From positions 1,271,849-1,335,848 of the forward strand of contig CBDBLX010000002.1 of assembly GCA_965207445.1 (NCBI GenBank): 64,000 bases of DNA, in the 5' to 3' direction. This stretch comes from Nitrosopumilus sp. (lineage in GTDB: Archaea; Thermoproteota; Nitrososphaeria; Nitrososphaerales; Nitrosopumilaceae). Below are positions 1 through 64,000 of this stretch, piece after piece. Position 1 is the stretch's first letter. The number at the start of each line of letters is the position of its first letter. The translations under genes were made by a program, and so were the position numbers. The notes beneath the pieces are model-generated. The model did no database searches. It saw nothing but the letters and a program-made list of their open reading frames with translations, and had not been told where the DNA came from.

Positions 1-70
1 ACACGATATTCAATATGTAGATAGAAATGTGACCAAATATAGGTATATGATTTTATCATTACATCCACAG

Positions 71-151
71 GTAACCGTTCAATCCATTCCAGAATTTAGG
101 CACAGATTCACCGCCTAACGTCTGGCGCAGGCACGAGGGTTGAACAGTTAC
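71..151. mobile_element. 81-bp MITE (family A), copy 1
   Basis: TIR GTAACCGTTCAA...TTGAACAGTTAC; perfect 9-bp TSD CATCCACAG at 62-70 and 152-160. Confidence 0.9.
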
Positions 152-816
152 CATCCACAGAGCTTGGTTCACACGGTAGATGTGTGTTGAGGTGTACAGG
201 TAGAGGGTTTAACTGTTACCGAAACGCGCCGTCCAACTTTTCTCCACCAAAACCACGAAAAGCATAAAGATCATGACGAGCCTGGCTCGCTAAGATTATT
301 GATCATATGGTCACTATCATAATAATAACTTCCAAAAGCAGGAAGAAGAGTGATAAGCGGCGCAAGAAGAATTACGCGGAAAGACAAAACTCGCGCGTGC
401 GGACATATAAGATCGAATAGCGAAGATTAAAGATCAGGGAATGCCGCAACTATACCCATGATAATCCCACGCCGTGGTTGGGCTCATCACACTGCATCAA
501 AGTATGAGAGGAAGTGAAAGGGGGGGACAGAATGAAGCGAGTTCGGATCAAGCAGTTAGTAAAATTGATCCGCAACACCCTGTCCGAGTGCTACCGAGAC
601 AGACATTACGGAGATCATATGCCTAGTCGGCCGAGGACAACAAAGCAATTCGTGTGTTGGGAATTCTAGAATATGTTGCCAACTAACGCCGTCATATGGC
701 CTTGAGTATTCGATTCTACGATTGACCCGAAGATCGTGTCTATCCCGCCCCTCGTTAGAACATCTCAACTAATCTTAATTCAGAGACTTTAAGAAGCTAA
801 GGCCATAAGATAGTGT

Positions 817-1413
817 ATGATGAATATGAATGTCAAGAGTAAGGTGCTCAAAGACGACAATGAACTACAAAAGTTCATAATTCTACTGGCAAGTGCTGCT
901 GGTGGCAAACCCATTAAAGGAAACACCAAACTCCAAAAAATCCTGTTTTTATTATCGAATAGCATTGATGATATCCGAGAGTATGGGGATTTTGATGCAT
1001 ATCTTTATGGTCCGTACAGCGAGACAATCGACCAAGAATTACAATATCTGGGGCAGATCGGCGTACTTAGTAACACTCGTGGAGAGATCGCACTCACCGA
1101 AACAGGGAAAGAAATTGCAAAAGACATGACAAAAAATACGGACGGTGTCGTCCTTAAGGCATTAATCAAATACAAAGAGATTTTCAATGATCTTACAAAT
1201 AAAGAGTTACTTGCATACGTTTATTCAGCATATCCGGACATGGCCAAGGAATCTGCAGAATATGAGAATCTAAGACCCAACATGGAAGATCATATTATGG
1301 CTCTAGTCAAAAAACACAAGATTAGTGCGCAGCGCGCCGCTGAACTGACAAAGAAACCCCAGGCCTATGTCATAAAAAGAATGAAAGATTATGGAATACC
1401 AATTTTAGGATGA
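817..1413 (+). CDS. YwgA/SocA(Panacea)-like putative antitoxin with C-terminal HTH-like segment
   Basis: 198-aa ORF with KLQKILFLL...FDAYLYGPYS motif. Confidence 0.6.
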   Translation: MMNMNVKSKVLKDDNELQKFIILLASAAGGKPIKGNTKLQKILFLLSNSIDDIREYGDFDAYLYGPYSETIDQELQYLGQIGVLSNTRGEIALTETGKEIAKDMTKNTDGVVLKALIKYKEIFNDLTNKELLAYVYSAYPDMAKESAEYENLRPNMEDHIMALVKKHKISAQRAAELTKKPQAYVIKRMKDYGIPILG

Positions 1414-1416
1414 GCT

Positions 1417-1640
1417 GGTTCTCCTGCAAACGCGGTTGGTGGCAATTAACACAGATTTGAACCGTTGCAGTCAATCCGGACACGTAACTAGTATTTTGTC
1501 GCCACGTGTGATAAACTTCAAACCCTCTGAGGTTACCAAGTTTGGCAAGGACCGGCTTTGGAATGTACGAGTAACTAGTTACCCATTTTCACGTTGTGGG
1601 TTATGGATACTTGGAATTCAGTTAGGGCATTGGCAGCCAA
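1417..1640 (-). mobile_element. IS6-type end fragment with degenerate small AbrB-like gene, copy 1
   Basis: Starts GGTTCTCCTGCAAA (resembles the IS6 TIR GGTTCTGTTGCAAA); near-identical to 63380-63600 and to the reverse complement of 31460-31677. Confidence 0.65.
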
Positions 1641-2522
1641 TGGTGATTTCATTAAAGATCCGATAGTTTTTAGATATTCTTATAATCACATATTAGGAAA
1701 TCAGGCAGGCCCCATGTTGTAATCCATACATACTTCATGATTTTTCCATGGGCATGTGTATGCCAGCCGTGTATTTAGGCGTGGCAAAAGGTATGTGCGC
1801 AGCCGTCCTGATCATAGTGCGATCTGTGCGTCGCACAGCCTCACCCGGACCACCTAGTTCGCGTAATATGCAGTTCATACAGCCCGGAGTTCCGGTATTA
1901 GCGCGTTGTTCTTTGCGTCTTGTATGGCATTGCACATGTACTCTAGTAGCCTGACTGTTCCCACCTCACCGTTTCCCATCATGTGTAGTATGGACTTTTG
2001 CATCTCTGGAAAACCGCCCTTGTAGTATCTGCCTGCCAGTGAACGCTTTATCTCGCGCCATTGGATCTCTATGGGATTGTACTGAGGAGTGTATGGCGGC
2101 AAGTACCATAGTGCGACTTGGCCTCTTGTCTGTTCCAGATACTGCTTGATGTCTTTGGACTTGTGCGCAGATGCATTGTCACATATGACAAATACCTTGC
2201 CGTACTTTTCTCGGAGCATCTCCAACAGTTTTATGACGTTTACAGTATTCGCACTGTCGCAAAAGTGCAGGTGGCACGTGTCGGCCCCGAGTGCACCCGG
2301 CATTTTCATGCTCGTTTTTGAAAAGTTGACATTTACAGTCTCAGAGCCTCCCCGGGGATATAGTCCGCGCGCGACATACGGCGAGTTTGTGATTGCAGAG
2401 ACGTCCATACAGAACACCTCATAGCCGGCGCGGGCGTGCGCCATGGTGGCGTGTATTGCGTCGTGTACATCATGCAGTTCTTCTAATGGACTGGCAGACT
2501 TGTGGTGGATTGGCCTGGGGCA

Positions 2523-2632
2523 TACTGATATGATTAAAGATCCGATATTTTGATTGATATTCATCTCGAAGTTGAGCACATATTATAAATACAAAATATT
2601 AGAAAACTATCGGATCTTTAATGAAACTATTA
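2523..2632 (+). mobile_element. 110-bp MITE (family B), copy 1
   Basis: Imperfect TIR containing ATTAAAGATCCGATA; 4-bp TSD GGCA. Confidence 0.9.
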
Positions 2633-2720
2633 GGCATTCTTATTGAAAAGCCCATCCTGTGAGCTAGCACCAGGGCTCCGGTCCACGTGTACTGGACGTC
2701 AAAAATGTTTACCAGATGCA

Positions 2721-2830
2721 TACTGATATGATTAAAGATCCGATATTTTGATTGACATTCATCTCGAAGTTGAGCACATATTATGAATGCAAAATATTAG
2801 AAAACTATCGGATCTTTAATGAAACTATTA
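2721..2830 (+). mobile_element. 110-bp MITE (family B), copy 2
   Basis: Near-identical to copy 1; TSD TGCA. Confidence 0.9.
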
Positions 2831-3031
2831 TGCAATGCAAACAAGGCGGCAGTCCATGTCCCACGCTCAAAGCCACTTTGCATCGGTTCCTTGCTCAGAT
2901 CGGCCTTTGCCTGTTCTTGTTGTGCTTTTGTGAGTCTGCACGGCCTGCCGGGGGATCTTGCGGTCATATCTGCCCTCCAATCCCTCTGACTGTAGCCTGT
3001 TGAACCACTCGGATATGACACCCTGACTGCG

Positions 3032-3141
3032 TAATAGTTTCATTAAAGATCCGATAATTTTCTAATATTTTGTATTCATAATATGTGCTCAACTTTGAGA
3101 TAAATATCAATCAAAATATCGGATCTTTAATCATATCAGTA
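3032..3141 (-). mobile_element. 110-bp MITE (family B), copy 3
   Basis: Inverted copy; TSD TGCG. Confidence 0.9.
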
Positions 3142-3396
3142 TGCGTCCGAGCTGGGCGGCTATTGCAGACTCACTCTTGCCCTTTTTTCGCCCAACTGCT
3201 GCCTGCAGCCTGTCACAGGACTTGCCCGGAGACTCTTTGCGGTAGGCGGCTTTTAGATCTTCTCCTATGATAACTCCCGAGCGTACGAGTCGTACCTTTC
3301 CGATATTTCATCCGTCTCATGACTACCAAGTACAGAGTGTAGTTTATAGCTAACGCTAAGGGTTAATCTGTACATATGCATACGCGGCAGATGTGC

Positions 3397-4491
3397 TTAT
3401 GCCTTGTTCTGTCGTCGTCTCTCCAGCTTGGCCAATTTGCGCTTGTACAGATCTTCGTTGCGTGACTCGTAGCTAGTATTGTTTTGGAGCATGTGCCACA
3501 TGATGTTCATCATTTTATTCGCGACTACGACAACTGCAAGCGCATGCTTGTCTGCATGTCGTTTGCGTGCTGCTTCGTATGCGGCTTTCATTCTCAGATC
3601 ATGTCTGGCCGCCACACTGGCAGCCTCACACATTATCCAATTTACAAGCCGGTCTGTGCCTGCCTTTTTTATCTTTCCAAGACGCATCTCATTACCTGAT
3701 TGTCTTATTGTAGGACAGAGCCTCGCCCATGAGATCATTTGTTTGGGAGTCTCAAACCTCGATATATCCGATATCTCAACTGCCAATAGTATGGCCGCAT
3801 ACGTGCCAATACCTGTCATACTGACAAGCAGTTTTGCATACTCATTTTGAGCTGCTTCGGCATCCAACTGTTTGTCAGTTTCTACAAGCTCGCTTGTGTA
3901 GTGTTTGATTTGTCTTACACACTGCTTTAGTACAAAGTTATCCTGTGCATCACCGAGATTGAGAGTGTCCAGATAGAATAGTGCCTTGTGAGAGTACATG
4001 TTGGCCGCATGTGCGGCCTTACCATGAGCATCAAGCAGGTTGTGTATTTGGTTTATCACCTTGGTTCTTGCCTGTACCAGACGTACATGCTGCCTCACAA
4101 GATTCCTAATTGCACGTATGTGCTTTGATGGAATGTAACACTCTGGAATGGAATTCATCCTGAGTATCTGTGCTATCTTTTCTGCATCTATCTTGTCAGT
4201 CTTTTTTCCAGTCTTGTTGATCAGTGCCATCTTGTACGAATTGGCAAGCTTGATCGGAATGCCAACATCTTCAAACGCATTAACTGTCGTAATCCACAGG
4301 TTAGCTGTGGTCTCGCATGCTGCAGTGCATTTTCCCATCTTACCATACTTGTCAAGTATGGCGTGTGCACATTGTCTTGCATCCTCTTGCGTGTTAAAGT
4401 ATTGCCCACGGTCGAGTACCTTGCCCCTATTGTTAACTACACAATAGTCACACTTTTTCTTGCTAATGTCTATACCTATGCTTATCTTCAT
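3397..4491 (-). CDS. IS110-family transposase/recombinase
   Basis: GIDISKK, ACETT, KTDKIDA DEDD motifs; PTIRQSG catalytic-Ser motif; AGGAGGTGA Shine-Dalgarno-like site upstream. Confidence 0.95.
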   Translation of the reverse strand: MKISIGIDISKKKCDYCVVNNRGKVLDRGQYFNTQEDARQCAHAILDKYGKMGKCTAACETTANLWITTVNAFEDVGIPIKLANSYKMALINKTGKKTDKIDAEKIAQILRMNSIPECYIPSKHIRAIRNLVRQHVRLVQARTKVINQIHNLLDAHGKAAHAANMYSHKALFYLDTLNLGDAQDNFVLKQCVRQIKHYTSELVETDKQLDAEAAQNEYAKLLVSMTGIGTYAAILLAVEISDISRFETPKQMISWARLCPTIRQSGNEMRLGKIKKAGTDRLVNWIMCEAASVAARHDLRMKAAYEAARKRHADKHALAVVVVANKMMNIMWHMLQNNTSYESRNEDLYKRKLAKLERRRQNKA

Positions 4492-4539
4492 CCTTTGCTA
4501 TCACCTCCTGGTCGGATGTCTTTTGATGAAACGGAAGCT

Positions 4540-4640
4540 GCATACTCCTATCAGGGCTCGCAGCCCAATCATACAGCAGCTCGGATTGCCCCAATCTATG
4601 CAAAGGGAGCATTGTCCCATAGTAATTCAGGGGTCGATTC
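4540..4640 (-). ncRNA. Putative bridge RNA of the IS110 at 3397-4491 (upstream non-coding region)
   Basis: Two stem / internal-loop / hairpin units: AGCTGC..GGGCTCGCAGCCC..GCAGCT and CCCC..GGGAGCATTGTCCC..GGGG. Confidence 0.5.
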
Positions 4641-4813
4641 ATCACTACTAGTACGTGGAGGGGGTTATCATGTATTCTATGCATCGCACAGTGTTATAGA
4701 TGCGTATATTTCCTGTGAGATGTGTTTTTTCACAGATGATACATATGTTCACTAAGATGATATTCGTGTTGATATGGCCTTATTTAGGCATGATGCGGTG
4801 GGGGGAGGGGGAG

Positions 4814-5212
4814 GTGACACGTTACATCATCGCCGCTATATTCGGCGTTATCGGCGTCTTTTTTGCGGCGCTGTATCAGGGCGCGACCGACGACGTCGTC
4901 GGTGACAGAATCACGTCATATAGCGACAGGCTCGACCTGTACAAGGAGCAGGCCGCAGAGCACCTCAAACTGGTGGAGATGACGGACACCGAGTCGGACA
5001 CGGCAGACCTGATAAACACCGGCATAAAGGACGTCCGGATATGACACCTGTACACAGACGACGTCAAGGACGACGCCTACTCGGTCCGGGACAGGGACGG
5101 GTCCGTCGACTGGCTGCGCGTCGGCAGCCTGGTCAGCATCACCTCGGCCCTTGACGGCGGCACGGTCTCTATAGTCACCGAGAGCGGCACGGTCTTCCGG
5201 TTTGACCAGTGA
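4814..5212 (+). pseudogene. Archaeal pilin-like membrane-anchored protein with one in-frame TGA (5042-5044)
   Basis: Hydrophobic N-terminus; frame continues past the stop to ...VSIVTESGTVFRFDQ*. Confidence 0.5.
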
Positions 5213-5223
5213 CGATCAGGGTT

Positions 5224-5550
5224 TTAGCTTCGTCCTTTGTATGTGTCGTATGCTTGGGAGCGCTTCTCAAGTCCGTGCACCAGGATCGAATTGTTCTCCC
5301 ATTTGATCGTTACAAACACCCTGTATTTGCTGATACGTATCCTGTATGCAGGTACGTCCCTTTCCACAAACCTGTTTGTCGTAAGGCGATCTAGTCCAAC
5401 ATTGTTCAGAATCTTGTACGGGTGCTCAATATTGCACAAGGTTTTTCCGACTTCATCCATTTTGGAGATAATTGTTTTGGCAATCTGCTTGTCGGACTTG
5501 CTGATTTTCTTGAGGTTTTTATTAAACCGCGTATAGTATACAACGTTCAC
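5224..5550 (-). CDS. RelE/ParE-family toxin
   Basis: 108 aa, basic; YRIRISKYRVF and KRSQAY motifs; overlaps upstream acidic ORF. Confidence 0.85.
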   Translation of the reverse strand: MNVVYYTRFNKNLKKISKSDKQIAKTIISKMDEVGKTLCNIEHPYKILNNVGLDRLTTNRFVERDVPAYRIRISKYRVFVTIKWENNSILVHGLEKRSQAYDTYKGRS

Positions 5551-5750
5551 GACTCGTCATCTGCATCCAGCATTTTTAATACCTCTTTCCCCGTATAAAA
5601 CCGTTCACCATTGTTGTAAGCCTCGACGCCACTCAGTACGTCGTCTATCATTTCCTCGGAGATGGGTTCGTCGTCGCTCTTTGATACTGTGTCAGACGAC
5701 ACATGCGCCGTCGAATGGACGGTGTCCGGATCAGCGTCGTCAACGGGCAT
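5547..5750 (-). CDS. Putative antitoxin of the RelE-like toxin
   Basis: 67 aa, acidic; 4-bp overlap with the toxin start. Confidence 0.75.
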   Translation of the reverse strand: MPVDDADPDTVHSTAHVSSDTVSKSDDEPISEEMIDDVLSGVEAYNNGERFYTGKEVLKMLDADDES

Positions 5751-6586
5751 CTAGGCGTCCACCTCGCGCCACAGCAGTGAGCATACATTCATCGCATACG
5801 GGTGCAGCTGCATGCCCATATATCCAAGAGGGTCGTTTGATCGTGCCATGTGATGTATTGTCATCACTCGTATTTATTTGTGAGATCCGGCCCAATAACA
5901 GGACAAGCCCGGAGCCGGAGGCCGTTCTGACGGGTTCCGGAAACGTCAGGATAGGGCACCCGTACACAGGTGGTGGCGCAGACATGCGTGTGCGGCCGTG
6001 GCATAGGCGGGCCCGTTTATGAGCTGCACACGGGTTTGGCCCGCGTCGTCCCGGCCCCTGACGGCGGCACGGTCAGTCGTCACCAAGAGCGGTAGGGGTT
6101 TTAGGTTCAGTCAGTGATGATGGTGATGGTGACCCTTCGTATGTCGTCGGCCTCGGTAATCGTGGCGGTGCCTGTCTGGCTTATGACGATCCGTATGTAT
6201 TTGACCATCTTCGGATCATATATCTGACTAGATTGCGCCTCGGACTGGTTGAGCGTCACGGGCATTATGCGCAACGCCGCGATCGTAACCAACCCCATGG
6301 TGGCGTACAATGCGTTTTTTGTGATCATTGCATACCATCACACCGTGCGCTATATAAGAGGACATATCTTGATCTGGAGTGTCTTTTGTAGGCTTGGGGG
6401 GTTTTGGCAGCTGATGCGTCACGCGGTTGGATCGTACACACGTTCCATGAGCAGGATTGTGCCATTCTAGTCGCGCCTTGTGTTGTAAATATGGGGTAAT
6501 GGGTGAGTCGTCTTTTGTGCGGTTCTCGCGGTGTGGAGCATGTCTGCCGAATAACGCGAATACGTGTCCTGCGGCGTGTACGGAGA

Positions 6587-6692
6587 CATCTTGGTCGGCG
6601 CGGCGGCCTTGCCGTCCCTGGTTTAAGATCGTCAATACATGAGCAAGCTGAGCAAGAGGCATCTTGGTCGGCGCGGCGGCCTTGCCGTCCCT
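6587..6692. repeat. Perfect 33-bp direct repeat x2 with a 40-bp spacer
   Basis: CATCTTGGTCGGCGCGGCGGCCTTGCCGTCCCT at 6587-6619 and 6660-6692. Confidence 0.85.
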
Positions 6693-6901
6693 CCATTCGC
6701 GCACGAGCTGATGCACTTTACACCCACTTCACTCGCGGCCCTCACCAAACAAATGACCGATGGTGTTTTCTTTTTCATGCCAAAAAGCACTTTCAATTGA
6801 TGGGGTCAATCTCACCCTGCGTTGTATTTGACCCTTGCAAGGTTTACTTTTGCCTCGCGGTGCGAGGGAAGGTATATTGACACCTAACGGTGACGCAAGT
6901 C

Positions 6902-7479
6902 ATGGTCGATACATACACCAGGAGAATAGGCAACATATCTGCTGGCGAGAACAAAAAGGCGGCAAGAAAGGCGCCGCGGGCGCCGATGACACAGTTGTTA
7001 TCTCCCTATCCTCGATGGCAGAGAGCAGTCAGATTGTCCTGACAAATGCAGGCAGGAAGGCAGAGATCCGGCTCAGGCACGGCGTCGCGTTGCGCCACGG
7101 GAACATACTGGAAGGTTCAGACCCGGCAGCCAAAACTGCGAGAAAAAGGACGCTGGTGGTAAAGCAGGCCATGGAAAAGGTAGTAGTAGTGCGGTTCCTT
7201 GAGAGGAACAATGACGGCTATGACTATTATGACAGCGACTTTTATGACGTCCCCCTGTTGGTGGGGCACGCAGTTGGGTGCATGCGCAGGACGCTCTCGT
7301 TTTTTGACGATGACCTTCAAGACTATGGGGTGATGGGCGTGTCGTTTCCAGTACGTGACGACAAGGAACTGCGGGACTTTAAGAGGATGCTCAAGCCCGT
7401 GCTAAAATACATCAAGATAACCACAACAGAGCAAGTATTCATCCCCGATGAAGATGCCTGTATCTCAAAGTCCATCTGA
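6902..7479 (+). pseudogene. ureE: UreE-like urease accessory protein, probable frameshift near 6950
   Basis: RLRHGVALRHGNIL, VVKQAMEKVVVVRF and LVGHAVG motifs; ATG 6902 frame (MVDTYTRRIGNIS) is out of frame with the body. Confidence 0.55.
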
Positions 7480-7777
7480 CCGTTGTGGGGCGCGGTGCGG
7501 AAAGTCGATCAGTCGGCATGTGGATTTCCAACTCTCATTAAGTTGAAGGGTTGGAAGGCATCAAGCATAGAGATCCTAGGATCCAGTACTGACGGGCTCA
7601 AAACCCAGATGGGTATTGGCGCCGGTATTACACCGGCAAGTGCGCGTCACGCGCGTATTTCCCATTCTAGCCTCCCGCAGCGCATGATATACACCCGAAT
7701 AAATCTGTAATGAATTTGTGGAGGTACAAGTCATACCCTTCCGTGGATTAATGTACTTATAACTAACCAACGCATAG

Positions 7778-8479
7778 ATGCATTTGATGAACAAAGCCGT
7801 GTTTTATCTGGGGATTGGGAGCATTGCAGTCGCTCTGGTTGCAGCTCTTGTAATGGCGCCAACCGCTCCGGTCGTGTTACAAATAACCGTCCAGACGGAG
7901 AGTGACGATATCAATCGTATTACCACGCACGAAGAGTGGATTGAATGGTACCGCAATGCGGATCCAGACGAACTTGGAAGTCATCACAACGAGATAGTAC
8001 GCGATACATGGGTGGCGCAGTATGAGTTTGAACAAGAGTTCCACCCGGAAGAGGGATTGGTAGTGGACTACCTGTCGGCGCTGTCAATACAGCAGGAGAT
8101 GTTGCAGGACACCTACAACTACACGGATGAGAAATTTACCAGATACCACGATTGGTTACTGGAGACGTTCGATGTGCCGCCAACGTTAGAAGGTGTGGAA
8201 CGAGCGATGCTCGATCTGATCGGTGGAGACAAGGACAACATGCACAGAATTGACCATGTACATTCTCACAACCACAGAGCCATCATGATCGCCGAACCTC
8301 CATTCGATCTTTGGGAATCTGATCCTGATTGGTGGTGGTTGCAGAACCAGTTGTCGGCTTGCCAGCATGAGAAAGCGTTGGATTGCGACGAGTTTATTTT
8401 TGCTCACGAGAACAGCCGGCCGCTCACTGAGGGGGAACTTGAGCTTATGCAGCCCGACTTTGAGGAAGCCACGGAGTAG
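7778..8479 (+). CDS. Secreted or membrane-anchored acidic hypothetical protein
   Basis: 233 aa; N-terminal hydrophobic signal. Confidence 0.65.
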   Translation: MHLMNKAVFYLGIGSIAVALVAALVMAPTAPVVLQITVQTESDDINRITTHEEWIEWYRNADPDELGSHHNEIVRDTWVAQYEFEQEFHPEEGLVVDYLSALSIQQEMLQDTYNYTDEKFTRYHDWLLETFDVPPTLEGVERAMLDLIGGDKDNMHRIDHVHSHNHRAIMIAEPPFDLWESDPDWWWLQNQLSACQHEKALDCDEFIFAHENSRPLTEGELELMQPDFEEATE

Positions 8480-9184
8480 TGGCGCGCGGAGAAAGAGTCC
8501 AATCGCAGTGACACCGGCACCGCTTCGGCCCTGTCTTGGGATCTTTTTTCCAAGGCAGAGGCTCTAGTCCGCGTGGACAAGTATAATACACTCGGCCTGC
8601 GAGTTTCGGCCAGTGAATGTGATGCGTCGGTATGCACTTTCAGGACATCTGTAAGTGGGACAGGATCCAAGCAAGCGTTCACCCCCCCCCTCCCCCTAGC
8701 TAGGTACAGGGCAGCCACTTACGGTGAGCGAATGTGTGGCTATACGTGCCCATGGCACGTAAGGTGGAAGAGAGGTTACGCGTGTGTCATTGCAGCTAGA
8801 ATACGTAGGGTTTGATTGACTTGCAAATGTTCTCGGCTCGATTGGCGGTGTAGTGGTGGTGTAGTTGTTGTGTAATTTGCCAGCTTGTCATACCATATCA
8901 AAAGTCTGTCTGTTAGTGGACTTACAGTGCGCTTTGCACCCGGACAATTCCAATAAAATCACTCATACTTAATAAATGTAACTGCGCTCTTACCAAAAGT
9001 TACATATAGGGCCATCCAAATGGAATTATTATGATTAGAACCAAGAGGATGACATTATGAATTTACTGAGGGCTGTTATCAATCTATTGTTTTCAAAAAA
9101 GCGAACCATTCAGTTTCAGAGGCGATGGTCCATGCAGACAAGAAAGGGAGAGTTGTATGATATGACGATGAGGGGAGAGGGGGT

Positions 9185-11329
9185 GTGCGTGTAATGAGTA
9201 ATGCTTCTGCCACCACACGTGAGAATAAGATTTTACGCGATAAACTCGCGCACATGTGGAAGTTTGTAAACGTCATAATGGAAGCATGGGGGGAGCAGGC
9301 TGCCATGTTCATCGATGAGATCAAGAGACTTGAAGGCAAAGTCGAGAGTCTGAAAACATACTGTGATGAACTCAAAGAACAACTGCAAGATGCAAAAAGG
9401 CTTTTAGCAATGCATGAGAACTATAACAACCCAGACAGGGGGACGAAGACTGCCCATGATAGGCAGAAACACAGACAGGCGTTGAGAGCCGAGAGTGAAG
9501 AGAATGTGCAGTGTGCCATGGATGTGGAAAAGGAAAAAAGCAGTAGAAAATCTGGCCTGCGACATCGCGGCGGCCAGCCCGGTTCAAAGGGCATGTCGTG
9601 TAGCCTAAAACCAGACAGGAAACTAGATGATTTATGCGCGCCCGAAACATGCGTCCGGTGCGGCAGAACTGACATCATACATTTAGGATTCCTATGGAAG
9701 ATGGTACTTGAAATACGCGAGTATGGCGACCGGTTCTGCACAAACCCAGGACCATTTGAGAATCCCAAAGAGATGGTGGATAATTTGCACATGAACGGAG
9801 CATTGTTTGCCTATATGGAGGCATCAGTTCCTGCAATCTGCTTGCAGTGTGAGGTGATCATCTACCCAGAGACGCCGTCGATCCCAGGATCGTCGTGCGG
9901 ACCGATCTTGCGCGAAAAGATCATGAACCTGCACGGGCAAGTGCCACCCGTGCAGCGCATACACAATATACTTGCCGCAAACCATCATACTGAGATCGGC
10001 ACAGGCACCATCTCAAAGTGCCTAAAGGCAATATCACAACACGCTACGCACGACTGTTTGTGGGTAAAGGCACCCCGTGATATTATTGAGGATGTAAAGG
10101 CGGCCTATAGCACTGATACAAAAAAGTCAGAGACATCTACTAATGAAATGGTCGCATATACTGAACAAGATGATAATGGTGAGGAGACAATCATAATGAC
10201 TGCACACTCTGAGCCTCCTGTTGCCATGTTCTGGCAACAACCTGCTGCTGAACCACCAAAACTAAAATCCGAAGACTCTCCCCTACCTGAGACGACGCTT
10301 GTGCCGTATACTATACCTGACACACACATGCACAGCGTCCTCCCGCCACTATTCACCCAGATATACGAGATGATCACAATGGCCCCCAATATTATGTGGG
10401 ACAAGTCAAATGCAAAGGTAGCAGGACACCGTCGACAGACGCTCGTACTGCTCTGTCCCGGAATTGCCACCATGATAAAAATTACAGACAGTAAATCAAA
10501 AAATCTCATACAATACATGTTCCCGGATCTGCTTGGCAGACTTCTCCAGGCCGACATGTATCTTGCAGGCAATGCGTTTGATGGTGACATACAGACATGC
10601 CGTGTACACCTCTGGCGTCGAGGCGAGTCGTTGGCAGTATTGCACGGCATACACTCACCAGAACAGACGTACTCTGAAGAGCATCTCAATATATTCAGAC
10701 TCTCAAAACGCGCAGGTGAACATATAACCCAGCTGGCCGGCGGCCCGCTCACATCTATCTGCGAGGTTGACAGTGTGATTCGAGCCATACCTGGACTCTC
10801 ACAAACAATAAGTGATGAGGTCGACGTACTAAATACTCGCATGCTCAAATTGATAGACGCGTACCGGCACGGTGAGGTCTCTGATGAAGACACGCACAAA
10901 TACGCCACCTCACTTGAGAATGCACTACCATACATGTTTACATTTCTGTGGCATCCGGGTATGCAAGGTCACACAAATGACATTGAGCGACTCATCAAGA
11001 AATGCAACGTATTGCCGCGCAAGATGCAAGGGGGACTTCCAGACTGGACGGCTGCAAAAACGCAGGCCAACCTGCAGACCATACATGCAAACTCTGCTCT
11101 GTGGGGCGTATTCTCAGGACAATTGGTATCGGGATATCGCGGCAGTTGGAAGCCTCCACCATCAGATTCAATCACAATAATGTCCACGTCGTCGCCTCCA
11201 CCATCATCACAGAGACCACATCCGCGTGTCACCAAAAAACATATCACGAAATCCTCTGATCCATTAATACAAGCACATGACCTCATCTGCATACCAAAAT
11301 CACAAAATGTCAAGGTCGCTGCCGCATGA
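9185..11329 (+). CDS. IS66-family (TnpC-like) transposase, divergent, 714 aa
   Basis: Coiled coil, GGQPGSKG, CxxC...CxxC, QTCRVHLWR and HTNDIER motifs. Confidence 0.75.
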   Translation: MRVMSNASATTRENKILRDKLAHMWKFVNVIMEAWGEQAAMFIDEIKRLEGKVESLKTYCDELKEQLQDAKRLLAMHENYNNPDRGTKTAHDRQKHRQALRAESEENVQCAMDVEKEKSSRKSGLRHRGGQPGSKGMSCSLKPDRKLDDLCAPETCVRCGRTDIIHLGFLWKMVLEIREYGDRFCTNPGPFENPKEMVDNLHMNGALFAYMEASVPAICLQCEVIIYPETPSIPGSSCGPILREKIMNLHGQVPPVQRIHNILAANHHTEIGTGTISKCLKAISQHATHDCLWVKAPRDIIEDVKAAYSTDTKKSETSTNEMVAYTEQDDNGEETIIMTAHSEPPVAMFWQQPAAEPPKLKSEDSPLPETTLVPYTIPDTHMHSVLPPLFTQIYEMITMAPNIMWDKSNAKVAGHRRQTLVLLCPGIATMIKITDSKSKNLIQYMFPDLLGRLLQADMYLAGNAFDGDIQTCRVHLWRRGESLAVLHGIHSPEQTYSEEHLNIFRLSKRAGEHITQLAGGPLTSICEVDSVIRAIPGLSQTISDEVDVLNTRMLKLIDAYRHGEVSDEDTHKYATSLENALPYMFTFLWHPGMQGHTNDIERLIKKCNVLPRKMQGGLPDWTAAKTQANLQTIHANSALWGVFSGQLVSGYRGSWKPPPSDSITIMSTSSPPPSSQRPHPRVTKKHITKSSDPLIQAHDLICIPKSQNVKVAAA

Positions 11330-11489
11330 CTTTTTAATATAATCATATTATTGCAAAACTTGCCCCATATTATGCCATTTTTGTACCATCCACACACTCC
11401 TCACCTCTGACACTACTAACACAATACACAAACTGGCCGTGCCGCCACCATCCAATCCGATGTTTTTGCCTTGAACAACGTGACGCTGT

Positions 11490-11525
11490 ATGTTACCTGC
11501 ATGTTACCTGCATGTTACCTGCATG
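11490..11525. repeat. 11-bp tandem repeat ATGTTACCTGC x3
   Basis: Directly visible. Confidence 0.9.
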
Positions 11526-11698
11526 GCCACCATATCGCATACCATAACGCCTGTCCGATATCTGTCTAAGGTGGCAGCGTAAGTGGGTGAGAGTTGAGGG
11601 GAGGGGGTGGGGGTGAACGCTTGTTTACATGGTTACCATGCCACCATCAACGATACTTTTATACCTCATATTACTACATTAAACAGGGACGAATACAC

Positions 11699-11794
11699 AT
11701 GGCCAAAAAAATAACCAAAGAAGAGAAAGAAAAAATCATAGAGGATCTTCTAAGCAAGCACTATAAGGTATACGATCGGCTGGCAGAACTGTAG
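11699..11794 (+). CDS. 31-aa putative antitoxin (MAKKITKEEKEKIIEDLLSKHYKVYDRLAEL)
   Basis: Its stop abuts the ATG of the next gene (MYYPTVHDVELVIEKINRH, Doc-like N-terminus), which IS481 cuts at 11851. Confidence 0.5.
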   Translation: MAKKITKEEKEKIIEDLLSKHYKVYDRLAEL

Positions 11795-11949
11795 ATGTAC
11801 TACCCAACAGTTCATGACGTCGAACTTGTTATTGAAAAAATAAACCGACATAAGTTGTCTTGTAAGTATCTATGTGGGATCCTTATAAGCGATTCTTCAC
11901 TTTTCGTACTAAAGTGCGCAGCATACGCTAGGGTGGTGTTTTTCCGGAG

Positions 11950-12080
11950 GGTGGTTCGGATATGTATCTATACGAGCATTAAATCTCAATACCATGCTTC
12001 ATCCATTCGTTAGGGGCACTATGCAGTTAGTTCCCCGAGCATTAAATCTCACACTTACAACGCACAAATCCCTAACCATA
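11950..12080 (-). ncRNA. Putative bridge (seek) RNA with target-binding and donor-binding loops
   Basis: 16-nt module CGAGCATTAAATCTCA repeated at 11973-11988 and 12036-12051, flanked by arms matching the donor junction and the target site. Confidence 0.8.
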
Positions 12081-12095
12081 ATTTTTCACATCTAT

Positions 12096-13319
12096 TCATT
12101 TTTTTTTCTTGGGGTTACGATGTGTACTCTTTTTACCCATCTCTACACATGTCCAAAAATCTATATTCTTTGTTAGCATCCAAAATACAATTTTGAGCAT
12201 CTTGGCAGCAGCGGCAACCTGTGCTTTTGAGACGCCTCTTTTCTCCTTTAATCTTTCATAAAATACACTTATTGGAGTCTGTCGATTATTATTCTTTGCA
12301 AACTGCACATGAGACAACACACATTCTGTGAGCAACTGTCGAACCATGGAATTTCCCATTTTCGTTATGGCACCATGGTGAACTGTACTGGCAGAATTCC
12401 TCACAGATGGAGCTAGTCCAAAATAAGCAACAAGACTGCCCATATCACGAAATCTTGAGATATCACCAATTTCAGATGATAATGTAAGCGCAGTCACAGG
12501 ACCGATTCCAGGCATCGTAGTCAAAAGTGAAGCGTGTTCGTTTTTTGATACTGCATTGGATATTTTATCATCACAATCACGAACATCATCATTTAAAAAT
12601 GCAATTGTTTTGATATGTTTGTCTATCCTCCAGTCATTAAGCTTGCGTAAATTTTGTATATGTTCAGCAGAAAATGGAATCCCTTTGATCTTGATTCCAC
12701 TTTGTAACAATATTGCATGAACACTATTTTTGGACTTTACTCTAGACTTTACTACTGTACTTCTATACCTGACCAATTGTCTATTATGTACATCCTTTTC
12801 CTCTGGAACATAACATCCTGCAATATATCCACCCCTTAGCAGATCTGCCAATATACGAGCATCTACTTTATCTGTCTTCTTTTTTGATTCAGCTATTCGT
12901 TTTGTTGCAAGTGGGTTTGATAACATCACATCCAAATGCAATTTTTCTGTGAGAAATCTATACATGCCATACCATACAGAAGAAGATTCCAACACGTATT
13001 TTGCATTGGGCGGAAACTCAGAAAATTCTTTTACAATATCAATATGATTGCACTCAATTCGTTTATTTTGTCGAACATTACCTTTAGGATCCATAATTGC
13101 CACTTGCATGAATTTTTTGTGAAGATCAATTCCAACAAAATATTTTTGAGCATTATCATATTTTACCGATGTTTTTGTGGTTGTTTTTTTCACCTTGCTT
13201 ACGCTATGACTATCCATATGGTCATTTTTTCTACCCCTAATCTGTTTGTTTGCATTTTGCTTGTGCGAATCACGATCTATACCATCTGAATTTCTACTCT
13301 GCTGTGTTTTTCGTGCCAC
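12096..13319 (-). CDS. IS110-family recombinase, 407 aa
   Basis: VGIDLHKK, VLESS, KTDKVDA and GLAPSVRNSA motifs. Confidence 0.95.
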   Translation of the reverse strand: MARKTQQSRNSDGIDRDSHKQNANKQIRGRKNDHMDSHSVSKVKKTTTKTSVKYDNAQKYFVGIDLHKKFMQVAIMDPKGNVRQNKRIECNHIDIVKEFSEFPPNAKYVLESSSVWYGMYRFLTEKLHLDVMLSNPLATKRIAESKKKTDKVDARILADLLRGGYIAGCYVPEEKDVHNRQLVRYRSTVVKSRVKSKNSVHAILLQSGIKIKGIPFSAEHIQNLRKLNDWRIDKHIKTIAFLNDDVRDCDDKISNAVSKNEHASLLTTMPGIGPVTALTLSSEIGDISRFRDMGSLVAYFGLAPSVRNSASTVHHGAITKMGNSMVRQLLTECVLSHVQFAKNNNRQTPISVFYERLKEKRGVSKAQVAAAAKMLKIVFWMLTKNIDFWTCVEMGKKSTHRNPKKKK

Positions 13320-14578
13320 ATATGGTTAGTTCCGCCTTGAGTGTACGCCTAGATATAATCATATTTTATATGAAAGGTGTGATAAGTTTAGCTTTTATGC
13401 CCACTTGGAGAGAAAAGAAAATTGGCTACTAGTGGTGTAGATCCTCATATATCCGTGTGCGGAGTGGAAATGAAGGTGTGTGGGTCAAATCATGATCCTC
13501 GTACAAAGATCAAAACTAGGCTCAAAAATGGTAAAAAACTTCGTGTAATACATAAACTTGATGAGGAACAGGTACGGTGGATAGTTCAGCAAAAGCACAA
13601 TGATGAGATGAGTGACACCCAGATTGCAAAATTAGTGGGTGTATCTGCACGATGGGTTAGAAAATTGTTCGTACGATATGGTCATTTACAGCCAAAAGAT
13701 ATCACATATCCTCCAAAGATGGGACGTCCTTCTAATGGATTACCAGGCCGTCGAGAACATTCTGCAGTGATATCTTGTTGCAAGCAGAACAGACGTATGG
13801 CAGTCAGACTCGATACTAATAGAAGAAGAAATCGGAATCCATATTTCTCACAATATCATATATAGGATATTGAAAGATGAGGAGTTAGTAGAAAACCAAC
13901 CAAAAAAAGCAAAGCAGCGAAAGTGGGTTAGATATGAGAGAAGATTCTCAAATTCTTTATGGCATACGGATTTTAAGCAGATTTACGATGGTAGATGGTT
14001 TGTGTCCTATCAGGACGATGCATCTAGGATGATCATGGGCTTTGGAGTGTATAATGAACCTACAAGTGATCATGCAATAAAGGTGCTTGAGGGCGCCATC
14101 AAGAAATATGGCAAACCTGCCCAAATACTAACGGATCATGGATCTCAGTTCTATGCAAATGAGAAAAAGAACTCTGAGCGCGGTGTAGCAGTATTTGAGA
14201 ACAAGTTAGTCGAGCTTGGTATCAAACAAGTCATGGCACGTATAAAACACCCTCAAACCAATGGTAAATTAGAACGATTCCACTCTGAGATTGAACAACA
14301 TCTAAAATCATTTGAAGAAGAGTCTGCATGTAATACAGTTCGCGGTTCCAAACCCGGCGACCATGTGGGGAATCCATTCCATACTATGGGTATAACAGAC
14401 CCAATAACAAGACTCATCAACTGGTACAATAATCTCCCACATATGTCACTAAAAGACGGTAAAGAGACGCCTATAGAAGCCTATAAACGCAAACAAGCAC
14501 CAAAAGACATAACAGCAAAAGAAATGGAGAGTCATACATATGTCAAATCATAAGTGGAATTACTTACAGGATAACACA

Positions 14579-14977
14579 CCACGGTGTTTGCCACCGGGGG
14601 GCTGGACGATCCGCGAGGTGTTGCGATCGGGCCAAAGTATACGGCGCCCGCCGCCACCGCCGGCGTACCACAACGACGCGCCGTCCATCACACTGCAGAA
14701 CTCCACACACGGCATCCCATTCCGCACAGAGCTCGCCCGGAATACCACTACGGACTACACCGTAACGGCCGCGGATCCAGAGGACGATCCGGTAACGTTT
14801 GCTCTAGTACCGCACGCAATAAAACGAGGTGCAATCACCTTATCAGATCACCACAATGCCACGGCAATCCTGTCGATCAACACGTCCCAAATGGACACGG
14901 GAACGTACACCTTTGAAATCACTGCATCAGACGGACATGACATTGAGCGCACGCTCTACGCGGTTGTGGTACGTTGA
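14579..14977 (+). pseudogene. 3' remnant of a surface protein (NHL-like repeat plus cadherin/Ig-like domain), truncated by IS481
   Basis: GGLDDPRGVAIGP then NDAPSI...VTAADPEDDPVTF...GTYTFEITASDG, in two frames. Confidence 0.6.
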
Positions 14978-16413
14978 GCCGCAAGCGACTAACAGTCATA
15001 ATTGTAGCTTCGTTGACAGCCGCCTGCATTTTTGCTCTGGTTGCGGCGCCCACCCACACAGATAACATGGATGCCCCGATCCCGCCCCCTGCAGACTCGC
15101 CAAACGACATCTCGGACACCAATGAGGGGCACGCGGATGCCCCGATCCCGCCCCCTGCAGACTCGCCAAACGACATCTCGGACACCGGTGATGGGCACGC
15201 GGATGCCCCGATCCCGCCCCCTGCAGACTCGCCAAACGACATCTCGGACACCAGTGCAGAGTACACGGGTCCACAGATCCCATCGGAGGCGGCCTCGTCA
15301 AGCAACGCCTTTGCCATTGACATGTACAGGAAGCTAGCCTCAGATCCCAAACACAAGGACGAGAACGTATTCTTCTCGCCATTCAGCCTCTATATTGCCG
15401 CCTCACTCGTGTACGAGGGGGCGCGGGACGAGACCGCGTCACAGATCGAGCAGGTCTTTGACCTCGAGCCCGACGACCGCATGCGGCACGAGATCATATC
15501 CAATACGTCGTCTTCAATAAACCGCCACGATCCGCACGCGACGCTTGTCACTGCAAACGCGCTATGGCTCGACAGGGGATTCGACCCGTACCAAGACTAT
15601 GTGGACATAGTACGCGACGTATATCGTGCCGACATCGACCGCCTCGACTTTCTCAACGACGCGGAGAACGGAGCCAAGCGTATAAACGCTTGGGCAGGTG
15701 ACAAGACCCAAGACAGGATCCCCGAGGTGGTGACCCCGAAAGATGTCTATCGGGCAGCATCCGTGTCCACCAACATGATATACTTCAAGGGCGCGTGGGC
15801 AGCGCAGTTTGATCCCGCCGACACCCACAGGGGCGCGTTCTGGAGGACCGATGCCTCCAAGGCCGAGGCGGACTTTATGCGCAACACGGCATTTTTCAAC
15901 TATGCAGAATCAGACCTGGCACAGATTCTGCAGATGCCCTATGAGGGCGGCAGGCTCTCGATGCTGGTGTTTCTGCCGTCGGAGCGCGACGGCATACGCG
16001 ACCTTGAGGATGTGATCTCTGCGCAGCGCATAAAGACGTGGAAGGAAGGCATGTCGACCATGGAGGTTACGGTCCTGATGCCAAAGTTTGAAATGGAAAC
16101 ACACTATGAACTCAACGATCACCTGACGAGCCTCGGGATGCCGCATGCATTTGATCCGATATTGGCGAACTTTTCAGGAAAAGTCGATCTCACAAAAATA
16201 CCGGAGAACCTATACGTGAGCAGCGCCAGCCAGAGCGCGTTTGTCAAGGTGAACGAAGAGGGCACGGAGGCAGCGGCCGTTTCTGTCTTTATAGACAAGG
16301 TTACTTCAGAACCGCCCAAATTCATTGCCGATCGCCCGTTCATCTTTGCAATACAGGATGATGCAAGCGGCACAATACTGTTCATGGGACGCGTGTCGGA
16401 TCCCGCGAAGTGA
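14974..16413 (+). CDS. Secreted serpin with N-terminal Pro/Asp-rich repeats
   Basis: NVFFSPFS, IYFKGAW, VNEEGTEAAA hinge, FIADRPFIF and ILFMGRV motifs; signal peptide. Confidence 0.95.
   Translation: MSRKRLTVIIVASLTAACIFALVAAPTHTDNMDAPIPPPADSPNDISDTNEGHADAPIPPPADSPNDISDTGDGHADAPIPPPADSPNDISDTSAEYTGPQIPSEAASSSNAFAIDMYRKLASDPKHKDENVFFSPFSLYIAASLVYEGARDETASQIEQVFDLEPDDRMRHEIISNTSSSINRHDPHATLVTANALWLDRGFDPYQDYVDIVRDVYRADIDRLDFLNDAENGAKRINAWAGDKTQDRIPEVVTPKDVYRAASVSTNMIYFKGAWAAQFDPADTHRGAFWRTDASKAEADFMRNTAFFNYAESDLAQILQMPYEGGRLSMLVFLPSERDGIRDLEDVISAQRIKTWKEGMSTMEVTVLMPKFEMETHYELNDHLTSLGMPHAFDPILANFSGKVDLTKIPENLYVSSASQSAFVKVNEEGTEAAAVSVFIDKVTSEPPKFIADRPFIFAIQDDASGTILFMGRVSDPAK
15070..15252 (+). 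repeat. 66-bp coding tandem repeat x~2.8 (DAPIPPPADSPNDISDT..)
   Basis: Units start at 15070, 15136 and 15202. Confidence 0.95.
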
Positions 16414-16860
16414 AACGTCCGCGGCGTCCCGAGCAGGGCGCCCCATGTGGACGGGGCCAACACGGTCCGGAGCCCCAAACACGAGCAGTGCCCCTTCGAC
16501 CCGCGCCGCGGTCCGCGGCTTGTGTTAGGCAAACCTGCGCATCCGCCCGACAGTTGCGCCATCCTGTCCGGGTTTCCTACAAACCTTCCCGCGATCCTCA
16601 CTGTCTCCACGCCTGGCTCAAATCCGTAGTCGGAGAGACGCCCTTGTTGAGCATGCGTTGATTCCATCATTCGCGTTGGTCGCTGGAGTCTCACTTCGCG
16701 CATATTACCAGTAATGTCAATGTTTTTTCACAGGAATGTGGAGATTTGTGTGAACCAACCTTCTTGACTAATATATTCATTTAAAATTTGAGTATGAATA
16801 GATAAAATAATTTAGATTTTAAAGTTTTACTATGATATTTTTTCTCATATTTAAATTAAC

Positions 16861-16941
16861 GTAACCGTTTAACCCCTGTATCTGCATCAAAAGTTAGACG
16901 ATGAATTTGTGCCTAAATTTGGGAAGGGGTTGAACGGTTAC
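16861..16941. mobile_element. MITE-A copy
   Basis: GTAACCGTTTAACCCC...GGGGTTGAACGGTTAC; no TSD. Confidence 0.85.
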
Positions 16942-17214
16942 GTACACATAGCACTTGTTACAATACACATCTGAAACGTTTCTATCCATATTAAAAACAA
17001 ATGCGACATTTTTAAAATACAATATTTTTACATATGATCTTTTCAGGCATAAAATCGTGTAAAATTGGCGTACATGGACTTGTGTTCGTTGCTATAGTAT
17101 GGCACAGTGTGATATTTTGACGTTTATCTATCTCTGTTATGTTATTGTTGCTGTAATTGAAATTTCAACTCGAATTTTCATTTAGTGTGATGTATGCCTT
17201 GTCCTATCATATCA

Positions 17215-17295
17215 GCAATCATTCAACTCCTGTGCCTGCACTAAAAGTTAGGCGATGAATCTGTGTCTAAACTTGAAAATGAGATGAAAGGTTAC
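17215..17295. mobile_element. MITE-A degenerate copy
   Basis: Internal similarity; imperfect TSD ATCATATCA/ATCATGTCC. Confidence 0.7.
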
Positions 17296-17339
17296 ATCAT
17301 GTCCTACCATATCCAATACATACTACCCTATACTGCCTG

Positions 17340-17830
17340 TTTTCTTGATTGTCGGTATTGGAGTTTTTTTTGTATGATAATTTTTTGTTTATTTTAAAAA
17401 TTTTATATTTAAATTATTTTTATCAATTAATATGAAAAATTTTATATATTACAATATAAATTATTTAATATTAATTTTTTATATACAATAATTTTAATTA
17501 AAATAATATAAAAATTATCATATTAATTTATTTTTACCAATATTATTAATTAAAAATATAATATTTTAAATAAATAGAATTATTTTATAATTTTTGTTAT
17601 GATATAAGTAAAATTAAATTATAATAATATGTAATAATTTACATTAATTTTTTTGAATAGTTTGAATATTTATGTTAAACAATCTTTTTATATTAAACAC
17701 AATGTGACACGTACTTGTTCATCTCTGAAATATTTTTGACATACTATATATGTAAAATAATAATAAACAAATTACTATATATTTTTAAAAGTAAATAATT
17801 TATTTATACATTAAACGTCTACGTTAATGT
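17340..17830. other. Extreme AT-rich non-coding tract
   Basis: Core 60-nt lines carry only a few G/C. Confidence 0.9.
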
Positions 17831-18150
17831 ATATCTTTACTAAACACTTGAGTGTATGTATGGGATTTTTGGATCAGGACAAGCATCAAATGACCCCTAG
17901 TGATTTAACAAGGAGATAATTAAAAAACATGTATTGTGTGTATTGTACTTTTAAATAATTATGATGAGATTGTGTAATGTCGCACAAAAGACGGGGTTTT
18001 GAGATATACAATATATGCTAGTATATTACTCACCATACACTTGGCATCTACCCGTACACATCTCTTACAAATACAACTACAATAAGCATTGATCATTACG
18101 GCATGACTGCATTTGATCCCTGACTACTTGTTTCTTATGACTCACATATG

Positions 18151-19822
18151 GTGGTTGGTGCGTAATTCATCAAATCGCCACTTGCATCGTACTTGCAAAA
18201 TCATCTGCAAATATCGCCAGAGTTTTATGTACATATATTTAATAAGCTCATATATAAAAGTATATGCGCGCATACCAAAAGTTACTTATAGGGGCATCCC
18301 AAATGAATAATTGTAATGTCACCAAAGGGGATGCTAAACAACGTTGACTAGCCAATGTTATCAACGTATCGTTTGTGAAGTGTGGTGGAACGACGACATA
18401 TGGTGGGTTGCCACAACATGCTATACTACACAGAATGTCGCCCATTACAATGCATGGTTTGTGATGAATGTGGCGCCTGCTTGTTGTTTGTGTAAATTTA
18501 GTGTGTGGGTTTCAAATAAGAACAAATCAAGGAGGCAGACCGTACAGTGACAGAGCAACACAAGCGACGCGAAGGTTACTGGCAGTATTACGAACAGGCA
18601 CGCAAATCTGAGCCGGATTTTATGCGCAAGACCTTGCTGTCGGCGATACGAAAAAACCCACATCCGTGCAAGGAAAAGAAGACAAATAGAGGATGCAAGC
18701 CCGTACACTCGCGTGACAAGATGGATTTTTTGTGTCTTTTAAAAGTTGCAAAAAATATTCCTTTTCGTGATGTGGTAAATGAGCTTGGACATATGCATGA
18801 TGAATGGGTTGACGAGACGAAGCCTGATTATAGTTGGGTAACCAAACATATGCAAACAATTGATCTCGACTGGCTTGATTCTATTTTAGCATATACTGCC
18901 AATATGTGTCTAGATGAACTTGAAAAATCTGGGACAGATCCGGTACCGATAAAAGGTAAAGAGACCATACTTACGCACGGATCCGAGGATTTTGAGAGCG
19001 GTAAACAAGACGTAAAAAAAGGACCTACCGCTCCGATTGGGATAGACAGTAGTGGGGTAGAGACTGATAGGTACGAAAAACAAGAAAGACCTAATCATGT
19101 ACTACAAGACTTTGAGCCGACACGCGTCAAGACGTACCTAAAATATCACATTACTTCGATAACCGGACACCAGATCATACTTGCATCATACACAACTCCA
19201 AGCAATGTGAGTGACACGTCAATGCTTCCATATATGGTCAGCTTTCTCACAAAAAACTATACACGTATTGAAGAACGCTTATTCAACGGAGACAAGGGAT
19301 ACGACTCGGATCAAAACTGCGAGATAATATTCAATGCAAACATGAAACCGAACATAAAGCAGCGCAATCATACAGATGGTGCAGGTCATACAAACCGTGG
19401 CAAACCAAGCAGAAAAAAGGCAGCGGAGATCTTTGACCAAGATGCATACAAACAACGCGCACTTATCGAGGCAATATTTGGAGCAGAAGAAACAAAGAAT
19501 CACAGGCTACACTGTCGTATGCGTCTGGCCGAAAACAGAAAACGGTTTGGCAAAATACTATCGATTGCATGGAACATCAACGTCCTGAACAGATTTATCT
19601 GCGCTCATGAAAAAGGGCAAAAGATTCCATCATACGAATGATAGTGACTGCTATCACACTTGCACGTTTTATGTTCTATAATCTGTCTGCTAAAACACAC
19701 ATGCATATTCAAAAACGAAACGCACTATAGATAGGTTTCAGTCTTTTGTAGATTGAATGTGCAATAAACCAAGCTCACAGAAGGGTCACAGGCAGGCCTA
19801 ATGTCAATTACGCACCAACCTC
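18151..19822 (+). mobile_element. IS5-like element, transposase 18547-19641
   Basis: TIR G(A/T)GGTTGGTGCGTAATT; 9-bp TSD TCACATATG; IDSSG, GDKGYDS and YKQRALIE motifs. Confidence 0.9.
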
Positions 19823-19870
19823 TCACATATGATAACATTTAAAACTATACTAAAACATCTAATATCATTG

Positions 19871-20110
19871 ATGTACAAAAATCAAAACTCCATACGAAGC
19901 AAGTGGTGGTTTATGCTTCCAATTATGATGCAGTTTGTAGGTGGTATAATAGCATACTATGCACTACGCCAAGATGATCCACAAAAAGCCAAGGATTGTC
20001 TTTTACTTGGTATTGTATTAACTGCAATAGGCGCTGCAATGTTTTTGGTGCCTATAGTGTTAGCTATATTCACTTTTCCAATTGATGTAATTGAAGCAGT
20101 CAATAACTAA
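19871..20110 (+). CDS. Small two-TM membrane protein
   Basis: WWFMLPI..GGIIAYYALRQDDP..AK..LLLGI. Confidence 0.75.
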   Translation: MYKNQNSIRSKWWFMLPIMMQFVGGIIAYYALRQDDPQKAKDCLLLGIVLTAIGAAMFLVPIVLAIFTFPIDVIEAVNN

Positions 20111-20112
20111 TA

Positions 20113-20134
20113 TTTCTAAATTCGAATTTAGAAA
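20113..20134. repeat. 22-bp perfect palindrome TTTCTAAATTCGAATTTAGAAA, copy 1
   Basis: Identical copies at 21532 and 22989. Confidence 0.95.
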
Positions 20135-20601
20135 TAAACCATACCCAAGTAACTGCATGTGTGTGGAATATCTCATACTATCTATAGCGACACTTGTGAG
20201 TTCTAGCACAGTACAATATCCTAGATCAGTTGTTGTGAATTGACTTGTGGATCATTTGCAATACATATTGGATGTGGCCAAAGATATGATGTGCAATGTC
20301 CCCTGGAGGGGATTACAGTTCTCATCGGACAACTGTTTAGATGTACTGTCACATCTCATTAATGGATACATCATGGCGCACCTATGCCATATTTTCTCAC
20401 ATTTCATTTTTTAAAAATACAACAAATCCGAATCATTGGGTATTTTTGTGTAAAGACATCTCAAAAATTATATTGTAATTTTTTAGTTGTGCCAGAATTT
20501 ATGCGCATCACTACTTGTCAGATATTTTTTGCAGCGACAAGTATACATCATTTACAAGTATTGATCTATAACATATATTGAAACATTTAACACATCAATC
20601 A

Positions 20602-21057
20602 ATGAACTCTGCAACAAGAATACAAAACAATGTAGAGCGCTGGCTTGTACATGAGGGCTTAAAATTCAAGTATCAAAAACATGATGACGCCACATTCAAA
20701 GTGATTATCAGTGGTCCACCTGAGATACAAGATATAGACACTGAGATATTTGAGCCTGCCAGTCAGCAAGGTGTAATTGTGGTTGGAAAAAGATGCCCCT
20801 TTAAAACCACACAAAACCAGAGATATTTGAATATGACACAAGATGAACAGCAAAAAATACAAGACCGAATTGCCAAATATTGTGATTCTGTGGGCGCAGT
20901 ACATCGCTTTATGATGGATAACGGACGCGTCATGGTGGGTGTGTACATAGTGATCGACTCACAAGAGATGCAAAATCAGTCTTATTTTTCAGAGTCACTA
21001 CGACAGACGATACAAATGGCAGACAGTGTAAAAGAGTACATGCGACGTACCATATAG
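20602..21057 (+). CDS. Conserved archaeal hypothetical protein (DUF2299-like)
   Basis: NVERWLVHEGLKFK N-terminus; family call from recall. Confidence 0.6.
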   Translation: MNSATRIQNNVERWLVHEGLKFKYQKHDDATFKVIISGPPEIQDIDTEIFEPASQQGVIVVGKRCPFKTTQNQRYLNMTQDEQQKIQDRIAKYCDSVGAVHRFMMDNGRVMVGVYIVIDSQEMQNQSYFSESLRQTIQMADSVKEYMRRTI

Positions 21058-21531
21058 CTTTACAGATAATATTTGATTTAACGCATATTACGCATCTAGT
21101 CTTTCTCACACATTTGGTTGCAGTGTCACAATTACTATCATTACTCTACTTTCTCATTTCAGCGCCAATTCACAACACCTGACATGAAAACAGATATCAT
21201 GAATATTACACTTGAAATCCCCCCCCCCCCCCTCTCCCCACACCCCCTGCCCTCACACCTCTATGATTTTACATACATTACAATAGCACAAGAATGCCAT
21301 ATGCTATTGGTGATAGATATCATGTTCATGCAAAAGATCACATCAACGTATTGAATCAAGTGTATCACAAACAGTGTAGATACAATTGGACTCGCGCACA
21401 ACTCACAGACAAAAACCATCAATGCATTTTTTTGGAGAAAAAACATCAACAAACACTATATCTCAACCCTACCCCTAGGGGGTTACGCATACAAAAACAC
21501 CATTAATTGCTCAAGGTAGCAATCCAATATG

Positions 21532-21553
21532 TTTCTAAATTCGAATTTAGAAA
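21532..21553. repeat. 22-bp palindrome, copy 2
   Basis: Identical sequence. Confidence 0.95.
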
Positions 21554-21702
21554 TATTAAATATGCAAGTAGTACGGTAACAGTTTATCTGGTAAAGTTCA
21601 ATCTACATCTCAACTATACATATTATGATATCAATATGAACTAATTATGACTTTAATTTGTGACATTTCTTTGCTTTTATCATAATGTACAAAATTGCAA
21701 AC

Positions 21703-21894
21703 TTGTGCCTAAGTGTTAAACCCCCCTTTTCAAAAACGTATTATAGGCACAATGCCATTTTATCAAAAATACCCGGCCAGAGGGGGGGTTTAGCTTTTGT
21801 GCCTGTATATGCAATGCAAAGGTCAAACCACCATGGTAGCTGGTTAGAGTATGTATTGTAATTTTATTTTGTGCCTAAGTGCTAAACCCCCCTT
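21703..21894. promoter_or_regulatory. Cluster of direct and inverted motifs (TTGTGCCTAAGTGYTAAACCCCCCTT)
   Basis: 26-bp direct repeats at 21703 and 21869; inverted halves at 21744 and 21781. Confidence 0.55.
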
Positions 21895-22493
21895 ATTTTG
21901 GGTGTTTTAGTTGATTATAAAAAGATCATAATAAATTTGTGACACATGTGACAAGAAAAAAAGAAAAAATAAAGAAAGAAAAAACAAGTCACTGTTGGCA
22001 GTAAAATCTGTCTTTTACACGCTCAAATATTTTGATTGAATTTTAACCTGAACTAGGGGTGAATAATTGTTTGTTTGTTTGAGTGTGTTTTGATACTTGG
22101 TACTATGATAGCATTCCCAACAAACATGTTAATTGTTTTTGATCTTTTGGTCAGTATCGTTAAACAACGAACTGACACATTAACTTGTTTTGTACGTTAT
22201 CACTTATTTCTATCAAATTATCATCATTATACCTCTGCTACCAATTAGAACAAAAATCTTTTGATAAATTATCTAGTTGGTGCTCTACAAGTAATTTCAT
22301 TTTCATCCGTCTCTTTTTTTTAGTGCTTTGTTTACTAGTGTACTGATCTTTGACTTGCCAACAAGCAAAACACACATCTCAAATCTAGATGCGAATTTCA
22401 CCAACTCTATTTTACGCAAACCAAATTTACAACACTGATTTGATAATATGCTCCATCTCAAACAGTATTATTACACCATGCAAAACACCACAT

Positions 22494-22988
22494 ATGGGAA
22501 AGATAGTCCTAATCGTAGTTGCAGCAATAGTTGTATCTATGGCTTTTGCCATTTACATGTACACTGAATACAGAACCCAATATGTTGCAACTGCTACTGG
22601 TCAACCTGTCATGGTAGGTCCAGTAGAATACACAGTAGAGTTTGAAAATACACACAAGGGCGACAAAGAGGAGACACCAGAGCATATCTTTGTAATGATT
22701 AAACTTACAGCAGAGAATATGGGTGATGAAAGAACACTGTTGTCTGGAGGACAATTCTACATTGAAGAGCCAAATGGTAAGAGACACCAAGCAGTGTATG
22801 GTGACTTTTCACAAAAAGACTTGTTAGTGGAGTGGTTGGAGCCTGGTGATGTGGCAATCGAGCGAAATACACAGTTTGATATACCATTTGATGAGGATGC
22901 AACATACAACATAATGATAAGACCTCAAAAAGAACAGTCATCTAATATAGTAGCCGTCATTTGTATAACGAACTGTCCTGCTAATTAA
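22494..22988 (+). CDS. Membrane-anchored DUF4352-like Ig-fold protein
   Basis: N-terminal TM; FVMIKLTAENMG...LEPG...FDIP. Confidence 0.75.
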   Translation: MGKIVLIVVAAIVVSMAFAIYMYTEYRTQYVATATGQPVMVGPVEYTVEFENTHKGDKEETPEHIFVMIKLTAENMGDERTLLSGGQFYIEEPNGKRHQAVYGDFSQKDLLVEWLEPGDVAIERNTQFDIPFDEDATYNIMIRPQKEQSSNIVAVICITNCPAN

Positions 22989-23010
22989 TTTCTAAATTCG
23001 AATTTAGAAA
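22989..23010. repeat. 22-bp palindrome, copy 3, between convergent genes
   Basis: Immediately after the stop at 22988. Confidence 0.95.
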
Positions 23011-23022
23011 CATTTACTATAT

Positions 23023-23454
23023 TCATGAATCATGAGATGGATTTAGTATGGGCATTACATACGCGTGGTTTGGTCTTATTGCAAGTATTATACGTTGCTC
23101 GTCTTTTTTTCGAAAAGGGTATTTGTCATACCCTGTCATATACTGTCGGGTCAGCGCATCGGCATGTTTGTAGTTATCATCAGGTATGATATCTTTGACT
23201 ATACCTCGAACTGATGCCATCATCAATGGATTATCAATTGATGTCACTGATATCGATACACGTTTGTCATGCAAAATGTTGCGATGTTTTACCCTACCTT
23301 TGGCAGTGTTAATCATGACTAGTCCATTTTGATAGTTTGCCCACACTGGAGTCACTTGCGGTGAACCATCCGGCATTATTGTTGCAAGATGTGTGATGTT
23401 TTTACCTGCTAATAGTTCTTGGATTGTTTCCAAGTCTTGTTTTTTGATTGGCAT
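23023..23454 (-). CDS. PPOX-class F420-dependent oxidoreductase
   Basis: LATIMPDGSPQVTPVW and GRVKHRNI..DKRVSISV motifs. Confidence 0.9.
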   Translation of the reverse strand: MPIKKQDLETIQELLAGKNITHLATIMPDGSPQVTPVWANYQNGLVMINTAKGRVKHRNILHDKRVSISVTSIDNPLMMASVRGIVKDIIPDDNYKHADALTRQYMTGYDKYPFRKKDEQRIILAIRPNHAYVMPILNPSHDS

Positions 23455-23854
23455 GATGTTTACATGTATTTGAGATATATCTAGTAATGCATATCTTATC
23501 TCATAGTGGTTTTTTGGCAAAATTATGTCTGCTAAAATTTGTTACTTGAAATATACTGCTCAGAGGTACCTATTGTAAACACACTACTCCAAAAACACAT
23601 TACCACAACACACTACCATAACACATCATCAAAAAAAAAAACAAATTACCACAAAGCGCCTACAAATACACTACTAAAACACACTACCCAAAAAAACATA
23701 CTATCACGTACGGTAGATTTTATGAACAAGCAAAAAGCATTTGATCATCTGTCTTTGATCAATTACCTTTGATCAGTTACTTTTAATTGATCAACTACCA
23801 ACATCCATGTCTGTACATTCCCCCGTCGTATAGACGATGCACAAGACACAGACG

Positions 23855-24520
23855 CTAGTCGTTGTCAGTCTTTCCTTTTTTATTTCCCCGTGTATTATTA
23901 CGTGGCCGGGACTCTGCCGTCTTTGTTTTGACTGTTGATATATTGGCAGACTTTTTTCCACGTTTTGTCGCCTTTTGTGTTGTTGTGGTTGTGGGTTTAA
24001 GCGATTTTTTGGTCCCCCGCTTTTTACCCTTTTCCAATATGTTGGTAGTGGCGCGATTGATGATATCCACTATCAAATATGCCGAATACTCGGCCGTTGT
24101 AGGCTTTGCAGTAGACGTATCTATATCAGATAACACTTCACTTACAATATCTGCCAACCGTTTTGTCGTTTTGTCTATCACCGACGAGTATAAGGACTCA
24201 AAGTTCTCTGGAATCTCAAAATCCAGCAATCTTGTTGATGTTCCATAAAACTTTGTTATTCCACCACGTGACTCGTCTATCCTCGTCACCTCTATGAGGC
24301 CCGTCGTCTTGAGGATGTCTATATGATGACGTATTGTCGACACCGATTTTTTGGATCCGTCTTTTTGAATCGCCGCTGCGATCTCTTCTGCTGATAACGT
24401 TTTGTTATACAACATGGACAAGATCTTTGAGCGCATAGGATCACCTATTGCACGTGCGTGCTCTGTATTGACTGAGACTATCCGATTTGTACGGAGTCTT
24501 TTGTCCAATAGCGTTGCCAT
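23855..24520 (-). CDS. ArsR-family winged-helix regulator with a basic low-complexity tail
   Basis: AIGDPMRSKIL...STIRHHIDILKTTGLIEV. Confidence 0.9.
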   Translation of the reverse strand: MATLLDKRLRTNRIVSVNTEHARAIGDPMRSKILSMLYNKTLSAEEIAAAIQKDGSKKSVSTIRHHIDILKTTGLIEVTRIDESRGGITKFYGTSTRLLDFEIPENFESLYSSVIDKTTKRLADIVSEVLSDIDTSTAKPTTAEYSAYLIVDIINRATTNILEKGKKRGTKKSLKPTTTTTQKATKRGKKSANISTVKTKTAESRPRNNTRGNKKGKTDND

Positions 24521-24529
24521 GTATATTAC

Positions 24530-24820
24530 TAGCAAAAATAGTTAATAACACTAATGTTGCGATATAATTTTCATCTAATATACTATATTAGAATAACATT
24601 AGATATTAACTAAATTAATGATTTATTATCAAAATAATAATATAATACTTAATTTTTCTAATAAATTTTATTTATTTAGTAATATTTTAATTATAATATA
24701 ATTAATAGTTAATTTCAATTTATAAAATTAATATTAAAATTTAAAGAAAAAATTTTTGTAATATAATAATTTTATATTATTTTGAAAATATTATTTTAAA
24801 ATGATATTTATGATAATAAT
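24530..24820. other. Second extreme AT-rich tract
   Basis: Almost no G/C; followed by the 21-bp tandem duplication GACTAGCACATATGACTAGCA (24859-24900). Confidence 0.85.
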
Positions 24821-25065
24821 GTTGGTGGACATGTTAAGGATACAAAATATAACTAACAGACTAGCACATATGACTAGCAGACTAGCACATATGACTAGCA
24901 GACGAGAATGCATGGCATTACATGATGTTGCTTTAATGATAAATTCGAGTTGAAATCAAAACATGTCAATTATAGCACCACGATTATGTATCGTCACGAT
25001 ATCCTGTTCTCATTCACGTCTCAAAAATGTATTCCTGCGGTGATATACTCATGTAGTGTACATGT

Positions 25066-26456
25066 TAGTAGTTCGCAATGTGCTCAATTTTTAATGATCT
25101 TATTTCTAATTATGCAGTGCGACAGATTTACAATGGTAAGGAACCACCGTGCTCCAATTCCCACCGAAGCAGTCTTCTGATTGAACCGGCAATTGAATCT
25201 ACAAACGCATCCATTGTGAATAATTTTTCATCTACAAGTCCGCCGTAATTTTCGTACCTTGCCATTACCCATAAACCATATAATAACATTCCAAAAAATA
25301 TCAACAGTAATCGAAGCTGCAAGGCGTTGCTAGTTGTCTTTGGAGTCGTGTTTTTTATCACTCTGTATCCCGTCTCTATTATCCAGCGCTTGCGATAAGT
25401 CTCTGGGATGGTTTTGATGAGTTTGCTTTTGCTAGTGATTTTCATATTTGTGGCAAATGCCACATACTGATCGACCGTTTTATCAGTTTCTTTGGCATTA
25501 TTTTTTTTGACGACAAGTAATGTGAACTTTACTGCTTTTTTGTTTTTATCACGCATCTCAATGACTGATGCAGTTTTTCTCTTTTTGTTGTGAACTTCTA
25601 AAATATATTTTTGTATGCGCTTATTTTTAATTGCCGGCATTATGAAAGACAGGCGCAAGCGCAAAAGTTCATCTATGCATGCAACATTGTAAAAACCCCG
25701 ATCAAAGAGGCCAAGTTCCGGACGTGCATCCTCTCGAATTAATTTTTCAATGATTTTACGCATGACTGTGACCATTTTATCCTTACTGGTCACACGATGT
25801 GCAAACAAAGGTATGTTACCTGCTTGATTTACCATTTGTGCCGTCATAAATGAATGAAATCTCGCAGTACCATTTTTGGGCTTTGTTTTTAGCATCTCGG
25901 GTTTGAGTGCCTTGCCATAATATTCCCATCCGGTCATATCAATTGCAATAGTACCACCTTTTTTGAGCATGTTGTGTTTTTTGGCATTTTTGAGCATTGC
26001 TTTGACATTCTCGTCACCCCATTGTTTTACTTTCTCTAGATCTGCACTTTTTAGGCATTTGAGCACAGTATTTTCAGATGGTATGTTTATGCGCTCGTTT
26101 TTTCTAAAATAGTTAGCCTCATTGCGTTTTCTTTTGTGTGTTGCTGCATTTACGCACATGTTGTTGAGTGACATGGTGACAAGTGTACCAAGATAATCAT
26201 CCACCTCATACGTGTGGTTATATCTGGTTGATATGTCTAGTCCGAGATCGTCGAATCGTTTTCGTAAAACTTTATAATTTACTTGTCCTAATTCATATTG
26301 ATGTTCTAGTACCTCATTTTTCATATATTGTCAGAGGTACTAAAATGTCCCCACATATTATACTTTCTATTTGATCTGATCAAATATGATCATCAACGTT
26401 CAACGACATTGCAGATTATTTAAATAAAATCATATAAAACACATTGCGAACTACTG
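25066..26456 (-). mobile_element. ISH3-like element copy 1, transposase 25128-26324
   Basis: TIR (C/T)AGTAGTTCGCAATGTG; 4-bp TSD ATGT; IAIDMT, DRGFY and YRKRWIIE motifs. Confidence 0.9.
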
Positions 26457-26716
26457 ATGTAACTCTTTTCAATTATACCTAACACACTCCAAAATTACCA
26501 ATTATAACATCCTCATATTTTTACGCGATCATTGATTATTGGGAAGTTATATCGTTGGATGAACAACATACATGTTTTGTTCATATAATCACTTATGTTA
26601 CAGTGTCACCCAAAGATATACAAACTATTTACACTCCCGCACGGACAACGTAGAATTATAGTCTATGACAGAGAACACTCGTAGAAGGGTGGAGGTTGTG
26701 CATATGGTGATTCTTA

Positions 26717-29700
26717 TTATCCTGATTCCGCATATATGTTGCTTATCGTGGGTTCTCTTGCCAGCCTTGTACGCCAACCTGCAATAATACTCGGATCAAT
26801 ATCCAGTATCTTTGCCGCGGCCTTGTCTATAATGATGCGCGCCTTGTCTTCAGTTGCCTGTTTTAATGGTAATAGTTCCATGTCACATACTTTATCATAA
26901 GCAGTGCGTAGATCATCCCAAGCGGGATTGTCTGGTTTTGGTATGCGTATTTCTGCCAAGTGGTCAAGTGACCATGCGAGATATGTTAATGTTTTGCTAC
27001 GGCGATTAAGCAACATCATTACAACGGGTGTAGAGTTCCACCACACCGATAGCGCTTTTGCCTCTTGTTTATTTTTTGTTGATGTATGTATGTAGCCCGT
27101 TCCAAAGGTTGCTATATTACTATAAAGCGCAGTCATGCGTGTGCTTGTTGTCCTGAACCGTCTTGCAATAAACAAACTACTACGTTTTTCCCAATGTTGT
27201 TCTGCTAGATGTTTTTTCGTCTTTAATGGTTTGTACCATGCATCAGGGACTGTATTATGTATGGTTTTTCTAAGATTGGTTCCTATGGATTCAAATACAT
27301 TCACAGCTCCTACTTCATCGGATTCACATTTTTCGTATGAACCGTCTATTCGTGGACCTACTTCGTGACTTACACCTAATGGCTCAAGCAGAGGGGAGTT
27401 TTCTAGTTTAGAAATTATCTCTGGCAGATCAATATCATACCATTGAACAGGTGTCCAATTTCCCATGCCTACGAGTTCTGCCGGCCAACTACATGTATTG
27501 CCCCACTTCTTGGCGTCGCCACTTATTATAGCATCTGCTGCCTCTATTGCTTGCTTGGTATTTTCTGGCATTTTGCGCAGAGATATAAATTCGGTTGGTG
27601 GTTTTATGTTGCCATCAAAACGCCTACATATCATCAGACACTCGTGTATGTTGGTTTTGTATGAAAAATTCACATGTTTGGGATCATGTGTTGTTATGAT
27701 GCACTCTACGTGAAATCTGTTGGCCAAAAACCTCCTCTCTGCAAACCCGGATGCGGTTACGCAGGCCGTGACTGGGAGAACTTTTGCCAACGTTCCATCT
27801 TTTGCATTCAATAATTTATCTGCAAGTGGAGTAAAGAATGTACGGATACTATTCGAATCTATGACTTTACCGGCCTCGGGATCTCTACGTGTGAGTTCTT
27901 TTTTTATTGCAAGTTCATTCTGCTGCATGAGTTTTACTACTGGTTTAGGATACTTGCGTCCGCGTTTGACATTACTTCCAAACGGTGGATTCATTATCAC
28001 CACATCCAGATCGCGTAACGGGAAATCTTTTGTCTGACTAGTACTGTCTATGTGCCTGGCTTGTATGTCACTTGTGCTGCGCAGCGGTTGAACAAACGCC
28101 CTTACTGGGTCTCGTTCACTGACACCTCGTAAAATTTCAACTGAGCCTGCCTTTACACTACTATCTTCAGACTGTGGCCCATGTTTCATGGTATAGAGGT
28201 TCATCTTCTTGTAGTCTGTAGTAGGTGCTCCGAGTGTAAGATTGCATGCTGCTAGTTGAACAGCATGTCTGTTTATATCGAGCCCGCAAATTGTATCTTC
28301 TACCATTTTACGATGAAGTTTCGCGTGTTCTTCTATGTCATCAAGCCCCTTGTTTTTCATACGGTCTTTTATCGTTTTTAATGCAGCCATCAATAGCGTG
28401 CCAGTACCACACGCAGGATCCATTATGCGCAACTGTGTTACTTTTTCCATATCACTCCAGTCCGCAAACTTGTCAGAAAATGCCATGCGTGCAAGCATCA
28501 AAGCAGACACATTGTGCGTATAATTTGCACTATCACTTGTTGCTGTACCCAGTATTTTGTGATAAAGTGGGCCTGCATGGTCATATCCGAGCTCACTCAA
28601 CGAATCTGCCATGGCATTGGCGCGGTCTATGATGCGGTACAATGCATTTCGTACGGGCTTATCAATGTCTGGCAGAGCCTTTACAACTTCCAGTGCGGGT
28701 TCAAAGACGGGCTCATAATCACGATCTAGTATGTGATTCCATGCCTTGATGAGTGAAGTGCGCGGGTTTGTAGATCCGTTTATGTCACCCAGTCCAACAA
28801 GCCCATCCAGCTTGCCCTGAAGTCGACGGTGCAATAAGCAGGCGTTGATGACAAGCAGGGCAGCTATTTTGCATATGTCGCGACTAGAATATTCTTCACT
28901 GTCTATGCGCAAGCCGATCACGGCTGCTAATTTCTCGTCAAGATCTGAAGACTTTTCAAAGACCCTACCTGCACTTCCTACAATCCATTCAATTTCATCT
29001 GTGACCATCTGTCCGGGCTTTGCCAAACCGGATGATGCGACTACTTTTGCATAGAACATCTCACTAATTTCCTCGAATTGAAGAGTGTCCTGTATGCCCT
29101 CTAACATAGTCCTGTGTTCGTCTACCCCTCCATTACCAAATGGTCCAAAAATATCTATAAACCGCGCAGGGTTCTCTGGAAGCCTTCCATCATGTGATTG
29201 CAATGCGCGTAGGACGCGACCAGTGGCCCTCCATTCATCTTTGGCCATCAACTCTTCTGTGATGTTGCCACTGTCCATGAGTGGGACTGGTATTATGATG
29301 CGCCCATGTGTTTTGTCTTTTGATTTACGCATGACGCGCCCAACGGCCTGTACTATATCCACCATACTGTCTCGTGGATCCAAAAATGCAACAGCGTTAA
29401 GTGATGGCACATCAACGCCCTCTGTAAACAGTTTAACATTGCACAACATACGTGGATTATCTTCTGTAGCGCTGCCTAGATTCCGCAGGGCTGTATTGCG
29501 CTCGTATGCACTAGAGTTTCCATCAACATGCTCCACCTTGTGCATTTCATCATCTTTTGTAGTCTGTACATAACCTGACATGCGATTTGCCAGTATTCTG
29601 TGCAAGTCCGGCATGTTCAACAGATCTCTGAATGCCTTGGAGCGCACCCTACTGTTGGCAAACCCAAGTACCCTTGGAAGTTTCTCACTTCCTCCTCCAT

Positions 29701-31106
29701 ATCGCTCCGTAATTCCGTTTATCGCAAGAGCTGTTCCAAGCAGGCGTTCTACATCCTCATATTTTATCACACGTCCATCCTCATCATCAGTTTTAAGCAT
29801 CAAATACTTGTCATACAAATCCTGAACTGCCTTGTCATCTTGCGTTAACATAATTGAAACCCTATAATCTGAAAGCATTTTTGCCGCTACTGCATCTTTG
29901 AATGTGAGTCGGTACAGCACCTCTCCATACTTTTTATCATCCTCCATATCAAACACATCATACCCACGTGATTTCATGGCCCTCTTTGACTTTGGTGTGT
30001 AAACGCGCGGTGTGGCAGTCATATAGAGGCGCATGCGGCCACGTACCGCGTTATTGTCATGTACTACATGAAAACCACTTTCTGATTCAACTCCTGTGGT
30101 ACGATGTGCCTCATCTGCAATGATTAAATCAAAATCTGGAGCTCTGTGCTCTAATTGCGCCTCGGAGACCTTGTCAAGGGACTGGTATGTGCAAAACACA
30201 ACATTAACACCAGATAATTGCAAGCCTGCTGCAATTTTTTCCGGATCAGTAGTTACAGCACATTCAAGATCAGATATTAAAATATCATCATTTTCACCAC
30301 GGCCTCCAGATGTATGGTCAGAGCACACAACCAATCCGTTTAGTGGACGTTCAGTGTATCTTAACCATTCACGGCGCGCCTGTGACACAAGAGCAATACT
30401 GGGTGCTAAAAACAGGATATTTAGTTTTAGTTCCCCCCCCCCCCCCCTTAACCACCACGGAGGGCGCTAGGCGCTCGGATATGCGCAATGAAGTATACGT
30501 CTTACCTGTACCACATGCCATTATAAGTTGGCCTCGGTTCTCACCTTCCTTTGATAGGCGCGTTACAACGCTTTCTATGGCCTTTACTTGCAATGGAAGC
30601 GGATTGCGTTTTTCATGTTTGATCTTCCCACTACTTGTCAACTTCACATTATCATATTCGTGAAAGTCGATGCGTCTAACAGGCGGTTGAACTTTTTGTA
30701 TGATCTCCTCTGCTTTTGGTCCCCACCTACAGGTTACTACAAACCATCGCATATCAAATTGACCAGACACTGCCAAAAACGAGTTTATTTCATCTCTATT
30801 CACATAATCGTCTTCATTATGACACTTGCATTGTATGGCCACAAGACTGCCATCCTTTAAGCGGGCCACTGCGTCTATACCACTATCTGCATATGGCAAA
30901 TCCGTAAGCTTTTCACGATCAGGCCACTTTTTCCACTGCCACGCATCTTCAACCTCAAAATCTGACATATCCTTTATGAGACGTAGCCACAACTTTTCAA
31001 ATTTATCACCCTTTTCAACTTTATCACGACTTTTTTGCCGTATGGTATCTAACATCTGGCCCGCAGTTGTTATTGTAATAGTATTATCTTCTTTCCCTTT
31101 CTTCAA
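26717..31106 (-). pseudogene. Type ISP-like restriction-modification enzyme (Mrr-like nuclease, SF2 helicase, N6-MTase, TRD) split by a frameshift at a G15 tract
   Basis: AIQCK, MACGTGKT, DEAH, QAVGRVMR, DPACGTG and MNPPF motifs; frames switch at C15 30433-30447. Confidence 0.85.
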
Positions 31107-31398
31107 GATATATCAAACTCCACCCACTACACCCATAGTTATGTTTTGTGACATTAAGATCTCTTGCAAACGCAGTTGGTCGGTGTTTATATGTACTTTT
31201 TATCTGAATTTGGTATTTGATGCTAAAAAGGTGTAAATTTTTAGTACTCTTTTGCGTGACTATGACGATAGTTTGGGATAGGGATAGAGTTAGTATCAAA
31301 AAGACAAACGGTGGATCACCTGCCGCCTTTTCTTCCTGAACTGTTTTTTGTTTCATTGTACATATACCACCAATTGGATGTATAACCATGCATATGTG

Positions 31399-31677
31399 CA
31401 ATCTAATGTCAGTGACGTTATAACGCTAGATTGACAACAACAAACATTGACTAAATGGGCTGCCAATGCCACTGAATTCCAAGTATCCATAACCCATAAC
31501 GTGAAAAGGGGTACTAGTTACTCGTACATTCCAAAGCCTGTCCTTGCCAAACTTGGTAACCCAGAGGGTTTGAAGTTTATCATACGTGGCGACAAAATAC
31601 TAGTTACGTGTCCGGATTGACTGCAATGGTTCAAATCTGTATTAATTGTCACCCGCCGCGTTTGCAAGAGGAGAACC
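31399..31677 (+). mobile_element. IS6-type end fragment, copy 2
   Basis: Homologous to 1417-1640 and 63380-63657; ends TTTGCAAGAGGAGAACC. Confidence 0.65.
31447..31620 (+). CDS. 57-aa AbrB/MazE-like DNA-binding protein (below the ORF-track cutoff)
   Basis: TTG start; MTKWAANATEFQVSITHNVKRGTSYSYIPKPVLAKLGNPEGLKFIIRGDKILVTCPD*. Confidence 0.65.
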   Translation: MTKWAANATEFQVSITHNVKRGTSYSYIPKPVLAKLGNPEGLKFIIRGDKILVTCPD

Positions 31678-31689
31678 TTTTTTTGATGT

Positions 31690-32072
31690 ATCCAATCCAT
31701 GTATGGCATTCATGAATCCATTTTTGTCATTGTCGGTGATCGACATTAGTGGAGTTATGCTTCTAACATGTTTTTGTAGCCATCCAGAATAGTACCGTAT
31801 AACGTTCCTTTCTATTGTCGTATAGTTTTTTTAAGATATTTTCTTCGGATTATATCATACTGAGTATCAGGAGCTCTCTGCTCTTGTATTTCTTTTTGAA
31901 TCTCGCTAAAACTTGATTATCCTTCCTAAGAGTGCGAGCTCAGGCTGAGACTATTTACATCGAACTCATCTTCCTCATCATCATCATAGTATGTGGGGCG
32001 TCTGTAGTATTTTTCAGTGTCCGCACGAATTTCACATTCTACTTTTTTCTCCATTTGACTTGGAACATCCAT
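31690..32072 (-). pseudogene. Degraded unknown gene, paralogous to 47210-47740
   Basis: Reverse complement of 31720-31920 aligns with 47325-47545. Confidence 0.55.
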
Positions 32073-32446
32073 GATATGAAAAGCCCTTACGTGTAAATAA
32101 ACGTAAGTCTGGCGGTACTGTAACTGTTCAGTATCATATCAGGTCAAATCGGCAGTCACAAATGGTACCGGGACCTTTGGGTGAGAAAATAAAAGATATA
32201 TTAAACTAAATGCGCGCTTAATTTAACCCTGAAACGAAAACGAACCAAAGTGATTATAGATGGTGTGTATGTATATGACTGCGGCGCAGACTGTCAGGTG
32301 CAAAATCTGCAATGGTACAGGTGTGACAATTATACTCTTATCTATTCTCAAACACATACTGTGACTGTGTCGTCCCTATTTTATAGATGAATTCTACATG
32401 CTCTAATCTTATAAGGATCTAACAGTATTAAAAATTAGATCACTCT

Positions 32447-33178
32447 ATGAAAAAAACTGCAGAGCCTAAGAAAAAATATGGAGATATTATCATAGAGTTA
32501 AAAAAGATCAAGCAGAAAAGATACATCAAAACGAAGAGACGAGGTCCTACAGGTGTCGGAATGACACTGGAAAGTCTAGTTGGAATACAAGAAAACAACA
32601 TATCCGGACCCAACGGGCACCAAACGGAACTAAAATCCACTAGAAAAACATCAATGACCCCACTTACCATATTTTCAAAGTCACCGTTGCCAAAAGGAAT
32701 AAACCAAGAGTTGTGTAAAAATTTTGGTAAATCAACAAATGGAAAAAAGCAACTGTACACTACAATCAATGCAGTGACGCAGAATAGGGTCTATGGTGAA
32801 CCTGGGTTCAGGTTGCTAGTGCACAAATCCAAGATCGCCATCACACATACTAAAGATATCAACATGAGTACTCCATATTGGGACAAGAAAACACTCCAGG
32901 AGGCATTTGAGAGGAAATATTCCAGACATCTCCTTTATGTTCATGCAGAGTCTAAGGGACGTGGCATAAGAGAAGAATTTCACTATACAAAGGCATGGCT
33001 CATACACGGGTTTAGTTTTTCCAGATTTGTAAAATTACTCAAAGAGGGCCATATCAAAGTTGACATAAGGGTTGGCTTGGATGCAAATGGAAAGCCTCAT
33101 GATCATGGTACGGCATTTAGGATTCCAGAAAGCAAGTTTGATCGATTCTTTGCCACTAGACGAATCGTGATGGAATAA
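32447..33178 (+). CDS. MvaI/BcnI-family type II restriction endonuclease
   Basis: GPTGVGMTLESLVGIQENN, ELKS and HDHGTAFRI motifs. Confidence 0.9.
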   Translation: MKKTAEPKKKYGDIIIELKKIKQKRYIKTKRRGPTGVGMTLESLVGIQENNISGPNGHQTELKSTRKTSMTPLTIFSKSPLPKGINQELCKNFGKSTNGKKQLYTTINAVTQNRVYGEPGFRLLVHKSKIAITHTKDINMSTPYWDKKTLQEAFERKYSRHLLYVHAESKGRGIREEFHYTKAWLIHGFSFSRFVKLLKEGHIKVDIRVGLDANGKPHDHGTAFRIPESKFDRFFATRRIVME

Positions 33179-33477
33179 TGGAATTTGCCAAAGTGCTTTG
33201 TACAAGTTGTGTCTGTTGATCTGCCGAATTTCTCCACCAATTGCCCCAGTTGATTCGAGACGGTAAAGGGGAGGATTTTGTAAAGTGTCACCATACTAAT
33301 CCTTTAGTCCTGATTTTAGCTTTGCGTTGTGTCCATTGGGGCCTGCAAAGTTGTTCTCTTTATGATTAGCAGATCCTCCGGCATTTTGTCTATTCCAGTA
33401 TTGCAAGGCCTGTGGGTTTGGACGTATCTTATGTTTCTGATATCTGGTCTACAAGCTCGCTGCATTGTTGCAAATTA

Positions 33478-34794
33478 TCACCTCATTATAAGTATGGTCT
33501 CTCTGGTCATGGTTTTTCCTGTCTCGTTTGTGATGTTCTCTGGTGCGTTCTTTGATGGCATGGCCTTGTTTGGTATGTCACGGTATATCACATCCTCCAC
33601 AGTAAGTCCATACTTTGTTCCTAACTCTGCGAGTATGGTGTCAGTTGGGACTGTAACTCGTCTTACGGTGCGGTTGGCAACAACAAAACATGCGTGGCTT
33701 TTTTTAAGAGCCATGACGTGCGATATCTGATCAATGCAACGATCCAAATCCAAGAAGAATGCGTATGCTTCTCTATCCCTGCATGGTAGTTTGTTTTTTG
33801 TGAGCTTTATATCATTCTTGTATATCTTGTCAAGAGTCCGGTTCAATGTAGGCGATCCAAGATCGTCCATATCGTTGTACATCTTGCCGCCGAGTCCTGT
33901 CTTGTCCACATGCAAAACGTGTTCACCTGGCAGATCAAGCCAATGGCCTAAATGCCTTGAGAATTGTCCGTATGCAACCGTAGTTTTATGATCGCCATAT
34001 GGTGGTGATGTAACCATCAGGTTTACCTTGCCGTCGTTTAAAACGTGTTGCATATTTTCAAAATTGGAGCGTATGTTTCTAGTATCACCTAGTACAGGGT
34101 ACGCCGTACCGGACGGCTCTGCTGCTGCCCTGAGATCATTCATCCTTCTTATATTATCCCTTGTTATATCTGCAAAGATGTCTATTGGTTCTGGGTTAAA
34201 TTTGAGTCTATCCTCATTTGAGATTCTATGTATTTTCCAAGCTCCGTTTCTCTGATAGCTTGACTTTCTGACCGTAAGAGATAGACACACCTTGAAAAAG
34301 TCCAAAATATCGGAATTTGCTATGCGGTAAACATTGTGCTTTAGTATGGCAAGTGACGTTAACGTGTCCTGGTGAAACCAATTCTCTGTGTCATATGAGG
34401 TCGGGATACAACTATCATGATCTTTGCCATCTAGCGAGTCACGTGCTGATCTTTTCAAAATGGACTCTAGATGTCTTGAGAGATCTGCTTTGAGCGGTGT
34501 GGTCTTTACTTTTGAGAGAAGTACGGCAAATGGATTCACATCTATTCCTATGGCGTTATTTCCGTGCAGTATTGCCTCCAACAGCACTCCTCCGGAACCC
34601 ATAAACGGATCTAGGATCACATCTGATCTGTCTTTTGCATATTTGGAGATGATCTTTCTTGCTATCTCAGGGTGCATTCTTGCAGGATACAGGTGTATGG
34701 CATGGGTGTATTTTCTCGTACTTTTATCTAAAAACGTCCATTCGCCACGTTGCCTGGACTTGACTGACAAATCTCTACTTAGTGCTTGAGCCAT
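33478..34794 (-). CDS. N4-cytosine DNA methyltransferase, partner of the MvaI-like REase
   Basis: HLYPARM, DPFMGSG and TSPPYGD motifs. Confidence 0.9.
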   Translation of the reverse strand: MAQALSRDLSVKSRQRGEWTFLDKSTRKYTHAIHLYPARMHPEIARKIISKYAKDRSDVILDPFMGSGGVLLEAILHGNNAIGIDVNPFAVLLSKVKTTPLKADLSRHLESILKRSARDSLDGKDHDSCIPTSYDTENWFHQDTLTSLAILKHNVYRIANSDILDFFKVCLSLTVRKSSYQRNGAWKIHRISNEDRLKFNPEPIDIFADITRDNIRRMNDLRAAAEPSGTAYPVLGDTRNIRSNFENMQHVLNDGKVNLMVTSPPYGDHKTTVAYGQFSRHLGHWLDLPGEHVLHVDKTGLGGKMYNDMDDLGSPTLNRTLDKIYKNDIKLTKNKLPCRDREAYAFFLDLDRCIDQISHVMALKKSHACFVVANRTVRRVTVPTDTILAELGTKYGLTVEDVIYRDIPNKAMPSKNAPENITNETGKTMTRETILIMR

Positions 34795-35126
34795 AGTTGA
34801 GATGCTTTGGCCTAGTACACTAATAAAAGATTCCCGAATGCATCAGTCCGACAAAAAACAAAATTGGTATCAGCGCGGCATAGAATCTGTTTTGTGCGCG
34901 CTCAATGTTTCACCTGCATGTCATTTTGGTCTTGGTAACTTTTGATACACAATATATACTCATATAAAATACTCATACAATACTTTTATGCGTTCTGTTG
35001 TAAATGCACTTGTCGTCTTGTCATCTATTTGGTTACTTTTTTTTGTCAAACAACATATTGTACACAATGGACTACGCACATATTCGCGCGCTTTGTATGC
35101 ATCCAAAGCTGATTTTATTGCCATAT

Positions 35127-36304
35127 CAATAGTTCAAAAAGTGACGGTGTCACGAAGGGCCGAACGCATTAAAAATCCGCGCAATCTGGGACTTTAGAAA
35201 GCCCGTGATTACTGCCACAGACGATCATGACATACAGGTTAATTTTGAAAAGATTGACGACGAGTATATGACAGCAGGCAAGCCAAAGGGCAGAACCGGC
35301 AAGATGCTACTGTACACCACGGTGCAGATTGTGGGACGCTCAACCAGTCTTACACGCCGTGCATCACACGGGAAAAACCATGCAAAAGAGGCGATTGTAG
35401 GCACACAACTTGGACAGATATGTGATGCCAGAGTCGTATCAAAAACACATTTGCTTGACAGGGGGTTTTACAAAGTCGGGGTCATAAAAATACCTGATGC
35501 CAAAAGGCAGCAGTATGTAATGCCTGCAAGATGGAGCAAAAAAATCGACGATATTGTAGCTGCATATGATGCATAAAAGGGATTGGGGGTGTGCTACCGT
35601 ACGAGATCAGAGGTGGCAGCGGCAAATTCGTAATGACAACGCTTGTAATCGTAAAAAGAAAGGGTGCGAAAAAGAGTGCTCTCCTGCAAAAAAAAATATC
35701 TGGTATTTGTAACCAACGCATACAGACACAGAGCCAAAAGCATACTTGCAAACATACCAAAGATATACAAAAAACACTGGGGAATAGAAACTAGATACAG
35801 GTGCGCAAAGCAGTGCAGTCCGCTCACATGTAGCAGAAACTCGTCTATCAGACTGGTACTGTTTTACTTTATTATAATCATATATGACGCATGGAACATG
35901 ACAAACTGGTTCATACGCAAAGAGATTCCTGACAGATCTAATGTGCATCCTCCGCTGACTTGTACCGGATGCTTGAAAAAATCTACGGCACGTGCAAGAA
36001 AATGATACTCAGAAACGTTGCTGCGAGCCAGTTCTTTTTGGAAGACATCCGATTATGCCCTGCCTCAAAAATACCACAAGCACAATACAAAATACGACGT
36101 GCCAAATCACGGGAAGATAAAAATCGGGCCCCGCCTGCGCACGTCATGTTGTGGCGCGCCGAATCGGGCTTGCAAACCCACCTGATCATCTGTACGATAC
36201 ATATGTTTTCTACCTTGCAATAGTGTCACTGACCTTACACGCGACATGTAGTGACAATGTACCTGAATCCGGACTCAAACACTGATTTACTTTTTGAACT
36301 ACTG
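35127..36304 (+). mobile_element. Degenerate ISH3-like element (second subfamily)
   Basis: TIR CAATAGTTCAAAAAGT / ACTTTTTGAACTACTG; fragments with LDRGFY and YKKHWGIET. Confidence 0.8.
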
Positions 36305-36309
36305 GTATC

Positions 36310-36807
36310 CCCGACAACAAAATCTTGCGCATAAAATCCTGCTCAGATTTGCGTGCCTGTTCATAATACAGCCAGTAACCTTTGCGTCGCTTGTGCTACT
36401 GCTCTGTCACTGTACGGTCTGCCTCCATAATATGTTCTTATTTAAAACCCACACACTAAATTTACACAAACAATAATCAGACGCTACGATCGTCACAAAC
36501 CATGCATTGTAATAGGCGTCATTCTCTGTGTAGCATAGCATGTTATGGCAACCTACCACACACACGTCGTCGTTTCACACTTCACAAACGATACGTTGAT
36601 AAGATTGGCTAGTCAACGTTGTTCAGCATCCCCTTTGGTCATTTTGCAATCATTCAATTGGGATGCTCCTATATGTGACTTTTAGTAAGCTAGCAGATAC
36701 TTTCATATATGATCTTGTTAAATTTATACACATAAAACCCTGGCGATATTTGCAGATGACTGCAAGTACGATGCAGGTGGCGATTTGATGAATTACGCAC
36801 CAACCTC
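36310..36807 (-). mobile_element. Truncated left part of the IS5-like element
   Basis: Reverse-complement homolog of 18151-18645, with TIR. Confidence 0.85.
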
Positions 36808-36819
36808 GCACAAGGTCTA

Positions 36820-37383
36820 TCATCTATTATTTATATCAGATGTCCTTGCATTAGATATCATATCTAAAAGTTCCTCCCTTTCAATCAACTTAATATTACA
36901 TGCCTTTGCCTGCTCTATTGCTGCCTTTGTAAAATATGAGTTTGTTATAACCCAGCCTTTTTTGCAATTATGCTTTGCCATACCTGCATAAACTTCCTGC
37001 ACTGCCGAGTTTGAGACGATGCTCTTGTAGCGCTTTGCTTGAATTGCAATTGTCTCTTTATTTTTATGTATAATCAAGTCTACACCAAAATCACCTGACT
37101 TGCCCATATGCCTTGTAGTATAACCCAACTTTATGAAGACTGCCTCTAATAACTCTTCGAACTCTGTGCCACTCATTGAGTCAATGTTGCCTGCATAAAG
37201 CATTGCGATTTTGCGCCTCTTTTGTTCTCTATGTCTAAGATACAACACCAAAACAAGTATTACAATAGGTATAATCCCCACGGCAGGATGTATCGTCGTA
37301 TATAGAAAGATAGAACCAACTAATGTAAAGAGAACTAATGCCCCAAGCGGGCTTGATTTGCGGGAGCGTCTTGGCATACACAC
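36820..37383 (-). CDS. Mrr-like restriction endonuclease with N-terminal TM helices
   Basis: MSGTEFEE, DFGVDL, IQAKRY and ITNSYFT motifs. Confidence 0.9.
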   Translation of the reverse strand: MCMPRRSRKSSPLGALVLFTLVGSIFLYTTIHPAVGIIPIVILVLVLYLRHREQKRRKIAMLYAGNIDSMSGTEFEELLEAVFIKLGYTTRHMGKSGDFGVDLIIHKNKETIAIQAKRYKSIVSNSAVQEVYAGMAKHNCKKGWVITNSYFTKAAIEQAKACNIKLIEREELLDMISNARTSDINNR

Positions 37384-38029
37384 TTTTCTTAAAGACTATT
37401 TTTTAAGATTACTTTATCCACTACGGCAGTCTTGGGCTTTGTACCTTTTTTGTCTGCATGACGGTTTTTGTCAGAGCCACCAAAGAAAGATTCATCTATT
37501 TCGACTATTCAAATTTATCAACGAACACATATTTGATTATAATTTTACCAAATTCTGGAAACGAAGACCGCCCAAAGGGGCAATACGTCCAATCGTCAGA
37601 TTGGAAGATGAACTGAGTTCTAAAGCAAAGGAATGCAACATAACCATTCCGATAGCAATAGCAGCAAAAAAAAATAAAAAGATGAACTAGCAGTATGAAA
37701 TTGCATTATCACTCAGATACATCTTCTCTCAACATGATTATCGCTACGTGTAAGCACACATCATAACCATCCATCTCAATCTTGATTTTTATTCCATTCT
37801 TTAGTGTATGATCGTACATATTGCAACATACTGCCATAATTTTGAACATAAAAATAGTCATATTGTGATTTCCTGTAACGTTTTCACAATTGGACTTTAC
37901 TACATGTGATTATTTCAGGCACGAAATCACAAAAATTCATTGTACAGGAACTTATACTCGTCGCTATAGTGACGTGCATAAAGAGCAGCATGATGGCACG
38001 ATCCGTTGAGATAACATCATTTCCAGACT

Positions 38030-38851
38030 CTACACTTTTAGTATCTTATTAATTTCATTTGATTTTATAATTCCAACTTTATGATATATCTCTAAAAGAT
38101 CCTCATATGTGCCACCTCCTCCCAAAAAATCCCAGTATTGTTTTCCAATTATGGTTTGTCGCTTAATGTCAATATGTTTTGTCGCAAAACTATGTTTGTA
38201 TTCTTTTCCTTCCCCGTATGGATTGTAAGCCATGGCAAAATATGTCTTGACTTTGGGTTGTGTAATTTTGAGCATAGCATGAATCCACAAGTGTTTTCTT
38301 GTGATATTTAGACACTGTTCTTTATTTGGTTTGGGCGACTTTATCTCAAAAAATATCTCTTCGTCGTTATGGCTTTTCAGGTATAGATCCGAAGTTACAG
38401 ACCTGGTTACTCGTTTGCCAGAATCACGTTCTTCCATATTCACTATTTTTTCCACCAATTCAAAATAGTTGGGTAATCCACGTCCTTGGTTTATGCGTCC
38501 TATTTCATCACTGATCTCAGTATCTACTGTTTCAAGCATGCTCCCTTTTGTGTTGTGTTGCAGTTCGGCTTTGGTAAATCTTGTTTTGGCAATTATTGCA
38601 GAATGACGTTCATAAGAGTTCCCTAAAAGAGTGGAGAATAAGCGTTCAAAACTGGACATTCGGGCGAATGTTTTTGGTAAAAGTGCCTCGTGAAATGGCT
38701 TTGCCTGCGCTAGGTGTTCTACATATTTAATATTGGTACTATTAGTTTTGGCGTATTCGGATTTCTTTTTCTCCAACATGTCGTTTATCCACGCGCACAT
38801 ATCTGCCTCGATATGGTCTACTACTGATTTACTGAGAGTCATAACCCACAA
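38030..38851 (-). CDS. Type II restriction endonuclease, TdeIII-like
   Basis: FERLFSTLLG, DLYL, EIKSPKPNK and AYNPYG motifs. Confidence 0.8.
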   Translation of the reverse strand: MWVMTLSKSVVDHIEADMCAWINDMLEKKKSEYAKTNSTNIKYVEHLAQAKPFHEALLPKTFARMSSFERLFSTLLGNSYERHSAIIAKTRFTKAELQHNTKGSMLETVDTEISDEIGRINQGRGLPNYFELVEKIVNMEERDSGKRVTRSVTSDLYLKSHNDEEIFFEIKSPKPNKEQCLNITRKHLWIHAMLKITQPKVKTYFAMAYNPYGEGKEYKHSFATKHIDIKRQTIIGKQYWDFLGGGGTYEDLLEIYHKVGIIKSNEINKILKV

Positions 38852-39999
38852 ACCAATATATCTTCATTAAAATTACTCGCGCGACGCCCAGACCGCCGGT
38901 TCACCTCGCGCGTAAGTCTCTTTTTTATGGTTAGACCACCATCAGTCACTATATCTTCATACAAGCTTAGTTTGTCGTTGACTATTATTATAAATCGACT
39001 GTTTTTGTCAAAAGAAGACTCTTGTATATTTTTGATAGTTTTACTTATGCCTCTCTTGTAATTTGCAATGGCATTTTTACTGGTCCCTTCTTTTTTGCGC
39101 CCTATCTCTAAATGACTATTGTCTTCAAGACCTAAAAGCTCGTAGGCATATTTGTGCTGGTCATGGTAATCGATCAGTCCTATATAGGGTGGAGATGTAA
39201 AGACGTGGCTAATCTTAATGTTGGAAAAATCAAAAGTACTAGAGTCACCATGTATGGGTTTTGTGTAGACATTCTTGCGTATGTGTTGAAATTCCGATAT
39301 CCTTTTTACTACATCTTTACAATATCTCTTCAGAAATATCTTACTGTTTTTTGTGGGATGGCATATTTTACCATGCTTTAGGCAAAAATAGTCCGTGTCG
39401 TAGGGTTTTTTTGGAAAATCTACTTCATAGTGAGCAATCATTCTAGAAGATCTAGCTGATCTAGAGAGAATTATTTTTAGCACATCCTGATGATCATAAT
39501 TTGGTATAAGGTTCTTGAATACAAGTAGTGGGTGTAACGCTTCTGGATGATACCATGTCTTTAGGTATTCTGAATTTGTTTCTTCGATTTTGACTCTAGT
39601 TTTTTTAGGTATATGATCATCTAAGGATGATGTTGAAGTTACCGCAAGTGTTTGTTTCAGTATTGCATTTGTAGTTTTTTGCAGCTTGACAATATCATAT
39701 TTTTTTGTTTTAACATTACACAGCATTGTATTGAACTTGCTTATGTCAAATCCAATGGATGGGATTCCATTGACGTTTGACTCTACAAGAGTTGTTCCAG
39801 ATCCCATAAATGGATCACAAATAAGATTGGATCTTTTCATGTCGTGCTTTAAAAAATACTCTACTAACTGAGGCACAAACTTGCCCAAGTATGGGTGTAG
39901 ACTATGAACATGTTTGGTTCTTATCTTTTGTGGCAAGTCTCTTTCTGTCCAGCACAACTGTTTGATTAGTTCAGGTTGCGCCTTCATGTATTGTGCCAA
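38839..39999 (-). CDS. N4-cytosine-type DNA methyltransferase
   Basis: HPYLGKF, DPFMGSGTT and TSPPY motifs; overlaps the REase. Confidence 0.9.
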   Translation of the reverse strand: MAQYMKAQPELIKQLCWTERDLPQKIRTKHVHSLHPYLGKFVPQLVEYFLKHDMKRSNLICDPFMGSGTTLVESNVNGIPSIGFDISKFNTMLCNVKTKKYDIVKLQKTTNAILKQTLAVTSTSSLDDHIPKKTRVKIEETNSEYLKTWYHPEALHPLLVFKNLIPNYDHQDVLKIILSRSARSSRMIAHYEVDFPKKPYDTDYFCLKHGKICHPTKNSKIFLKRYCKDVVKRISEFQHIRKNVYTKPIHGDSSTFDFSNIKISHVFTSPPYIGLIDYHDQHKYAYELLGLEDNSHLEIGRKKEGTSKNAIANYKRGISKTIKNIQESSFDKNSRFIIIVNDKLSLYEDIVTDGGLTIKKRLTREVNRRSGRRASNFNEDILVCGL

Positions 40000-40021
40000 A
40001 CTTGGTCCATTTTAAATTTTG

Positions 40022-41024
40022 GTAATACGTAACTATTTGGACCTTGAAAAAGTACATATTAATAAATAATTTCACGCCGAGATCGTATCTAATAATCATC
40101 CAAAAATCTTGGCAAATAATTTGATAAAAAACAAGGCATTTTTTGTCAAGAAAAGATGAGCAGAACGGCGAGTTTGTCCAAAATGCAATCACAGGTCACT
40201 AAATCACTTGAATTCTAGATATCAATGTAAGTGATGTAAATACAAGTTTGGTGATTTTACAAACACCTACCTTGACCAACTTTACATACCATTAGATACA
40301 GTTTCACATTTTGCATATCTGTTTGTTCTTGGAGTTCCTGCATATCAAATAAGATTCTATGAGGATGTTAATCTTCGCCATTGAGCAAACATTCATGTTA
40401 TTCAGACAGTCAATATATGACACATCTCCAAAATTCGTCTTTGATAACAAAGCAGAATTGGATGAGGCAATGTTTAAAGGTCATAAAAAAGGAAAATGTG
40501 ACCGGGAGCTGCAGGAAAACACTCGTCTTTGGCACATGTTCTAGAAATGGACAAATTTGTACATTTATCGTGTCTAATCGAAAGCAAAAAAAAAAACACT
40601 CAGACCCATAATTGAAAAGCATGCTATGTCATTTCTTGTACTAAACAGATGAACATAATACTGAATACGGCACACTTGATGAACTTGATACACATCAAGT
40701 GGTGACTCATAGTAAGGATGAATATGTTAGAGATGATGTGCACATAAACAGTGTTGAAGGTTTTTGGAGTTTTGCCAAAAATTTTTTGTATGTACTGTGG
40801 TGTTCCAAAATTATATTTCCCATTATATCGCAAGTATATCGAGTTTGGATACAACCACAGAGACAAAAATTTGTTTGAACTCTTGACAGATATTCTGGTT
40901 AAAGATATTTCAAAGATAGAGTCAAGTATTCAAGTCATTCCAGACCCATTATATAAAAGATCATTTAATGTGTAATTAAATGTTCAAATATACAAAAAAT
41001 CAGGTCCAGATAGTTACGTATTAC
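40022..41024 (+). mobile_element. Degenerate IS1595-family element
   Basis: 23-bp TIR GTAATACGTAACTATYTGGACCT; fragments ELDEAMF and HINSVEGFWSFAK. Confidence 0.85.
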
Positions 41025-41276
41025 TCATTATTTTTTCAAGGTAATAATGAGTGATGATATCTGCTTATCACCTCGCGCATTGACCTTGCAATATGATCTA
41101 GAGTACTAGTTGTGTGTCAAGTGGTAATTCAACTGGGCTTACTACACGCATTGACCTTGCGATCTGATCTAGTATACGTAGTGCGTGGGCAGATAATCAA
41201 GTCAAAGCCGTATCTGTTGTTACTCTGGGCTTGGGGGGCCCGAACGGTTACTCACGAATTCACACCAGCGTCCCAT

Positions 41277-41504
41277 TCAGTATGATTTTTTTATCAGGTA
41301 TATTCCAGACACTAGGAATGGAATGCCATACAGTGCAAGGATAACTCCATTACTAAAAAACTCTGGCGGTGGTTCTACCAAATTCCCCTCGTAATCCATT
41401 ATCAATCCACCGCCAAATACAGTTATGAGAGAAGATGTCAGTCTCAAATAAAACATTCCAGATATAAAGACCAGTGTTATGCCCGCAACAGTTTTTCTGT
41501 TCAT
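41277..41504 (-). CDS. Small two-TM membrane protein
   Basis: 75 aa; directly downstream of the secreted protein. Confidence 0.7.
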   Translation of the reverse strand: MNRKTVAGITLVFISGMFYLRLTSSLITVFGGGLIMDYEGNLVEPPPEFFSNGVILALYGIPFLVSGIYLIKKSY

Positions 41505-41531
41505 GATGAAAAATAAAGGGTTGATAATATA

Positions 41532-42428
41532 TCAGTTTAGGGATATGTTGCTAATTGAAGTCTCTGTCTCTACGCGGTTGGTTGCCTCAACCCACTGCGT
41601 CAGTTCATTAGTCTCACAGTCTCCTTTTGAGTCGAAGTTTGGCTCATATGTATTGGAAGATGTAGCTACATTTCCAGTTACGCTTATGACCTTTCTCACC
41701 GTATCCATCTGAAAATCTACGCTGGAGTGGTGCGTTGGTTGGTCAAGACACGTAGCACTGTAAAAGACAACATTTCCTGTAAACATCATAAACCACCACG
41801 TTGCAGTAGAGGTTCCAGCATTCCATCCTGAAGCAACAGCAGAACAATAGAGGGGACCAAGGTCTAGTGGGAGACACGGAACACTTGTAACCGCATCTCT
41901 TTTCAGGGCAAGGTCTGTTTGATGAACATAATGCAGATTTGATTCGTTGTCAAATCCAACGACATTCTTTGTGCTTGCTCCTTCAATAGACTCTTTGACT
42001 TCCTCGATCTTCTCCATCCAGTATTTTGGATTGGCATCCAATCTATCCTTCGTTGTCACTCCCAAATCCTCCAGTTCAAATTGCAGTCGCGCTAAATCTC
42101 TATTCAACTGCTTGGTATCTTCTCCCTCATTTTCTGCTATTTCGAGTTTTTCCTTTATTTTTGCATATTCTGTTAATTTCTCAAAAACTTTAGTTCCATA
42201 ACCGTCAAGTGATAAAATAAATTTTCTAAGTTCAATAACGTATTCGGCTTTTTCCGTATCCGAATAATCTTTTACTCCTTCACCAGCATTTAGGAGAAGT
42301 TTTTCATACGCTGAACGTTCTTGTATGTCATTTGTATTTGATTCTGCTTCTGTAAGTCCCATTACTCCAAAGAGAGTGATTGCTGCCACAATAGTGAATA
42401 GTGTTGTAGTTGTGTTTCTTGCATTCAT
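41532..42428 (-). CDS. Secreted hypothetical protein (helical N-half, Cys-containing beta C-half)
   Basis: Signal peptide; 298 aa. Confidence 0.75.
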   Translation of the reverse strand: MNARNTTTTLFTIVAAITLFGVMGLTEAESNTNDIQERSAYEKLLLNAGEGVKDYSDTEKAEYVIELRKFILSLDGYGTKVFEKLTEYAKIKEKLEIAENEGEDTKQLNRDLARLQFELEDLGVTTKDRLDANPKYWMEKIEEVKESIEGASTKNVVGFDNESNLHYVHQTDLALKRDAVTSVPCLPLDLGPLYCSAVASGWNAGTSTATWWFMMFTGNVVFYSATCLDQPTHHSSVDFQMDTVRKVISVTGNVATSSNTYEPNFDSKGDCETNELTQWVEATNRVETETSISNISLN

Positions 42429-43437
42429 CGAAGCAACGCTTTTTGTTCTATATTTAAAACTTCATGCATAGGGGAGGGTAACCGTTCGGTAAGGGTTCAG
42501 TTCTAATCATAATACCGTATAACCATATCTGTAAAAATTGGAGATAAGTGTAGATATGTGTCAAAATTCAAACAGGATTCGTGCTCGTGATCGGTGTGAC
42601 CATTTAATCAAATTGTGATGAATATTTTTTGACTACATATACTTAAATACAGATACGGATATTCGTCATTGAAGATAACAAAATGACGAATAGAAGTATC
42701 AGTAAGAAAGTATCATGGAATACGAATTTAACACTATGGGTAAATAGACATTCTTGCATTAATTGTGGGTAGAAGTTACTGACTTCCTATTCGTCCATTC
42801 CGCACAGCACACGGCGCCCAGCCCCGCCCACCATTCACCTGCACGTGTGCTAGGCACCGCCGGTGTGTATGTGGTAGAGAGGGGTACGCTCATGACGACT
42901 ACTGTGGGTTGTCGGCAGGTCGTCTTACTGCAGTCACCGTGTATGCGAGTGGAGAAAAAGAAAGTAGCATGGGGTACACCATGTACAGTGGCGAGTGACG
43001 TTCATTTACCATACATCATCCACTTTTTCATGCCTCCACGCATGCATTCTCGATGAGTGTTCTCCATATGTCCATACCATGTATCATTACACCTGCGGCC
43101 TGTGCCGGGGTGCATCCTAGCGAGCTGTGAACGCGCACAAAATTGTACCATATTGTAAACATGTAGAACAGGTACGAGTAGACGCGCTTTACGTCCCATC
43201 AACTCATAAAATATCCGCTAGATGTCATTGAAAGCACTCATGTCCGTTGTTGTTCTTTTTATCATGCTTGTTTATTCCCGCGTCATTGATGTGCACGTAT
43301 TTTACGGCCGCACGTCTGCCTGAGATATCCGCGGGAGCGCCCCAGGGGTGTCTTTTGATTTTGATTTTCTTGCCGAGTCGGGATCCACAATGTGTACACT
43401 GTGATCATCAACTGCGTTTTTTGGAGCAAGCAGTACC

Positions 43438-43731
43438 TCATGCCACTTGATGTGATGCGAGTTTAATTGCACGTTTCGTTATCCTCACGTTTAGTACTGC
43501 CAACTTGCTACCATTCATGGTTTTGTAGTTCTCGCACAGTCCCTCTCTGGCGGGTGGTATGTTGTCAGCAACGCTTTGCTTCTCAAAGTGTTCCAGCCAA
43601 GTGACTGACAGACAACTGCCGTCCTTGTTTTTGAGTTCGAATGCGCCATGACCACGTATTTTGTCTTCATCTAAGGGGCGTGGAGAACAACACCTCGCCA
43701 CATGATCAGCATCACAAACATTCATAGTCAT
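43438..43731 (-). CDS. Hypothetical protein, possible ART/RES-fold toxin, probably 3'-truncated
   Basis: HVARCC...AF...LSVTWLEHF; ATGA overlap with the upstream gene. Confidence 0.45.
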   Translation of the reverse strand: MTMNVCDADHVARCCSPRPLDEDKIRGHGAFELKNKDGSCLSVTWLEHFEKQSVADNIPPAREGLCENYKTMNGSKLAVLNVRITKRAIKLASHQVA

Positions 43732-44162
43732 GTCATCATGGTTTTGTGGATAAAGTAGCGAGCGTGTATTATTGCCTGATCTGGGGACACAGTTCCACTT
43801 AGATTGTGCCGCTTGGTTTTCTGATCCCACCTACCATACAAAAGCGTAAAGACGATATTGTCGGAGTCTTGAAAATTCATGACGAGTGTGCCTTGTCGCG
43901 GATGCCTCCAAGTTGCCTGTACGAGTCCTTTAGTCGTTATCGTGATTTGCGGAGTCATACCGTGGTTCTTTATCATGAATATGGCGAAACTACGTAACGA
44001 GTCCAGTTTGATGCCTTCCTCGTCTTCTTCGGTGACGTCATACAGATACTGTAGGCGCTTGGCAAAGTCCCCCAACCCCCTCGTTACCATCTCATTGATT
44101 ACCTTGTCCTTGCCCATACGGACAATGGACTTTGTATTGAGGCGTCGTTCATTGTGTGTCAT
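43728..44162 (-). CDS. Hypothetical protein, translationally coupled partner
   Basis: 144 aa; starts next to the ISH3 remnant end and may be 5'-truncated. Confidence 0.6.
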   Translation of the reverse strand: MTHNERRLNTKSIVRMGKDKVINEMVTRGLGDFAKRLQYLYDVTEEDEEGIKLDSLRSFAIFMIKNHGMTPQITITTKGLVQATWRHPRQGTLVMNFQDSDNIVFTLLYGRWDQKTKRHNLSGTVSPDQAIIHARYFIHKTMMT

Positions 44163-44169
44163 ATTACGT

Positions 44170-44925
44170 CACTAGTTCGCAATGTGCCCAATTTTAATAA
44201 TTTTATTTCTAATTATACAGTACGGCAGATTTTGGCAAGTAACTATCACGTTTTAATTCCCATCAAAGCAGTCTCTTCTGATCAATCCGGCAATTGAATC
44301 CATAAAGTATACCTTGTAAATAATTTTTTCTGCAAGTCAGTCGTAATTTTCGTACCTTGTCATTACCTATAATCCATATATTACAAAAATATCAACAGTA
44401 ACCAAACCTGCAAGGCGTTACTAGTTGTTTTTGGAGTCGTATTTCTTATCACTATACTTCGTCTCTATTACCAGCGTTTGTGATATCTCTGGGATGGTTT
44501 TGATGAGTTTGCTTTTGTTAGTGATTTTCATATTTGTGGCAAATGCTACATATTGATCGATTATATTATCAGTTTCTTTGGCATTACCTTTTTTTTGACG
44601 ACAAGTGATGTGAACTTGCTGCTTTTTTGTTTTTGTCACGCATCTTGATGACTGATGCAGATTTTCTCTGTTTGTTATGAACTTTTAAAATGTACTTTTA
44701 CACATGTTTATTTTTGATTGCCGGCATTATGACAGACGCAAAAGTTCGTCTATGCATGCAACGTTGTAAAAACCTCGATCAAAGAGACAAAGTTCCGGAC
44801 ATACACTCTCTGAATTAATCTTCGATAATTTTACGCATAATTATGACCATTTTACCATCACTGGTCACACGATGGACAAACAATTACCTGCTTGGTTCCA
44901 TTTGTACTGTCATAAATGAATGAAA
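44170..44925 (-). mobile_element. Degenerate, truncated copy of the 25066-26456 ISH3-like element
   Basis: Homologous to 25066-25860; cut by MITE-A. Confidence 0.85.
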
Positions 44926-45007
44926 GTAACAGTTCAACCCTTTCCCAAATTTAGGCATAAATTCACCGCCTAACGTTTGGCGCAGGACACGGGGGTTGAA
45001 CGGTTAC
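44926..45007. mobile_element. MITE-A copy
   Basis: TIRs intact; no TSD. Confidence 0.85.
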
Positions 45008-45019
45008 AATAGTTACCTA

Positions 45020-47026
45020 TTATGCCCGTAAACAAAGTTCCGGAATTCCAATCTTGCGCAGATACTTGTATGTAGTATTATAATATTCTGGACATCGAGT
45101 GTTGTCACTCTCGTCACCTTTTGGGACAAATATCACCATTCCCTGTCTTGCTCGCGTCAAGAGAACCCTGTATGCATTCTTCAGGTATCTCTGTTTATCA
45201 TTCTTGTTTATGCTAGTCCACTTGTCTCCGCGAAATTCCTTGTATATCCACCCGCCCTTACTGTACCTCAAATTTGCATCCCATGCCACACATGTCCAAT
45301 CCAACTCAAGTCCCTGCACATCAAACTCAGTTGCGACATATTCAAGGCCGTTTGAAGAACGCGGATCGTCGGACAAATTTAGAAACCAGTGGGGTGCATT
45401 CAGAGTAATTTCTGCGTATATGCCGTGCGGCCTCAAGCGGTATGACTTTCCGGTTGCGACAATACCAAACCGTTCTGTCCCGCGTGCTTTCTTTTGCAAC
45501 CATTTTTTGGCAAGTTCAAAGTTTCTTGTAATCACAATCGGATACCCCTTTATGTCATCCAGTATATTACCAGCTCTTTTATCATCACAGTTCAACAGCA
45601 ACCTCACAAACTCAGACACACGACCACTTCTAAATGATCGGATTGATGTGTCAAGATGAAGCTCATCCCTGTATCTGAGACGCGTGCTTTTATCTAGCAT
45701 GTTTTCTATCTGATGCTTTCTGTTGTCGTAATATCTGCCCAGATATTCCTCACCATTTATCACTGATGATACATAAACATCCCACCTCGGATAACTGCGC
45801 CTTATGGAATCGAACCATTCTGTCAAGCCTGCTTCGTTGTGATTGATCTCCTGGCCACCTCCTACGAGGCAGACGAGCACGGCCCAGTCTACATGCCGGT
45901 CCATCGTACTGATTATGTACTCTGGCTGGGACATGCCGTGTCTATCCTCCTTCCTTTTGGACATGAACCGGTCCATTGCGGCCACGTCCCACGCACGCTG
46001 CGCCTCATCAAAGATCACTATCTTTTCATGCGGCGCGCGTCCCAAACTCAACGCATCCACAATAAACCCTCGCACGGGTTGTATGAATGCACTCGCCTCC
46101 CTACGCGCGTCTTCTTTACGGATCCTTTTATTGGTTGGATTTTTATGACTTGCATCGTATTTATCGCGCGCAAGCGCTTCTTGCAGGACTTCTACTAACG
46201 GGCCGTTTCCAGACAAAAAGACGGATCCGGCATCATCGTGAGCATCTCTAGATTTTGCCGTCAAGTTCAGACCCACTAACGTCTTGCCGGCACCTGGTAT
46301 TCCAGTTACGAAACAGATTGACTTTCTCCTATTTGTCCTAGAATATTCTATGATCTCTTCAACGGCTTTTGTGGTCTTGGATAGGTTCTCGGCGCCTGCC
46401 TCGGAGCGAGTTATATCGCACACGTCGTGTTCATTGTATAGCGCACGTGCTGCTTCTATGATGGTGGGCGTGGGCCTGTAGCCGGATCTCTCCCATTCAT
46501 GTGCGTCGAGGGGAGGAGACAGGTTGGCATATTTCTTGGCTGTTGTTGAGATAATTCTGTGCAGATTTGATCCGTTGGAGCAGACGATCCTGAAAATTCC
46601 GTCGTCATATTTCTCAAGTTCAAATGGCACGTCTCCTGCTTTAGTGGCAACAAGAATTGGAAGAATTGGACTTGTGTGGCTTCCCTCATGAAAGTTCTTC
46701 ATATCCAATGCATAGTCCATGCACTGATCTTTGTCAGCCTTTTTGTATTGGGACTCTCTAATCTTGAACTCTAAGAGGAATATCACGTTGGCATAGACTA
46801 TGATTGCATCTACTCTCCTGCCCATCCGTGGTATGATAAATTCCAAGTAGATTTGTCCACTGCCCAAGTTGCACAGCTGATTCTTCATTATTTTTAGCTG
46901 TCCTTTCCATGCATCTTTCTGCTCAAGTGTGGGCGGGGCTTGACTGTTCTGTATTAGAGTGCTATGTATTTCTTCTATATCAGTTTTTAAAAAATCATTT
47001 AGAGTAGCCGAATAATACTGTCTCAT
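45020..47026 (-). CDS. DUF2075 (Schlafen group 3-like SF1 helicase) with N-terminal nuclease-like domain
   Basis: VDAII..LEFK, GIPGAGKT, FDEAQR, VQGLELDW and YRVLLTRAR motifs. Confidence 0.9.
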   Translation of the reverse strand: MRQYYSATLNDFLKTDIEEIHSTLIQNSQAPPTLEQKDAWKGQLKIMKNQLCNLGSGQIYLEFIIPRMGRRVDAIIVYANVIFLLEFKIRESQYKKADKDQCMDYALDMKNFHEGSHTSPILPILVATKAGDVPFELEKYDDGIFRIVCSNGSNLHRIISTTAKKYANLSPPLDAHEWERSGYRPTPTIIEAARALYNEHDVCDITRSEAGAENLSKTTKAVEEIIEYSRTNRRKSICFVTGIPGAGKTLVGLNLTAKSRDAHDDAGSVFLSGNGPLVEVLQEALARDKYDASHKNPTNKRIRKEDARREASAFIQPVRGFIVDALSLGRAPHEKIVIFDEAQRAWDVAAMDRFMSKRKEDRHGMSQPEYIISTMDRHVDWAVLVCLVGGGQEINHNEAGLTEWFDSIRRSYPRWDVYVSSVINGEEYLGRYYDNRKHQIENMLDKSTRLRYRDELHLDTSIRSFRSGRVSEFVRLLLNCDDKRAGNILDDIKGYPIVITRNFELAKKWLQKKARGTERFGIVATGKSYRLRPHGIYAEITLNAPHWFLNLSDDPRSSNGLEYVATEFDVQGLELDWTCVAWDANLRYSKGGWIYKEFRGDKWTSINKNDKQRYLKNAYRVLLTRARQGMVIFVPKGDESDNTRCPEYYNTTYKYLRKIGIPELCLRA

Positions 47027-47209
47027 GTCTATTTCATCATATCTGTCACATTAAATAGATACCTGTCGTCTGCAAATACATGTTCAGATAATTTACAAGT
47101 TTGTGTCAAAAATGATACAATGATCAGGTATTTTGTGTCGGTAACCTAAATTGACTTGAACATGTATTGAAAGGCAGACTATAGGTATAATCTGAAACGA
47201 TCAGATGAT

Positions 47210-47740
47210 GGCTAGTAGAAAATCTGACATCGACATGTCTTCTCGTCAATTGATTCTGATGATAAGAAAGATGAGATTGATGTAAATAATCTCAGTCTGA
47301 GCTCGCATTACTAGGAAGAATAATGCCAAGCTTTGACGAGATTCAAAAGGAAATACAAGAGCAAAAAACCCCATGATACCCAGTACGACACAATCCGAAG
47401 AAATTATCTTAAAAAAAACTATATGACACGACAAAGAAACGTTATGCAGTATTATTCTGGATGGTTGCAGAAACCTGTTAAAAACATATTTAGTAATGTA
47501 GATCACCGACAATGACAAAAATGTATTCATAAATGCCATACGCAGACGATGTATCAAAAGGACTAGACATAATATTGCACACACCGGGAAGAGATATTGC
47601 AGCCACAAAATCGTTGATAGACTATCTCAATTAGAAATTTCAAGTTGTCTGGTATGTACGATTTTGTAAAAATGTTTTGAGCTGCTCTGCTGTATAACCG
47701 ACACTTGACACATCTTGACAAAAACAGTGAGTCAGAAATG
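47210..47740 (+). pseudogene. Degraded unknown gene, paralog of 31690-32072
   Basis: Multiple frameshifts; nucleotide similarity to the paralog. Confidence 0.5.
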
Positions 47741-47756
47741 TCTGCACCAAATAACA

Positions 47757-48539
47757 TTACACGTCTGAGAAATTTTTTGATACATCGTGACTGAGCACCA
47801 ACACTTCTCTTGCTTTTTTATCCTTTGACATTCCATATTTCCACTGTGGATAAAAAAATTTATACCCTTTATACAGATCATGCACCTCTTTAGAATTGTT
47901 ATATGATAATACCCACCTATCTCTATCTCGTAGTATCTCTGCCAAACTACTATGATCAAAGTTTGTATGCATGTTGCCTTTTTTACCATAAAGTTTCTGT
48001 GGTATCATGTATGGTGGGTCTAGATACAAAAAACACTCACTTGACTTTGGTATGGACTTTTTAAAGTCTGCTTGCACTATACTGATGAGATTATCAATGA
48101 TGGTAAACTCTTGAACTCTTTTGATTGATGATTGTGTGAATCGAGGGTGATTAGGTGACATGCCACCGGACATTGTAGTTCCAGAAAACGATGCACGATT
48201 CAATACATAAAATATGGCAGCTCTATAATATTTGGTGCTGTATGTACTTTGATCTCTTTGCAACTCGTAAAATTTTTCTTTTGATAGTGGATAATACTCT
48301 TGTATAATATCTGCAAGTTTTGTTGGGTTACTTAAAAGACACTGCCAAAACTCCACAAGCGGCTTAAATTTGTCATACCCATAGACGCGCATACCTCTAG
48401 CAACACATGCTAACTCTACTGAACCACCACCAAAAAACGGCGAGCATAATACTGTTGTATCCTCTGGAATAAACTGCAGTATTGTAGAGACTCCTTTACT
48501 CTTTCCACCAGGCATTCTTAATGGAGATCGTATCATCAT
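47757..48539 (-). CDS. Dam-like (D12 class) DNA adenine methyltransferase
   Basis: PGGKS, PFFGGGS and YLDPPY motifs. Confidence 0.92.
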   Translation of the reverse strand: MMIRSPLRMPGGKSKGVSTILQFIPEDTTVLCSPFFGGGSVELACVARGMRVYGYDKFKPLVEFWQCLLSNPTKLADIIQEYYPLSKEKFYELQRDQSTYSTKYYRAAIFYVLNRASFSGTTMSGGMSPNHPRFTQSSIKRVQEFTIIDNLISIVQADFKKSIPKSSECFLYLDPPYMIPQKLYGKKGNMHTNFDHSSLAEILRDRDRWVLSYNNSKEVHDLYKGYKFFYPQWKYGMSKDKKAREVLVLSHDVSKNFSDV

Positions 48540-48587
48540 ACCACTATTCTAATTGTAAACATATTTTGGTTTTTAGTCAAAAATACC

Positions 48588-48668
48588 ATAACCGTTCAAC
48601 CCCTGTATCTGCGCCAGACGTTAAGTGGTGAATTTGTGTCTAAATTTGGGAAGGGGTTGAACGGTTAC
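48588..48668. mobile_element. MITE-A copy
   Basis: TSD AAAAATACC/AAAAATACA. Confidence 0.88.
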
Positions 48669-48717
48669 AAAAATACAGCTAGAAACATTTAGTATACACT
48701 ACTTTAAACCACACACA

Positions 48718-49098
48718 ATGGATGCCAAAAGGGCAAAAAAGAAGAAGATTCTTGTAATTGATGATGACTATGATTTTTTGGAATCTTTACATTTGTTGCT
48801 TGTCATGGATGGGCATGATGTACATCCTGTCTCAAATGGTCTTGATGCTATAACATCTTACAAAGAATTTCAGCCTGATATCGTGTTTTTGGATATAAGG
48901 ATGCCTGGCATTGATGGATTTGAGACATTCTTGAGACTCAAAAAACACGACAAAGCTGCAAAAATCATATTTACATCTAGTTATGCAATCAGTGACCAGA
49001 AATACAAAACGGCAAAAGAACAGTCATTATCAGGTCTATTGAACAAACCAATAGAACTTGCCACATTGCGACGTGTAATTAAAACTCATGCAAAATGA
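48718..49098 (+). CDS. Single-domain response regulator receiver
   Basis: ILVIDDD, LDIRMPGIDG and LNKP motifs. Confidence 0.95.
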   Translation: MDAKRAKKKKILVIDDDYDFLESLHLLLVMDGHDVHPVSNGLDAITSYKEFQPDIVFLDIRMPGIDGFETFLRLKKHDKAAKIIFTSSYAISDQKYKTAKEQSLSGLLNKPIELATLRRVIKTHAK

Positions 49099-49113
49099 TT
49101 GGTATACTGACAT

Positions 49114-49857
49114 CTATTTTTTGAACTCTAGTATACGTATAGAATCTTTGATGTTTTTTGTTCTCTGCATGTAATAAGATTCTGCTTCTGCAAAAAAATC
49201 ACGATACCATTTATGCAATTCCTCATCTGCTGCAAATAACCGTTTCATCTTTTTGGTGCTAGTTTTCTTATACATTAAAAATGTGTAAAACCAATATGAC
49301 ATTTGTTCTGCCAAGTCTTGCTCTGTTATAGATTCAAAATAGCGCCGATATTTTATGTGGATATAGTCCATCAACTCATATATTGGATTGTCTACATGTG
49401 TTATAATGGCACCATTATTCAAAAGTAAACCCTTTGCAAGTATCTTTAGATTGTACGCATCAGATCCCAATATTTTGGTTACTAGCCCCCATTTACCAAA
49501 TATCTTTGGTAGTGTGTGTTTGTAGTGTGCTACCATTGCATCTATCTCTTTTTGTTCCATATGTAGCGCATCCATACAATACAAGATTCCATGCAATGAC
49601 AAACGATACACATTGTATGGTTTTTTTGTGTGCTTGCCAACAAGTATTAATCCAATGTCAGTTATACCTCCAGAGTACTTGCCTCTATCAAATCTGCCAA
49701 TTAAGAGTCGCCGGTATATCTTTTCTTGTGCTCTGATATTGTCTATTTTGCGCATATGCGTTTTTGCCATATCCCATGTTGTTGATTCACCATTTACAAA
49801 GAGTATGCGTAGTACTTCATGTATATTCTTTTGATGCTTTGTCTTTGTTGCAGACAT
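49114..49857 (-). CDS. Conserved hypothetical winged-helix-like protein (ORF extends to 49941)
   Basis: TTWDMAK...YRLSLHGILYC. Confidence 0.7.
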   Translation of the reverse strand: MSATKTKHQKNIHEVLRILFVNGESTTWDMAKTHMRKIDNIRAQEKIYRRLLIGRFDRGKYSGGITDIGLILVGKHTKKPYNVYRLSLHGILYCMDALHMEQKEIDAMVAHYKHTLPKIFGKWGLVTKILGSDAYNLKILAKGLLLNNGAIITHVDNPIYELMDYIHIKYRRYFESITEQDLAEQMSYWFYTFLMYKKTSTKKMKRLFAADEELHKWYRDFFAEAESYYMQRTKNIKDSIRILEFKK

Positions 49858-50335
49858 ATATCCGTCAAGCTTTTGAGCAGCAGGTCTGATGTAGACCTTA
49901 TAGGACATTAAATTCCCGTATATTTGAGAATCATACTGCATAAATAATTTTCATATAATTGTTATATATGTCAAGATTATTTGGTTTTAATGTATTGTAA
50001 ATTTGGGTATTTTACATAATCTTCTCTATATAATAATATGTGATTTTTTGTGTGAACCAAGATCTTTGGACATAATAATGAAACCATATACTTGTATTTG
50101 GTCACATCCCTGCCTGCATATTGAGTACCATACATGCGATACATTTGGCTAGAAGTTATTTTTGAATGATCATATCAGTCATGGAGGTTGGTTCACACGT
50201 AAATACTTCTGTACTAGAAAGAAGCCCACTCATAATGGAAGTTACACAAAACACTAACATCAAACAATGGGTTATTGCTTATTATGTTGCTTATGTCTGA
50301 TATGTCCATTTTTACGCTTTCTTCCGTAATTGATT

Positions 50336-51662
50336 TGTGCTATCCTGTAAGTAGTTCCACTTATGATTTGACATATGCATGACTCTCCATTTCTTTTGCT
50401 GTTATGTCTTTTGGTGCTTGTTTGCGTTTATAGGCTTCTATAGGCGTCTCTTTACCGTCTTTTAGTGACATATGTGGGAGATTATTGTACCAGTTGACGA
50501 GTCTTGTTATTGGGTCTGTTATACCCCTAGTATGGAATGGATTCCCCACATGGTCGCCGGGTTTGGAACCACGAACTGTATTACATGCAGACTCTTCTTC
50601 AAATGATTTTAGATGTTGTTCAATCTCAGAGTGGAATCGTTCTAATTTACCATTGGTTTGAGGGTGTTTTATACGTGCCATGACTTGTTTGATACCAAGC
50701 TCGACTAACTTGTTCTCAAATACTGCCACACCGCGCTCAGAGTTCTTTTTCTCATTTGCATAGAACTGAGATCCATGATCCGTTAGTATTTGGGCAGGTT
50801 TGCCATGTTTCTTGATGGCATCTTCAAGCACCTTTATTGCATGATCACTTGTAGGTTCATTATACACTCCAAAGCCCATAATCATCCTAGATGCATCGTC
50901 CTGATAGGACACAAACCATCTACCATCGTAAATCTGCTTAAAATCAGTATGCCATAAAGAATTTGAGAATCTTCGCTCATACCTAACCCACTTTCGCTGC
51001 TTTGCTTTTTTTGGTTGGTTTTCTACTAACTCCTCATCTTTCAATATCTTATATATGATATTGTGAGAAATATGGATTCCGATTTCTTCTTCTATTATAG
51101 TCTCGAGTCTGACTGCCATACGTCTGTTCTGCTTGCAACAAGATATCACTGCAGAATGTTCTCGACGGCCTGGTAATCCATTAGAAGGACGTCCCATTTT
51201 TAGAGGATATGTGATATCTTTTGGCTGTAAATGACCATATCGTGAGAACAATTCTCTAACCCATCGTGCAGACACCCCCACTAATTTTGCAATCTGGGCG
51301 TCACTCATCTCATCATTGTGCTTTTGCTGAACTATCCACCGTACCTGTTCCTCATCAAGTTTATGTATTACACGAAGTTTTTTACCATTTTTGAGCCTAG
51401 TTTTGATCTTTGTACGAGGATCATGATTGGGCCCACACACCTTCATTTCCACTCCGCACACGGATATATGAGGATCTACACCACTAGTAGCCATTTTTCT
51501 TTTCTCTCCAAGTGGGCATAAAAGCTAAACTTATCATACGCTTCATATTAAATATGATTATATCTAGGCGTACACTCAAGGCGGAAGTACTTACATTGAC
51601 GATTATTCCTATGATCATATCTAGGCGTACACTCAAGGCGGAACTACTTACAAGACAACTTA
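50336..51662 (-). mobile_element. IS481-family element copy 2, intact transposase 50361-51494
   Basis: TIRs; 15-bp TSD CTTCCGTAATTGATT at 50321-50335 and 51663-51677. Confidence 0.95.
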
Positions 51663-52057
51663 CTTCCGTAATTGATTAAAGGTCCCAACAGAGGTATTAG
51701 ACAACTCGTCGACATTATCCAATTGAGTGGTGTTGGAAGTATGAGCATTATGAATATTGCTAGTATGGAGAACGCCAGCCCAAACACTGCCAACTCACGT
51801 TTTTTTCGTATATCATCAGGTCTATGCTTGGATAGTTCTCTATTGATTGGATCGCTGAATAAATTTGTCCGGGTATTTTTTCTGCGCTCAGTTGAATCAT
51901 AATTATTGTTAGCATCGGTTCGGCTTTTTAACGTTGTTCGAATGTCTTCAACATTGTTTGGTAAATCTTCATATAATAATCGCCGTAAATCTTCTTTTAC
52001 GACATCTTGAGTCTGACTCAGCTTGACACAACCCCACAATTTTCTAACTGATCCCAT
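51663..52057 (-). pseudogene. Membrane protein interrupted by IS481
   Basis: The TSD lies in its LINYG codons; the remainder continues below 50321. Confidence 0.6.
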
Positions 52058-52497
52058 ATTTTCTCACATTCTTTCATGGTAAAATGCTCCCGCTTACCTT
52101 CTGTTAATCGTAGTACACTATCCTTGGAAAGTTTCTCATCATTGTGTAAAAATGTAATAGATGCTGCAATTTCAAGTTTATCTTGATCATTTTTTTTATC
52201 CTTGAGAAATTCCTTAAATCTGTTATAACGATGCTGATCATTATCGTCAGCAAATTCTATTACCAATTTAGGTATATTATTAATAATATTTTTTAATTTA
52301 AAGCCGTCTTTTGTCAGTTCTGGACTATATGGACCTCGCAGATACCAATTATAATCGTAACCCAAATCAAAGCCAAATGACTGCAAGAGTTGCACCTTCT
52401 TTTGAAACCTGAGCCTTCCATCAAAGGTATCCATGTTCAGGTTATCAATATCTTTGATAAATAACCCTAACTCGTAAATATCAACCACATCATTCAT
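52018..52497 (-). CDS. YwgA/SocA-like protein
   Basis: RLRFQKKVQLLQ...YNWYLRGPYSPEL. Confidence 0.6.
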   Translation of the reverse strand: MNDVVDIYELGLFIKDIDNLNMDTFDGRLRFQKKVQLLQSFGFDLGYDYNWYLRGPYSPELTKDGFKLKNIINNIPKLVIEFADDNDQHRYNRFKEFLKDKKNDQDKLEIAASITFLHNDEKLSKDSVLRLTEGKREHFTMKECEKIWDQLENCGVVSS

Positions 52498-52702
52498 CTA
52501 CAAACATCCTCTATAATGATTTTCACTATAATAATATCAACCACATTATTCAGCATGGCCGCAGAGGCTAGAGTCATACTCATCACGTTATCATTCATAC
52601 AATTCTAACTCAATTATAATATGTTAACTTGAGTACTTGTGGACAGGCTTGGCGTTTATGTATTAATTAGTCGTATAATTGTGAATCAAGTATATAATTC
52701 CC

Positions 52703-53085
52703 GGATCAAGTATGTTATCACGGTGCCCTGGACTTGTCATGAACGATTGGATTGACTCGTGTACGTGTGATCTTGGTGATGTGCCCATATAATTTTCTGA
52801 TGCTTTTATGCAATATGACAAACCCTGGACGTTTTCTGCATTGTGTTGATGTCCTCCTGCAAGTGTGTATCGCATGTATGGTTTGAGTCCGTCAACACAC
52901 CGGTGCCCAGATATGCATATTTAGCATTGAGTTTGCATGATATTGAGCAGCTTTATTTTTTCCAAGTTTAACTGGTTCAAGTCCTACAAATGTACGCTCA
53001 TCATTTACAAGTTCAAGCATATACAACTTTAGATCAGATATGCTATCATCTGTAGAACTATCAGAGTCGATGGGTTTTGTCTGTG
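52703..53085 (-). pseudogene. Frameshifted partial duplicate of the CAP-domain gene
   Basis: Near-identical to 57995-58378. Confidence 0.85.
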
Positions 53086-53307
53086 TGTCGTTGTAGTTGC
53101 ATAGTGTGTACGGTTTGACTGGCAAATGTTTTTGAGCTATTTGTGGTATTGGTGTGATTGACGAACAATTTGACTATATGTAATGCTAGAAACCTACCAA
53201 TTAATAGAGTTGTGATGGATTCGCGTACACCGGAATTGTATCATTAATTAACTCATATTTAACAAAGGTATATGCGCGCCTTTAAAAAGTTCCATATAGG
53301 GCCATCC

Positions 53308-53388
53308 GTAACCGTTCAACCTCTTCACAAATTTAGGCACGGACTCGCCGCCTAACATCTAGTGCAGGTACGGGGGTTGAACAGTTAC
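53308..53388. mobile_element. MITE-A copy
   Basis: Perfect 9-bp TSD GGGCCATCC. Confidence 0.92.
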
Positions 53389-53571
53389 GGGCCATCCAGA
53401 TGAATTTGGCAGGCGTCCAACATCTCACAGAGGAGTTCTAGGCAGGGTTGTGATACTAGTTAGTTTTGACGGTTCGTTCAATACCAAATATGCTACCAAC
53501 TTGTAGCATTTGGATCAGATGGGGCAAAAAAATTCACGCGAATTGTGAAAATCTAGGAGCGAGGTTAACAC

Positions 53572-56175
53572 CTACCTTGACTCAAGTTGTGTCAGTACTT
53601 CTGCAATCTGCGGCCACAACGGACTGCTGTATTTTTCAGAGTTGGCGCGGGCCTCTGCTGCTGTCGTCGGGTTGTCGTGGGTAATCTCGCCAAAGGCAGC
53701 TAGAACGCGGTTCCATCTGTCCACGTGATCTGCGCCGTGATGCACCTGGGCCGCCTGCGCCCTTACCTTGGAGACGAGCTCCGGGTCTATGGCGGGCGGC
53801 GCGTCCGGCTTAGTCGGTACGTCCGGCGGTGTCTGCGGCTCGTCCTGTTCTGCCGCCGCCGCCTCTAGTAATGTCAGCACGTCTGCAACCTGCGGCCACA
53901 ACGGACTGCTGTATTTTTCAGAGTTGGCGCGGGCCTCTGCTGCTGTCGTCGGGTTGTCGTGGGTAATCTCGCCAAAGGCAGCTAGAACGCGGTTCCACCT
54001 CTCCACGTGTGCGTCGCCGTGCTGCACCTGGGCCGCCATCGCGGTCACATTGGCGATCAGCGCTGGATCTATGGCAACCACCGGGGGCTCTTGCACCTGC
54101 TGCAGTCCAAACGCCAAATCAGGAGGCGGCGTCATCTGCATCTCTTGCGGGGCCGTGCCGTTGCCGGCGTCTGGTATGTTCAGGGTCTCACTAGAATGTG
54201 TGCCTAGGGTGTAACCGATGCCTGTGTTTATCGTTAATGTGACGGTGTTGTTGCTGTCTACGATGTTGTCGTTGATTGTATCGACTTGAAGGGTGTAAGA
54301 GCCGCTTGTAGGAATTGTTATGGTACGCAAGCCGGTGTCAGATGCGTTGAGTATGTTGCCGGTGTCAGATAACGTCACGTTTACAGGCAACGGCGCCTGA
54401 AGGGGCTTGATAGAGTCTGCGCTTATCCCAAATGACACGGGTTCGCCTTCTACTCCATGACCGCTGATGTCAATTGACACTTTGGGAGGTGGAACCTCGG
54501 CAAACGATGCAAAGGGAGTTATGGTTCCAGATGATGAGTCATCTATCTGGTACGTCACACCTGACGGGGAACTGATCTTATAGCCAGTGCCTGGAAGCAG
54601 TGTTATCGTAACGGTGCCGCCTCCCTGGTTTCCAGCAGTCGGTCCTCTGATGGGAATGGAGCCGGCCGGACTTGCATTCTGGCCCGTTGCAATGGTGGTA
54701 GTAAAGTTGCCCGTCTCACTAGTGAGTAGATAATTGTTTGTCTGTGCCACGTTGTAGTTTATAGTAAGGTTCGAGCATGCCAGATATCCTGATTTGAACA
54801 GCCCACTGATCGGTATGTTGGCGCCAGAGTTCTCTCTTATTGCAAGTTCATTAGGAGATGTGGGTCTGTCTATGTATACTCCAGGGCCGTCAGGGTGCGG
54901 ACGCAGCTCTGTCAGTGTCATCCTCTGCCAGTTCTCATCGCCTCCACGTATCTGGTAGTTATTACCGTTGTCTACTAGTCTAAATTCAATCCAATTCTGA
55001 CCAGAGGGGTTGCAGTCCCTTACGGTATTCATCTGATGATAGTTAGTGCGGCCGTACACGTAGGCTGTGTGCGTATGCTCGTCGGGCGTGGCGAGTATGT
55101 GACCGCTGTCTTTAGTCTGGAACTTTACTGCCAGCGCAGAACTTGAGATGTGCGGTGGGTCCACGTGTATGGCTATCGTAACCTTGCGGCCCTCAAAATA
55201 GGAGCCTAACGGGCCCAGTGTGACGCACGGTTTGTCTTTGGTGCACGCATTGGACGGTGGGGGCGGGGGAGAATCATTGTCACGTACAGTAAAGGTGATG
55301 CTTTTCGAATTGGTCAGATAATAGTCCGGAAGTCCTTTGGTGCTCGGAAGCAGTGTTATCGTAACGGTACCATCAGACTCGACAGTGTCATCATCTATAG
55401 TAGTAAGTTCAAACCGGTGCATTCCTGTCGCGTTCACCTGCATGTCACCTGTCTGACCTGGAGATAGATAATTCCCACTGGCGGTGATTCGATAGTTGAG
55501 TTGACCTTCCCTATCCCCCAGAGTGAGGAACAATAGAACACTAATAGTGTCACCCTCAGTAATCGTCGTATCAAAGCCACCATTGCCAACCCTTAAACTC
55601 GGTATGGATGCGATTCTGGGTGGGGTGTTGTCGTCAGCAATTTTAAAAATTGGTGATATGCCATACGAGTATCTGGCGGAGTGTAAAATTTGGCCGCGCT
55701 CGTTTCGGCTTTGGCTTGACTCGCCCGGCGTCCCTCCGGCGTAAAAGTCATCGTAATTGTCAGCTATTTTGCTCCCACCAAGCCAGTAGACAGGAACTCC
55801 GGGGTATTGTGTAAATGTATGAGCTCTGATGTCGTCACGGTCAGTGTGACCAAAGTGCAACACTCGGAAATGCCCAGGATAAACAGTCCAGCCTGCATCT
55901 CTGACTAATTTTTGTATTTTCTGATCGGTAAATGAATGGCCCACTGATGGTGTAAATAGCAGTCTAAACGGATCGCCGGCATCTAGGCCAGCCGGAATAT
56001 AATTCCAATTTTGTGGTACCTCTATTACAGTTTGCGCATGAGCTTGCTCACTAGTTCCAAGTACGGCCACCGCGCCGAGTACTAGTAGAACTGTCAGTAT
56101 ACATGGCTTGTACAGCCACCCCCCCCCCCCCAACACATACTTTACATCACGCGATAATATCATGTATGGACTCAA
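53572..56175 (-). CDS. Large secreted surface protein with Calx-beta/Ig-like repeats and a duplicated C-terminal helical module
   Basis: Signal peptide; TIDDDTVESDGTVTITLLP-type repeats; two ~66-aa RWNRVLAAFGEITHDNP repeats. Confidence 0.85.
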   Translation of the reverse strand: MSPYMILSRDVKYVLGGGGWLYKPCILTVLLVLGAVAVLGTSEQAHAQTVIEVPQNWNYIPAGLDAGDPFRLLFTPSVGHSFTDQKIQKLVRDAGWTVYPGHFRVLHFGHTDRDDIRAHTFTQYPGVPVYWLGGSKIADNYDDFYAGGTPGESSQSRNERGQILHSARYSYGISPIFKIADDNTPPRIASIPSLRVGNGGFDTTITEGDTISVLLFLTLGDREGQLNYRITASGNYLSPGQTGDMQVNATGMHRFELTTIDDDTVESDGTVTITLLPSTKGLPDYYLTNSKSITFTVRDNDSPPPPPSNACTKDKPCVTLGPLGSYFEGRKVTIAIHVDPPHISSSALAVKFQTKDSGHILATPDEHTHTAYVYGRTNYHQMNTVRDCNPSGQNWIEFRLVDNGNNYQIRGGDENWQRMTLTELRPHPDGPGVYIDRPTSPNELAIRENSGANIPISGLFKSGYLACSNLTINYNVAQTNNYLLTSETGNFTTTIATGQNASPAGSIPIRGPTAGNQGGGTVTITLLPGTGYKISSPSGVTYQIDDSSSGTITPFASFAEVPPPKVSIDISGHGVEGEPVSFGISADSIKPLQAPLPVNVTLSDTGNILNASDTGLRTITIPTSGSYTLQVDTINDNIVDSNNTVTLTINTGIGYTLGTHSSETLNIPDAGNGTAPQEMQMTPPPDLAFGLQQVQEPPVVAIDPALIANVTAMAAQVQHGDAHVERWNRVLAAFGEITHDNPTTAAEARANSEKYSSPLWPQVADVLTLLEAAAAEQDEPQTPPDVPTKPDAPPAIDPELVSKVRAQAAQVHHGADHVDRWNRVLAAFGEITHDNPTTAAEARANSEKYSSPLWPQIAEVLTQLESR

Positions 56176-56463
56176 GCAGAGTTGTATTTAAACTTACTCT
56201 AGACAACGGCGGTAACCTTTCTTATGCAACACGCTATTCAGATCGGCAGTGTTATAATTGTGTAAGGCGTAAGTATATTGCCGAAGGGTGGTGCGGTGTA
56301 TCACCTATGGAATGTACTTGCGGGGGGCTCCTCGCTGTACATTCTTGGCGTTCAACTTGGGTATACCTTGTAGCCATGACCCTCTACGACATTATTCTTG
56401 TTTCTTAGCTTGCTAAGGATAATGGTCCAGTACTTGTCAAATGAGTCATTATCTATGAGGTGC

Positions 56464-56492
56464 GGGGGGGGGGGGGGGAGGTGAACGCTTGC
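56464..56492. mobile_element. Orphan right TIR of the IS66-like element
   Basis: G-run plus GTGAACGCTTGC, the reverse complement of the 8671 end. Confidence 0.6.
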
Positions 56493-56853
56493 AACCTTTC
56501 ATTGTCACAAACGTCACCCAGAAGATGACATGTAAATTTTCCGGGCTTTATTATCAAACCATCGTTTTTAAAACAAATGTGTAGAGTCAGAAAATCATGT
56601 CACCATGATACATAAGAGACACAACATACGATGGTAGATGATGACTTGCTAGTGACCATACCGGATGTAAACGAATAGTGACAAGAGATGACACGCCGTA
56701 TAGTAAAGCAGGCACAAAAACATGGAAAAAACCCCATACGCAAGTTTGATACACTGGATGCAAGACACATAGTACGTGAAAAAAAAATAGGGCACGACCC
56801 TCCATAATCGCCCAACATGTTGGTGCTAGCATCAGTGCAATCAGTGCAACGCA

Positions 56854-56963
56854 TAATAGTTTCATTAAAGATCCGATAGTTTTCTAATATTTTGTATTCA
56901 TAATATGTGCTCAACTTCGAGATAAATATCAATCAAAATATCGGATCTTTAATCATATCAGTA
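56854..56963 (-). mobile_element. MITE-B copy 4
   Basis: TSD CGCA. Confidence 0.9.
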
Positions 56964-57339
56964 CGCATATGGCGTGTTCAATGATCGTATAGGTTGTATT
57001 CTATACCACTCAAAACGTCATGGAAGACATCCCGGCATAGAGTCCATACTAGAGGAAAAATTTCACCAAAAGCGATGTCTGAACTGATTCACACATTGGA
57101 CTAATTGGTAATACTCATCACACTTGGCGTATGTCATACACCGTGACGTAAAAATTTAATCATTTTATGTCTAATTTACTGAAACAGCATCAGCAACAAC
57201 AACAGCATTATCATCATCCTACACTGACTACCAAAAATTGTTATTAGACAATGTCATAGGAATACATGTCACAACTCTATGGTGTGACATTATTTTCTGA
57301 CATCACTACACATATCATCATCATTTACCACAACGTGCT

Positions 57340-58857
57340 TTAAGGTAAATCAAGTGTAGGTAGAGTAATGCCATAAAATATTGGATAATTGGTTAATGTG
57401 ACGTCCCCGTGTGCAAAACCCCATACAGTTATTGTGTATACACCGGGTCCGTGCTCTAATAAAATGTGTGAAATATTAGCCGTTACATCCAAGTGTTCTG
57501 ATGATTGATTCCACTCTTCTGCAACAACAAATGGAATCGTACGTTTGAGCGCAATTGCAGGGTTTTCACTTGCATGTTTAGCTTGTGTGTGAGCCGCATG
57601 TGCCTCGTCAACTGATTTTGGTGCAGGTATGCCGTGAAATATGCGATATGGGTCAGGACAGTCAAATGAGACTAATTCTTGATAAGTGGTGTCAAGATAG
57701 CGTGAGCCTGGGTCTGGTGGTGATAAAATAGTGGCTACTGAGAGACCATGATCATAACAATATGTGTTGGCGATCTGACCTTGTGTAAGATTGCGTGGGG
57801 GTGGGTCATATGTTACTAGTATAGAGGTATCGGATGAAACTCTAATGTCATTTTTTGTATCAAGTGAAAATGACAGTATGCCATCATTTATTGAAGGTTT
57901 TTGGGAAAATAACACATAATCATACTCAAAGTGCTGTACAATCATCATATTGTAATCATTCCATGCTAGTCCGATGTTTAAAAATTTGTGATGAGGATCA
58001 AGTATGTTATCACGGTGCCCTGGACTTGTCATAAATGATTGGACTGACTCTTGTACGTGTGATCTTGGTGATATTCTCATATAATTTTCTGATGCTTTTA
58101 TGCAATATGACAAACCCTGGACGTTCTCTGCATTGTGTTGATGTCCTCCTGCAAGTGCGTATCGCATGTATGGTTTGAGTCCGTCAACACCCCAGTGCCC
58201 AGTTACGCAGTTATCTAGCATTGAGTTTGCATGATATTGAGCAGCTTTATTTTTTCCAAGTTTAACTGGTTCAAGTCCTAAAAATGTACGCTCATCATTT
58301 ACAAGTTCAAGCATGTACAACTTTAGATCAGATGTGAGATCATCTGCAGATCTATCAGAGTTGATGGATTTTATCTGTGATTCTGTATTGGTGCGCTGTG
58401 CGATAATCTCTGCTGGGTTGATCTTTTGTGTGTCAGCAGGCTCTACTGTAATGTCATCGGCATGCTCTGAGGCAGTATGGGTATTTGATAACAAGTCTGC
58501 ATCATCTAGAGTATTTTTTTGTGCGTCAGTATCATCTGCAATTACATTTTTTTCAAGGGGTACTTTTTCATCTATATCTTCATTTACATTATAATTTACA
58601 AGTTTCATAATTATATCATTATCGTATACTAGTACTGCTGAGAAAAGTGAAATGGATACTAGTACAGTTATAATAATTGCCACTTTGTGATTCTTTTTAG
58701 TGGCATGGCCATGTTGGTGTGATTTATGTCCATGTGATTTATGTCCATGTGATTTATGTCCATCTGGTCTATATTTATGTGATCTATATTTGTATGGTAC
58801 ATATCTTCTTCTTCCTCCTCTTCTTTCATCCCCACTCCCTCCTGACCTTTTATCCAA
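57340..58857 (-). CDS. Membrane-anchored CAP/SCP-domain protein with a His-rich cytoplasmic N-terminus
   Basis: LELVNDER, AAQYHANSM, AENV and FMTSPGHRDNILDP motifs; GHKSH x3. Confidence 0.9.
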   Translation of the reverse strand: MDKRSGGSGDERRGGRRRYVPYKYRSHKYRPDGHKSHGHKSHGHKSHQHGHATKKNHKVAIIITVLVSISLFSAVLVYDNDIIMKLVNYNVNEDIDEKVPLEKNVIADDTDAQKNTLDDADLLSNTHTASEHADDITVEPADTQKINPAEIIAQRTNTESQIKSINSDRSADDLTSDLKLYMLELVNDERTFLGLEPVKLGKNKAAQYHANSMLDNCVTGHWGVDGLKPYMRYALAGGHQHNAENVQGLSYCIKASENYMRISPRSHVQESVQSFMTSPGHRDNILDPHHKFLNIGLAWNDYNMMIVQHFEYDYVLFSQKPSINDGILSFSLDTKNDIRVSSDTSILVTYDPPPRNLTQGQIANTYCYDHGLSVATILSPPDPGSRYLDTTYQELVSFDCPDPYRIFHGIPAPKSVDEAHAAHTQAKHASENPAIALKRTIPFVVAEEWNQSSEHLDVTANISHILLEHGPGVYTITVWGFAHGDVTLTNYPIFYGITLPTLDLP

Positions 58858-59137
58858 TGATAAATTACCTTGTAAAAATTATATCTACTTTTCTGTCAAC
58901 TAGACAACAAAAGACTAGAAAACAAATACATGACCGTTTCTATAGTTGTTCAAATAATTGACAAACACGCACATAGATTTTAGCAAATGTACATTCATAC
59001 GAGACTAATGACCATCTATGCGAAACTGATTAGCAATACAAAAATGCAAAAATCTCAGATATTGTTTTAATTACCATATATGATATCTCTTTTTTATGAA
59101 TTTGCTCAGGTGTCTACTGTCACAAACAGATAAACTA

Positions 59138-60043
59138 CTAGATTGATACACCTGAAATCTTCTCAAAAGAATCGACATATCGCATGGTCATCTTTGATAC
59201 AACCTCAGCAGGAATTGTTGGTGCTGTGGGTGTTTTACCTGCAATATGGTCTTGCTCAAATTGTGCTTTGTATCCGTTATCTGTCAACCAATCACGAAGT
59301 ATCTGTTTGTCATACGAATTTTGAGTACGACTAGGCTCAAACGTATCTTTTGGCCACAATCTATACTCATCAGGACCAATAGAGTCACCTAACACTATTG
59401 CATCAACATCACAGTCACTCAACTCTGAACCATTACAATTGATATATTCTGCCAAGACGCCAAACTCTAATTTCAAGTCAGCTAGTATGAATCCTGCAGA
59501 ATTAGCAATTGCTGCCATCTTTTCATATATGAGTATGGATTTTTTTTCTAACCAATCATACTGTACATCAGATATGATACCCATCTCAATTGCAGTTTTT
59601 TTGTCAATTGGTATGTCGTGTTCTGATTTTGTAGTAGGATCAAATATTGGATTAGGTAGTTTGGATGCCAAGACCATGTCTGCATCATTATCATCATTAT
59701 CATCATCATTGGATATTGACACTTTACCTGCCTTCCATCTATCATACAAACTACCATAAAGATAACCTCGTACCACGCACTCAATTGGTAACATCTTCAT
59801 CTTTTTTACTATAATATCTACATTGGATTCCCGTCGTACAAAGTGGTTAGGAATATCCAGCTTTTCAAACCAAAACTCTGCAAACCTACACAGAACCTCA
59901 CCCTTGCGGGGGATATCTTGACTGAACTTTACATCGTATGCAGATACACGATCAGAGAACCTAAACATCAAACAATCAGGTATATGATCAAGTGTATATA
60001 TGTCCTTGACCTTGCCGCCACTAAGAAACTGCATGTTTGTCAT
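59138..60043 (-). CDS. purC: SAICAR synthase
   Basis: GKVKDIY, SDRVSAYD, ECVVRGY, ADLKLEFG and YDKQILRDW motifs. Confidence 0.97.
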   Translation of the reverse strand: MTNMQFLSGGKVKDIYTLDHIPDCLMFRFSDRVSAYDVKFSQDIPRKGEVLCRFAEFWFEKLDIPNHFVRRESNVDIIVKKMKMLPIECVVRGYLYGSLYDRWKAGKVSISNDDDNDDNDADMVLASKLPNPIFDPTTKSEHDIPIDKKTAIEMGIISDVQYDWLEKKSILIYEKMAAIANSAGFILADLKLEFGVLAEYINCNGSELSDCDVDAIVLGDSIGPDEYRLWPKDTFEPSRTQNSYDKQILRDWLTDNGYKAQFEQDHIAGKTPTAPTIPAEVVSKMTMRYVDSFEKISGVSI

Positions 60044-60459
60044 GTGTTAAAGGCTGATTTAATCACTACTATAGTGATGTTTGTAAATTCTGACACAACA
60101 GGTGGGAATTATATACTTGTGTAGCACAATAATATAATCAGTTAAATGCATCTTTGGGTAGCCAGTAGACATACACCTTGTGACACAGTCCGGAATATTG
60201 AAGAGCCGTAGGGATGGTTGTGTCCAAGGTAGCCGATGGCAGTGCATGTGATGCCATAACAGATATTTTAAATGTTAAAATGTGGATAATGATGAATAAC
60301 TCACGTTGAATCAGGGAGGCGACTGCAGTCTCGTTGAATTCTCATCTTATACATGATCACCGAGAGTCGGATTGGTACAATATGCCTGTCAAGATACTGT
60401 GGACGATCGACTGACGTGCTTTGAAAAAGATGATATATACATAAAGTACATACATAATC

Positions 60460-60807
60460 ATGTCTGAAGACAAAGACTCAGACTTGCAGCATTTTGGTGG
60501 TGAGCGTTGGAAGCAGTTGTATAGAGATCAACTGACACTTGATGATAGCACTATGCCAATTCGTAGCTCAAGTTGGGAAGCAATCAGCTCATTGTACAAA
60601 GAACGACTTAAAGATACATTCGAGACTCGATATCTAGATAAATCATTAATCCTTAAGAATCGTAAAGGTAGCCCATTGTTTGAACTTGTATTTTGTACTG
60701 GCAGTACAAGGAGAAGCGCAATTTTGGCTTCTCATCGCATTGCCAAATATATCATAGATTATGAGACACATAGTACAAATACTAAAGCCGACGTCAATTC
60801 CGGATAA
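60460..60807 (+). pseudogene. C-terminal remnant of a three-Cys-motif partner (TcmP-like) protein
   Basis: FGGERW...LKNRKGSPLFELVF; adjacent to the DUF5131 gene. Confidence 0.6.
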
Positions 60808-60827
60808 CAGACTTTGGATGTGTAAAA

Positions 60828-61577
60828 ATGGCTTCAAAATCAGGCATTCAATGGACCGACGCAACATGGAATCCTGCCACAGGGTGCTCCAAGGTTTCGC
60901 CGGGATGCAAAAACTGTTACGCAGAGACGCTGGCTTATAGACTGCAGCGCATGGGTCAATCAAAATACAAAAACGGATTCAAATACACTGAGCACACATC
61001 TAGCATTGAACTCCCTCTCAAGTGGAAAAAGCCAAGAAAAATATTTGTCAACAGTATGTCCGACATGTTTCACGAGGAGTCGGATCAGACATTTGTGGCA
61101 AGATGTTTTGATGTTATGATCAAGGCAAACTGGCACACATATCAGATATTAACAAAAAGACCACGTCGCATGATGGAGTTTTCAAAAATGTTTTACAGGT
61201 ATTTTGGATTCAACATTCCCAAGCATATGTGGATGGGCACAAGTGTTGAAAGTCAGAACTACACTCACAGAATAAATGAATTGCGACAAGTACATTGTGA
61301 GACGCGGTTTGTGAGCTTTGAACCACTACTTGGCCTCATTACCGACCTAGATCTTTCACACATAGACTGGGCGATTATTGGAGGAGAAAGTGGCAAGGGT
61401 TACCGTCCTGTGCAAAAAGAATGGATATTGCAAATTGTCTCACAGTGTCGCCAGCAAGACGTGCGCGTGTTTTTCAAACAGTGGGGAGGAATCAGGCCAA
61501 AATCTGGAGGAAGAGAGATCGATGGTACGGAGTACAATGAGTACCCCGACACGAAATACGCAATACCGAGTACATAA
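60828..61577 (+). CDS. DUF5131 / phage Gp37-Gp68 three-Cys-motif protein
   Basis: WNPATGCSKVSPGCKNCYA, FVNSMSD, GGESG and FFKQWGG motifs. Confidence 0.93.
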   Translation: MASKSGIQWTDATWNPATGCSKVSPGCKNCYAETLAYRLQRMGQSKYKNGFKYTEHTSSIELPLKWKKPRKIFVNSMSDMFHEESDQTFVARCFDVMIKANWHTYQILTKRPRRMMEFSKMFYRYFGFNIPKHMWMGTSVESQNYTHRINELRQVHCETRFVSFEPLLGLITDLDLSHIDWAIIGGESGKGYRPVQKEWILQIVSQCRQQDVRVFFKQWGGIRPKSGGREIDGTEYNEYPDTKYAIPST

Positions 61578-61672
61578 TGCTGGCATAGAAACGTATGGCA
61601 CAGTAACGTTCACAAAGTAGCAAGCGTCCAAGACGTTGTAACAAGACATATACAAATTTGGACATATGTTTA

Positions 61673-63379
61673 CATCATGGAGAACTTCTCAAGCCCCGTC
61701 TTTGCAGGCTTTCAATTCTTTGACTCAAACTCTTCGGGCAGTTCAGATATGAGACGGTCTGCTTCCATACTGACATATAACAGCCTCCGTATTATGAGCT
61801 CAACTTCATTTCCAGATGTGCCTTCAAGAGGCCAATTTTCTATACCCGCGTCATCATCTGTGCTTACACCATATCAGTAGTTCGCAATGTGTTTTATATG
61901 ATTTTATTTAAATAATCTGCAATGTCGTTGAACGTTGATGATCATATTTGATCAGATCAAATAGAAAGTATAATATGTGGGGACATTTTAGTACCTCTGA
62001 TAATATATGAAAAATGAGGTACTAGAACATCAATATGAATTAGGACAAGTAAATTATAAAGTTTTACGAAAACGATTCGACGATCTCGGACTAGACATAT
62101 CAACCAGATATAACCACACGTATGAGGTGGATGATTATCTTGGTACACTTGTCACCATGTCACTCAACAACATGTGCGTAAATGCAGCAACACACAAAAG
62201 AAAACGCAATGAGGCTAACTATTTTAGAAAAAACGAGCGCATAAACATACCATCTGAAAATACTGTGCTCAAATGCCTAAAAAGTGCAGATCTAGAGAAA
62301 GTAAAACAATGGGGTGACGAGAATGTCAAAGCAATGCTCAAGAATGCCAAAAAACACAACATGTTCAAAAAAGGTGGTACTATTGCAATTGATATGACCG
62401 GATGGGAATATTATGGCAAGGCACTCAAACCCGAGATGCTAAAAACAAAGCCCAAAAATGGTACTGCGAGATTTCATTCATTTATGACGGCACAAATGGT
62501 AAATCAAGCAGGTAACATACCTTTGTTTGCACATCGTGTGACCAGTAAGGATAAAATGGTCACAGTCATGCGTAAAATCATTGAAAAATTAATTCGAGAG
62601 GATGCACGTCCGGAACTTGGCCTCTTTGATCGGGGTTTTTACAATGTTGCATGCATAGATGAACTTTTGCGCTTGCGCCTGTCTTTCATAATGCCGGCAA
62701 TTAAAAATAAGCGCATACAAAAATATATTTTAGAAGTTCACAACAAAAAGAGAAAAACTGCATCAGTCATTGAGATGCGTGATAAAAACAAAAAAGCAGT
62801 AAAGTTCACATTACTTATCGTCAAAAAAAATAATGCCAAAGAAACTGATAAAACAGTCGATCAGTATGTGGCATTTGCCACAAATATGAAAATCACTAGC
62901 AAAAGCAAACTCATCAAAACCATCCCAGAGACTTATCGCAAGCGCTGGATAATAGAGACTGGATACAGAGTGATAAAAAACACGACTCCAAAGACAACTA
63001 GCAACGCCTTGCAGCTTCGATTACTGTTGATATTTTTTGGAATGTTATTATATGGTTTATGGGTAATGGCAAGGTACGAAAATTACGGCGGACTTGTAGA
63101 TGAAAAATTATTCACAATGGATGCGTTTGTAGATTCAATTGCCGGTTCAATCAGAAGACTGCTTCGGTGGGAATTGGAGCACGGTGGTTCCTTACCATTG
63201 TAAATCTATCGTACTGCATAATTAGAAATAAGATCATTAAAATTGAGCACATTGCGAACTACTGATATACCTGTCAACAAACCAACCGAGTAAAGTCCTA
63301 CCATTTATCATATAATCGCATATTGGTAGATCGTCGTATACTATCACATCGTCAATCTTTAAGACATGTTGGTTAAGCG
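61673..63379 (-). pseudogene. 3' remnant of a second Type ISP-like gene, split by ISH3
   Basis: CDYMINGRTLLGWFVDRY (63265-63379) rejoins GVSTDDDAGIENWP...LIIRRLLYVSMEA (below 61875). Confidence 0.6.
61875..63264 (+). mobile_element. ISH3-like element copy 2, transposase 62007-63203
   Basis: TSD ATAT; protein differs from copy 1 at about 2 aa. Confidence 0.92.
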
Positions 63380-63657
63380 GGTTCTCCTGCAAACGCGGTT
63401 GGTGGCAATTAATACAGATTTGAACCGTTGCGGTCAATCCGGACACGTAACTAGTATTTTATCACCACGTATGATAAACTTCAAACTCTCGGGGGTTACC
63501 GAGTTTGGCAAGGACCGGCTTTGGAATGTACGAGTAACTGGTTTACTCTTTTCACGTTGTGGGTTATGGATACTTGGAATTCAGTTAGGCATTGGCAGGC
63601 TCATTTAGTCATGTTTGCTATTATCAATCCAACATTAACGTCACTGATATCGGATTG
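63380..63657 (-). mobile_element. IS6-type end fragment, copy 3 (AbrB-like ORF inactivated)
   Basis: GGTTCTCCTGCAAA end; ATG ACT AAA TGA on the minus strand. Confidence 0.65.
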
Positions 63658-63738
63658 GTAACCGTTCAACCCCCTCCAAAATTTAGGTACAGATTCATTG
63701 CCTAACATCTGGAACAGACACGAGGGTTGAACGGTTAC
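63658..63738. mobile_element. MITE-A copy
   Basis: TIRs intact; no TSD. Confidence 0.88.
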
Positions 63739-63894
63739 CTTAGTTACGTACCCTCAATTTATATGCGCGCTTAATAATAAATGTTGTCCTTTTAGTCAAT
63801 TTTTTTTTTGAGTATATTGAATCTAGGACTCGCACAATTGCGACCAACTGCCATACATGGAGACAATTGTCCATGCAGTGCGCTATTGCATGAT

Positions 63895-63974
63895 GTGAGT
63901 CTAAAAAAGCTCGGCCGTCTGCGGATTTTTAATGCGTTTGGCCCCTTACAATATCGTCACTTTTTGAACTACTG
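63895..63974 (-). mobile_element. End fragment of the second ISH3-like subfamily
   Basis: Reverse-complement homolog of 35127-35200, ending TTTTGAACTACTG. Confidence 0.7.
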
Positions 63975-64000
63975 ACATGGATTTCAGTAGAGACTTTGAT

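Follow-up and report, generated by a model that had tools for sequence, protein, structure and literature searches.

What directs an IS110-family element into the terminal repeat of another insertion sequence? The question is raised by a 64,000-nt stretch of contig CBDBLX010000002.1 of Nitrosopumilus sp. (genome size 2.6 Mb), hereafter the window, in which the left terminal repeat (IRL) of an IS481-like copy, here copy 1, is interrupted 18 bp from its tip by one such element, A1 (Table 1). Sequence comparisons suggest that A1 is an IS1111-type element with a bridge/seekRNA that guides insertion into IS481 terminal repeats, a reading to which we assign a probability of about 85%.

Table 1. Coordinates of A1, its predicted RNA and the IS481-like copies in the window
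Feature	Position	Strand	Remarks
IRL tip (outermost 18 bp) of IS481-like copy 1, separated by A1	11851-11868	+	Identical to the reverse complement of 51645-51662 (copy 2 IRL)
Core dinucleotide TA	11867-11868 (RE junction); 13327-13328 (LE junction)		Uninterrupted site has a single TA
IS110-family element A1, IS1111 type	11869-13328	minus	1,460 bp with one core TA; LE at high coordinate, RE at low
A/T box cTTATAAg, candidate archaeal TATA box	11883-11888	minus	14-21 nt before RE end, outward-facing
Predicted bridge/seekRNA gene	11953-12080	minus	Two internal loops, each capped with the same short hairpin; consensus fold
Putative donor-binding loop	11964-11996	minus	3´ guide UAUAGAUAC, 11964-11972; 5´ guide CAUGGUAU, 11989-11996
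Putative target-binding loop	12027-12060	minus	3´ guide GGGAACUAA, 12027-12035; 5´ guide UUGUAAGUG, 12052-12060; hairpin between
Transposase ORF, 407 aa	12096-13319	minus	Starts at GTG, LE nucleotides 8-10
Rest of IS481-like copy 1	13329-14578	+	Inner IRL, broken transposase, IRR with variant site TGTAAGTAATTCC at 14556-14568
IS481-like copy 2, intact	50336-51662	minus	1,327 bp; ORF 50361-51494; 15-bp target duplication
Sites in copy 2	50346-50358; 51640-51652; 51583-51595		IRR, vacant; outer IRL, vacant; inner variant

A1 and its IS481-like hosts

Without the flanking TA, the insert proper of A1 spans 11869-13326. The earlier note on this DNA correctly described the element as splitting the IS481 left repeat: TAAGTTGTCTTGTAAGTA (11851-11868) and GTTCCGCC (13329-13336) join to a 26-mer whose reverse complement stands at 51637-51662. 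A TA core is found at the flanks of all elements related to A1. The transposase carries the domains DEDD_Tnp_IS110 (PF01548, 1e-22) and Transposase_20 (PF02371, 9.2e-23), and it matches NF033542, "IS110 family RNA-guided transposase", with 241.9 bits (cut-off 140); its matches in the PDB are distant (ISCro4, 3.7e-9; IS621, 7.1e-8). The stop (12096) and the RE end (11869) are separated by 227 bp of non-coding DNA, against 7 bp ahead of the GTG at LE. Sub-terminal inverted repeats of 7 bp are present as TATGTGG (LE nucleotides 5-11) and CCACATA, which ends 2 nt before the RE end. Judged by these features, A1 belongs to the IS1111 type within the IS110 family, has a DEDD transposase and a TA core, and looks active.

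The host element has one 377-aa ORF in copy 2, on the minus strand, and an rve domain is matched at 3.5e-13. IS481 is the best NCBIfam match of the copy 2 transposase (5.7e-45) at 154 bits, below the curated cut-off of 224. The terminal repeats are 23 bp long and imperfect, with an identical 13-bp core, and 15-bp direct repeats flank four IS481 copies; IS481 target duplications can reach 15 bp. Copy 1 is 97.2% identical to copy 2 and has neither its 57-bp left-end duplication nor a target duplication, so a rearrangement must have occurred there. Nothing above 71% identity to this IS481 type was found in 80 genomes of the genus.

The transposase gene of copy 1 is frameshifted, as had been claimed, with pieces at 13422-13865 and 13870-14553 in different frames. 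We considered the frameshift as a consequence of A1 insertion and rejected it, since another IS481 copy (c893) has an internal stop although it carries no insertion, while the host with A1 in its right terminal repeat (IRR; see below) retains an open frame of 387 codons. The further proposal that A1 immobilizes its host IS is thus not borne out: an element-bearing copy keeps its frame, and the frameshift of copy 1 cannot be attributed to the insertion. A split repeat would presumably disable that one IS481 end.

Vacant sites, further copies and relics

The shared 13-mer TGTAAGTAGTTCC occurs in the window four times, counting exact and one-mismatch matches, against 0.05 expected, and none of 100 shuffles reached four. 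The two vacant sites proposed earlier are real, the one at 50346-50358 being exact on the plus strand as given, and the other, on the minus strand, ending at 51652 rather than 51653. The one-mismatch site at 14556-14568 is likewise present; a second, at 51583-51595 in an inner tandem copy of the left repeat, had been overlooked. We also asked whether the inner left-end repeat could be a mismatch-protected backup end, an idea that we discarded because three of five inner sites are exact matches.

Genome-wide, every exact vacant 13-mer (10/10) and 5/7 one-mismatch matches lie within IS481 repeats. A1 occupies only two of the 12 canonical IS481 repeat sites. The second intact copy (G000:C2:1749844-1751302, 99% identical) occupies the IRR of a different IS481 copy; base and orientation match those of A1 in the window, the distance from the tip is again 18 bp, and 10 bp of that host's target duplication can be seen. 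The copy in IRL is flanked by sequence ending in TTGTCTTGTAAGTA on one side and by GTTCCGCC on the other, and that in IRR by sequence ending in CTATCCTGTAAGTA and by GTTCCACTTATGA. Checked for unrelated flanks, the second copy and four A1 relics (C2:601104, 350129, 1572310 and 944015) all abut the same motif at an identical base and in one orientation, the relics at the same half-sites. Insertions are thus found at either end of IS481 hosts with fixed position and orientation, and identical sites stand vacant in other copies. With a second copy and relics at the same site, exact vacant sites found only in IS481 and matching guides (below), the view that an IS110-family element is aimed at the IS481 terminal repeat holds up. 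It is also a reasonable inference that the repeat is a safe, self-multiplying target, as every new IS481 copy would supply two or three landing sites outside host genes.

Five sequencing runs were compared as contigs. A form joining 11868 to 13330 through a C (runs X1 and X3) was considered as an empty allele and rejected, as it equals the C-variant repeat of other IS481 copies. A contig from another study (run X5) over the junction of tip and RE was rejected as bridging, with only 12 nt on the tip side. Run X2 shows a loose end at 11849, for which a search of the assembly found no counterpart; this end may be a strain variant. Beyond the source genome, a protein search returned no close relative of A1 (best transposase 67-70% identical, and one 235-aa fragment 84% identical), and in 40 relatives no match exceeded 77% identity, that one extending over a short stretch.

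A predicted guide RNA and a candidate promoter

A scan of 11500-14800 against Rfam 15 gave no match at E values up to 1, and the RNA was therefore modeled from 10 related sequences. The resulting covariance model scores 125.9 bits at the window locus and has 87 matches across 85 sources. Fourteen of the 22 pairs in the fold have changed on both sides, and 98.4% of cells are paired, compared with 34-43% when partners are slid. Among 77 related loci of Nitrosopumilaceae, 73 have the RNA immediately behind the transposase, and the other four are incomplete.

The 3´ guide of the predicted target loop has the same sense as the GGAAC-TA of the site, and the reverse complement of the 5´ guide reads CA-CTTACAA. 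Together they give GGAAC-TA-CTTACAA, the reverse complement of TTGTAAG-TA-GTTCC, and cover exactly the 13-14 bp common to IRL and IRR of IS481. In the donor loop, the 3´ guide fits the RE end and core (ATAGA-TA), and the reverse complement of the 5´ guide fits the start of LE, ACCAT, with pairing to LE of only 5 nt. These matches to the repeat and to the element's own ends, along with the fit of guides to their own flanks across the clade (below), support the idea that the targeting of A1 is programmed by its RNA, insofar as sequence can speak to this.

We propose that the RNA is transcribed and needed for insertion, its target loop pairing with both strands of GGAAC-TA-CTTACA(A), 18 bp in from the IS481 tip, and its donor loop with the joined ends of A1 (…ATAGA-TA-ACCAT…). 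Pairing by both loops would allow a circular A1 to recombine at the TA of any IS481 repeat, in a single orientation.

The circle may also matter for expression. The candidate TATA box near the RE end is preceded by a purine-rich, BRE-like stretch, and an A/T-only run of at least 6 at -21 to -14 from the RE end is present in each of the clade's 37 distinct RE tails (consensus GGAAATG-TTTAAAAA). Among 73 distinct related elements, 62 have a GTG start equivalent to that of A1 with at least 300 codons open behind it, and the geometry of TATA box and GTG start is kept throughout the clade. Joining of RE to LE would place the box about 27 nt upstream of the GTG, giving a leaderless transposase mRNA. 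We infer that the conserved box acts as a TATA box in the circle only, and that the expression signals are archaeal.

Related elements, alternative readings and precedents

Such elements form a group in ammonia-oxidizing archaea, often residing in the ends of other mobile elements, even of another IS110. At five related loci (L013, L026, L066, L084 and L063), a neighboring DDE-type IS has the element in one of its terminal repeats and none in the other. The element at L013, 56% identical to A1, shares its left guide GGGAACTAA, and its host is an IS of the DDE_Tnp_1 type with the repeat GGTCAGTAGTTCCG, which resembles that of IS481; similar repeats may therefore be interchangeable. The case of L013, and the non-IS sites occupied by relative B (66% identical) and others, would fit an alternative in which A1 is aimed at a short sequence that IS481 repeats contain by happenstance, IS481 being a secondary or recent site and not a co-evolved host. 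We regard this as improbable, given that IS481 repeats hold both intact insertions and each of the 10 exact sites, that the guides span exactly the stretch common to IRL and IRR, and that the guide of an 81%-identical relic of the A1 lineage fits a variant of the same repeat.

Recognition of the site by the transposase protein or a host factor, with RNA complementarity incidental, is a second alternative. Short guides (5-8 nt per arm) could match by chance in A/T-rich DNA, and guide-to-flank fit is at chance on one side in several families (3-4 in B, 3 in L021 and 3 on the right side of L009), which leaves room for a protein-read site; the second RNA copy at L036 scores 2 in the same comparison. 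Across the clade, however, guides fit their own flanks far better than those of other families, with 3.92 of 7 matches against 1.59 on the left and a longest run of 6.25 against 3.07 on the right, and none of 5,000 permutations over 37 and 36 mutually related guide families reached either observed value. This fit is qualified by alignment A4, which was fitted to the RNA model, and by a guide register that shifts by up to 2 nt between subfamilies. In B, both donor ends and both loops have been altered together, the change of LE from ACCAT to ATCAT being mirrored in the guide by ATGGT to ATGAT. Target choice in this family is also published as RNA-dependent (PMC11187229, PMC11208160). Together these observations make a protein-read site very improbable. 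We give least credence of all to the suggestion that the A1 copies are not independent, an IS481::IS110 composite having been duplicated whole or via IS481-IS481 recombination: the duplications missing from copy 1 would suit it, but the A1 copies occupy an IRL and an IRR that belong to separate IS481 copies at separate loci, the host with the IRR insertion retains its own target duplication, and the relics record further separate events.

RNA-guided insertion into IS481 repeats, our preferred reading, has precedents. Müller, Lauf and Herrmann reportedly described in 2001 how, in Pseudomonas putida H, IS1383 of the IS110 family inserts into IS1384 at its inverted repeats, and IS4321/IS5075 are said to insert into the terminal repeats of Tn21. 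The analogy with IS4321/IS5075 drawn in the earlier note is apt, as far as these accounts go, and IS1383 appears to be an even closer precedent. Like IS1383, as reported, A1 targets another IS at its terminal inverted repeat; unlike the bacterial pair, A1 has an IS481-like host within an archaeon of the Nitrosopumilaceae, and its guide RNA is readable in the sequence. With IS4321/IS5075, as they are described, A1 shares sub-terminal repeats, a non-coding region downstream of the transposase, and fixed position and orientation in the repeat of a transposable element, whereas their target is a Tn3-family transposon on bacterial plasmids.

IS1111-type elements have a guide RNA downstream of the gene for the transposase, in the right end, and their targets are chosen by RNA (Siddiquee et al. 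2024, PMC11187229; Durrant et al. 2024, PMC11208160). A1 resembles the seekRNA and bridge RNA systems in its DEDD transposase, its two-loop RNA, with one loop for the target and one for the joined ends, and its core dinucleotide (PMC11187229, PMC11208160), and it resembles the IS1111 group in having the RNA in the right end. Its 7-bp sub-terminal repeats are within the reported range of 7-17 bp (PMC11208160) and below the usual 11-13 bp (PMC11187229). The core is TA, unlike the CT of IS621 (PMC11208160), and the transposase is only distantly related to those of IS621 and ISCro4. Mechanism and habit have already been described in bacteria, and A1 thus extends known biology rather than representing a new kind of system. 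Novel points are that the clade is archaeal, that the target is IS481, that one base of the repeat may permit escape, and that a conserved TATA box would function in the circle alone. A1 offers a clean natural archaeal example in which the guide can be read directly against its target, and a single genome holds the occupied site alongside its vacant counterparts, relics and a variant that has been retargeted. It thereby becomes possible to test whether a host IS is held back in its spread by such elements, and whether a change of one base lets hosts escape.

The possible escape base adjoins the TA core. Five of 17 IS481 repeat sites are variant, all at this base (G to C in four, G to A in one), and the flanking 24 nt of the 17 sites have only two changes. 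A speculative reading, which we consider doubtful, is an arms race between guide and repeat, in which IS481 would escape by changing the core-adjacent base, the guide RNA would be re-aimed in turn, and this Nitrosopumilaceae clade would live largely on IS ends. One intact IS481 copy (c1517) has C at all three of its sites, and in the diverged relic of the A1 lineage the guide has changed from GGGAAC to GGGAAT, which fits the A variant.

An IS110 element within the repeats of an IS481-like element

The insert, an IS1111-type member of the IS110 family on the minus strand, lies in a terminal repeat of an IS481-like element (copy 1). Host sequence at 11851-11868 (TAAGTTGTCTTGTAAGTA) restarts at 13329 with GTTCCGCC, and the two, once joined, equal 51637-51662 in reverse complement, where another IS481-like element (copy 2) has its intact left end, as expected from the earlier note's claim that the insert splits the left repeat. 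Since a TA dinucleotide stands at each junction (11867-68 and 13327-28), the insert spans 11869-13326, or 1,460 bp counting one TA. Its 407-aa protein has both IS110 transposase domains and scores 241.9 bits against NCBIfam NF033542, "IS110 family RNA-guided transposase" (cut-off 140). A 714-aa ORF upstream of the element matched no Pfam family (E up to 0.001).

Within the window, the 13-mer TGTAAGTAGTTCC has two exact and two one-mismatch matches where 0.05 were expected, a count of four that was reached in none of 100 shuffles. The vacant matching sites described earlier are present, but the second ends at 51652, not 51653; the one-mismatch site beginning at 14556 was found again, and another, beginning at 51583, is absent from the earlier note. 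Across the 2.6-Mb genome, which has Nitrosopumilaceae as its relatives, all ten exact matches and five of the seven with one mismatch fall within IS481 repeats. As the ten exact matches are vacant, two of 12 canonical sites are occupied.

Used as a query on this genome, the element gave eight matches (see the table). The second full copy, flanked by …TGTGCTATCCTGTAAGTA and GTTCCACTTATGA…, interrupts a different IS481 copy in its right terminal repeat, at the identical base and in the identical orientation relative to the motif. Mapping of genome copies and their flanks, as the earlier note had proposed, found this copy and four relics all joined to the IS481 repeat motif, the relics attached to the same half-sites. 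One copy of relative B sits a few bases beyond the end of a repeat of about 340 bp that is present in at least 20 copies at 90-96% identity.

Coordinates of element copies, relics, repeat sites and neighboring features (C2, contig of the same genome, G000; the window is G000:C2:1271849-1335848)
Feature	Coordinates	Description
Element match		window copy
Element match	C2:1749844-1751302	full copy, 99% identical
Element matches		relative B, 66-70% identical; two copies and one fragment
Element matches		three fragments
Relic	C2:601104	IRL tip and 51 bp of element
Relic	C2:350129	IRL tip and 8 bp of element
Relic	C2:1572310	repeat tip and 185 bp of 81% identical variant
Relic	C2:944015	LE end, then GTTC
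Variant repeat sites	window 14556-14568, 51583-51595	
Variant repeat sites	G000:C2:1517106, 1518343, 1518400	
IS481-like copy 2	window 50336-51662	
Upstream ORF	window 9185-11329	714 aa
Serpin gene	window 14974-16413	Pfam Serpin, 6.8e-105
Serpin genes, other genomes	L009:136-1665; L066:3817-5166	
Repeat of about 340 bp	G000:C2:1400517-1400858	with roughly 20 further copies, those of the next row included
Repeat of about 340 bp	window, about 1419-1641, 31333-31670, 63382-63656	
TGTCAGTAGTTCGCAATGTG repeat family	window, about 25063 and 63965	about 25 genome places

A predicted guide RNA that spans the target

The 227 bp from the transposase stop to the right end of the element (RE, the low-coordinate end; LE, the high-coordinate end) contain two similar modules, each with a hairpin (GAGCATTAAATCTC, + strand) between two guides. 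In the first loop, read in transposase sense, the guides are UUGUAAGUG and GGGAACUAA. The second reads the same as GGAAC-TA in the site and the first, reverse-complemented, reads CA-CTTACAA, such that together they span GGAAC-TA-CTTACAA, the exact stretch common to the left and right IS481 repeats (IRL and IRR). In the second loop, …AUGGUAU and UAUAGAUAC correspond to the start of the LE (ACCAT) and to the end of the RE with its core (ATAGA-TA). Relative B has ATCAT at its LE and AUGAU in the corresponding guide, and its hairpins change from GAG/CTC to GGG/CCC in both loops.

A consensus fold from ten related sequences has 22 pairs, eight with compensatory changes, and a covariance model built on the same ten gave 87 matches in 85 sources. 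Among these matches, the RNA directly follows the transposase gene in 73 of 77 related loci from genome collections, and the four loci lacking a match are cut short. For 59 distinct RNA sequences, 98.4% of cells were paired, compared to 34-43% with partners slid, and 14 of the 22 pairs had changes on both sides, in an alignment fitted to the model and thus biased in favor of structure. An Rfam search for the RNA gave no match.

Guides and element ends were parsed in all related loci, and each guide family was scored against its own and other families' flanks. On the left (37 families), 3.92 of 7 positions matched own flanks versus 1.59 for others', and the match run from the core was 3.33 versus 0.31; on the right (36 families), the longest run was 6.25 versus 3.07. 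These values were reached in none of 5,000 permutations for each measure, which is not a clean probability because the families are kin. A duplicated partial RNA (L016:3777-3933) was excluded. Not every family agrees with its flanks: scores were at chance level for B and L021, for L009 on the right side and for a second RNA copy of L036, and guide registers differ between subfamilies by 2 nt at most. The earlier note had described an IS110 programmed against the IS481 terminal repeat; guides spanning the stretch that IRL and IRR have in common, with a second copy and relics at the same site, support RNA-guided targeting of these repeats.

The layout is the same as that of IS1111-type elements, for which two reports describe a guide RNA (seekRNA, bridge RNA) downstream of the transposase gene, sub-terminal inverted repeats and RNA-based choice of target (PMC11187229, PMC11208160). 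The kind of system is already known, given that, by titles cited in PMC11187229 and PMC11208160, IS4321/IS5075 are reported to integrate into repeats of Tn21-family transposons (their target logo is mentioned in PMC11187229) and, according to a reference title in PMC11208160, the inverted repeats of IS1384 are the specific integration target of IS1383. What is new is the archaeal clade and the IS481-like host; a circle-dependent TATA/GTG arrangement and an arms race are possible new leads.

The IS481-like host and its variant repeats

The best family match of the host is IS481, and we call it IS481-like because its 154 bits fall under the curated cut-off of 224. Of the six copies in the genome, five are 1,327 bp long, a length that includes a 57-bp tandem duplication at the left end. 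This duplication adds an inner repeat site to the outer one, an exact match in three copies and the C variant in two (window 51520-51662 in copy 2). Four copies have 15-bp target duplications, and at least 10 bp of one is seen for the carrier of the second IS110. A 387-codon frame is open in four copies, this carrier among them, and copy c893 has an internal stop. Copy 1 is frameshifted, as had been stated, and has neither the 57-bp nor a target duplication; its single left-end unit resembles the outer unit at the site and the inner unit deeper in. The insertion may plausibly immobilise IS481, because it severs the outermost 18 bp of the repeat from what remains. Comparison of the IS481 copies gave no tie between the frameshift and the insertion, and we rejected the one as a consequence of the other.

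In public sequencing run X2, contigs diverge from the window at 11849, just before the IS481 tip, into sequence absent from the assembly, and may represent a strain variant without this IS481 copy. Contigs of four public runs gave no joint, and a form among them reading 11868-C-13330 was considered as an empty allele and rejected, as it is the C-variant repeat of other IS481 copies. Directly after copy 1 lies a serpin gene with an N-terminal, proline-rich tandem repeat; serpin genes also adjoin IS110 relatives at two loci in other genomes.

Five of 17 IS481 repeat sites are variants, all changed at the base adjoining the TA core (four G-to-C changes and one G-to-A), and the 24 flanking nt have two changes. 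Copy c1517 has C at all three sites and an open transposase frame. The guide of the 81% identical relic, GGGAAUUAA, fits the A variant. An arms race between IS110 guide and IS481 repeat is possible; the variant events are few and partly linked, with three in one IS copy.

A proposed circle-dependent start and related elements in other IS ends

All 37 distinct RE tails have an A/T-only box at -21 to -14 from the RE end (consensus GGAAATG-TTTAAAAA; cTTATAAg at 11883-11888 in the window element), and it is a conserved, outward-facing, BRE/TATA-like box in the window element and the related loci (L009-L085). The transposase frame starts at GTG, LE nt 8-10, and is open for at least 300 codons in 62 of 73 distinct elements (window GTG, 13317-13319), with internal stops in the remaining 11. 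In a circular form, RE would be joined to LE through TA, placing the box center about 27 nt upstream of the GTG; only the circle gives this placement. Archaeal TATA boxes usually lie about this far from the transcription start. From these positions, we infer that box and GTG would form a circle-dependent leaderless transposase start, with the mRNA made only from the circle. The circular form is also likely to be recombined at the TA within any one of the IS481 repeats. Junction promoters are known in bacteria, and the proposed start would be their archaeal counterpart.

For the 31 guide families in which both ends of the element were located, we examined one locus apiece, 30 distinct loci in all because two families share L016. 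At 11 of the 30, a non-IS110 DDE transposase ORF (of IS66, DDE_Tnp_1/4 or DDE_3 type) was one of the closest large ORFs up to 1.5 kb away. For five of these 11 (L013, L026, L066, L084 and L063), the rebuilt empty site has a 19-24-nt inverted copy beyond the transposase gene, so the IS110 occupies one terminal repeat and leaves the second vacant. Inverted matches of 17-18 nt at L053 and L022 are less clear in meaning, L051 is ambiguous, and no inverted copy was found past the DDE ORF at L021, L076 or L082.

A repeat family beginning TGTCAGTAGTTCGCAATGTG differs from the IS481 repeat core by two mismatches and is similar to the repeat that L013 targets. Probably it represents one end of a different IS or of a MITE, and no IS110 copies were found within it in this genome.

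Guides of the L080/L082-type subfamily match the TA within the LE (ACTA-TA-TGTG) of the L023-type IS110 subfamily. This subfamily is inserted at that TA, and the resulting nested IS110 pair is present in four copies in one genome (L068, L070, L072 and L085; about 1187-3842) and seems to move as a unit, because the outer flanks read differ in three of the four. In this pair, the outward TATA box of the inner element is just upstream of the GTG of the outer element.

Follow-up and report, generated by a model that had tools for sequence, protein, structure and literature searches.

Known RNA-Guided Recombinases and Their Relation to the Archaeal Locus

The best described relatives of the element reported here are insertion sequences (IS) of the IS110 family, for which guidance by a bridge RNA, also termed seekRNA, is known. 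In IS621 and ISCro4 (IS110 group; structures 8wt6 and 9t56), a target-binding loop is followed by a donor-binding loop, each loop has two guides, which base-pair with one strand each around a common core dinucleotide, and the RNA is located at the 5' end of the element (Durrant et al., 2024, PMC11208160). In elements of the IS1111 type, the RNA is encoded downstream, and its segment matching the top strand precedes the one matching the bottom strand (PMC11187229); a bridge RNA is predicted by covariance models for 93% of the IS1111 elements of ISfinder (PMC11208160). Their sub-terminal repeats comprise 7-17 bp (PMC11208160), usually 11-13 bp (PMC11187229), and beyond these repeats, the termini extend by 7 (or 6) bp on one side and by 3 bp on the other (PMC11187229). 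In bacterial IS1111 and IS110 elements, a -35/-10 promoter is formed at the junction of the joined ends (PMC11187229; reviewed in PMC13604230).

Archaea are covered by this literature as well. IS1111 elements reportedly abound in both bacteria and archaea, genomes of both have been mined for bridge RNAs at scale, and 662 archaeal IS110 recombinases were catalogued (among PMC11208160, PMC11187229, PMC13604230, 10.1101/2024.06.21.599552, and 10.64898/2026.10.21.760802). In addition, Nop5-type RNA-guided systems were proposed to descend from IS110 recombinases (preprint 10.1101/2024.06.21.599552). No account of a bridge RNA from archaea, of its targets or of its promoter was found in the accessible portions of PMC11208160, PMC11187229, PMC13604230, and the two preprints, and the supplementary tables of PMC11208160 and 10.64898/2026.10.21.760802 may list archaeal members.

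The locus investigated here lies on a 64-kb stretch of DNA (the window; C2:1271849-1335848) of a Nitrosopumilaceae genome of 2.6 Mb in 2 contigs. To our knowledge, bridge RNA and seekRNA recombinases have been studied experimentally only in bacterial elements. The mechanism and the IS1111 layout are already known from these systems; what is new here is an archaeal member, recognized by sequence comparison. As a whole, the data are best explained by an active or recently active IS1111-type element with a tail-encoded two-loop bridge RNA that would guide its insertion, a reading to which a probability of about 0.87 is assigned. An archaeal family with naturally re-aimed guides and many copies in some genomes would mean that the mechanism reaches a second domain of life.

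Like the IS1111 seekRNA elements ISEc11, ISKpn4, ISPa11, and ISPst6 (Siddiquee et al., 2024, PMC11187229), the element combines a DEDD transposase with a long downstream non-coding region, sub-terminal inverted repeats with short asymmetric terminal extensions, natural reprogramming among close relatives and a circle-junction promoter, the latter being putative here. It differs from them by its archaeal host and by the same 16-nt hairpin in both loops. With IS621 and ISCro4, it has in common the target-binding loop ahead of the donor-binding loop and the two guides per loop, each of which would bind one DNA strand at the core dinucleotide shared by both (PMC11208160). The recombinases are homologous, too, with acidic residues and a serine aligned. 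The protein match is weak (E 7e-8 to 4e-9), and a basic N-terminal extension of ~60 aa is absent from the solved proteins. The core dinucleotide of IS621 is CT, that of the archaeal element TA. Unlike in IS621 and ISCro4, the RNA of the archaeal element is found at its 3' end and not at the 5' end (PMC11208160).

Boundaries of the Element and Its Target

The locus was confirmed as an IS110-family element of the IS1111 type, which occupies positions 11869-13326 of the window on the minus strand and comprises 1458 bp between two copies of a TA core. One core copy (11867-11868) adjoins the 3' (RNA) end and reads TTGTAAG-TA-TCTATG with its surroundings, the other (13327-13328) adjoins the 5' (recombinase) end and reads ATGGT-TA-GTTCC, whereas empty sites feature one TA between TTGTAAG and GTTCC. 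A second copy is located at C2:1749839-1751313 of the same genome and is 99% identical to the window copy (1460/1476), the similarity stopping exactly at (C/T)TGTAAG-TA and TA-GTTCC. The unoccupied site TTGTAAGTAGTTCC was found by a pattern search of the whole genome in four exact copies and in at least six further ones with one mismatch, and all but one of the empty sites lie within one or the other terminal inverted repeat of an rve-type IS of 1.3 kb. The second copy and the at least 10 unoccupied sites thus identify the terminal inverted repeat of this resident IS as the target. Both copies of the element occupy different ends of the host IS in equal orientation relative to the repeat, so that insertion is site- and orientation-specific, with a single TA in empty sites and a TA on each side of occupied ones, and with ends that lack terminal inverted repeats. 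From junctions, second copy and empty sites together it follows that the element is 1458 bp long, inserts at TA with no further duplication and parasitizes another IS. A sequence-only reading of the window had reconstructed the target TTGTAAG-TA-GTTCC as well as the junction of an excised circle, and the junctions read at both ends of the element proved both reconstructions right.

The interrupted host IS can be followed on both sides of the element. The outer part of its terminal inverted repeat (11851-11868, plus strand) comprises 18 bases which continue uninterrupted into GTTCCGCC... at five other places of the genome. The remainder (13327-14578, plus strand) is 97% identical to an intact copy in the window and contains, on the plus strand, an HTH gene (13422-13865; Pfam HTH_23) and an rve integrase-core gene (13870-14553; Pfam rve), followed by the far inverted repeat near 14556-14578, whose position was obtained by pattern search. 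Six copies of the host IS are present in the genome. In the genome annotation of ammonia-oxidizing archaea, interrupted IS copies are accounted for by such insertions. A comparable preference is found in IS4321 and IS5075, two elements which insert in Tn21-family terminal repeats and likewise represent an IS1111-type landing at a fixed position and orientation in the terminal inverted repeat of another mobile element, as far as the consulted descriptions go. Unlike in their case, the archaeal element uses both ends of its host, an archaeal IS of 1.3 kb that contains an HTH and an rve gene.

The sub-terminal inverted repeats comprise 7 bp and are thus at the low edge of the IS1111 definition. 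The 5' copy (13316-13322, minus strand, sense TATGTGG) includes the GTG start codon of the recombinase and is preceded by the 4-nt extension ACCA, while the 3' copy (11871-11877, minus strand, sense CCACATA) is followed by the 2-nt extension GA. In 12 of 16 class representatives, the base following ATGTG and its counterpart near the 3' end change together. Including the shared TA, the extensions amount to 6 and 2 or to 4 and 4 nt, depending on how the TA is counted; they are asymmetric and do not have the published lengths. Repeats of 7 bp instead of the usual 11-13 bp and extensions of 4 and 2 nt plus the TA core instead of 7 (or 6) and 3 set the element apart from the seekRNA elements (as given in the accessible text of PMC11187229). 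Non-coding DNA extends over 227 nt past the recombinase stop codon (11869-12095) vs. 7 nt ahead of the start, in line with the IS1111 type proposed in the sequence-only reading.

The genomic copies also bear on the question whether the element is still alive. A genuine bridge-RNA element could be dead, with both copies being relics, the RNA being no longer made and the matches recording past activity. Two of at least 12 suitable sites being occupied would fit such a relic, as would the decayed fragments of the element in the genome (L005, L006, L008, and L009) and the fact that no circle junction was seen in the contigs of four sequencing runs of one sample, in which rare forms are dropped. 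Nevertheless, the two full copies are 99% identical, their frames are intact (409 and 410 aa open) and their RNA cores are one base apart, which speaks for recent movement and renders the relic highly improbable. A pattern search of the genome for the circle junction, allowing one mismatch, gave two hits, both of them unrelated. The only contig record bridging the element, from 11868 to 13330 with one other letter between, was considered as an excision product and rejected, as it equals an uninterrupted variant of the host-IS end present elsewhere in the genome.

The Recombinase

The recombinase gene (12096-13319, minus strand) encodes 407 aa and opens with a GTG at nucleotide 8 of the element; it was delimited as an open reading frame and characterized by Pfam searches and by alignment to ISCro4 (9t56) and IS621 (8wt6). 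Both Pfam domains of an IS110-family DEDD recombinase, as which the gene had been read at the outset, are present: DEDD_Tnp_IS110 (PF01548) with 81.0 bits (cut-off 29; 1e-22) at residues 62-206 and Transposase_20 (PF02371) with 80.9 bits (cut-off 21.3; 9.2e-23) at residues 264-341. Among solved structures, only ISCro4 (9t56, E 3.7e-9) and IS621 (8wt6, E 7.1e-8) were matched by phmmer. In this alignment, D65 (within GID), E111, D150 and D153 (within TDxVD) as well as S309 stand under identical residues of both proteins, the acidic ones being those expected of the catalytic RuvC-like domain and the serine a conserved one of the C-terminal domain. The alignment to the solved proteins begins at residue 58, residues 1-57 forming a basic extension without a counterpart there. 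This extension is kept in relatives, as tblastn matches begin at query residues 1-7 in many of them. Moreover, the frame starting from the GTG at element nucleotide 8 is open through the whole recombinase in 14 of the 16 class representatives.

Architecture and Fold of the Candidate Guide RNA

The element very probably carries a two-loop guide RNA which would pair with the landing site and with the element's own ends. The proposal went back to a 16-nt module, which indeed occurs exactly twice in the 64-kb window (11973-11988 and 12036-12051); by chance, an exact 16-mer would be expected to recur within 100 nt ~0.0015 times per 64 kb, calculated for equal base frequencies. The strings said to flank the modules are placed as claimed, namely TAGTTCC (12028-12034) and ACTTACAA (12053-12060) as well as TATCTAT (11965-11971) and ACCAT (11991-11995), and the closing stem GTTAGGG/CCCTAAC (12009-12015 with 12070-12076) encloses the second module.

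The candidate bridge RNA core, delimited by covariation and by a covariance model (R1), spans 131 nt and both loops (11953-12083, minus strand); all parts described in the following are on the same strand. The basal stem of the target loop (P1) is formed by GUUAGGG (12070-12076) and CCCUAAC (12009-12015); besides the string check, it is supported by double changes in four of seven pairs over 21 sequences, with 98% of the cells paired, and was found independently by RNAalifold. Inside, the stem P2 (12062-12065 with 12021-12024) closes the target loop, with double changes in all four pairs, 97.6% of the cells paired and recovery by RNAalifold as well. Between the strands of P2, the loop contains arm 1, the hairpin and arm 2 in sense order. 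Target arm 1 (12052-12060, sense UUGUAAGUG) would pair with the strand reading A-CTTACAA, i.e., the core A and the 3' flank on the sense strand of the element, and matches this flank at seven of seven positions in the window copy and at six of seven in the second copy. The target-loop hairpin is the module at 12036-12051 with the sense form UGAG-8 nt-CUCG, evident from the string check and from covariation; in a sister family of the same genome, both loops have UGGG-8 nt-CCCG, a compensatory change. Target arm 2 (12028-12035, sense GGGAACUA) corresponds to the 5' flank GGAAC followed by the core TA; it matches the flank at five of six positions in both copies, and its TA is invariant in the 21 sequences.

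The donor loop, which follows on the sense strand as predicted, rests on the basal stem P4 (12000-12004 with 11958-11962; covariation with 97.1% of the cells paired, and RNAalifold) and contains AUGGU, the second hairpin and AUAGAUA in this order. Donor arm 1, AUGGU (11991-11995), is the complement of the first five bases of the element, ACCAT, and donor arm 2, AUAGAUA (11965-11971), is identical to its last bases ATAGA plus the TA core. The hairpin between them (11973-11988) is identical to that of the target loop; its four pairs are paired in all 21 sequences, two of them with double changes. In the target loop, arm 1 at the 5' side is the reverse complement of the sense-strand 3' flank and arm 2 at the 3' side equals the sense-strand 5' flank, which is the order of the two strand matches described for the IS1111 type. 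The arms of the target loop match opposite strands of TTGTAAG-TA-GTTCC, those of the donor loop the joined ends ATGGT-TA-TCTAT, in agreement with the proposed scheme of one loop each for target and donor, with arms for both strands next to a TA core.

The fold was derived from an alignment of 21 distinct RNA cores next to tblastn-confirmed relatives of the recombinase in public genomes, the 3' tails of which align over their whole length. The closest relatives are all from Nitrosopumilaceae, in agreement with the archaeal host supposed from the letters of the window. Five helices are supported, i.e., the basal and inner stems of the target loop, the basal stem of the donor loop and one hairpin per loop. 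Of the 504 cells in the 21 RNAs, 95.2% are paired, and double changes occur in 12 of 24 pairs; none of 500 shuffles reached the observed values for paired cells, double-change pairs, double-change cells or covariation score. The number of further pair types, 25, is not above that of shuffles, which average 27.1 and reach it in 495 of 500 cases. If the partners are slid by one to three columns, pairing drops to 29-46%. Without guidance, RNAalifold returned four of the five helices (P1, P2, P4, and P5), and the fifth contains a one-column misalignment in five sequences.

An identical scaffold of both loops, as assumed initially, is present in this element and in two other guide classes, whereas the hairpins are only similar in most relatives when compared by eye. 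Signatures of K-turns or box C/D were looked for by eye in the hairpin module, and tandem G-A pairs were not found. An Rfam search of positions 11000-14500 with E up to 10 gave three chance-level hits, none of them in the tail. The minimum free energy (MFE) fold of the single 227-nt tail is no more stable than that of shuffles (z 0.16), with a mostly unpaired centroid. The case for the fold therefore rests on the comparison of relatives.

Several pairs are G-U, namely pair 8-97 (GU in 12 of 21), pair 106-155 (GU in 20 of 21), and pair 118-144 (UG in 21 of 21). On the opposite strand, these would be A-C mismatches, and their frequency points to a single-stranded transcript of the sense strand. 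This is of importance for the possibility that the tail acts as DNA, the arm copies being sites recognized by a protein or paired as DNA, like the accessory arm sites of integrases, and the inverted repeats being cruciforms or binding sites. Such a function is compatible with all data of this study being DNA sequence. The stretch was found in four sequencing runs of one sample and in a fifth run with a small share of it, and no RNA run was among them. Partial tandem duplications in several relatives (L017 and L020), in which the 3' end is joined to arm-coding DNA, would also suit it, since they indicate that arm-coding DNA can itself recombine. Still, the stems are kept through G-U pairs, and the architecture is that of RNAs which co-purify experimentally with IS1111 and IS110 transposases (accessible text of PMC11187229). 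A purely DNA-based role of the tail is accordingly very unlikely, and a transcribed bridge RNA is preferred.

Co-variation of Guide Arms and Flanking Sequences

A conserved tail could also be an ordinary 3' UTR or terminator, with the protein picking the target and the arm matches being coincidence or a by-product of insertion into repeats. The MFE fold, which is no better than shuffles, would be expected for such a tail. Guide arms, in turn, should change together with the flanks. For this comparison, 32 insertions in 16 guide classes were used, arms and flanks being extracted by fixed rules and scored against the flanks of their own and of the other classes. Left out before the count were L012 (target-loop arm 1 and hairpin deleted), L022, L037, L039, and L040 (no match to the donor-loop pattern) and all loci from L042 on except L052. 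Arm 1 matched its own 3' flank at 4.97 of 7 positions vs. 2.55 for other classes, and arm 2 its own 5' flank at 3.92 of 6 vs. 1.55. The observed totals were reached by none of 200,000 permutations of the class labels across the homologs; the arm matches thus exceed chance. Homologs with other targets have other arms which match their own flanks, whereas unchanged arms at other targets had been named as an observation against guidance.

The agreement varies between insertions. At least five of seven positions of arm 1 match in 24 of 32 insertions and at least four of six positions of arm 2 in 20 of 30. A weak arm 1 (at most 4/7) was found in eight of 32 (C, D, L010, L013, L014, L015, L024, and L032), i.e., in a quarter, which is a second point in favor of the UTR, and a weak arm 2 (at most 3/6) in 10 of 30. 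C and D belong to the sister family of the same genome with 66% nucleotide identity, in which arm 2 and the donor arm fit and arm 1 matches at only 4/7 and 3/7. The predicted target of this sister family was not found in the search, and its arm 1 matches neither 3' flank. On the donor side, arm 1 and the 5' end of the element are AUGGU and ACCAT in the element of the window and AUGAU and ATCAT in the sister family, so that donor arm and element end co-vary. In the groups of L021 and L027-L034, donor arm 1 AUGAU faces an ACCAT end, with one mismatch.

Closely related elements allow a view on how guides are re-aimed. L028 and L033 are 93.0% identical (94 differences in 1337), and eight of the 11 differences in their tails fall within the two target arms, each arm set matching its own, different target. 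Elements of the L033 type (L033, L034, and L041) sit in the inverted repeats of a small element of ~180 bp. The same pattern is reflected by the column entropy, which is highest in the target arms (1.68 and 1.59), low in the nearly constant donor arms (0.31 and 0.14) and 0 at the invariant TA, compared with 0.79 in the other columns. As an out-of-sample case, all 20 hits of R1 in another genome (G079) were fetched, which had no part in building the rules. In the 16 of 20 copies with a recognizable 3' end, arm 1 matched at 6.06 of 7 positions vs. 3.21 for 17 decoy guides, and in the 11 copies with a 5' end, arm 2 matched at 3.09 of 6 vs. 1.07 for decoys. An ordinary UTR or terminator is hardly credible in view of the permutations over 16 guide classes, the agreement of this additional genome with guides and the near-identical elements which differ chiefly in their arms and occupy different targets.

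Proposed Mechanism and Putative Junction Promoter

According to the preferred reading, transcription of the 3' non-coding tail from the minus strand would yield a bridge RNA (seekRNA) that is at least ~130 nt long and forms two internal loops. The 5' arm of the target loop would pair with one target strand right of the TA core and its 3' arm with the other strand left of the core; in the donor loop, the two arms would pair likewise with the joined ends of the excised circle. The DEDD recombinase, presumably bound to the two near-identical hairpins and the stems, would exchange strands at the TA core, which would result in insertion of the element in one orientation into TTGTAAG-TA-GTTCC within the terminal inverted repeats of another resident IS. 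Transcription, protein binding and the junction promoter are inferred from features of the sequence, while the recombination chemistry is assumed by homology to be that of IS621, ISCro4, and ISEc11.

Expression of the recombinase may be linked to excision. Its frame opens at element nucleotide 8, which leaves no room for a promoter or leader of the element's own. At the opposite end, a conserved A/T box, CTTATAAG (11882-11889, minus strand), lies 13-20 nt from the 3' end and is a candidate archaeal TATA box of a junction promoter. Boxes of this kind (TTTATAAA, TTATAA, or TTTAAAAA) recur in every one of the 16 class representatives, and their spacing to the end is constant and free of gaps. Located ~17 nt from the 3' end, the box would have its center ~25-27 nt upstream of the GTG in the circle. 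Archaeal TATA boxes usually lie at this distance from the start, and leaderless mRNAs are widespread among archaea. The conserved TATA-like box and the GTG 8 nt into the 5' end therefore suggest that circle formation would create an archaeal promoter for a leaderless recombinase mRNA. Unlike the -35/-10 pair of the seekRNA elements (accessible text of PMC11187229), this putative promoter would consist of a TATA box wholly within the 3' end combined with a leaderless GTG. If true, TATA box and leaderless start would be the archaeal counterpart of the bacterial junction promoter.

Distribution in Archaea

The covariance model R1, built from the 21 RNAs, has a sole hit in the window (11953-12083, 130 bits, E 1.1e-26) and finds five copies in this genome. 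Across the family, 20 of 151 genomes, belonging to nine of 27 genera, gave hits, and a single genome contains as many as 22 copies. Beyond the family, R1 hits of 21-37 bits lie directly downstream of recombinase genes in five Archaeoglobi loci (L042, L044, L045, L046, and L062). With E up to 1, no RNA was found by R1 beside homologs in Thermoplasmata, Nanoarchaeota, Bathyarchaeia, Aenigmatarchaeota, and bacteria (L047-L059, L068, and L070) or beside the second IS110-family gene of the window, and the RNAs of distant homologs may be too different for this model.

These findings lead to a more far-reaching idea, which is tentative and put at slightly below even odds. Nitrosopumilaceae and Archaeoglobi might harbor a distinct lineage of archaeal IS1111-type bridge recombinases adapted to archaeal expression. 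Only the excised circle would give rise to the recombinase, via a leaderless GTG mRNA and with the TATA box ~25 nt upstream of the start once the ends are joined, and the guide RNA would reside in the 3' part of the same transcript. Each loop would contain one copy of a duplicated hairpin, and the two copies, evolving in concert, could offer two equivalent docking sites for recombinase dimers. As hyperparasites, such elements would occupy the inverted repeats of other mobile elements of archaea and be re-aimed by swapping ~14 nt of arm. Independently of this idea, the element represents compact material for engineering, with a protein of 407 aa, an RNA core of 131 nt and TA as the core dinucleotide, which could serve for tools in archaea or at other temperatures or salt levels. 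Moreover, candidate archaeal bridge RNAs can now be set beside box C/D guide RNAs, which bears on the proposed origin of Nop5 systems from IS110 recombinases (accessible portion of 10.1101/2024.06.21.599552).

In the Archaeoglobi loci themselves, the core is apparently AG and the sub-terminal repeats comprise ~16 bp. Judged by eye in four loci, arm 2 tracks the 5' flank there as well, with ATTTTT facing ATTTTT and AGAATT facing AGAATT.

Unoccupied Target Sites and the Duplicated End of the Host Insertion Sequence

The window contains an intact copy of the host insertion sequence with its HTH and rve genes (window 50337-51670; genome C2:1322193-1323510), in which three target-like sites are all unoccupied: CTGTAAGTAGTTCC lies at 50345-50358 and the exact target sequence at 51640-51653, while the third site, at 51583-51596, is an inner copy in tandem. 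On both sides this copy is bordered by a direct repeat of about 15 bp (AATCAATTACGGAAG) resembling a long target duplication. A tandem duplication of the inverted-repeat end over 57 bp is present in five of the six host copies and provides each of them with two target sites at a spacing of 57 bp. Only the copy interrupted by the IS1111-type element features a single unit, its outer left half continuing directly into the inner right half (window 11851-11868 together with 13327-13390, compared with 51583-51662). This arrangement may reflect a deletion between the two target sites of the interrupted copy. Alternatively, the interrupted copy may represent a variant of the host insertion sequence which was never duplicated.

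Element Remnants and Related Families

Decayed fragments of the element occur elsewhere in the genome, namely a solo 3' tail (C2:1572292-1572524), for which the RNA model still gives a score of 73 bits, an isolated 5' end (C2:944011-944184), and two short 3'-end stubs (C2:601104-601172 and 350119-350145), both of which remain joined to the repeat of the host insertion sequence. In addition, the 3' end is partially duplicated in tandem in several relatives (loci L017:2559-2730, L020:2562-2680, L026:2431-2490, and L023 near 2400-2469). In these duplicated ends, the first 3' end meets, at the TA, DNA encoding either a guide arm or sequence from later in the tail. It looks as though the element had used the arm-coding DNA within its own tail, a mimic of target or donor, as a recombination partner.

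A sister family with 66% nucleotide identity to the element is represented by two copies (L003, C2:1400917-1402257; L004, C2:1188214-1189556), the reading frame being split in L004. Both loops of its predicted RNA feature a twin hairpin of its own, UGGG-8 nt-CCCG. The donor arm and arm 2, the guide arm for the 5' flank, fit the ends and 5' flanks of this family; arm 1, the guide arm for the 3' flank, misfits both 3' flanks.

More distant is a second IS110-family gene in the window (3397-4491, minus strand), encoding 364 aa with 28% identity to the 407-aa protein of the element and having two further genomic copies (C2:2063385-2064407 and C2:1166258-1167061). Near the window gene, no RNA of the element's type was found with R1, the covariance model built from 21 related RNA cores.

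Neighboring Open Reading Frames

Just upstream of the host insertion sequence, a 714-aa open reading frame (window 9185-11329, plus strand) gave no Pfam match at E-values up to 0.001. Another one of 479 aa (window 14974-16413, plus strand) carries a proline-rich motif three times in tandem near the N-terminus, and its translation looked serpin-like by eye.
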